This document shows positions 1 to 32,000 of a DNA stretch of 32,000 nt, one piece after another (the stretch's first letter is position 1; each line of letters begins with the position of its first letter). The notes beneath the pieces are model-generated. The model saw only the letters and a program-made list of their open reading frames with translations. It had not been told where the DNA came from and ran no database searches. The translations under genes and the position numbers were made by a program. Source of the stretch: Xylanibacter ruminicola 23 (GTDB lineage Bacteria > Bacteroidota > Bacteroidia > Bacteroidales > Bacteroidaceae); contig NC_014033.1 of the NCBI RefSeq assembly GCF_000025925.1, positions 2,910,001 through 2,942,000 on the forward strand, given 5' to 3'.

Positions 1-830
1 CTTGGGAGAAATTTGTTGGCACCCTTAAGTCCATACAGCAGCAGATTTCTTTCGATATGAATGGCAATCCTGTATGGGGAGTTGGCTTGGGTGCATATAC
101 TAATCCTGCAATTACTCTCGACGAGATATTCGTCTATCTTAAAACGGCTGACAAGCCTTGTTTGGTTGCTATCGATGAATTTCAGAAGATAACAGAGTAT
201 CCAGACGGTCAAAATGTAGAAGCTGCACTGAGAACACATATCCAAAGATGCCCAAATGCAACATTTTTGTTTGCAGGTTCCAAGCGACATCTTATGGGTG
301 AGATTTTCCTGTCGCCGTCACGTCCGTTCTATCAGTCGGTCATTACAATGGGGCTTTCTCCTATTCCCATCGAAAAGTATAAAGAGTTTGCCTGCGCTCA
401 ATTCGAGAAATGTGGAAAGTCAATCCAGCCTGATGTAGTAGACATCGTTTATCAGCGATTTGATGGAATAACATCTTATCTGCAGCGTCTGATGAACGTG
501 CTATTTCTAAATACCGCACAAGGCGAAACGTGTAGTAAAGATATGATCGACGTTGCTATCAACTACATCTTGGATCTGTATACAGAGTATTACGACACGC
601 TGTTGGCCCAGATGTCAGAGAAGCAGCGCAACGTGTTTTTAGCCATAGCCTGCGAGCGAAGAGTGAAGAGCGTATCGGGTGGTGCTTTTGTGCGGAAATA
701 TCATTTGCAATCGCCAAGTTCTGTTATGTCTGCATTAAGAGGCCTTCTCGACAAAGATCTCATTACCCAGGAAAATGGTGAGTATTTTGTTTACGACCTG
801 TTCTTCCAATTGTGGATAGAGAGAAAATAA
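1..830 (+). CDS. AAA/ATPase_2-type ATP-binding protein, 3' part (gene begins left of the window)
   Basis: The frame of ORF 57..830 stays open back to base 3 (WEKFVGTLKSIQQQISFD, no stop). LVAIDEFQKI resembles a Walker-B box. The C-terminal part resembles the winged-helix tail of stand-alone Bacteroidales ATPases. Confidence 0.6.
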   Translation, partial: WEKFVGTLKSIQQQISFDMNGNPVWGVGLGAYTNPAITLDEIFVYLKTADKPCLVAIDEFQKITEYPDGQNVEAALRTHIQRCPNATFLFAGSKRHLMGEIFLSPSRPFYQSVITMGLSPIPIEKYKEFACAQFEKCGKSIQPDVVDIVYQRFDGITSYLQRLMNVLFLNTAQGETCSKDMIDVAINYILDLYTEYYDTLLAQMSEKQRNVFLAIACERRVKSVSGGAFVRKYHLQSPSSVMSALRGLLDKDLITQENGEYFVYDLFFQLWIERK

Positions 831-862
831 TCTTTGCGGCAGAAAACGTATGAGGACTGACA

Positions 863-1123
863 ATGGAACAGAAATTCAGCAATAACAGCATTGACCTTCA
901 GGTGCTGCGTGCCATCATTGCCGAGCACATTCTCTTCCAGTTCCGTTCGCGTTACCTCGACCTACATTGCGCCACGGCCCGCGAGCGCTACGAATTGCTG
1001 CTACGTCGTTGCCCCGGCATCGTGCATCACCTTGCCTTGCAGGACCTCGCCTCTTTTCTCTGCGTCACGCCCAATTACCTGAGCACCATCCGCAAGGATA
1101 TCACGTTCGAAACGAAAAAATAG
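863..1123 (+). pseudogene. Crp/Fnr-family regulator remnant, copy 1. It keeps the start, the dimerisation helix and the HTH, and lacks the cNMP-binding barrel.
   Basis: The 86-aa ORF contains ATARERYELLLRRCPGIVHHLALQDLASFLCVTPNYLSTIRK, typical of the Crp/Fnr C-terminal HTH. Full-length family members are about 190-230 aa. Its first 49 nt and last 47 nt recur at 9799-9929. Confidence 0.6.
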
Positions 1124-1134
1124 CGCCACTTTCT

Positions 1135-1821
1135 TTAAGTAGATTCTATCACCTCCAACCTATACCCTCGCTTCTTGAGTGACACGATAGAGATGCTGGT
1201 GTCGGGTTCGAGCATTTTGCGGATATAGGTTATCTGGACGTTGAGGGCGAGGGAGTTGGCGTAACTATCGTTTCCCCAGACATGTTCCAGCAGATAGGAG
1301 CGCTCTACGGTCTGACCGATATGCTGGGCCAGAATGGCGAGGATATCCGACTGGCGGGCAGAGAGGTGCTGCACCGTTCCGGCATACTCAATCGTGGAGA
1401 GGTTGCTGTCGAAAATGGTCTGGCCGATGGTCATGCGCGATGGTAACGAAGCCTGGCGATGCTCGAAACGCTCACGAATCTTGGCAATCAGTTCTTCGGG
1501 ATAGAACGGTTTGGGGATATAGTCATTACCTTTCAAGTCGAAGCCTTTCAGGCGGTCGGCCTTTTCCGTCCGGTCGGTGAGGAAGAAGATTAGCACGTCG
1601 CGGTCTTGCTCACGGATCTTTCGCGCCAACTCGAAACCGTTTATCAGCGGCATATTGATATCGAGCAAGACCAAATCGGGCTTGGTTGTAGTAAATGCTT
1701 CCCAACCTTTATGCCCATTCTCGGCATAGTCCACTTCATAGCCCTCCACCTCCAGGAACTTCCTTAACAACTCCGAGTTCTGGCGGTCATCGTCAACGAG
1801 CAGTATTCTAATCTTTTCCAT
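1135..1821 (-). CDS. OmpR/PhoB-type response regulator (receiver + winged-helix)
   Basis: ILLVDDD...DLVLLDINMP...PKPF receiver motifs, with a C-terminal trans_reg_C-like LSARQSDILAIL...GYRL. It overlaps the kinase gene by 14 nt. Confidence 0.9.
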   Translation of the reverse strand: MEKIRILLVDDDRQNSELLRKFLEVEGYEVDYAENGHKGWEAFTTTKPDLVLLDINMPLINGFELARKIREQDRDVLIFFLTDRTEKADRLKGFDLKGNDYIPKPFYPEELIAKIRERFEHRQASLPSRMTIGQTIFDSNLSTIEYAGTVQHLSARQSDILAILAQHIGQTVERSYLLEHVWGNDSYANSLALNVQITYIRKMLEPDTSISIVSLKKRGYRLEVIEST

Positions 1822-3313
1822 CCGTCTGCGGTATTAAAATGGTGAATGTCGTACCCTCGCCCTCAATGCTTTCAAATGTAATCGTTCCGCCATGGGCTTC
1901 GACCAGAAGTTTTACATAACTCAGTCCAAGCCCGATGCCGGGGATGGCCTGGTCCTTTGCCGACTCGCTGCGGTAGAACTTGTCAAACACATAACGCTGG
2001 TCGGCCTTTGCAATGCCGATGCCATTGTCCGCCACGCTGATTTGCACCATCCCGGCCTCACGCATCAGGAAGTCAATCCTGATAGTCACGGCCTCACGGG
2101 AGTATTTAATGGCATTCTCCAGCAGGTTGCAGACGATGTTTGACAGATGCATACGGTCGGCCTGTATCTCCAAATCGTCCTCGGCCACAATCTCCATCCT
2201 CACATCCTTGTCCGACGGGATATTCTGCTTGCCGATACATTCCTCCATCAGACTGCGAAGCGAAAAGCGAGACTTCACCAAAGGAATTTCGGTGGAATCG
2301 CTGAACGTGATGTCGCGCAGTTTCGAGAAATACGAAGTCAGGTTGTCCAGTTCATTGTGCGAACTTGCCAGTATGCGCTGCTTGCTCTCCCCGTCCTGCA
2401 TCATCCGCTCGTTGCCCATAAACGACACACACATCTTCAGCGTCGATATAGGCCGTTTCAGTTCATGGATCATCGTGTGCAGAAACTCCTGCCGGATAGC
2501 CTCTATGTGCCGTTGCTTGCGGATGGTCAGTATCTGATAGACCAGACAGAAGATAAGGAACAGCGATAGCAGCACGGTTATGAGTAGCGTATAGGCCATC
2601 CTGCGGATGACGGGTGATATACTGATGGCTGTCTTCACCACGACCTGTTGCCCCTCAAAGATATCGTAAGGGAACGAGACCGTCATCACAGGTTGCCAGA
2701 TGGAAGTATGTGGCTGCATCGACGGTTGCCACACCATCGTATCGGTTTTCGTGGTAGTGATGCTTTGTGCCGTGATACCTTTTGAACGTAGAATACTGTC
2801 GAGCCTTTCTTTTTGGAACGGATGCTGATGGTCAACAGTGAAGCGGTTTAGTGCTTCAACCAATTGGCTTGTTCCCATGTCTTCGTTTTTCTTGCTGTTA
2901 CAAGTAAACACAAAGTATTCCAAGCCTTCGGGCAACTCCGCAGGATGGTCGTCGAGGAGGCTGGCTATATACTCCAATAGATATGTATGGGCATCTGCTC
3001 CTTTGGGAATGGGGAGAGAATAATGTAGCGTATCAAGCGCAAAGATTTCATACCTCCATGTCTCAACAACATCGTCCCCCTTTATTTCGCTTGTTTTCCT
3101 TAAACGGTTACCATAGAACCTCGGAGAATACGGCAATGTTTTCCTGATTGCTATATCTTCTTCAGCACAGGCAATAATCGTGCTGTACAGTTCGCTTTTG
3201 TATTCTTCAAGCGATAGTTGATAACGGCTGTAAAGCCAATAGCCCTGCACGATGCTGTAGGCTACGATGGCGCAGATGGTCAGGCCATATATAAACTTGA
3301 TTCTTCTTTCCAT
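1808..3313 (-). CDS. Sensor histidine kinase (2 TM, HisKA + HATPase_c)
   Basis: H-box FLHTMIHELKRPIS, N-box LLENAIKYS and G-boxes DNGIGI / GIGLGL. I prefer the ATG at 3313 (MERRIKF...) over the GTG at 3328 used by the track. Confidence 0.85.
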   Translation of the reverse strand: MERRIKFIYGLTICAIVAYSIVQGYWLYSRYQLSLEEYKSELYSTIIACAEEDIAIRKTLPYSPRFYGNRLRKTSEIKGDDVVETWRYEIFALDTLHYSLPIPKGADAHTYLLEYIASLLDDHPAELPEGLEYFVFTCNSKKNEDMGTSQLVEALNRFTVDHQHPFQKERLDSILRSKGITAQSITTTKTDTMVWQPSMQPHTSIWQPVMTVSFPYDIFEGQQVVVKTAISISPVIRRMAYTLLITVLLSLFLIFCLVYQILTIRKQRHIEAIRQEFLHTMIHELKRPISTLKMCVSFMGNERMMQDGESKQRILASSHNELDNLTSYFSKLRDITFSDSTEIPLVKSRFSLRSLMEECIGKQNIPSDKDVRMEIVAEDDLEIQADRMHLSNIVCNLLENAIKYSREAVTIRIDFLMREAGMVQISVADNGIGIAKADQRYVFDKFYRSESAKDQAIPGIGLGLSYVKLLVEAHGGTITFESIEGEGTTFTILIPQTDGKD

Positions 3314-3422
3314 GCTGCAAAAGTACACATTTTATTATGAACCCGCGCCCGAAAGAATCCTAAAAAACCAAAACAGTAATAATTCAGTAATAATTATTTT
3401 CTTTTACGGGGTATAATAGACC

Positions 3423-3430
3423 TATCTTTG
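3423..3430 (+). promoter_or_regulatory. Bacteroides-type -7 box TATCTTTG
   Basis: Matches the TAnnTTTG consensus, 31 nt upstream of the ATG at 3461. Confidence 0.55.
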
Positions 3431-3460
3431 CACCCGATTTCACATCAAAACGTAAATAAA

Positions 3461-4357
3461 ATGAAGAAAAGAGTATTATTTATCGCCCTCGCCTCTGCCC
3501 TTGTCAGCACAATGATGGCACAAGAAGTAGAGCACAGGAAGGAAGTGTATGTAATCAAGGCAGGCAAAGCCTCAGGCATCAGCACTGCTACACCCGTTGA
3601 GCAGAAAGAAATCGGCAAGGCAGTGATGGAGTTTATGTATGACTACAAGTACTTGACTGACACAACTGATGTCAGTCGGAACGAAACCGACCGAATGACA
3701 CTGCAAGTGACTTATGGTATGTCGAAGTTCACGAGTTTCCGAGCCATGCAGATTGATTCACTTATTCGCGTCTCAACGGCAGAACAAATCCGGGCTAACC
3801 CTGACAGTTACATAGGTGGTGAAACGTTTAGCATCTACAAGAACTATCCGCAAGGGCGCTTCACCGTCATCGACAAGGTATCCACAGACTGGTTCCATTA
3901 CGAAGAGGACATACCAGTGCAGGAATGGATACTGACCGACGATACGTGTAATATATTGGGCTATGAATGCAAGAGTGCTGTGTGTGACTTCCGTGGTCGA
4001 CGGTGGACGGCATTTTATACCGACTCAGTTCCCGTTGCCGATGGACCGTGGAAGTTTGGTGGCCTGCCGGGGTTCATCATGCAGGTCTATGACGAGGGGC
4101 ATCAGTATGAATTTACCTGTGTGGGCATAAACTCCAAAGCCGACCGAGTCATGACCATACCCGAAGTGCCGTTCAACAAGACCACTCGCCCCAAATTCTA
4201 TGCCACCAAGTTAAGGTTTGACACCGATCCCTTCGGATATATGATGAATGTAAATGGTGTTAACGTGCAAGTGAAGGGTGCCGACGGCCAACCTCGCACT
4301 GACATCACTCAACCACGAACCTTGCAATACGACTACATCGAACGCGACTGGAAGTAA
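3461..4357 (+). CDS. GLPGLI family protein (secreted, unknown function)
   Basis: Signal peptide MKKRVLFIALASALVSTMMA and the family signature GGLPGFI. The track start at 3428 is a TTG lying inside the promoter box, so the ATG at 3461 is preferred. Confidence 0.8.
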   Translation: MKKRVLFIALASALVSTMMAQEVEHRKEVYVIKAGKASGISTATPVEQKEIGKAVMEFMYDYKYLTDTTDVSRNETDRMTLQVTYGMSKFTSFRAMQIDSLIRVSTAEQIRANPDSYIGGETFSIYKNYPQGRFTVIDKVSTDWFHYEEDIPVQEWILTDDTCNILGYECKSAVCDFRGRRWTAFYTDSVPVADGPWKFGGLPGFIMQVYDEGHQYEFTCVGINSKADRVMTIPEVPFNKTTRPKFYATKLRFDTDPFGYMMNVNGVNVQVKGADGQPRTDITQPRTLQYDYIERDWK

Positions 4358-4363
4358 TATCTG

Positions 4364-6916
4364 ATGAAACGACTCGCCATCCTATTATTATACGTGTCCC
4401 TTCACCTGCCCCTCTGCTACGGACAGATGAAGGCTCTTGTTGGCTCTGTGACCGACGAGGAAAGTGGCGAACCTGTGGCTGGTGCCATCGTGCAGGCCGT
4501 CGGCGGCAAATACTACACTTTCACCACCAATGACGGGCGTTTCTCCTTAAAGGGTGAGGCACGACAAATCCGTGTGCAGTCAATGGGCTATCGTAGTATC
4601 GTCGTAGATGTTTCTGAAAGCCCTATGCACATCAAGATGAAGCCGGAGGCCACACAACTGAAAGACGTTATCATCAAAGCTCCCGACATTATCCAAAGAA
4701 GCGACACGCTGGTCTATTCCATGAGCAAGTGGGCGCAAAAACAAGACCGCAACATGGCCGATGTGCTACGTCGCTTGCCAGGTGTGGAGGTGGCAGAAGA
4801 CGGAGGCATCAAGTACAACGGCGAGCCTATCAACAAGTTCTATATCGATGGCTCTGACTTTGTGAACGACCGCTACGGCGTGGCCACCAATAACATTTCT
4901 CCTGACGACGTGTCCAGCGTGGAGATTATGGAGAACCACCAGCCAGTGAAGGTGCTTGAAGGACTGGAGTTCTCACAGCAAGCCGGACTGAACATCAAAC
5001 TTAAAGAAGCTGCCCGCGCCCGCTGGATTGGCATCCTGAATGGTGGCATGGGTGCCGAGCCTCTGCTCTACGACGCATCCCTGTTTGCCATGCGCATTGC
5101 CAAGAAATGGCAGAACATGGAAACACTGCGACTGAACGACACGGGATGGAACCCCAGCAGCCAGAGCCAGAGGCATACTGACAACACACTCCCAAGCAGT
5201 GGCTATAATGACAATCCGTGGCCTGACTATATCGCTATCGGCATCACCTCTGCGCCGCTTGACGAACTGCGCACCCGCGACAATCTTTCGTTTCTGGCAC
5301 AGTCGAGCAATGCCCGTCATGTAGCCGATGGTCTTGATGTCAAACTGAATGCCACCTATCAAGCTGACCGCTTGGACTTCACCAATTCCTGCACCACTCG
5401 CTATTTCGACAAGAACATACCCTCGTTCTTAGAGCAGAACACTATGCGCAGCCACAAAAACCAGCTAAACGGCGAATGGTCACTGCAACTGAATCGACGT
5501 AATAACTATCTGAAGGACAATCTCAGCGTGGATGCCCTGTGGAATCGTGCTACATCTGCCGTCAGCGGTACGCAAACACTACAGCAACATTCTGACCTCC
5601 CATCTCTTGACATCACCAACGATTTGCAACTGGTTCGCCGAATCGACAGCCACCTACTGACCATCTCGTCGCACAACCGCTATGCCCATCGACCCCATTC
5701 GCTTACTGCCGATAGTATTAAGCAAGACCTCACCACTGATGACTTCCGCTCTGTTACTGAAGCCCGCTATGGCTGGCTACTCCGTCGATGGTCGTTCTAT
5801 GCCCGTGGCGGCATCGACCTCAATCTGCACCGTTTCCAAAGCAGTCTCAGTGGTCTCATGCTGCCCGACTATCCTTTAGATGGCCGTCGAAACTTCACCG
5901 TCCTCAAAACTTACGCCTCGCCCGAAGCCCGCTATCAGCACCGCCGTTTGTGGCTGACGCTCTCACTGCCCATTGGCTATTATTATTATCATGTGGCAGA
6001 CCGACTGGCAGACACCTCTACGGGAAAGCACTTGATGACTGTCTCGCCAATGGTCTATGTTCGCCACCAAATCACGGCCAAGACCGAACTCTCTGCTTAT
6101 CTCAATTACAGTCTCCTGCCAGTCGCGCCAAGCAGTTATACGCAAACCGTCGTTATGTCTGACTTCCGAAACCTCACTTTTCAGACACCATCCACAGAAA
6201 GCATACGGCAACGTTCGGCTTTCGTTAGGCTTCGTTATCGAAACCCCATCACCTCGCTCTTTGCCAATCTCTCAGCCAAATACGAACAGGACTATCAGCC
6301 CCTGATGCAAAACCAGCTGTTCATCGGCGACCGCATTCTCAACGAATTTGTTGCTTTGGGTAACAACGTCTCCATCACTCAACTCAATGGTGGCATCAGC
6401 AAAGGTCTTTGGTCAGCCAAAATCACCGTAGGCATCGATGCGTCTTTTGGACATTCCCGAACCAGGATGATGCGTCAGAACGTGGAACAGCCTTACACCT
6501 CCACCTTCATCACTCTTGCGCCCAAGTTCACGGGCAAATTCACTCGCTGGCTCTCCACTGACTATCGCCTGACTTACACAAACAACCGATATCATGTGGA
6601 TGCAGTAAAGGCCATCCACAGTGCTTTACGTCAAAACTTCTCCGTTACGTTCCTGCCTACCGATCAGTGGCATATTGCTTTCGGCGCAGAGCATTACTAC
6701 ACGCGTTTCTCCACCGACCAGACCGCCAGCATCGTTTTCCTCGATGCCTCTGTCCGCAGGCTTCTTTCCAAACACATTGACCTCGCTCTTGCCGCCACCA
6801 ATCTCCTTGACGAAACTGACTATCGCTACACCTCCTTTGGCTCCCTCTCAGAATCTTTGTATTCTTTCAACATACGACCAAGAAATATCATCATCAAAAT
6901 GCAAATCAAGATATAG
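4364..6916 (+). CDS. TonB-dependent-receptor-like outer-membrane beta-barrel with an N-terminal carboxypeptidase-regulatory-like domain
   Basis: Signal peptide, then GSVTDEESGEPVAGAIV...TNDGRFSL (CarboxypepD_reg-like), a plug-like DVLRRLPGVEV...KYNGEPINKFYIDG, and an aromatic-rich beta-strand C-terminus. It starts 7 nt after the GLPGLI gene. Confidence 0.8.
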   Translation: MKRLAILLLYVSLHLPLCYGQMKALVGSVTDEESGEPVAGAIVQAVGGKYYTFTTNDGRFSLKGEARQIRVQSMGYRSIVVDVSESPMHIKMKPEATQLKDVIIKAPDIIQRSDTLVYSMSKWAQKQDRNMADVLRRLPGVEVAEDGGIKYNGEPINKFYIDGSDFVNDRYGVATNNISPDDVSSVEIMENHQPVKVLEGLEFSQQAGLNIKLKEAARARWIGILNGGMGAEPLLYDASLFAMRIAKKWQNMETLRLNDTGWNPSSQSQRHTDNTLPSSGYNDNPWPDYIAIGITSAPLDELRTRDNLSFLAQSSNARHVADGLDVKLNATYQADRLDFTNSCTTRYFDKNIPSFLEQNTMRSHKNQLNGEWSLQLNRRNNYLKDNLSVDALWNRATSAVSGTQTLQQHSDLPSLDITNDLQLVRRIDSHLLTISSHNRYAHRPHSLTADSIKQDLTTDDFRSVTEARYGWLLRRWSFYARGGIDLNLHRFQSSLSGLMLPDYPLDGRRNFTVLKTYASPEARYQHRRLWLTLSLPIGYYYYHVADRLADTSTGKHLMTVSPMVYVRHQITAKTELSAYLNYSLLPVAPSSYTQTVVMSDFRNLTFQTPSTESIRQRSAFVRLRYRNPITSLFANLSAKYEQDYQPLMQNQLFIGDRILNEFVALGNNVSITQLNGGISKGLWSAKITVGIDASFGHSRTRMMRQNVEQPYTSTFITLAPKFTGKFTRWLSTDYRLTYTNNRYHVDAVKAIHSALRQNFSVTFLPTDQWHIAFGAEHYYTRFSTDQTASIVFLDASVRRLLSKHIDLALAATNLLDETDYRYTSFGSLSESLYSFNIRPRNIIIKMQIKI

Positions 6917-6957
6917 TAACGATCACTTTATATCAAACTTTCAAAAAACAGTAAGGA

Positions 6958-7064
6958 TTATGGAGAACCCGCCATCTCCCCCTGAACGCCATCGCCTCGT
7001 TCCTCTGCGTCACTCCCAACAATTGTCACGCATCCGCAAGGCCGTCACGTTTTCGGAGAAATAA
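6958..7064 (+). pseudogene. Crp/Fnr-family remnant, copy 2 (3' end only, frameshifted)
   Basis: One frame reads HLPLNAIASFLCVTPNN and the next frame reads LSRIRKAVTFSEK*. Together these align with HHLALQDLASFLCVTPNYLSTIRKDITFETKK* of copy 1. Confidence 0.55.
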
Positions 7065-7085
7065 TTCCAAATATTCACAAAACCC

Positions 7086-7172
7086 CTGAACATTTGTTCA
7101 GACTTTCACCTCGGCAGACACTTTTTCGGTCTTGTCGGGGGCTTTTTTGTACCGTTTTACGTAACTTTGCCA
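7086..7172 (+). repeat. Structured repeat, copy A: 6-bp mini-hairpin, then a GC hairpin with a T6 tract (intrinsic terminator), then a conserved tail
   Basis: ctgaac-attt-gttcag, then cctcggcagac/gtcttgtcgggg with G-U pairs that work only on the + strand, then cttttttgtaccgttttac. The tail contains a TAACTTTG box at 7162-7169. Homologous to 7936-8022. Confidence 0.6.
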
Positions 7173-7279
7173 AACAAAACTGATGAACAATGAAGAAAAT
7201 GAACATCCCCTTCCGCCCAAAAACTATAAAAAAAACAAAAATAATTGAGAAAACATTTGGAGTTGCAACTAAATTTAGT

Positions 7280-7287
7280 TACCTTTG
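7280..7287 (+). promoter_or_regulatory. -7 box TACCTTTG upstream of hicA
   Basis: TAnnTTTG match ending only 5 nt before the ATG at 7293. Confidence 0.5.
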
Positions 7288-7292
7288 CGGCG

Positions 7293-7553
7293 ATGAATAA
7301 GAAAGATAAACTCATAAAACGGTTTAAGACTCAACCTCGGGATTTTACTTTCGACGAGGTTGTTACATTGTTTCAGGGTTGTGGCTTCGAACTTGAACAC
7401 AAAGGCTCTACATCAGGCTCGCGCGTCAAGTTCTACAATGCAAAGGACGAGAACTCGTACATCATGCACAAGCCCCATCCGAGCAATATTATAAAGGGTT
7501 ACATGATGCGCGACATATTGAATTATCTATTAACCAATAATTATATTAAATAA
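7293..7553 (+). CDS. hicA: HicA-family type II toxin (mRNA interferase)
   Basis: FTFDEVVTLFQGCGFELEHKGSTSGSRVKFYN...IMHKPHP fits the Bacteroidales HicA pattern, and hicB follows 13 nt downstream. The ATG at 7293 is preferred to the TTG at 7245. Confidence 0.75.
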   Translation: MNKKDKLIKRFKTQPRDFTFDEVVTLFQGCGFELEHKGSTSGSRVKFYNAKDENSYIMHKPHPSNIIKGYMMRDILNYLLTNNYIK

Positions 7554-7566
7554 GGAGGATAGTAAT

Positions 7567-7908
7567 ATGGGATATTTGAAGTATAAAGGTTACACAGGTA
7601 GTGTAGAATATAGCGAAGAAGACAAATGTCTGTTTGGAAAGGTGCAGGGAATGGCTAAGGATAGTATTACCTACGAAGGCTCAACTGTAGAAGAACTGAC
7701 AAAGGACTTTGAGGAAGCTATAGATGATTATCTGGCATTATGTGAGGAGAAGGGTATTGAACCACGCAAGCCCTATTCTGGCGTGTTGAATGTCAGACTT
7801 ACCCCAGAGATTCATAGCGGTGCAGCCATAGCAGCCCAGAAAGAAGGCATCACCATCAACGCGTTTATCAAGAACGCCGTTGCACGTGCATTAGGCATGG
7901 TGTTGTAA
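7567..7908 (+). CDS. hicB: HicB-family antitoxin with a C-terminal RHH/CopG-like tail
   Basis: YKGYTGSVEYSEEDKCLFGKVQG...YEGSTVEELTKDFEEAIDDYLALCEEKG...SGVLNVRLTPEIH is the classic HicB fold signature. Confidence 0.85.
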   Translation: MGYLKYKGYTGSVEYSEEDKCLFGKVQGMAKDSITYEGSTVEELTKDFEEAIDDYLALCEEKGIEPRKPYSGVLNVRLTPEIHSGAAIAAQKEGITINAFIKNAVARALGMVL

Positions 7909-7935
7909 AACCTAACCAAGCCATCAAGTAAAACT

Positions 7936-8022
7936 CTTAACCTGAGTTAAGACCCACACCCTCGGTAGCCAGATTATGGGCTTTGCCGAGGGCTTTTTTG
8001 TGTCGTTTTACAAAACTCTTCC
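7936..8022 (+). repeat. Structured repeat, copy B (mini-hairpin + terminator + conserved tail)
   Basis: cttaac-ctga-gttaag, then ccctcggtagcc/ggctttgccgaggg, then cttttttgtgtcgttttac. The mini-hairpin differs from copy A by a compensatory pair change (g:c to t:a). Confidence 0.6.
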
Positions 8023-8130
8023 TAGTCAACTGGTCCAAAACCCAAGTCGAAGAGTAGTTGGTTAATTATTAAAATATTATAAATTAACCACGCTTTTGCT
8101 ATTTAATTTGTAAGATATTAGAAATTATAT

Positions 8131-8138
8131 TATCTTTG
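8131..8138 (+). promoter_or_regulatory. -7 box TATCTTTG upstream of hipB
   Basis: TAnnTTTG match, 21 nt upstream of the ATG at 8159. Confidence 0.55.
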
Positions 8139-8158
8139 CAAACAAAAATAGGAACGAT

Positions 8159-8464
8159 ATGTGGACAGAACTAAGTGATCCTGCTATCCTGCAGAAAATG
8201 GGACGCAGAATACGTGATTATCGCATGCGTATGGAAATGACCCAAAGCGAACTGGCTGAAAAGTCGGGCGTAAGTATGGGAACAATCGTAAGAGTGGAAC
8301 AGGGCAATCCTATATCCACCTTATTACTTATAAGCATCCTAAGGACCATGGGGCTACTCGAAAATCTGGAAGTTCTACTACCGGAACTCAGTATTAGTCC
8401 ACTACAGATGCGAAAACTACAAGGTAAAAAGGTACAGAGAATAAGACATAAAAAAGAAGAATAA
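8159..8464 (+). CDS. hipB: XRE-family HTH antitoxin (HipB-like)
   Basis: MTQSELAEKSGVSMGTIVRVEQG is an XRE-type HTH. The gene ends 6 nt before hipA. Confidence 0.75.
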   Translation: MWTELSDPAILQKMGRRIRDYRMRMEMTQSELAEKSGVSMGTIVRVEQGNPISTLLLISILRTMGLLENLEVLLPELSISPLQMRKLQGKKVQRIRHKKEE

Positions 8465-8470
8465 ACGACA

Positions 8471-9769
8471 ATGGACGATTTAATAGTCGACATAAAGCTA
8501 TGGGGGAAAATGGTAGGCTCGCTGGCATGGGATAATGCTGCGGGTATGGCAGTGTTTGAATACGATAATGACTTTAGGCGTAATGGTATCGAACCCGCTC
8601 CTCTCACAATGCCATTATCTTTGGGAAATCGCCCTTTCTCTTTTCCCGCAAATAGAACAGACTGTTTTAAAGGTCTACCAGGATTAATTGCTGATGCTCT
8701 GCCAGATAAATTCGGAAATCAGATTATTACAGAGTGGTTTACTCGTCAGGGATTGCCTATAGGCGAGATAACACCATTAGAACGATTGTGCTATGTAGGA
8801 CAGCGGGCTATGGGAGCCCTGGAATTTGAGCCAAGCAAGGCTTCTGACGTACTGAACGAGTCGACCGAGATTTATATCGACGAGTTAACACGATTGGCCG
8901 AGGATATATTTACAAAGCGCGAATCCTTTCAGGAACGCATGTTCCAGCAAGACAAGACTATACTCGATATTCTGCGTGTCGGTACATCGGCTGGTGGTGC
9001 TAAACCCAAAGCAATTATAGCCTACAACGAACAAACAAACGAAGTCCGCTCAGGACAGGTTAAAGCCCCTGATGGTTTTGGCTATTGGCTGCTTAAGTTT
9101 GATGGTGTTACATACTCAGAGCATGGTTCGATAATGGAAAATCCCCAGGGAATTGGAAATGTAGAGTATGCATATTATCAAATGGCCAAAGCTTGCGGCA
9201 TAGATATGGCAGAGTGCAGATTGCTTACCGAAGGTGATAATCATCACTTTATGACTCGCCGTTTTGATCGTACCAACGATGGCGAAAAGATTCATATGCA
9301 GACGGTTGCAGGTCTGGCCCATCTCGACAGAGATCAACGCCATTCGTACGAAGAGATCTTCGGCATTATCCGTAAGATGAATCTTAATATGGATGCCACG
9401 CTACAACTGTATCGCAGGATGGTATTTAACGTAGTAGCCAGAAATAACGATGACCACACCAAGAATTTCTCGTTCCTGATGGATCGCCAAGGCAAATGGG
9501 AGTTAGCTCCTGCCTATGATCTATGCTATTCATATAAACCAGGCGGAAGATGGGTAGGACAACATCAGTTATCGCTTAATGGTAAACAAGACGAACATAC
9601 ACGCCAAGACCTGCTTACTGTTGGCGAAAAGATGGGAATCCGTCGTAGTTCAGAGATTATCGACGAGGTGATTGATGCAGTTAGCCATTGGCGTACTATC
9701 GCTCAAGACTCTGGCGTAAAAGATAGTCATATCACAGAAATAGAAAACAATCTTCTGCTATTGGCATAA
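8471..9769 (+). CDS. hipA: HipA-family serine/threonine kinase toxin
   Basis: HipA N-terminal coupling region (VGSLAWDN...FEYD), then GTSAGGAKPKA and NNDDHTKNFSFL catalytic-loop-like motifs. The length of 432 aa is typical. Confidence 0.9.
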   Translation: MDDLIVDIKLWGKMVGSLAWDNAAGMAVFEYDNDFRRNGIEPAPLTMPLSLGNRPFSFPANRTDCFKGLPGLIADALPDKFGNQIITEWFTRQGLPIGEITPLERLCYVGQRAMGALEFEPSKASDVLNESTEIYIDELTRLAEDIFTKRESFQERMFQQDKTILDILRVGTSAGGAKPKAIIAYNEQTNEVRSGQVKAPDGFGYWLLKFDGVTYSEHGSIMENPQGIGNVEYAYYQMAKACGIDMAECRLLTEGDNHHFMTRRFDRTNDGEKIHMQTVAGLAHLDRDQRHSYEEIFGIIRKMNLNMDATLQLYRRMVFNVVARNNDDHTKNFSFLMDRQGKWELAPAYDLCYSYKPGGRWVGQHQLSLNGKQDEHTRQDLLTVGEKMGIRRSSEIIDEVIDAVSHWRTIAQDSGVKDSHITEIENNLLLLA

Positions 9770-9798
9770 TGCAACCGCGCAGAGAATAATAGATACTT

Positions 9799-9915
9799 AT
9801 GGAACAGAAATTCAGCAATAATAGTATTGACCTTCAGATGCTGCGTGAGTTTTGCGAGCGTGAAGGCGAACTTGTGGAATATCGCAAGGATATCACGTTC
9901 GAAACGAAAAAATAG
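9799..9915 (+). pseudogene. Crp/Fnr-family remnant, copy 3 (an in-frame 38-codon fusion of the gene start to its last 10 codons)
   Basis: MEQKFSNNSIDLQMLREFCEREGELVEYRKDITFETKK*. 9799-9847 matches 863-911 at 46 of 49 positions. 9883-9929 is identical to 1091-1137 over 47 nt. Confidence 0.6.
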
Positions 9916-9986
9916 CGCCACTTTCTTTAGTTCCTTTGATACCTCGCAGGTAGGATAAAGCTCTAAAAATCACCACCAAAACAAAG

Positions 9987-10002
9987 ATTTTTGTACAAAA
10001 AT
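9987..10002. repeat. Perfect 16-bp palindrome ATTTTTGTACAAAAAT
   Basis: Read directly. It is nested between caccaccaaa (9971-9980) and tttgtggtg (10019-10027), about 24 nt upstream of a near-consensus box TGACTTTG (10026-10033). Confidence 0.7.
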
Positions 10003-10267
10003 GCCACAATTATAAAAATTTGTGGTGACTTTGTACCGATTTCAAGAATAGAGTATGGCAATCTTGCCTGCACAGCATTAGTATTTTTACTATCAGGCTA
10101 CTTCGGCAAACACCCCATCATCCAATAATAAAAATGAGAAAGGCTATCATCTAATGTTAAAAACATGCAGTAAAATTAAATGATTGTGCGAATTGCTATT
10201 AGGTTATAAACATAAAACGACCCGCACATTTGAGCATCGTTGAGAGGCTTGGCGGGTTCTGGTGGTG

Positions 10268-10275
10268 CAAAGGTA
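10268..10275 (-). promoter_or_regulatory. Orphan -7 box TACCTTTG (minus strand)
   Basis: Consensus match with no ORF downstream. It is followed, in the leftward direction, by a 6-bp hairpin (acccgc/gcgggt) with a 26-nt loop, then CGTTTTATGTTT. Confidence 0.3.
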
Positions 10276-10360
10276 CATCAATATTTTGGAACTACCAATT
10301 TTTTTCGATTTTTTTAAATATATTAGTTTCTGGTAGTTCTCTGAAAATGATAAGAAAGTA

Positions 10361-10416
10361 TTGTCCCCAGTTCGTCCCCAGCATTTGTCCCAAGTCTATC
10401 CAAAACTTGTCCTCAG
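10361..10416 (+). repeat. Four imperfect direct repeats TYGTCCNNAG
   Basis: ttgtccccag (10361), tcgtccccag (10372), ttgtcccaag (10385) and ttgtcctcag (10407). Start-to-start spacing is 11, 13 and 22 nt. Confidence 0.6.
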
Positions 10417-10467
10417 CTCAATTCTACACAATTGGAGAAAGCAAAAAAATTCAGAGTAAACAAACAT

Positions 10468-10502
10468 AACGACCGCCAATATATAAATATATGGCGGTCG
10501 TT
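10468..10502. terminator. Bidirectional intrinsic terminator (11-bp perfect stem)
   Basis: aacgaccgcca / tggcggtcgtt with a 13-nt AT loop. It is T-rich on both sides and starts 5 nt after the stop of the 10507..11634 gene. Confidence 0.75.
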
Positions 10503-10506
10503 GTTT

Positions 10507-11634
10507 TTATTTTGAGCCCTTTCTCCTGTTACATTCGCGACATAGCATCTGACAGTTTTCTACAACTGTTCGACCTCCATCACGCCATGGCGTAATATGG
10601 TCGCCCTCCATAAACTCAAAGTCGAACTCTTTTCCGCAAATGGCACACTTATGTTCCTGGTTTTCCCATACTTTTAACTTGATATCTTCTGGGAACGCAC
10701 GCAAATCAAGATAGCGCTCATCACCAGTCAATACGTATGGAATAATACCTGATTGTTTCTGAATTTCACTATCACGTATAAGTGCTGATATTTGCTTACC
10801 AATAGCCACCGTATCAAGTGTCTTTGGGGGACCATAAGTATCGTAAAGCCAAGCCCAATCCAGACCTTTCATTATTTTCTTGTATTTCTTCAGGTCGAAA
10901 TTAGTAATAGCCCAATCTAACACATTCTGGAAGTACGACCACAAATTATTAGCATTAGGATCATGCTGATGAGCAGACATATAACTAACAGCCGACATAC
11001 GATGGCCTTGACGTGTTTCGTGATCTGCCATCCATACTAAAGCTGTTTTAAGGAAATCCTGACGGATAGGCGTACCGTTTACTAAGTCTTTACCCAAACG
11101 ATAAGCACCACAATTTGACTTTGAGAAGTGCCGTTTAGCATCAGAAACAAACGGACCAGCAAAGATTGCATTATTAATTTCCTGCTCGTTTAGCGGTTTA
11201 CCTGCAATATTAATGGTCTGGAACCACTCTAACTTCTCGCTGGCATCACCCTCACATACATATACTGTAAGTGGGTAATTTAATATCTTACGCTGAATAT
11301 CCTCAGGCTGATTGAAGAAATTCTTAAAATCATACGAGAACTTACCTGCAACATACTCACAGAGTGAGAGTGTGCGCTGCTGACCATCCATCACTTCGTA
11401 AGGACAATCGGCATCGTTACTTCGTTTTACCCAATACATCACGTTCAAGGGATAGCCATGCAATACCGTTGTGATTACAGCCTGCTGTTCCTTTTCGTTA
11501 TAGATAAACTCGCGCTGGTATGGTGGGCGTATATCAAGTTTACCATTATAACCACGAACACCTTGTTCGTCGTTATTGATGTAACCTTGAGTGATTTCAC
11601 CAACGGTTACTTCTCGTTGAGTAATTGTCATCAT
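10507..11634 (-). CDS. DUF262 (ParB/GmrS-like NTPase-nuclease domain) protein with a C-terminal HNH endonuclease
   Basis: DUF262 signatures RPPYQREFIY, DGQQR and FQTINIAGKPL. The C-terminal HNH zinc-finger region is CAICGK...GDHITPWRDGGRTVVENCQMLCRECNRRK. Confidence 0.85.
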   Translation of the reverse strand: MMTITQREVTVGEITQGYINNDEQGVRGYNGKLDIRPPYQREFIYNEKEQQAVITTVLHGYPLNVMYWVKRSNDADCPYEVMDGQQRTLSLCEYVAGKFSYDFKNFFNQPEDIQRKILNYPLTVYVCEGDASEKLEWFQTINIAGKPLNEQEINNAIFAGPFVSDAKRHFSKSNCGAYRLGKDLVNGTPIRQDFLKTALVWMADHETRQGHRMSAVSYMSAHQHDPNANNLWSYFQNVLDWAITNFDLKKYKKIMKGLDWAWLYDTYGPPKTLDTVAIGKQISALIRDSEIQKQSGIIPYVLTGDERYLDLRAFPEDIKLKVWENQEHKCAICGKEFDFEFMEGDHITPWRDGGRTVVENCQMLCRECNRRKGSK

Positions 11635-12746
11635 ATCGTTCTTGGTTTTTTGTTACGGATGAGAATACGGGAATATGGAACTTTGGGTAACCCGTTCTTC
11701 ATATAATATAGGTCTCCTGCAGCAGAGTGTCCTTTCATTAATCGCTTATGTTCTTTTGGGATACCTCCAACACCAATACTTTGACCTAGTGTACCACTTC
11801 CCAATCCAATTATTTCAAATTGATCAGGGTTGAATTGTCCTAATATCGTATCAGGAACGCCCATTACACCTTCATAATCATATGGAATATCCTGAACTTT
11901 ACCAACATCTATCGCGTCGAAATTGTTGTAATGAGGAAATTCCTCAGGTGAGTATTTACAAACCAAATCCAAAGTTTCATGACGTTTACTAATATCCAAA
12001 TTTGTATACCAGCATATTGCAGGAACTTTAATATAATTGTCATCAGGATTAAGTCCTTTAGACCTAACAAACTTTCGATTTGACTCTAACGTATTTTCAT
12101 ATGGAGCCTTGTATACAGCGGAGAAGTTAAAGTTAAACCCACACCACAATTTGTTTTGAGTGAATAATGGGAAGATTTCTGAATAATGCAGTGCACTCAT
12201 TCTGCCCATAACAATAAACTTCTTTTCGTATTTCATTAACTGACTTATGTATTCTCTAAATAGCGAGAATGGAGGATTAGTAACAACAATATCTGCCTCT
12301 TTCAGCAATTCTATACATTCTGGATCACGGAAATCTCCAGTCTTTAGGATGCTTATCACATTCTTGTCATTTTGCAAAAGATACTGCACGTCACTTAGGT
12401 CTACAGCTCCATCACCATTTAGGTCTTTAACCTCAGTAATTACAACTTTGTGAGCGACCTTCTTTGGCTCGTCCGAAAAATCTCCGAAATCAATCATCAG
12501 CTCATTTCCTTGTACTGGCGAGCCATTGTAGCAGGTACAAATCAGTTTCTTCAGCCCCAGTTGGTTGAATCGAAGGGCGAAGTACTTAAAGAAGTTACTC
12601 TCATAAGGATCATCGCAGTTACACAACACAACCTTATCACGGAAATGCGGCCAGTAGTGCTGCAACTCCCGTTCAATGTCGGTCATCTGCGTGTAAAACT
12701 CATCTTTCTTTGCTGTCTTTGCAGCATTAAGATTTTTGTTTGCCAT
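11631..12746 (-). CDS. N6-adenine DNA methyltransferase, EcoRI-methylase-like family
   Basis: N-terminal KKDEFYTQ...VLCNCDDP and catalytic motif IV VVTNPPFSLF. Its TGA stop overlaps the ATG of the downstream nuclease (ATGA, 11631-11634). Confidence 0.85.
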   Translation of the reverse strand: MANKNLNAAKTAKKDEFYTQMTDIERELQHYWPHFRDKVVLCNCDDPYESNFFKYFALRFNQLGLKKLICTCYNGSPVQGNELMIDFGDFSDEPKKVAHKVVITEVKDLNGDGAVDLSDVQYLLQNDKNVISILKTGDFRDPECIELLKEADIVVTNPPFSLFREYISQLMKYEKKFIVMGRMSALHYSEIFPLFTQNKLWCGFNFNFSAVYKAPYENTLESNRKFVRSKGLNPDDNYIKVPAICWYTNLDISKRHETLDLVCKYSPEEFPHYNNFDAIDVGKVQDIPYDYEGVMGVPDTILGQFNPDQFEIIGLGSGTLGQSIGVGGIPKEHKRLMKGHSAAGDLYYMKNGLPKVPYSRILIRNKKPRTI

Positions 12747-13025
12747 ACGCTATGCTTTTATGCGTATGCTTATCTTCGGAGGCAGGCTATAGGACACAAA
12801 TAAAGCATGGACGATCATCATCCACGCTTCAAAGGCCCTAGGAAGCCTACCAAACCAGATAAGTCACGCCCATGCATATCGCACAGACGTTTGCGACTTA
12901 TTCTTTCGGTTTGGACTTTCTTGAATTTCCTAGGTTCTTGAAGCAGTTCCGAATAACAGCAAACGCTTGTTAATTATTTACCCACATGTCACACCGGCCC
13001 TCCACTGAGGTTTGTGCCAGTGATC
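12747..13025 (-). promoter_or_regulatory. Long (about 275 nt) structured 5' leader of the methyltransferase operon
   Basis: This is the distance between the -7 box at 13031-13038 and the ATG at 12746. It contains mutually exclusive helices (12850-12865 or 12949-12966 pairing with 12886-12914) and a 23-codon uORF (12821 to 12750). Confidence 0.45.
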
Positions 13026-13030
13026 GGTTG

Positions 13031-13038
13031 CAAAGATA
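13031..13038 (-). promoter_or_regulatory. -7 box TATCTTTG (minus strand) for the methyltransferase operon
   Basis: The reverse complement of caaagata matches TAnnTTTG. It is the only consensus box I found between 12747 and 13215 on this strand. Confidence 0.5.
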
Positions 13039-13083
13039 CGGTGTTTTATCGAAATAAGCAAATTTTATGGGCTAAAATATGGA

Positions 13084-13109
13084 GCTGCACCTGTTTTGTG
13101 CAGTTTTTT
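13084..13109 (+). terminator. Plus-strand intrinsic-terminator-like hairpin with no plus-strand gene upstream
   Basis: (g)ctgcac-ctgtttt-gtgcag followed by TTTTTT. On the minus strand the run would be A's ahead of the stem, so it is directional. Confidence 0.5.
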
Positions 13110-13163
13110 ATATATCGCGATAAAAAATCAAAATGATTTTTTTGATATCCGCAAAAATGTTTG

Positions 13164-13171
13164 TATCTTTG
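13164..13171 (+). promoter_or_regulatory. -7 box TATCTTTG upstream of the 13216 gene
   Basis: TAnnTTTG match, 45 nt upstream of the ATG. Dyads at 13113-13122 and 13122-13142 cover the -33 region. Confidence 0.55.
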
Positions 13172-13215
13172 CAAGTGTAAATTATACAACTCAAAAACAT
13201 CGCACATTTTAATAT

Positions 13216-13674
13216 ATGAAAAAGATAGACAAAGCAATTAAAAGAATGAGCAGTGTTATAAAAACGCTGCATAAGACGGGTAGAAAGAACTGTAGTAACA
13301 ATTACACCTTCATATACGCGCCTGGTGCGCAGCATGTGGGGCCGATCGACACTCAGATTGTGATAGGCGAAAAGGCATTTGATTCGGATGATGAACAGGA
13401 AACAGAACTACCTGATTGCCTTGCTACCAAGGAGGCGATGCTGCTGTGGCAAAGTGCGATGGACAAAGGATGGGTAGATGAGAACTATCAACCCAAACTG
13501 TCGCGTACCTTGTCGGCTTTGCTGGCTTACGAGATGGCCAAGCGACTTAAAATCAAAGACAAATGGAAAACATTTGAGGAGCTTTGGCATCGTAATAACA
13601 TGCATAGCGATTACAATAAAGCATTAACTCAAAAACAGTCACTTGAATTCAAAGACGAACTAAAAAATTTATAA
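13216..13674 (+). CDS. Hypothetical protein (152 aa, no recognisable catalytic motif)
   Basis: Has its own promoter box and a strong terminator. An acidic linker (DSDDEQETE) precedes a helical C-terminal half (GWVDENYQPKLSRT...KWKTFEELW) that I loosely recall from Bacteroidales mobile-element genes. That recollection is unverified. Confidence 0.55.
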   Translation: MKKIDKAIKRMSSVIKTLHKTGRKNCSNNYTFIYAPGAQHVGPIDTQIVIGEKAFDSDDEQETELPDCLATKEAMLLWQSAMDKGWVDENYQPKLSRTLSALLAYEMAKRLKIKDKWKTFEELWHRNNMHSDYNKALTQKQSLEFKDELKNL

Positions 13675-13686
13675 AGTAGACAGCAA

Positions 13687-13721
13687 GTCCTGGTGCAAAC
13701 AAGCATCAGGACATTTTTTTT
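13687..13721 (+). terminator. Intrinsic terminator
   Basis: gtcctggtgc-aaacaa-gcatcaggac (10 bp, including one G-U pair), followed by A then T8. Confidence 0.8.
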
Positions 13722-13769
13722 ACTACCTCCGGAGGTACCCCAGTAGGTAGTTGGTATTAGCTTTTTAAT

Positions 13770-13777
13770 TATCTTTG
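13770..13777 (+). promoter_or_regulatory. -7 box TATCTTTG upstream of the vapE-like gene
   Basis: TAnnTTTG match, 42 nt upstream of the ATG at 13819. Confidence 0.55.
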
Positions 13778-13818
13778 CCACCGATTAAATATTACGTTTT
13801 ACCTATAACATAACTATT

Positions 13819-15210
13819 ATGGAGGAAGAAACCAAAGACCAAAAACCCCACTCGGAGCAAGGGGAAACTCAGCACAAGAAGAATTGGCGCGAAGTACGTG
13901 CCACCGAGGAGGATATCCAAAAATTCCTGATGAGCACGCTCTACCTGCGGCATAATGTGATTACGGGTAAGGACGAATTCCGAGTGCCCGAAATCAGCGA
14001 GTATGCGGCCATGGGGATTAAATACCCCACGGGTAAAACGCCATTGGAAGAATGGCGATTGCCTGGCCAATGGTTCGAGATTAGCGACAGGGTGGTGAAC
14101 TCGCTGTGCAGTATGCTGTCGAAACAAAAGGATGTGAATCCCAAGAAAATCTGGCAGGTTATCGACTCTGATTTTGTGCCGTTGTATAATCCGCTGAAAG
14201 CCTATCTGGCCCGACTGCCGCCGTGGGACGAGACGACTAACCCCATACTCTCGTTGGCGATGGATGTAAACGTAAAGGGTGGTCCCGACGAGCAACTGCT
14301 GTTTTACGCCTGTTTGCGCAAATGGCTGGTGGGAGTGGTGGCAGGGTGGCTGGAGGAGAAAGTGGTGAACGAGGAGGTGCTGGTGCTGGTGGGCGAACAG
14401 GGTAACTATAAAACCCGCTGGCTTGAGAGTCTGATACCTCCCGAACTGTCGGCCTATTTCCACTCTACTTCTTCTTTCGGTAAGATGGATAAGGACGAGG
14501 TGCTGAAACTATCATCGTTCGGACTGATTTGTCTGGATGAGATAGATGCGCTGAAGTCAGAGGCAATGAGTAGGCTAAAATGGGCTGTGACCACAAAAGC
14601 TACCGATGCCCGCAAACCGTATGCGCATAATTCGGAACGGCGTGTACACATAGCCAGCTACTGTGGTACCAGCAACAACCTGCAATTTATCGACGACGAT
14701 ACGGGCACCCGCCGCTGGTTGCCGTTCGAGGTGGAGAGTATACGTTCGCCCTACGAGTATCCTATCCACCACGATGAGATTTTTGCCCAGGCCTATCATC
14801 TGTACCAGAGCGGATTCCGCTATTGGTTTGAGAAAAAGGAAATGGATGTTGTGCAGCTGCATAACAAACGGTTCGAGGTGTCGAAACCCGAGCGCGAACT
14901 GGTAAGCAAGTTCTATCGTGTGCCTGCTAAGAACGAACCGTGCGTGTTTGTGAGTGCCTCGGAGATTATGCAAACCATTGGCGGCTTGCTGATACACCGT
15001 TTGACACCTAATAAGCTGGGGCGTGCCATGAAGGCCATGGGCTTTGTAAGCGTGCGCTCACGTGGTGAGCGTGGCTATAACGTGGTGGCGTATAGTGGTG
15101 CCGATATCGACCTGAACAGAACCCTGATGGCCCAGGAAGCCAAGCCTGAGGATGAGGTATCGGTGGTAAGCCACGAAGTTATACTTGACACATTTGACAC
15201 ATTGTTTTAG
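13819..15210 (+). CDS. VapE/VirE-family P-loop protein (phage/plasmid primase-helicase-associated type)
   Basis: N-terminal LRHNVITGKDEFRVPE (VirE_N-like), Walker A-like GEQGNYKT and Walker B ICLDEID. This arrangement is typical of Bacteroidales virulence-protein-E genes. Confidence 0.8.
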   Translation: MEEETKDQKPHSEQGETQHKKNWREVRATEEDIQKFLMSTLYLRHNVITGKDEFRVPEISEYAAMGIKYPTGKTPLEEWRLPGQWFEISDRVVNSLCSMLSKQKDVNPKKIWQVIDSDFVPLYNPLKAYLARLPPWDETTNPILSLAMDVNVKGGPDEQLLFYACLRKWLVGVVAGWLEEKVVNEEVLVLVGEQGNYKTRWLESLIPPELSAYFHSTSSFGKMDKDEVLKLSSFGLICLDEIDALKSEAMSRLKWAVTTKATDARKPYAHNSERRVHIASYCGTSNNLQFIDDDTGTRRWLPFEVESIRSPYEYPIHHDEIFAQAYHLYQSGFRYWFEKKEMDVVQLHNKRFEVSKPERELVSKFYRVPAKNEPCVFVSASEIMQTIGGLLIHRLTPNKLGRAMKAMGFVSVRSRGERGYNVVAYSGADIDLNRTLMAQEAKPEDEVSVVSHEVILDTFDTLF

Positions 15211-15218
15211 GAAATCCT

Positions 15219-15254
15219 CGTGCGTACCGCGCACGCACCTACACGGTACGCACG
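15219..15254 (+). terminator. GC-rich hairpin after vapE (11-bp perfect stem)
   Basis: cgtgcgtaccg / cggtacgcacg with a 14-nt loop, followed by TAACTTTTAC, which is a weak U tract. Confidence 0.5.
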
Positions 15255-15289
15255 TAACTTTTACAAATTAATCTGTCAAATGCGTCATA

Positions 15290-15322
15290 CATTAAAAATT
15301 AAATATTAAACATTAAACATTA
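15290..15322. repeat. Heptamer tandem array NATTAAA, about 4.7 copies
   Basis: cattaaa aattaaa tattaaa cattaaa catta. Confidence 0.8.
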
Positions 15323-15331
15323 TTTTTTCTC

Positions 15332-15390
15332 TAGGTACTTTTCAAATGTAAAGCAGTTAGCGTGCAAAAAAACATTAGGTACTTTTCAAA
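15332..15390 (+). repeat. Direct repeat of the 15-mer TAGGTACTTTTCAAA, two copies 44 bp apart (promoter-like TACTTTTC core)
   Basis: Identical copies at 15332-15346 and 15376-15390. The second ends 20 nt before the DUF4248 ATG. Confidence 0.7.
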
Positions 15391-15410
15391 AAAAACAAAA
15401 TAGAAAGCTT

Positions 15411-15590
15411 ATGAAAACAATGACAAGAAAACAGCTGGCTGAGCATGCCGGTGTAACGACTCAGACACTCAAGAACTGGATGGGACCGCATCTTGACTAC
15501 CTGCATTCCATCGGTATGCCAACCGGAAAGGGTGCCCTGCCTCCAAACGTAGTGAAATACATCGTAGAAACTTTTGATATCGACAAGTAA
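15411..15590 (+). CDS. DUF4248-like small HTH protein (59 aa, below the ORF-track cutoff)
   Basis: My translation is MKTMTRKQLAEHAGVTTQTLKNWMGPHLDYLHSIGMPTGKGALPPNVVKYIVETFDIDK*. Its HTH-like core and its position between vapE and HU match the conserved Bacteroidales cluster. Confidence 0.6.
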   Translation: MKTMTRKQLAEHAGVTTQTLKNWMGPHLDYLHSIGMPTGKGALPPNVVKYIVETFDIDK

Positions 15591-15645
15591 GCAAAAGAAT
15601 CGCTACGAATCACCAAGAATCCCAAAACGTCCCTCAGAAATGTGG

Positions 15646-15653
15646 TATCTTTG
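15646..15653 (+). promoter_or_regulatory. -7 box TATCTTTG upstream of the HU-like gene
   Basis: TAnnTTTG match, 61 nt upstream of the ATG at 15714. Confidence 0.55.
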
Positions 15654-15670
15654 CCATGTCAATCAGACAA

Positions 15671-15705
15671 TGTTTAATTTTTAATGTTTAATCTTTAATG
15701 TTTTA
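15671..15705. repeat. Heptamer tandem array TNTTTAA, 5 copies (inverted orientation relative to 15290-15322)
   Basis: tgtttaa tttttaa tgtttaa tctttaa tgtttta. Confidence 0.8.
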
Positions 15706-15713
15706 TGTAGCTT

Positions 15714-16265
15714 ATGGCAATTAAAGTAAAAGCAGTAGAGCGCGAGCTCAAGGTAGGCAAGGATGCAGGCAAGTATCGCTTTATGATGCAGGCCGAGATC
15801 TACAACACGTTGTCGGCACAGAAGGTAATTAGCGAGGCCTCTGTTCGTAGCGGTATCGCCGAGGGTGCCCTGAGTGCGGCATGGGATGCCATCGGACAGG
15901 TGGTAAAGGTTTGGGCCACCGAGGGACATTCCATCGCCATCCCTGGTCTGGGACGTATGCGATTCGGTGTGAGGGCCACCACGGTGGATGACGTGAACAA
16001 GGTAAGTACAGGACTGATTACCACCCGACGCGTGATTTTCTCACCATCGGTTGAGATCAAGGATGAGCTGAAGGATACGGCCATCAACATTACCTGTTAC
16101 GACCGTGAGGGTAAGATCGTAAAGCGTGTTACCAGTACCGATCCTGGCAATATCGAGGACCCTGATTCGCCAACCGATCAGCCTTCGACTGGTGGCAACA
16201 ACAGTGGCAATAGCGGAAACACCGGCGGTGGTGGTAACTCAAGTCACGAGCCAATTGGTGATTAA
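15714..16265 (+). CDS. HU-family DNA-binding protein (Bacteroidales long form) with a G/N/S-rich tail
   Basis: The HU/IHF-like core includes a beta-arm region (GLGRMRFGVRAT...RRVIFSPS). The tail is DQPSTGGNNSGNSGNTGGGGNSSHEP. Confidence 0.75.
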   Translation: MAIKVKAVERELKVGKDAGKYRFMMQAEIYNTLSAQKVISEASVRSGIAEGALSAAWDAIGQVVKVWATEGHSIAIPGLGRMRFGVRATTVDDVNKVSTGLITTRRVIFSPSVEIKDELKDTAINITCYDREGKIVKRVTSTDPGNIEDPDSPTDQPSTGGNNSGNSGNTGGGGNSSHEPIGD

Positions 16266-16286
16266 TCTGTAAAAAAATAAAAGCCT

Positions 16287-16391
16287 ATGGTAAAAGTAAA
16301 TTGGAATAGAGTAGCTAAGGTGTTGCGATTTGTGGCAACAGTGATTACAACAGTTCTGGGAACTATTGCTGTGCAGTCATGCGGACGATAA
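16287..16391 (+). CDS. smalltalk-family small membrane protein (34 aa, absent from the ORF track)
   Basis: My translation is MVKVNWNRVAKVLRFVATVITTVLGTIAVQSCGR*. It has a single hydrophobic helix ending in VQSC, as in Bacteroidales smalltalk proteins, and overlaps the amidase start by 13 nt. Confidence 0.6.
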   Translation: MVKVNWNRVAKVLRFVATVITTVLGTIAVQSCGR

Positions 16392-16804
16392 CCCTGATAG
16401 TGATTCATTGTTCGGCAGTGGAACCAGACCAGACATCATCGGTGGCCCAGATAGATACCTGGCATCGTGATAGAGGCTTTAAGTTTGGTGTAGGCTATCA
16501 CTACGTGGTCCGTCGTAACGGAGAGATTGAGGCTGGCAGACCGGAATGGCTGGTAGGTGCCCACTGCGTGAACCATAACAAGTACTCCATCGGTGTATGC
16601 TACGAGGGAGGACTGAATGCCCGCGGACAACCCGCCGATACCCGCACAGCTGCTCAGAAGGCGTCGTTACGCAAACTGCTGGAAATACTTCACCGCCGCT
16701 ATCCGCGTGCATCGATCGTAGGTCATCACGATCTGAACCCACAGAAGGCTTGCCCATGCATTGATAACGTAGCCAAAGAGTATGCCGACTTGCAGCCCAA
16801 ATGA
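16379..16804 (+). CDS. N-acetylmuramoyl-L-alanine amidase (Amidase_2 / T7-lysozyme / AmpD-like), no signal peptide
   Basis: IVIHCSA...GYHYVV...GAHCVNHN...IGVCYEGG...GHHDL...KACPC are zinc-amidase signatures. Confidence 0.85.
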   Translation: MRTITLIVIHCSAVEPDQTSSVAQIDTWHRDRGFKFGVGYHYVVRRNGEIEAGRPEWLVGAHCVNHNKYSIGVCYEGGLNARGQPADTRTAAQKASLRKLLEILHRRYPRASIVGHHDLNPQKACPCIDNVAKEYADLQPK

Positions 16805-16810
16805 GTTTTT

Positions 16811-16841
16811 AGGCACGGATTCTATTCTAGAGTCCGTGCTT
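16811..16841 (+). terminator. Intrinsic terminator after the amidase gene
   Basis: aggcacggattc-tattcta-gagtccgtgctt (including G-U pairs), followed by TATTAT. Confidence 0.6.
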
Positions 16842-16900
16842 TATTATCAATATTAACAATATTTAGGTAACAGTTTGGTTGCGTGATGAGGATTAATTTG

Positions 16901-16908
16901 TACATTTG
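16901..16908 (+). promoter_or_regulatory. -7 box TACATTTG upstream of the cupin gene
   Basis: TAnnTTTG match, 58 nt upstream of the ATG at 16966. Confidence 0.5.
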
Positions 16909-16965
16909 CAACATCATATCTATAAGTAGAACAATAAGTATAATCTATTAACAGCATTATTTATC

Positions 16966-17436
16966 ATGAACACAAAGGTATTTATGCATGCTATCGTGGC
17001 AACAGCCATGCTGGCTACTGCTACTACTTTTACCGCTTGCCTTAATTCGCATGCCGATAATGGAGCAGCGGCCAAGGTAGAGAGCGTAGAGCTGATTCGT
17101 ACAAGTCAGAGTTGGGATGGTGTAGAGTTGCCCGACTATTTCCAGGGGCGCCCCGAACTGGTGGCCGTAAAGTACGTGTTCCCTCCAGGACAGAAGTTGG
17201 GATGGCACCACCACGTAGCTATGAACTACGGCGTACTGACACAGGGCGAATTGACTATTATCGGACAGGATGGCAAAACCAAGGTGGTACACGAGGGCGA
17301 GGCCGTGGTTGAGATGGTTGGCACCATACACCATGGCGAGAACCGTGGCACCAAGCCGGTTATTCTGTACATGTTCTATTTGTCACAGAAAGACCTGCCG
17401 CTGGCCGTACAGCACCCCGATATACCATTGGAGTAG
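16966..17436 (+). CDS. Cupin-domain lipoprotein
   Basis: Signal peptide with a lipobox-like TFTAC. Cupin motifs GWHHH...G and GTIHHGEN. Confidence 0.7.
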   Translation: MNTKVFMHAIVATAMLATATTFTACLNSHADNGAAAKVESVELIRTSQSWDGVELPDYFQGRPELVAVKYVFPPGQKLGWHHHVAMNYGVLTQGELTIIGQDGKTKVVHEGEAVVEMVGTIHHGENRGTKPVILYMFYLSQKDLPLAVQHPDIPLE

Positions 17437-17459
17437 CCCTACCCCACAGCACAAAAAAA

Positions 17460-17491
17460 AGAGCGCCACAGAGCAAAAACTGCGGCGCTCT
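17460..17491. terminator. Bidirectional intrinsic terminator between convergent genes
   Basis: agagcgccacag / ctgcggcgctct (12 bp, 1 mismatch), with A8 upstream and TATTTT downstream. Confidence 0.75.
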
Positions 17492-17514
17492 TATTTTCCT
17501 TAAATAAGGATATA

Positions 17515-18150
17515 TCAGCCAATATATGCTAATATCACATTGGCTGCCTCTTCCTCGGTTTTACCATCCATTCTGATAACCAGATCGTAGTTACGGGTGT
17601 CGTAACGCGAAGTATGGGCATTGTTCTTCATATACTCCTCGCGGGTTTCATCCACCATCTTAATAACTTTCTTGGCCTCTTTCTCGCTAAGTCCTTGCTT
17701 AGCCATCACGCGCTTCAGACGATGATCCATAGAAGCCTGAATGAGAACGCTCAGATGGTTGGGATTTTCGTTCATAGCAAAGAAGGCCGAACGACCGGCG
17801 ATGACACACGACTCCTCGCTGGCAATGTTTTGCAAGATTTCTCTTTCTGCCTTCAGCACAGCCTCGGAGGTCACATACCTGTTATTATCCTCGTCGTAAT
17901 ACTCAGAAGAATTGGCTGCTCCTTCTCCCAGAACCAACACACGCTTAATTTCTTCCCACCAGCTACGGTTCTTGCCTTTCAAATCCTCAATCTGACGATG
18001 TGAAAGGTCGAACTTCTCTTCCAAAGCCTTAGAAAGCACCTTGTCGTAATAGGGCACGCCCAGTTTCTCGGCTAAAATACGACCGACGGTACGACCACCG
18101 CTACCCAACTCGCGATTAATGGTGATGACAAATCTTTCGTTTTTTTTCAT
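17515..18150 (-). CDS. Cytidylate-kinase-like family protein (P-loop)
   Basis: The N-terminal ITINRELGSGGRTVGRILAEKLGVPYYDK matches the cytidylate_kin2-type family common in Bacteroidales. Confidence 0.75.
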   Translation of the reverse strand: MKKNERFVITINRELGSGGRTVGRILAEKLGVPYYDKVLSKALEEKFDLSHRQIEDLKGKNRSWWEEIKRVLVLGEGAANSSEYYDEDNNRYVTSEAVLKAEREILQNIASEESCVIAGRSAFFAMNENPNHLSVLIQASMDHRLKRVMAKQGLSEKEAKKVIKMVDETREEYMKNNAHTSRYDTRNYDLVIRMDGKTEEEAANVILAYIG

Positions 18151-18189
18151 TATACCTAAGTTTTTAGTTATTCCATAATAATAAAAAGA

Positions 18190-18222
18190 GGTAATGGGGA
18201 CATCATTGTAGTCCCCACTACC
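18190..18222 (-). terminator. Intrinsic terminator of the frd operon
   Basis: ggtaatggggac / gtccccactacc stem. On the minus strand it is followed by CTCTTTTTATTATT. Confidence 0.7.
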
Positions 18223-18234
18223 TATAAAGAGTTA

Positions 18235-18993
18235 TTAATCGGCCATCTTAGCCTTGATCATCTCGCGGTTGAGGCGAGCGATGTTAGCGATGGTCTCGTT
18301 CTTAGGACAAACAGCCTCGCAAGCGCGGGTGTTAGTACAGTTACCGAAACCAAGCTCGTCCATCTTGGCAATCATGTTCTTAACACGACGGGCAGCCTCT
18401 ACCTTACCCTGTGGGAGCAGTGCCAGCTGGCTTACCTTAGATGAAACGAACAGCATGGCAGAACCATTCTTACAAGCTGCTACGCAAGCGCCACAGCCAA
18501 TGCAAGATGCGCAGTCCATAGCCTCATCAGCATCCTCCTTAGGAATCAGGATAGCGTTGGCATCCTGAGCCTGACCGGTACGGATAGTGGTGTAACCGCC
18601 AGCCTGGATAATCTTATCGAAGGCGTTACGATCAACCATACAGTCCTTAATTACGGGGAAGGCAGCTGAGCGCCAAGGCTCTACAGTAATGACGTCGCCA
18701 TCGTTGAAACGGCGCATGTAGAGCTGACAGGTGGTAGCACCACGCTCGGTAAGACCGTGAGGTGTACCGTTGATGTAGAGCGAGCACATACCGCAGATAC
18801 CCTCGCGGCAGTCGTGATCGAATACGAAGGGCTCCTTGCCTTCGTTGATGAGCTCCTCGTTCAGGATGTCGAGCATCTCGAGAAACGAGGTATCATCGGG
18901 AATATCGTGCATCTCGTGGGTGTCGAAATGTCCCTGGTCCTTGGGGCCGTTCTGGCGCCAGAACTTGATTGTGAATGAAATATTTCTTGCCAT
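18235..18993 (-). CDS. frdB: Fumarate reductase / succinate dehydrogenase iron-sulfur subunit
   Basis: Three Fe-S cluster motifs: [21 protein letters not shown] and [12 protein letters not shown]. Confidence 0.9.
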
Positions 18994-18998
18994 AGTGT

Positions 18999-20978
18999 TT
19001 AATTCTTATAGTTACGTGTCTGTACCTTGATTGCCTCGTACTCCAGTGGCTCCTTAATGAGCTCAGGCTCGTTGCCCTTGCCTTTGTACTCCCAGCAGCC
19101 TACATAGAAGTAGTTCTCATCGTCGCGCTTAGCCTCGCCTTCCTCGGTCTGATACTCCTCGCGGAAGTGACCACCGCAAGACTCGTTACGAGAGAGAGCG
19201 TCGAAAGCTACAAGCTGACCCATGGTGAAGAAGTCGCGCAGATGGATAGCCTTGTCGAGCTCGATGTTCAAGCCCTCCTTGGTTCCAGGAACGAACAGGT
19301 TAGAGTCGAACTCCTTCTCGAGCTCGTGCATCTTCTTCAGACCTTCCTTCAGGCCCTCAGCGGTGCGACCCATACCAACATACTCCCACATGATGTGACC
19401 CAGCTCCTTGTGGATAGAGTCAACCGAACGCTTACCCTTGATGTTCAACAGGCGATCCTGCTCGGCATCAACCTTCTTCTCAGCCTCCTCGAACTCAGGC
19501 AGATCGGTAGAAACCTTTGGCCATACAGCCTGATCGGCCAGATAGTTCTGGATAGTGTAAGGCAGAACGAAGTAACCATCGGCCAGACCCTGCATCAGAG
19601 CCGAAGCACCCAGACGGTTAGCACCGTGGTCAGAGAAGTTACACTCACCAATAGCGAACAGACCTGGAATAGAAGTCTGCAGCTCGTAGTCAACCCAGAT
19701 ACCACCCATGGTGTAGTGGATAGCAGGATAGATCATCATGGGCTTGTAGTACTTCACACCATTGATCTCGTTAGCAACATCGCCAGGGAATACGTCGGTA
19801 ATCTCCTCGTACATCTCGAACAGGTTACCATAGCGCTGCATGATAACATCAAGACCCAGACGGTTGATTGACTCAGAGAAGTCGAGGAACACAGCCAGAC
19901 CGGTGTTGTTTACACCGAAGCCCTTATCGCAACGCTCCTTAGCTGCACGGCTGGCAACATCGCGTGGTACGAGGTTACCGAATGCAGGATAACGGCGCTC
20001 CAGATAGTAGTCGCGATCCTCCTCAGGAATCTCCCAACCCTGCTTGGTTCCTGCCTGAAGTGCCTTAGCATCCTCGAGCTTCTTTGGAACCCAGATACGA
20101 CCATCGTTACGCAGCGACTCTGACATCAGAGTAAGCTTTGACTGCTTGTCGCCGTGAACGGGGATACATGTTGGGTGAATCTGAACGTATGATGGGTTTG
20201 CAAAGTAAGCACCCTTGCGGTAGCACTGAACAGCAGCGGTACAGTTACAACCCATAGCGTTGGTAGAGAGGAAGTAAGTGTTACCGTAACCACCAGTAGC
20301 GATAACTACAGCGTTAGCTGAGAAGCGCTCCAGCTTACCAGTAACCAGGTTCTTGGCGATGATACCGCGAGCGCGGCCATCAACAATAACTACATCCTCC
20401 ATCTCGTAACGGGTGTAGAGCTTAACCTTACCAGCGTTAACCTGGCAGCTCAGTGAGCTGTAAGCACCAAGCAGCAGCTGCTGACCGGTCTGACCCTTAG
20501 CGTAGAATGTACGGCTTACCTGAGCACCACCGAACGAACGGTTAGCCAGCATACCACCGTACTCACGAGCGAAAGGTACGCCCTGAGCTACACACTGGTC
20601 GATAATATTGTTAGAAACCTCGGCCAGACGATATACGTTAGCCTCACGGGCACGATAGTCGCCACCCTTTACTGTATCATAGAACAAACGGTAGATAGAG
20701 TCACCATCGTTCTGGTAGCACTTAGCGGCGTTGATACCACCCTGAGCTGCGATAGAGTGAGCACGACGTGGAGAATCCTGAATACACAGGTTGATAACGT
20801 TGAAGCCCATCTCGCCAAGTGAAGCAGCTGCAGAAGCACCAGCCAAACCGGTACCTACTACGATAACATCGAGCTTCAGCTTATTCTTTGGGTTAACCAA
20901 ACGCTGGTGAGCCTTATATTCCTTCCATTTCTCAGGCACTGGTCCTGCGGGAATCTTTGAATCAATTACTTTTGCCAT
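18999..20978 (-). CDS. frdA: Fumarate reductase / succinate dehydrogenase flavoprotein subunit
   Basis: FAD fold [14 protein letters not shown] and the covalent-FAD His motif [14 protein letters not shown]. The length of 659 aa fits the Bacteroides QFR type. Confidence 0.9.
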
Positions 20979-20991
20979 AATCTTTCGTAAA

Positions 20992-21021
20992 GTTTAAAAA
21001 TTAAAAGATTAAAAAATTAAA
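20992..21021. repeat. Degenerate 7/8-mer array (N)NATTAAA, about 4 copies, in the frdC-frdA spacer
   Basis: gtttaaa aattaaa agattaaa aaattaaa. Confidence 0.6.
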
Positions 21022-21711
21022 TTAGCAGCAGCCAAGGCTGGGAGCGCAACCAAATGCGAAAGCCAGAACTACTACCAGGAACATAAGCATGAGCACGGTA
21101 ACGTAAATGTTGCCAATGCACATCCAGCGCTTGAGCCAGATCTTACCGCTAACACCCAGAGTCTGCATAGCACTCCAGAAACCGTGTGAGAGGTGGAACC
21201 AGATAGCTACAAGCCATACGATGTAGATAACTACGAATACAGGATTTGAGAATGTCTCCTTAATCCAACCGAAACCATCTGTTGGGCTGATGGCAGGCAT
21301 AGCACCAACGAGCTCGGCAAACATCATGTTGTACCAGAAGTTCCAGAGGTGGATGAGCAAGCCAATGCAGATGATGAGACCCAGAACGAGCATGTTCTTT
21401 GAAGCCCACTCTACTTTGCCGGCCTTAACCTCGGTAGCTACCTCGTAGCGGCTCTCGCCGCGAGCGGTACGGTTCTGCGCAGTCAGGATGAATGCGTACA
21501 CAATGTGAAGCACTGCCAAGGCAGCCAGACCCATGGTTGCTACAACAGCATACCAGTTGGCACCCAGGAATTCGCAAATCATGTTGTAACCCTCTTCCGA
21601 GAATAGCGCTACCATGTTCATGCAACCGTGGAAGGTGAGGAACAGAATAAGCGCAATACCCGTAACGGACATTACAACTTTTCTACCAATTGATGAATTG
21701 AATAACCACAT
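21022..21711 (-). CDS. frdC: Fumarate reductase cytochrome b membrane subunit
   Basis: A 229-aa polytopic membrane protein with conserved His residues, first gene of the frdCAB order typical of Bacteroidales. Confidence 0.8.
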   Translation of the reverse strand: MWLFNSSIGRKVVMSVTGIALILFLTFHGCMNMVALFSEEGYNMICEFLGANWYAVVATMGLAALAVLHIVYAFILTAQNRTARGESRYEVATEVKAGKVEWASKNMLVLGLIICIGLLIHLWNFWYNMMFAELVGAMPAISPTDGFGWIKETFSNPVFVVIYIVWLVAIWFHLSHGFWSAMQTLGVSGKIWLKRWMCIGNIYVTVLMLMFLVVVLAFAFGCAPSLGCC

Positions 21712-21784
21712 AAGTTGTTGAGTTTTAATGAATTATTGAATGTTATATACTTACTTGTTAGTACGTGCTCTCGTGATTAGGGGA

Positions 21785-21792
21785 CAAAGATA
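21785..21792 (-). promoter_or_regulatory. -7 box TATCTTTG (minus strand) for frdCAB
   Basis: The reverse complement of caaagata, 74 nt upstream of the frdC start. Confidence 0.55.
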
Positions 21793-21875
21793 GTCAAAAA
21801 TAGCGATATATACAAGTGTTTTCGCGAAAAAATACGTATTTTTTGTAATTTGTGCGATTTTCGTGTAGTTTTTAG

Positions 21876-21883
21876 TATCTTTG
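21876..21883 (+). promoter_or_regulatory. -7 box TATCTTTG for the ECF sigma operon
   Basis: TAnnTTTG match, 42 nt upstream of the ATG at 21925. Confidence 0.55.
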
Positions 21884-21924
21884 CCACGTCTAAAGGGTAA
21901 AAGTTATAAAAAACAGATGAGACA

Positions 21925-22401
21925 ATGAACGCATTAGAAAAGCAGTTTGCGCAAACCGCAGCAGAACACAAAAGCACCATCTACACCGTGTGCTACATGT
22001 TCTCGCAAGATGCCGACGAGGTGAACGACCTGTTCCAGGAGGTACTAGTGAATCTATGGAAAGGTTTCGAGAGCTTTGAGCATCGCAGTGACATCAAGAC
22101 GTGGATTTACCGCGTGGCGCTGAACACCTGTATCTCGCTTGACAGAAAGAAGCGCCGCCAGGCCACCGAACGCCTAACCATGGACATCAACCTGTTTGAA
22201 GACCGCGACGAGGACACTAAGCAAGTGGACATGCTCCACAAGCGTATCTCCAAGCTCCAGCCATTCGACCGCGCGATTGTCCTGCTCTGGCTCGAAAACC
22301 TCAGCTACGAGGAGATCGGACAGATTGTAGGTATCACTACTAAAAACGTCAGCGTACGTCTGTTTAGAATCCGCGAACAGCTGAAAAGCATCAAGGATTA
22401 A
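21925..22401 (+). CDS. ECF-type RNA polymerase sigma-70 factor
   Basis: Region 2 (DLFQEVLVNLWKGFESF...TWIYRVALNTCIS) and region 4 HTH (LSYEEIGQIVGITTKNVSVRLFRIREQL). Confidence 0.85.
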   Translation: MNALEKQFAQTAAEHKSTIYTVCYMFSQDADEVNDLFQEVLVNLWKGFESFEHRSDIKTWIYRVALNTCISLDRKKRRQATERLTMDINLFEDRDEDTKQVDMLHKRISKLQPFDRAIVLLWLENLSYEEIGQIVGITTKNVSVRLFRIREQLKSIKD

Positions 22402-22443
22402 ACATTAAACATTAAACATGAAACATTAAAGATTAAACATTTA
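22396..22443. repeat. Heptamer tandem array NATTAAA, about 6.9 copies, spanning the sigma stop codon
   Basis: gattaaa cattaaa cattaaa catgaaa cattaaa gattaaa cattta. Confidence 0.85.
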
Positions 22444-22450
22444 CCAAATT

Positions 22451-23041
22451 ATGACAAACGAGAATTTTGATTTAGAGAATATGCGTGAGCAGATGAACAC
22501 GCTGAAGAATAAGCTGGATAAGCAGACTATTTTGAGCGACCGCTTTATCCGCCAGTCGATGAACAAAACCGCCAGCAACATCAGTCGCAGATATTATTTC
22601 ATCATGGCCGTCTGCTTGCTGATGATTCCCTATAGCTACTGGGCATTTGTAATGCTAAACAGTTTCTCCATTCCTTTCTGGATTTTCACCTGCATCACCA
22701 TGCTGGTTAGCTTCGGAGGCACCTTCTATAACAGCAGGAAACTGAGCGATTCGAACCTGATGACCAACAATCTCGTGGATGTCCAGCGCCGTATGGCCAG
22801 CGCCAAGAAGTTCGATGCCAACTGGCTCCTCATCGGCATTCCTCTTGCTGTTGTTTTCCTTGGTTGGTTTATGTACGAGTCATATCTGCTTCATCCGAAT
22901 GCCTTTTTCAACGGGCTCTTCTGGGCAGGATGCATCGGTGGCGTTATTGGAGCTATCTGGGGATTCTCACTCCACATCAAGACCCAACGCCAGTATCAGG
23001 AGATCCTCGATCAAATAGAGGATATCACTGCCGAAAACTAA
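22451..23041 (+). CDS. Membrane protein co-transcribed with the ECF sigma factor (possible anti-sigma-like partner)
   Basis: A cytoplasmic coiled N-terminus followed by about 4 hydrophobic helices. The role is suggested by position only. Confidence 0.5.
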   Translation: MTNENFDLENMREQMNTLKNKLDKQTILSDRFIRQSMNKTASNISRRYYFIMAVCLLMIPYSYWAFVMLNSFSIPFWIFTCITMLVSFGGTFYNSRKLSDSNLMTNNLVDVQRRMASAKKFDANWLLIGIPLAVVFLGWFMYESYLLHPNAFFNGLFWAGCIGGVIGAIWGFSLHIKTQRQYQEILDQIEDITAEN

Positions 23042-25956
23042 GATAATTGTTCTGAGTCCTGCGATAAATACTCGCTAGGCAGCACACCGAACTCTTTCTT
23101 GAAGCACTTGGTAAAATACTTAGGCGTATTGAAACCAACGGCCATGGAGAGTTCGGTCATTTTTATGTTCGGCTTCTGACGGAGAATGCGACAGGCCTCT
23201 TTCAGTCGGATGCTGTTGATAAAGGCGGTAACATTCTCGCCTGTCAGGGCACGCAGCTTGTTATAGAGGGTAGATGACGATACGCACATATCGCTGGCAA
23301 ACTGCTCACGATCGTAGTCGGCATCATCAATATGCTGTTTCACACACTCGATGGCTTTCTGCAGGAACAGTTCGTCGGGCGATGAGTGTTGCTGCTCCTC
23401 AACTTCGAGCACCTTACGGGCACCCTCGCGCTCGGCCTTGCCGCCAGGCTTATTGATAAACTGCTTCATCACCATCATCTCGCGGTAGTGCAACAGTTCG
23501 CTCACACGCTGCTGCAGACGGGCACGACGGTTTACACGGGCTTTATACCACTCTTTTACGCCATAGGCAGCAGCAAGTAGCAACACCACGTAAATGAGAT
23601 AGGCCCACCAAGTGCGATACCATGGCGGCAGCACACGCACCACAATAGCGTAAGGCATTTCAACCAGTCGACCGTAACTATCTACGGCACGCAACTTCAG
23701 ATGGTAGGTTCCCGAGGGCAGGTTCTGGTAGGTAGCCACACGGTTCTGGGCATCGGTATCGTGCCAATCGTTGTCGTAACCCTCTAAGTAATAGGCATAT
23801 CGGCACTGTTCCTGATTCTGATAAGTGAGCAATGCAAACTCTACCGAGAACTTACGGGCATCCGATGGAATGGTGATTTTTTGCGTAAAGAAGGGCTGGT
23901 CGGCCGATATCCTTTGACGGTGCAGAGAGTCCTGCCAAAGATATGGTCTATCGTCAATCATCAGTTCGGTAACCACCAACGATGGCGAGGCCCCCTGCTG
24001 CCAGCGTTCTATCTCGGCAGCATCGAACGAGAAGAACCCCTTGGCACTGCCATAGAAGAGTTCCTTACCATAGCTGAAAGCACCATTCGACGAGAAGCTG
24101 ATGGTCTCGATACCATCCTCCATGTTATAGTACGTGGTTGTTCCCTGCTTATCCGATGGCGCAAAGCGCACCAAACCTTTATCGGTTGAAAGCCAGATAC
24201 GACCGTTACTGTCGCCCTGGATAGAGTAGATGCTACCCATGCCAATGTAATAACGGTGGTTTACAGGCTCAAATTTATCGGTTTCATCGTTATATTTAAA
24301 GAAATCGCCACTATTAGAAATGGCCCACAACTGATAGTTGGCATCCTCGTACACAGCCGTAGCCTCATCAATAGGATAATTGTTGGCAACAGGAGCGTAC
24401 TGGTGATAGGTAAACGACTTAGGATCGTCAAGCCTTCCCGTGATTCGGATAATGCCCTGTCCCTCGGTGGCTATCCACAAGCGATGATGATGGTCTTCGG
24501 ATATGGATAAAACATGACAATTACTAAAGTCTCGCTTACGCTCGGTCATCTTCAGCAAACGTCCTTTATTCTCGCTAAACGCAATACCAAGACCATTATT
24601 CTGACCCACCAGCACTGCGCCATCAGTTAATGCATGAAAAGCATTTACTTCGCTATCGCCAATAAACGGCGAGTTACTACGCACTAACAGGCGTGCCGGT
24701 TCGCCCTCTTTCCAAATCACTACCCCTCGCGAACTGGCCAGCCAGATACTGCCATCGGGACGCTCGATCATATCAGAGATCGTTTGCACGTATATACCCT
24801 GCTGACCTGTTTCGTTCTCCAGTCCGGGAATATGGTTATTGTACAGCACCTGACCGGCCTGGCGGTCGTAAAGGGCCAGTCCGTAAGGCTGCAAACCTAA
24901 CCAGAAACGGTTACCATCGGTAGTAAACACCTTCTGAATGCGGTTTACAGGCAACTCCAATCCAGCGGGATCCAGATGATAGAAATGGAAAGGCGACGGT
25001 TTGGTGCTCAGGTGCACGATACCGTTGTTACGGGTAAGTGCCCACAGGTTACCCATGCCATCTGTCACCATATCGTAGCAGAAGGTGAGTATCGGATAGT
25101 TCTCAACCTCGGCCTCGTTATCCATATCAACTCGGGTCAGTCCCTCAATACAGCAACCCCACACAGCATGGCTGACAGAATCTTCAACCAGTCGGTGGAA
25201 CGTACGGAAATCGGCCCTACCCTCGTTCATCTTGTGCATGCCTGGCGCCGTCTCGTTTTCGGGATGGTCCAGGCGCACAATACCATGCTCCCAGGTACCA
25301 ATCCACAAGCGACCGCGACTGTCCATCAACATGGTCTGAGCGGTATTACGCGTACTTAACGGTGGATAGCTCACCATTTTACCGGTTTTCTTGTTCAGGC
25401 GCAGCAAACCGCCCTCCCACGTACCTATATACAGATTACCACGGGCATCTTCGGCAAACGAAATCACGCCAGCCGAGAGGTTTATATCGATGAAATCGTC
25501 GGTTTTTGCATTGTATCGCGACACGCCTGCATTGGTTCCAGCCCACACCGTACCGCTTTTATCAGTATAAAGGGTATTAATCAATCGGGCCTGATCGCCA
25601 CGCAGATGATACGTTTTAAAAGAACCACGACGACGGTCGAAACGAGCCAGACCATCGCGGGTACCTATCCAAAGACCATCGTGCTGGTCTTCGGTCATCG
25701 AACGTACATAGTTATTAGGCAGGATGCCAGGAGTATAAGCGTTGTTGCGGTAGGTTTTGAAGCTGTAGCCATCGAACGAGCGCAAGCCCTGATCGGTACC
25801 TACCCACATCATGCCATAGTGGTCGAACATAAGCTTTCGTGCCTCCTCGATGCCCTGAACAGGTGTCTGCGACATAATTCTGAGCGACACAGGGCATGCC
25901 ATGGACATCTGTCCAAGCACAAAAACAGTTATCAGTAGGGATAATACACGCCTCAT
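23038..25956 (-). CDS. Membrane-anchored sensor-regulator: periplasmic two-component-regulator-propeller repeats, then a Y_Y_Y-like region, one TM helix and an AraC-type HTH. There is no kinase or receiver domain.
   Basis: Repeated ...G.LWIGT..GL..F/Y motifs and a Y_Y_Y-like region (YAYYLEGYDNDW...LPSGTYHLKLRA). The TM helix is WWAYLIYVVLLLAAAYGV. The C-terminal HTH is ...LSMAVGFNTPKYFTKCFKKEFGVLPSEY. I found no H-box, N/G-boxes or receiver aspartate pocket. Confidence 0.8.
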   Translation of the reverse strand: MRRVLSLLITVFVLGQMSMACPVSLRIMSQTPVQGIEEARKLMFDHYGMMWVGTDQGLRSFDGYSFKTYRNNAYTPGILPNNYVRSMTEDQHDGLWIGTRDGLARFDRRRGSFKTYHLRGDQARLINTLYTDKSGTVWAGTNAGVSRYNAKTDDFIDINLSAGVISFAEDARGNLYIGTWEGGLLRLNKKTGKMVSYPPLSTRNTAQTMLMDSRGRLWIGTWEHGIVRLDHPENETAPGMHKMNEGRADFRTFHRLVEDSVSHAVWGCCIEGLTRVDMDNEAEVENYPILTFCYDMVTDGMGNLWALTRNNGIVHLSTKPSPFHFYHLDPAGLELPVNRIQKVFTTDGNRFWLGLQPYGLALYDRQAGQVLYNNHIPGLENETGQQGIYVQTISDMIERPDGSIWLASSRGVVIWKEGEPARLLVRSNSPFIGDSEVNAFHALTDGAVLVGQNNGLGIAFSENKGRLLKMTERKRDFSNCHVLSISEDHHHRLWIATEGQGIIRITGRLDDPKSFTYHQYAPVANNYPIDEATAVYEDANYQLWAISNSGDFFKYNDETDKFEPVNHRYYIGMGSIYSIQGDSNGRIWLSTDKGLVRFAPSDKQGTTTYYNMEDGIETISFSSNGAFSYGKELFYGSAKGFFSFDAAEIERWQQGASPSLVVTELMIDDRPYLWQDSLHRQRISADQPFFTQKITIPSDARKFSVEFALLTYQNQEQCRYAYYLEGYDNDWHDTDAQNRVATYQNLPSGTYHLKLRAVDSYGRLVEMPYAIVVRVLPPWYRTWWAYLIYVVLLLAAAYGVKEWYKARVNRRARLQQRVSELLHYREMMVMKQFINKPGGKAEREGARKVLEVEEQQHSSPDELFLQKAIECVKQHIDDADYDREQFASDMCVSSSTLYNKLRALTGENVTAFINSIRLKEACRILRQKPNIKMTELSMAVGFNTPKYFTKCFKKEFGVLPSEYLSQDSEQLS

Positions 25957-25978
25957 TAGTTAGTTGCAATTACGGCTG

Positions 25979-25986
25979 CAAAGATA
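25979..25986 (-). promoter_or_regulatory. -7 box TATCTTTG (minus strand) for the regulator gene
   Basis: The reverse complement of caaagata, 23 nt upstream of the start at 25956. Confidence 0.5.
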
Positions 25987-26027
25987 CGAAACTTTTGTGA
26001 ATCATCAAAGAAAATCGCAAAAATAAC

Positions 26028-26088
26028 AATTTGTTCCCCCTAAATAACGATGTTGGGACGTTGATATAAATCAATTGTCGTACCTTTG
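26028..26088 (+). promoter_or_regulatory. GH43 promoter: box A ATTTGTTCCCCCTAAAT, dyad TTGAT-ATAA-ATCAA, and -7 box TACCTTTG
   Basis: Box A lies within 26028-26046, the dyad at 26061-26074 and the -7 box at 26081-26088. The same three-part layout occurs at 28244-28304. Confidence 0.55.
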
Positions 26089-26121
26089 CACCTGCAAAAC
26101 CAAACACTAACTTGTAAGAAA

Positions 26122-28242
26122 ATGAAGAAAGTACTGTTCATTGCATCACTATTGCTGGCCTTTGTGGCTCAGACCGATGCCAAAGCCAAGAAAGCGCTCA
26201 CCGAAAAGGATATGGGTGCCTATCTGTTTACGTATTTCAACGATCCAACCCACTCGCTGTTTATGGCCATCAGCTACGATGGCTACACGTTTACGGCTGT
26301 TAACAATGGCGAGCCCATTATTGCCGGCGACTCTATTGCCGACCAGCGAGGCATACGCGATCCTCATATCTACCGTGCTCCCAATGGCAAATTCTACATT
26401 GCCATGACCGACCTGCATGTGTTTGGCAAGGAGATGGGATTGCGCGCCACCCAGTGGGAACGCCCCGACGAGTTTGGCTGGGGTAACAACCGCGGACTGG
26501 TACTGATGGCCAGCGACGATCTGATACACTGGACCCACCACGAGGCACGTATAGATAAACTGTTCCCCGAGAAGTTCGGTAAGATTGGTTGTGCCTGGGC
26601 ACCCCAGACCATCTGGGATCCTGCCGTAGGCAAGCCTATGGTTTACTTTACCATCAGACAACACGCGGGCGGGCGCACGAAACTATACTATAGTTACGCC
26701 AACGAGGAGTTTACAACACTTGAGACCGAGCCCCAGCTGCTGTTTGAGTATCCCGACGATAAGATTCAGGTTCTGGATGCCGATATCTGTCCCATGCCCG
26801 ACGGTCGCTACTTTATGAGCTATGTGGCCCAAGAGAATCCTGGCGGCATCAAGTACATGATTAGCGACAAAATTAACCATTTCAACGATTATCACGCCGA
26901 GCAGATCGACGGCGAGAACCGTGGTTGCGAGGCGCCAAACGTATGGAAGCGCATCGGACAGAAGAAATGGGTAGTGATGTACGATATCTACAGCGTGAAC
27001 CCTCATAACTTCGGATTTGTAGAGACCAGCGACTTCAAGACCTTCAAGCCTCTGGGCCGTTTTAACGAGGGGGTAATGAAGGCAGCCAATTTCTCATCGC
27101 CCAAGCACGGTAGCGTGATTCATATCACCAAGGCCGAGGCCAAGCGTATCGAAAACTACTGGAACAACCAGCAGAAGAAAGCCAAGATGATTCGCTCGGG
27201 TGAGATCTGGCCCGATGCCAGCGGCCGTCATATCAACGCCCATGGCGGTGGTATCATGAAGTATGGCGACACCTACTACTGGTTTGGCGAGAACAAGTGC
27301 GACACCACCTCATCGGCTATGATTGGTGTGCAGTGCTACTCATCGAAAGACCTGATGAACTGGCAGAACCGTGGCGTTGCCCTCTACGTGAGCGACGACC
27401 GCCGCAGCGATATTACCCGCGGTTGTGTGCTGGAGCGCCCCAAGGTTATATATAATAAGGTAACCAAGAAATTCTGCATGTGGTTCCACCTGGAGCTGAA
27501 AGGCAAGGGCTACAGCGCTGCCCGCTACGGTGTAGCAGTAAGCGACAAGCCCGAAGGACCTTATAAGTTTCTGTACTCGCAGCGCGCCAACGCAGGCACC
27601 TACCCTGTAGAGTTCGGACAGCAGGAGTTGGCTACACTCGACACCCTGAATGCCGACAATTTCAAGAAATGGTGGACACCCACCTGGATGGAGGCTATCA
27701 AGCAGGGCCTGTTCCTGAAGCGCGACTTCGGTACGGGTCAGATGGCTCGCGATATGACACTTTATGTAGATGATGATGGCAAAGCCTATCACATCTTCTC
27801 ATCGGAGGATAACCTGACGCTGCACATTGCCGAACTGACTGGCGACTACCTGCACCACTCAGGCAAATATACCCGCGTAGCTCCTGGCGGCCAGAACGAG
27901 GCACCTGCCATCTTCAAGAAGGATGGCACCTACTGGATGATTACCTCGGGCTGCACCGGTTGGGCTCCTAACGAGGCACGTATGTTCTCGGCACCCAGCA
28001 TCTGGGGACCTTGGACTCAGCATCCCACACCTTGTGTAGGCCCGAAGGCCGAAATCACCTTCGAAGGACAGTCGACTTATATCCTGCCCTACGGCAAAGG
28101 TTTTATCTTTATGGCCGACATCTGGCGACCAAAGCATCCAAGTGATGCCCGTTATATCTGGTTGCCTATCGAATTTGAGAACGGAAAACCCGTTATCAGG
28201 TGGCGTGATGCGTGGAATCTTAGTGAATTAGGGGAAAATTAA
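26122..28242 (+). CDS. Secreted enzyme with two tandem GH43-like five-bladed propeller domains. The C-terminal one resembles the exo-beta-1,3-galactanase-type subfamily.
   Basis: Signal peptide MKKVLFIASLLLAFVA. Domain 1 has RDPHIY, CAWAPQTIWD and CEAPNVWK. Domain 2 has INAHGGGIMKYGDTYYWFGENK, LERPKVIY and NEAPAIFKKDGTYW. The ATG at 26122 is preferred, because the track start at 26086 overlaps the -7 box. Confidence 0.75.
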   Translation: MKKVLFIASLLLAFVAQTDAKAKKALTEKDMGAYLFTYFNDPTHSLFMAISYDGYTFTAVNNGEPIIAGDSIADQRGIRDPHIYRAPNGKFYIAMTDLHVFGKEMGLRATQWERPDEFGWGNNRGLVLMASDDLIHWTHHEARIDKLFPEKFGKIGCAWAPQTIWDPAVGKPMVYFTIRQHAGGRTKLYYSYANEEFTTLETEPQLLFEYPDDKIQVLDADICPMPDGRYFMSYVAQENPGGIKYMISDKINHFNDYHAEQIDGENRGCEAPNVWKRIGQKKWVVMYDIYSVNPHNFGFVETSDFKTFKPLGRFNEGVMKAANFSSPKHGSVIHITKAEAKRIENYWNNQQKKAKMIRSGEIWPDASGRHINAHGGGIMKYGDTYYWFGENKCDTTSSAMIGVQCYSSKDLMNWQNRGVALYVSDDRRSDITRGCVLERPKVIYNKVTKKFCMWFHLELKGKGYSAARYGVAVSDKPEGPYKFLYSQRANAGTYPVEFGQQELATLDTLNADNFKKWWTPTWMEAIKQGLFLKRDFGTGQMARDMTLYVDDDGKAYHIFSSEDNLTLHIAELTGDYLHHSGKYTRVAPGGQNEAPAIFKKDGTYWMITSGCTGWAPNEARMFSAPSIWGPWTQHPTPCVGPKAEITFEGQSTYILPYGKGFIFMADIWRPKHPSDARYIWLPIEFENGKPVIRWRDAWNLSELGEN

Positions 28243-28243
28243 C

Positions 28244-28304
28244 GATTTGTTCCCCTAAATTCACGCATTTTAACCCTTGATTTATATCAACCTTCGTATC
28301 TTTG
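28244..28304 (+). promoter_or_regulatory. susC-like promoter: box A ATTTGTTCCCCTAAAT, dyad TTGAT-TTAT-ATCAA, and -7 box TATCTTTG
   Basis: Box A lies within 28244-28261, the dyad at 28277-28290 (the exact reverse complement of 26061-26074) and the -7 box at 28297-28304. Confidence 0.55.
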
Positions 28305-28386
28305 CACCCGAAAATTCGAACCTATCCCAGAGAAGGAAGAACTATTCAATTATTAACAATTATAATAAAACTTAAAACAGTAACAA

Positions 28387-31300
28387 ATGAAGTATGCTAA
28401 ATTAACTCTTCCATCCAAGAAGCTATGCTTCGTGATGGCGTTGGCAGCCGGGATGATCTCGTTCCCATTGCCGACAATGGCAGAACTGGCAGTACAGTCT
28501 ACTCAGCAAAGCGGAGTGGTAAAGGGCCAGGTTACAGACAAAAACGGTGAACCTGTTATCGGTGCTACCGTAAAAGTAAAAAACGCAGCAAATGTGGGCA
28601 CTGTTACCGATTTTGAAGGTAACTTTGACTTGAAAGCTGCTCCAACCAATGGTACACTCGTGGTATCATACATTGGTTTTAAAACTAAAGAGATTGCCTA
28701 TAAAAACGGGCAGACTCTTAACATTACAATCGAAGAAGACGCAGAAACACTTCAGGAAGTAGTTGTTGTAGGTTATGGTACTATGCGTAAGAAGGACCTG
28801 ACTGGTTCGGTAGTACAGATCGACCCCAGTAAGATTGCAGACCAGAACCCTGGTAGCGTACAGGATCTGCTTCGTGGCACACCTGGCTTACAGATTGGTT
28901 TCGATTCATCAGCCAAGGGTTCAGGCGCCAGCATCCAGCTCCGTGGACAGAACTCTCTTTACACATCAGGTTCGCACAACTCTCCACTGATTATTCTCGA
29001 TGGTATGCAGTTCGCAGGTGAGCTCTCTGAGATTAACCCCGACGACATTGAGCAAATCGACGTTCTGAAGGATGCCTCATCGGCAGCCATCTATGGTGCA
29101 AAAGCCGCAAGTGGTGTTATCATCATCTCTACCAAGAAGGGTAAGCAGGGTAAACCTATTATTAATGTAAGCATGAACCTGGCAGCCAACTCAAAGGCAG
29201 CTTATCGCGATGTATTCAGCGCCAGTGAATATATGACCTACCGCGAGGACTGGTATAAGGCACAGACCTACGGCTATCGTGAGGATGGCACATGGGGCTA
29301 CTATGGCAAAGACAGCGGTATTCCTACTGGTTACTATGATAACTTCAACAATATCAGTCAATATGGTATTTCGCAGGACCAGTGGGCCAGCAATGGTCCT
29401 AAGACATTGCAGGCAGGCGAGTCGATGCTGAGCCTCTATGCACGTCGTATGGGCTTTGACGCTGACGCAGCCCTCGTAATGGAGAACTTCCTGGCAGGTA
29501 AGACATACAACTGGGAGGATGCTACCTTCCGTACCGGTTTCAACCAGGATTACAACGCCAGCATTTCAGGTGCTACCGATCGTGTAAACTACTATTTAGG
29601 ATTTGGTTATCTGAAGAATCAGGGCGCCATTCAGGGCGATGACTACCATGCTTATCGCGCTAACATGAAACTGAACGCCAAAATTACAGATTGGCTCGAA
29701 GTTGGTGCTAACGTAAACTTCCAGGATCGTAGCGATGAGTCTCAGGCGGTTCCCCTGGGCAGCAACTACTGGGACGACAACCAGTTGCGTGAGTCGCCCT
29801 ACGCTTCACGTTATGACGAGAATGGTAACGAAATCCAGTATCCTCGTACAGGTAACCCTACAAACGGTGGTTACAACTACCACTTCCAGCAGCAGTATAT
29901 CGGTCTGGAGAAGGGTTATACCGTACTGAATACCATCTTTAACGCTAAGGTAACCCTGCCATTCGGCATTACCTACCAGTTCAACATTGCTCCACGCTAC
30001 CAGTGGTTCTACGATCGTTATCACATGTCGGCAGAACTGCCAAACAGCGACCCTGCTACACGTGGCGTAAACCGCAACTCATCGAAGACCTTCAACTGGA
30101 ACCTCAACAACACGCTGACATGGGATCGCACCTTTGCTAATCTGCATCATGTCACAGTAACTCTGGCTCAGGAGGCTGAGGAGAACCGTTATTGGAGCGA
30201 CAATATCTCTGCACGCAACATCACTCCTACCGATGTGCTTGGTTTCCACTATATCTCGGGTGCCAACAAGGAGCAGAGCTCATTCTCAACCAACGACACT
30301 CACTACACAGCAGCCGCTTATCTGGGTCGTGTATTCTATGGTTTCATGGATCGCTACATGCTGACTGCTACTGTACGTCGTGACGGTTATTCAGCATTCG
30401 GACAGAACAATCCTTGGGCCAACTTCTGGTCATTAGGTGCCAGCTGGGTTCTTTCTGAGGAAAAATTCGCTCAGGATTGGAAGTGGCTCGATATGGCTAA
30501 GCTGCGTTTGAGTTATGGTACCAATGGTAACCGCTCACTCGCCGATACATATCTGGCTCTCTCTAACTTGGCTAACGGTGGTCTCTATGCTTACTATAAG
30601 TACGGTTCAACCTCACAGGAGGTGCTCAATGCTTTGAGCGTAGACCGTCTGGGTAACCCCAACCTGGAGTGGGAGAAGACCTCATCATGGAACTTCGGTA
30701 TCGACTTTGCCGTTCTCAACAAGCGTCTCTCTGGTAGCATTGATATCTACCACAAGAAGACCCACGATATGATTATGTCACAGCGCCTGCCAAACTTCAC
30801 AGGTTTCAGCAGCATCACTACCAACCTTGGTGAGGTTACCAACACCGGTTTTGAAATTACGCTGAACACCAAGAATATCGAAACAAAGGACTTCAAGTGG
30901 GGCACCTCTCTCGGATTCTCATACAATAAGAATAAGATTAAGCACCTGTACTACGAGTACGACGAGGATGGCAAGGAGATGGACGATACTAGCAACGGTT
31001 GGTTCATTGGCAAGCCTATCGGCGAAATCTGGTACTGGAAGACCGACGGCATCTGGCAGGCCAACGAGGCTGAGGAGGCTGCATTGGTGAACCAGAAACC
31101 TGGTGATCCAAAGGTTGTAAATGTTTATACCGAAGACGATAAGATTCTGGCCGACGGTACACGCGTACCTGTTTACAACGACAAGGACCGTGTTTACCAG
31201 GGTACTACCCAGCCACCAATCTACTGGAACATGCGTAACGATTTCCAGTACAAGGACTTCACCTTCTCGTTCTCAATGTACAGCTACATGGGCCACAAGA

Positions 31301-31668
31301 GCCTGAGCGGTAACTGGCTGAATGGCGATAACTCAGGTTCTATGTTCACTCAGACCTGTAATACCTACAAAAAGGAATACTGGACACCTGAGAACCCAAC
31401 CAACGAGTATGCTCGTCTGAACGCTGTTGGTCCTTCTGGTGTAACAGGTATTAATAAGCTCTACAACCGCAGCTTCGTACGTGTGGACAACATTACACTG
31501 GGTTACACTATCCCACGCGACATCACTAACAAGTGGGGTATCCAGCGTGTACATGTAACTGCCGGTATCCACAATGCATTCACTATCGACAGCTGGGAAT
31601 ATGGCGATCCTGAAACAGGAGGTTTTGCCAACCGTCAGTTCCAATTCGGTCTTAATGTAACACTTTAA
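28387..31668 (+). CDS. SusC/RagA-family TonB-linked outer-membrane protein
   Basis: CarboxypepD_reg-like start (VKGQVTDKNGEPVIGATVKV...TDFEGNF), plug (DLLRGTPGLQ...LIILDGMQF...IDVLKDASSAAIYGAKAASGVIII) and the length of 1093 aa. A SusD-like gene follows 13 nt downstream. Confidence 0.9.
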   Translation: MKYAKLTLPSKKLCFVMALAAGMISFPLPTMAELAVQSTQQSGVVKGQVTDKNGEPVIGATVKVKNAANVGTVTDFEGNFDLKAAPTNGTLVVSYIGFKTKEIAYKNGQTLNITIEEDAETLQEVVVVGYGTMRKKDLTGSVVQIDPSKIADQNPGSVQDLLRGTPGLQIGFDSSAKGSGASIQLRGQNSLYTSGSHNSPLIILDGMQFAGELSEINPDDIEQIDVLKDASSAAIYGAKAASGVIIISTKKGKQGKPIINVSMNLAANSKAAYRDVFSASEYMTYREDWYKAQTYGYREDGTWGYYGKDSGIPTGYYDNFNNISQYGISQDQWASNGPKTLQAGESMLSLYARRMGFDADAALVMENFLAGKTYNWEDATFRTGFNQDYNASISGATDRVNYYLGFGYLKNQGAIQGDDYHAYRANMKLNAKITDWLEVGANVNFQDRSDESQAVPLGSNYWDDNQLRESPYASRYDENGNEIQYPRTGNPTNGGYNYHFQQQYIGLEKGYTVLNTIFNAKVTLPFGITYQFNIAPRYQWFYDRYHMSAELPNSDPATRGVNRNSSKTFNWNLNNTLTWDRTFANLHHVTVTLAQEAEENRYWSDNISARNITPTDVLGFHYISGANKEQSSFSTNDTHYTAAAYLGRVFYGFMDRYMLTATVRRDGYSAFGQNNPWANFWSLGASWVLSEEKFAQDWKWLDMAKLRLSYGTNGNRSLADTYLALSNLANGGLYAYYKYGSTSQEVLNALSVDRLGNPNLEWEKTSSWNFGIDFAVLNKRLSGSIDIYHKKTHDMIMSQRLPNFTGFSSITTNLGEVTNTGFEITLNTKNIETKDFKWGTSLGFSYNKNKIKHLYYEYDEDGKEMDDTSNGWFIGKPIGEIWYWKTDGIWQANEAEEAALVNQKPGDPKVVNVYTEDDKILADGTRVPVYNDKDRVYQGTTQPPIYWNMRNDFQYKDFTFSFSMYSYMGHKSLSGNWLNGDNSGSMFTQTCNTYKKEYWTPENPTNEYARLNAVGPSGVTGINKLYNRSFVRVDNITLGYTIPRDITNKWGIQRVHVTAGIHNAFTIDSWEYGDPETGGFANRQFQFGLNVTL

Positions 31669-31681
31669 AATGTAGAATCGT

Positions 31682-32000
31682 ATGAAAATCAAAAAGAACA
31701 ATATACTCCGCGGAGGACTCATGTTAGCCCTTGCGGGAACCATGGTAGGATGTTCGGACGGCTTCCTTGAGCAGGATCCACTGTCATTCTATGAGCCAGC
31801 AACTACCTATAGCACGGAAGCCGGTCTGCAGGCTGCTTTGGCACAGTGCGACAAACAGTTAAAGACATACCGTATCGACGGTAACTGGAACAACGTTGGT
31901 ATCTTTACCAACTACCTGATGTCGGATGTAGGCATGTACGCCAAGACCGATATGGGTGGTGGCTTCCAGGACAACTTCGATGCCAAGCTCACACCAACCT
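31682..32000 (+). CDS. SusD/RagB-family lipoprotein, 5' part (runs off the window)
   Basis: My translation is MKIKKNNILRGGLMLALAGTMVGCSDGFLEQDPLSFYEPATTYSTEAGLQAALAQC.... It has a lipobox (VGCSD) followed by the typical SusD N-terminus, and the frame is open to base 32000. Confidence 0.8.
   Translation, partial: MKIKKNNILRGGLMLALAGTMVGCSDGFLEQDPLSFYEPATTYSTEAGLQAALAQCDKQLKTYRIDGNWNNVGIFTNYLMSDVGMYAKTDMGGGFQDNFDAKLTPT

Follow-up and report, generated by a model that had tools for sequence, protein, structure and literature searches.

A restriction-modification module of Xylanibacter ruminicola 23 combining recombining methyltransferase cassettes with a constant DUF262-HNH nuclease

The locus

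The window analysed here is a 32,000-nt stretch of the Xylanibacter ruminicola 23 genome (assembly GCF_000025925.1, contig NC_014033.1, positions 2,910,001-2,942,000 of the forward strand), and coordinates below count from its first nucleotide. Its minus strand carries two adjacent genes, a predicted N6-adenine methyltransferase (M) followed by a nuclease (R) that joins a DUF262 domain to an HNH domain, together with the following features:

10468-10502, minus strand: intrinsic terminator hairpin directly 3' of the R stop codon (folding)
10507-11634, minus strand: nuclease R, 375 aa (open reading frame)
10513-10647, minus strand: zinc-ribbon HNH domain of R, aa 330-374, predicted catalytic D345-H346 (Pfam)
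10648-11160, minus strand: all-helical middle domain of R, aa 159-329
11161-11535, minus strand: DUF262/GmrS/ParB-like NTP-binding domain of R, aa 34-158 (Pfam; NTP binding predicted)
11374-11388, minus strand: DGQQR motif of R, aa 83-87 (read in the sequence)
11631-11634, minus strand: ATGA overlap of the M stop codon TGA and the R start codon ATG (read in the sequence)
11631-12746, minus strand: EcoRI-family N6-adenine methyltransferase M, 371 aa (open reading frame and PF13651)
11676-11807, minus strand: hypervariable cassette HV2 of M, aa 314-357, type 37 of 44 (identity profile and typing)
12012-12137, minus strand: hypervariable cassette HV1 of M, aa 204-245, type 16 of 18 (identity profile and typing)
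12747-13038, minus strand: -7 promoter box TATCTTTG (13038-13031) and structured 5' leader (box search, folding, conservation)

The M/R junction reads ...ACGATATGATGACA... and confirms the four-nucleotide overlap of two minus-strand genes described in a first-pass annotation made from the DNA letters, an arrangement that would allow M and R to be translationally coupled. A zero-gap junction is also found in 40 of 80 Bacteroidales loci. Coupling is not obligatory, as a PIN toxin pair, an IS element or an unknown gene has been inserted between M and R in other loci. The strong terminator proposed downstream of R holds up on folding (dG -24.1 kcal/mol, z = -6.99), its fold being equalled by 0 of 200 shuffles. 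The AT-richness first judged from two single sequence lines, which count exactly 38.3% and 58.3% GC, is likewise real: the R-M genes have a GC content of 39.9%, whereas the window as a whole has 47.3% and the DNA beyond the island 49.0%. Pfam identifies the neighbouring genes as HicA, HicB, HTH/HipB-like, HipA and VapE-like, as the first-pass annotation had read them, and its label of a defence island agrees with this gene content; Pfam annotation of the window neighbours shows no Ssp or Dnd gene. We rejected a candidate AbiF gene beside an abiF RNA motif, since no open reading frame longer than 64 aa lies downstream of the motif on that strand.

The sole Bacteroidetes-type -7 box, TATCTTTG, is found 285 nt before the M start codon. 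Between the two is a conserved, structured leader of about 285-290 nt that contains a terminator-like hairpin (12831-12801) and whose last hairpin falls immediately before that codon. Because this leader with its internal terminator-like hairpin fills the gap between box and gene, we regard the proposal of a single promoter common to M and R only as plausible. Of 80 Bacteroidales loci, 38 have the leader ahead of M at 75-90% nucleotide identity, and RNAalifold predicts 54 pairs, 13 of them with compensatory changes. In the alignment 98.1% of cells are paired, compared with 34-52% in slid controls, and the covariation score of 0.224 (0.167 in shuffles) is reached by none of 500 shuffles. A known riboswitch was rejected as an identity for the leader, which has no Rfam family match at either the gathering threshold or E <= 10.

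The methyltransferase

By sequence, M is a full-length EcoRI-family m6A methyltransferase whose enzymatic activity is predicted. It matches PF13651 (EcoRI_methylase), the only family that Pfam detects in it, over profile positions 1-345 of 345 (2.5e-150, 501 bits, cut-off 26.4) and the PADLOC profile MTase_II (PDLC03297) end to end (2.5e-114). The motifs from which the family had been recognized are all present, namely DEFYT (aa 15-19), CNCDDP and the catalytic NPPF (aa 157-160), and the first two are invariant or almost so in the family alignment. M aligns over its full length with authentic M.EcoRI from plasmid pU90-3 at 43% identity. It has no match among PDB sequences, even by profile search at E <= 5, and searches of the PDB returned no structure of an EcoRI-family methyltransferase that would confirm the DNA contacts. 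Of 19 atypical reference methyltransferases, the EcoRI_methylase group included, M.SsoI/M.EcoRI is given as the only one validated by experiment (10.1101/2023.12.13.571470).

The nuclease

R matches PF03235 (GmrSD_N; 7.3e-18, aa 34-158) and PF01844 (HNH; 3e-15, aa 330-374), so that its reading as a DUF262 protein fused to a CxxC...HNH...CxxC nuclease stands, with the motifs PPYQREF, DGQQR, FQTINIAGKPL and CxxC...DH...N...CxxC all in place. Eleven residues are invariant family-wide (Q40, R41, D83, G84, R87, N142, Q151, E152, N155, C330 and N360) and H346 is conserved in at least 90% of the family. The predicted active sites, comprising the NTP-site motifs QR and DGQQR and the HNH catalytic residues, are thus invariant or almost so, and the conserved QR and DGQQR motifs suggest that R binds nucleotide. 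Pfam returns only GmrSD_N and HNH, with no match for DUF1524, a helicase-type ATPase or a PD-(D/E)XK nuclease, and the C terminus is a PF01844 HNH domain with a CxxC...CxxC zinc ribbon.

In an AlphaFold2 model of R (pLDDT 87.9), the best Foldseek matches are BrxU, ParB N domains, Gme HNH, McrA and, weakly, SspE. BrxU is the best whole-chain match, with a TM of about 0.2 that is weak because the matches cover single domains. Searches of PDB sequences matched only HNH domains. NCBIfam holds no model for M or R; its weak matches to the HNH domain of R, IscB and Cas9d, score 29 bits against cut-offs of 175-375, and we do not accept RNA guidance from a similarity of this domain-level kind.

Assignment to known classes

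Over residues 2-374, R matches positions 1-371 of 372 of the PADLOC profile REase_II (PDLC03418; 1.5e-115), whereas no SspE, Ssp or Dnd profile is among the PADLOC matches of M and R. The suggestion that the pair falls outside curated families is therefore wrong, since REase_II and MTase_II cover R and M along their full length; adjacent M and R genes matching these curated profiles place the pair in Type II at the gene level. PADLOC would call it RM type II and DefenseFinder is expected to do so as well. A known mechanism is another matter: the family is curated, but our literature search gave no paper describing a DUF262-HNH nuclease that is coupled to a methyltransferase. We take REase_II and MTase_II to derive from REBASE reference enzymes, and some reference enzyme behind PDLC03418 may perhaps have been assigned a recognition site of its own, which would count against the methylase-directed model developed below.

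Linkage and distribution

Conservation of the M/R adjacency across unrelated genomes had been set beforehand as a check, and we counted it in the 235 loci with 1.1 kb or more of sequence retained before the nuclease gene. R is preceded by an EcoRI-family M in 80/80 genome, 77/77 metagenome and 78/78 viral loci, spanning at least five phyla as well as plasmids and viral contigs, and the same order occurs on isolate plasmids of Bacillota, Actinomycetota and Pseudomonadota. The proposal that the two genes form a functional unit agrees with a pairing conserved in every such locus. In these loci R is found with an EcoRI-family M alone and with no other methyltransferase family. Two variants of the layout bear on how the proteins work: one clearly intact M-R fusion (P0391, 717 aa), which stands alone in its locus, and L163-like loci, in which two tandem M genes with different cassettes precede one R.

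Clustered at 50% identity (E <1e-30), the family comprises about 400 clusters; it has more than 8000 database matches, and its members are carried by plasmids, phages and islands in different bacterial phyla. The majority of the loci are from MAGs or metagenome contigs. In Prevotella and Bacteroidales of the rumen and gut, one genome often holds several copies of the module. Taken together, the sequence comparisons indicate that the pair is a real, widespread two-gene R-M module, already catalogued as Type II.

Shuffled cassettes beside a constant nuclease

HV1 and HV2, both in the C-terminal half of M, behave as exchangeable cassettes. Among 164 M-R pairs we distinguish 18 HV1 and 44 HV2 types in 82 combinations; the two shuffle independently of each other, their types are common to distant clades and phyla, and a single nuclease clade holds 33-34 combinations. 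The types are discrete, with length differences of up to about 40 residues and identities down to 0-20%. The HV2 type of the window is shared only with locus L049, whose HV1 differs. In the Bacteroidales clade, mean pairwise identity is 86% for R and 86% for the M core, compared with 48% for HV1 and 19% for HV2; in a second, environmental clade HV1 falls to 36%, HV2 is 19-20% in both clades, and the catalytic core stays at 80-86% across the two. R remains 77-100% identical while the cassettes of its partner change.

The history of R can be followed in the M core and is lost in the cassettes. Mantel correlations in the Bacteroidales clade are r = 0.36 (p = 0.002) for R against the M core, r = 0.01 (p = 0.44) against HV1 and r = 0.02 (p = 0.40) against HV2, and in this clade no 25-aa window of R covaries with HV1 or HV2 and no R column tracks cassette type. 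The environmental clade shows a like pattern, with a weak correlation between HV2 and R (r = 0.21). In this more diverse clade some R columns do associate with cassette type (p <= 0.003) in a test that ignores phylogeny, an association we attribute largely to population structure.

Turnover is visible among close relatives. Both cassette types are shared by 57% of R pairs at least 97% identical and by 12% of those at 90-93% identity. Two loci of one MAG (L022 and L024) have R proteins 99.7% identical and HV2 cassettes 10% identical, and a swap can be seen at the nucleotide level between L104 and L105. We reject MAG mis-assembly as the source of these mosaics because complete isolate plasmids behave alike (Leuconostoc versus Paucilactobacillus: R 87%, HV1 37% and HV2 16% identity) and the same types turn up in many independent assemblies.

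As a control we used three methyltransferases that accompany the classical EcoRI nuclease; their core is 78-81% identical, while HV1 and HV2 are 92-95% and 89-100% identical. EcoRI-type pairs thus keep their cassettes conserved, whereas DUF262-HNH pairs shuffle them. M.EcoRI itself combines HV1 type 5 with HV2 type 9, both among the types found here, and L127 has both types yet pairs with a DUF262-HNH nuclease. The C-terminal position of HV1 and HV2, their behaviour as cassettes and the three-sequence EcoRI control together point to these segments as the probable carriers of specificity, and a constant R beside swapping M cassettes probably does not choose its own target. What is new here, at the level of gene comparison, is this combination of two hypervariable, independently shuffled M cassettes with a constant nuclease, and in these comparative data the departure from classical Type II behaviour suspected from the locus alone is borne out.

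A methyltransferase-directed model and its alternatives

We propose that M alone carries the DNA specificity of the system and that R serves as a conserved restriction subunit, lacking a target of its own and directed by M, and give this reading a probability of roughly 45%. M would consist of a conserved catalytic half and a recognition half made of two exchangeable cassettes, whose recombination would yield many specificities. R would be active only together with M, which may recruit or license it at an unmethylated target site through physical contact; the ParB/GmrS-like NTP-binding domain would then act as a switch and the zinc-ribbon HNH domain would cut the DNA, while m6A at methylated host sites would block cleavage and let them escape attack. 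Labour would then be divided as in Type III (Mod/Res) or split Type IIG systems, though between components unrelated to theirs. The model is supported by the strict linkage of R to one M family, cassette turnover beside a constant R and the EcoRI control, and further by the P0391 fusion, the M-first coupled layout and the competent predicted active sites. M.EcoRI-type enzymes methylate unmodified DNA efficiently, so an M-directed R would need a way to win that race. The first-pass annotation had offered either an NTP-dependent nuclease blocked by modification or an SspE-like reader of m6A; both are possible, and the cassette analysis favours specificity in M alone with an M-directed R over either.

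The nearest competitor, which we consider unlikely though ahead of the remaining readings, is a context-free reader of a self mark, SspE-like or an inverse GmrSD, in which DUF262 senses m6A whatever the sequence and thereby switches HNH off or releases the protein, so that only unmarked DNA is cut or nicked with no contact between M and R. A sequence-blind nuclease would account for the lack of covariation of R with HV1 and HV2 and for tolerated insertions between the genes, R has structural matches to BrxU and SspE, and characterised DUF262 relatives are described as responding to DNA modification, GmrSD/BrxU to modified cytosines and SspE to phosphorothioate (PMC12707154). Such a reader fits less well with an R found only with one M family whose specificity segments are strongly diversified: it could use any m6A methyltransferase, and it would draw no obvious gain from cassette diversity long kept across clades and phyla in 82 combinations if context goes unread. 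Foreign m6A, for example from a Dam-type methylase of host or phage, would moreover shield invaders, and the intact fusion suggests joint action.

Somewhat less probable again is an ordinary Type II system in which R reads a fixed sequence itself, all partner M proteins methylate that sequence, and HV1 and HV2 are fast-evolving surface, for instance under pressure from phage inhibitors. The full-length REase_II and MTase_II matches and the typical operon layout with a single terminator speak for it, and it is contradicted by no experiment in this study. Against it, classical EcoRI-paired M proteins conserve HV1 and HV2 above the rest of the protein, which suggests that these segments carry specificity; the cassettes here are discrete, independently recombining types of very different length and sequence, shared between distant clades; tandem M genes with differing cassettes precede one R in L163; and R is more conserved than M, the reverse of usual Type II pairs as we understand them. 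Finally, a Type IV-like role, in which R attacks foreign modified DNA as GmrSD does and M serves another purpose or guards against off-target cutting, is very improbable despite the GmrSD_N family membership of the R N-terminal domain and BrxU as best structural match, because M linkage is universal, the two genes appear to be translationally coupled and are occasionally joined in a fusion, R ends in a canonical HNH domain (PF01844) and has no DUF1524 match, and we know of no Type IV enzyme that needs a cognate methyltransferase.

Relation to known systems

The EcoRI system (Type IIP) shares the M family, but its nuclease, a PD-(D/E)XK enzyme, is unrelated to the DUF262-HNH partner here, and its gene order is R then M rather than M then R. 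Type III systems such as EcoP15I are alike in having a variable recognition region in M, a conserved NTP-binding nuclease subunit and M as first gene, a possible functional likeness that we infer from the sequence pattern. The Type III parts are a helicase-like ATPase joined to a PD-(D/E)XK nuclease (Res) and a beta-class methyltransferase (Mod), whereas the parts here are a ParB/GmrS-like domain, HNH and an EcoRI-family M. With Type IIG/IIL enzymes such as MmeI the module would share a single recognition module serving both methylation and cleavage, and a natural M-R fusion, P0391, exists; here the activities are on separate proteins in almost all members, and the M family and nuclease fold differ. 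Type I HsdS likewise has two recognition cassettes that recombine combinatorially, here found with no separate S subunit.

Among DUF262 proteins, GmrSD/BrxU have the same N-terminal domain (GmrSD_N) with DGQQR and a C-terminal His-Me finger nuclease, but carry DUF1524 and are described as acting on modified cytosines with no cognate methyltransferase (PMC12707154), whereas the R studied here ends in a canonical zinc-ribbon HNH (PF01844) and invariably has an m6A M as its partner. SspE is a DUF262-nuclease whose linked partner marks the DNA of the host by modifying it (PMC12707154); it differs in its DUF1524 and in a phosphorothioate mark made by a four-gene system, where the mark here would be m6A from a single methyltransferase.

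Implications

We therefore put forward, tentatively and with slightly less assurance than the methyltransferase-directed model itself, an undescribed kind of R-M system: a specificity-free NTP-switch HNH nuclease aimed by a monomeric M with recombining cassettes, which would be an analogue of Type III and Type I systems whose specificity is changed by a single cassette swap and which, in Bacteroidales, would be under leader-RNA control. If R takes its target from M, a large family of about 400 clusters has been filed under the wrong mechanism. The model, if true, would also represent a new use of the ParB/DUF262 nucleotide switch and explain how specificity can change with no co-evolution of two proteins; the 18 HV1 and 44 HV2 types would serve as a natural library linking EcoRI-family M sequence to recognition motif, and the nuclease would be re-aimable by partner exchange. 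Both phage and genetic manipulation are likely to be hindered by these modules in Prevotella and Bacteroidales of the rumen and gut.

The operon and its two proteins

The module consists of two minus-strand genes, M, encoding an EcoRI-family N6-adenine methyltransferase, and R, encoding a nuclease in which a DUF262 (GmrS/ParB-like) domain is joined to an HNH domain:

11631-12746, minus strand: M, ORF of 371 aa
10507-11634, minus strand: R, ORF of 375 aa
12747-13038, minus strand: leader upstream of M

The first-pass annotation described a translationally coupled pair with its own terminator in AT-rich DNA, and these observations hold: an ATGA at 11631-11634 is common to the M stop and the R start, the terminator hairpin at 10468-10502 has a folding energy of -24.1 kcal/mol (z = -7), the R-M genes have 39.9% GC vs 49.0% outside the surrounding island, and every M and R motif that it quoted is present. 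Pfam EcoRI_methylase covers M over the whole profile (2.5e-150), and R matches GmrSD_N/DUF262 at aa 34-158 (7e-18) and HNH at aa 330-374 (3e-15). Across ~130 diverse R members the DUF262 motifs (Q40, R41, D83-G84-Q85-(Q86)-R87, N142, Q151, E152, N155) and the HNH residues (C330, C333, D345-H346, N360, C365, N369) are invariant or nearly so, and both active sites look competent. In an AlphaFold2 model of R (pLDDT 87.9) the N domain is alpha/beta, the middle domain all-helical and the HNH domain beta-beta-alpha; its Foldseek matches, all at domain level only, are BrxU, CTP-binding ParB N domains, the Gme HNH nickase, McrA, Cas9 HNH domains and SspE.

Upstream of M there is a single Bacteroidetes -7 box, TATCTTTG at 13038-13031, at a distance of 285 nt from the start codon, and the ~285-nt leader thus delimited recurs in conserved form ahead of M in 38/80 Bacteroidales loci. 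Its consensus fold has 54 pairs, with compensatory changes in 13, and includes a 5' hairpin covarying in 5/5 pairs, a hairpin resembling a terminator, with a U run after it (window 12831-12801; six covarying pairs), and a long-range helix joining two invariant segments that flank the terminator. Paired cells amount to 98.1%, against 34-52% with partners slid, and none of 500 shuffles reached the covariation score. The leader, which matched no family in an Rfam search, probably controls the operon in the manner of an attenuator and is a candidate new cis-regulatory RNA.

The genomic island

The module lies within a lower-GC island of ~9.5 kb (43.2% GC; window 7245-9769 and 13216-16804), bordered on both sides by ordinary genes, in which no integrase was seen. 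Pfam agrees with the HicAB, HipBA and VapE-type neighbours named earlier, and the island contains:

7245-7553: HicA (Pfam)
7567-7908: HicB (Pfam)
8159-8464: HTH gene, paired with HipA (Pfam)
8471-9769: HipA (Pfam)
13216-13674: 152-aa ORF, no Pfam match
13819-15210: VapE-like gene (Pfam)
15714-16265: HU-HIG gene (Pfam)
16379-16804: amidase (Pfam)

Between the nuclease terminator and hipA there is an abiF RNA motif (Rfam RF03085; 10220-10256, minus strand; 58.5 bits vs a gathering score of 37) with its own -7 box, TACCTTTG, at 10275-10268; downstream on that strand ORFs reach 64 aa at most, and none is AbiF-like. The whole window has 39 copies of the Bacteroidetes -7 promoter motif TANNTTTG vs 21.5 expected, a count reached in 0/100 shuffles; this excess is in keeping with a Prevotella/Bacteroidales origin, to which the closest loci also point.

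Conservation and spread of the pair

The R family comprises more than 8000 matching proteins and, at 50% clustering, has 396 representative clusters with E below 1e-30. An EcoRI-family M lies upstream of R, on the same strand, in 80/80 Bacteroidales genome loci, and likewise upstream in all 77 metagenome loci of a second, environmental clade and all 78 viral contigs with enough upstream sequence. The layout is found on complete plasmids of Macrococcoides, Enterococcus, Leuconostoc, Lactiplantibacillus, Ligilactobacillus, Apilactobacillus, Paucilactobacillus, Moraxella and Ruania, and is also reported for four further genera (Mammaliicoccus, Sulfitobacter, Gordonia and Arthrobacter). Given plasmids of so many genera, along with viral contigs, the two genes co-occur well beyond close relatives, a point that the first-pass annotation had put forward for checking. 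One related protein, P0391, is an intact M-R fusion of 717 aa, alone in its locus.

Variants of the layout also occur among related loci (L-numbers) and proteins (P-numbers). L163 (888-1955, 1985-3004, 2989-4083) has two tandem EcoRI-family M genes of entirely different cassette types (see below) before one R, and L153 is also tandem, its second copy frameshifted; there are hints here of two specificities, or of an asymmetric site with one enzyme per strand. An extra ORF overlapping both M and R lies between them in L097 (1803-2678) and L111 (1191-2069), at ~290 aa, and in L234 (2957-3997), at ~320-350 aa; those of L097 and L234 gave no Pfam match, and in certain lineages this ORF may belong to the module as its third component. 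In L076 a PIN-domain gene and a small upstream ORF are inserted between M and R, and the insert in L158 resembles, by eye, an IS200-type transposase. P0147 (L256 5001-7067) is a 688-aa M-R fusion with an intact nuclease half and an M half of degenerate catalytic motifs (TFPSF for NPPF, CNAGDG for CNCDDP); the calls beside it include no separate methyltransferase, and translating L256 with table 11 does not give the protein, so that its source may use another genetic code. P0419 (L258 5001-6899, L259 1138-3036) joins two complete EcoRI-family M modules with different cassettes in a tandem fusion of 632 aa; its gene neighbourhood is phage-like and lacks a nuclease, and it probably serves a phage as an orphan, protective methylase. 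Plasmid p9 of Lactiplantibacillus plantarum encodes a protein of 700 aa (L249 1944-4046) whose annotation is cytosine-5 methyltransferase and which has no DUF262 gene next to it; its first part matches the EcoRI-family methyltransferase, and it appears to be an m6A/m5C double methylase.

Cassette shuffling in M beside a constant R

Among close relatives R is more conserved than M, whose divergence is concentrated in two hypervariable cassettes of its C-terminal half, HV1 (aa 204-245 of the window M) and HV2 (aa 314-357), with strongly conserved anchors between and around both. The M catalytic core follows R in both clades, as the Mantel tests show.

Mean pairwise identity and Mantel correlation with R

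Bacteroidales, identity: R 86%, M core 86%, HV1 48%, HV2 19%
Bacteroidales, Mantel: M core r = 0.36, p = 0.002; HV1 r = 0.01, p = 0.44; HV2 r = 0.02, p = 0.40
Environmental, identity: R 78%, M core 80%, HV1 36%, HV2 20%
Environmental, Mantel: M core r = 0.58, p = 0.001; HV1 r = 0.02, p = 0.41; HV2 r = 0.21, p = 0.009

By sequence comparison the cassettes are discrete types that recombine independently of each other. L049 shares HV2 with the window and L045 shares it with L005, each with a different HV1, while L104 and L105 are ~93% identical in DNA across M core and R vs 17-20% across HV2, their flanks outside the module being unrelated. In 164 pairs we counted 18 HV1 types and 44 HV2 types in 82 combinations; nine HV1 and 16 HV2 types are present in at least two nuclease clades, and one nuclease clade alone has 33-34 combinations. 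Both cassette types are alike in only 57% of R pairs at least 97% identical and in 12% of those 90-93% identical. Two MAGs, whose bins can mix strains, each carry two copies: L022 and L024 in UBA4332 (R 99.7% identical, HV2 10%) and L019 and L029 in RGIG4329 (R 95.2% identical, HV2 cassettes different). A MAG artefact as the source of the pattern is ruled out by isolate plasmids, those of Leuconostoc mesenteroides F-22 and Paucilactobacillus oligofermentans DSM 15707 having 87% identity in R, 80% in M core, 37% in HV1 and 16% in HV2. Within the Bacteroidales clade, permutation tests gave no R column associated with cassette type (p = 0.43 and 0.08); in the more diverse clade there is some association, by a test uncorrected for phylogeny.

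The classical EcoRI system provides a control. Authentic M.EcoRI, which adjoins 'type-2 restriction enzyme EcoRI' on plasmid pU90-3, is a member of the same mosaic family (HV1 type 5, HV2 type 9). In the three methyltransferases linked to an EcoRI nuclease the cassettes are the most conserved part (HV1 92-95%, HV2 89-100%, cores only 78-81%), whereas in M paired with DUF262-HNH they are the least conserved. Being conserved with a fixed-site nuclease and variable with the DUF262-HNH partner, HV1 and HV2 can be read as specificity determinants, which this contrast (n=3) supports; by the same contrast, the DUF262-HNH nuclease would put no constraint on either cassette. In L127 both EcoRI-type cassettes occur with a DUF262-HNH partner. 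PDB sequence searches found no structure for the EcoRI-methyltransferase family by which DNA contacts might be confirmed.

Catalogue status and proposed mode of action

At profile level the pair is already catalogued: PADLOC-DB REase_II (PDLC03418) aligns positions 1-371 of its 372 with residues 2-374 of R (1.5e-115), and MTase_II (PDLC03297) matches M (2.5e-114), so that the expected PADLOC call is RM type II, and the same from DefenseFinder. The PADLOC R-M profiles are, as we understand it, drawn from REBASE reference enzymes. Of the first-pass annotation, the observation stands, and the reading as a non-canonical pair finds partial support. Public annotation calls R only a 'DUF262 domain-containing protein', NCBIfam has no model for M or R, and full-text literature searches found no paper on a methyltransferase-coupled DUF262-HNH nuclease.

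An R that is nearly unchanged beside dozens of cassette combinations is not likely to encode as many specificities to match; it would either be aimed by M or read the mark without regard to sequence. We favour, at a probability of roughly 45%, an R that takes its target from M, because R partners a single methyltransferase family only, cassette diversity has been long maintained, which would be expected if every exchange brought a new restriction specificity, one M-R fusion is intact, and M is the first gene, with R translationally coupled to it. M would supply the target on which R acts, as in a Type III or split Type IIG enzyme, and the HNH domain of R would have in the ParB-like domain its NTP-gated switch or dimerisation device. 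A context-free m6A reader, the SspE-like idea raised earlier, would equally tolerate cassette change and is the next possibility, at about half that weight; it would leave the exclusive partnership and the fusion to be accounted for. An ordinary Type II system, as catalogued, seems doubtful. A Type IV enzyme merely beside a methyltransferase is very improbable given the constant linkage to M. The comparative evidence indicates a division of labour between M and R that would differ from that of catalogued Type II systems, and of which we found no description in the literature searched.
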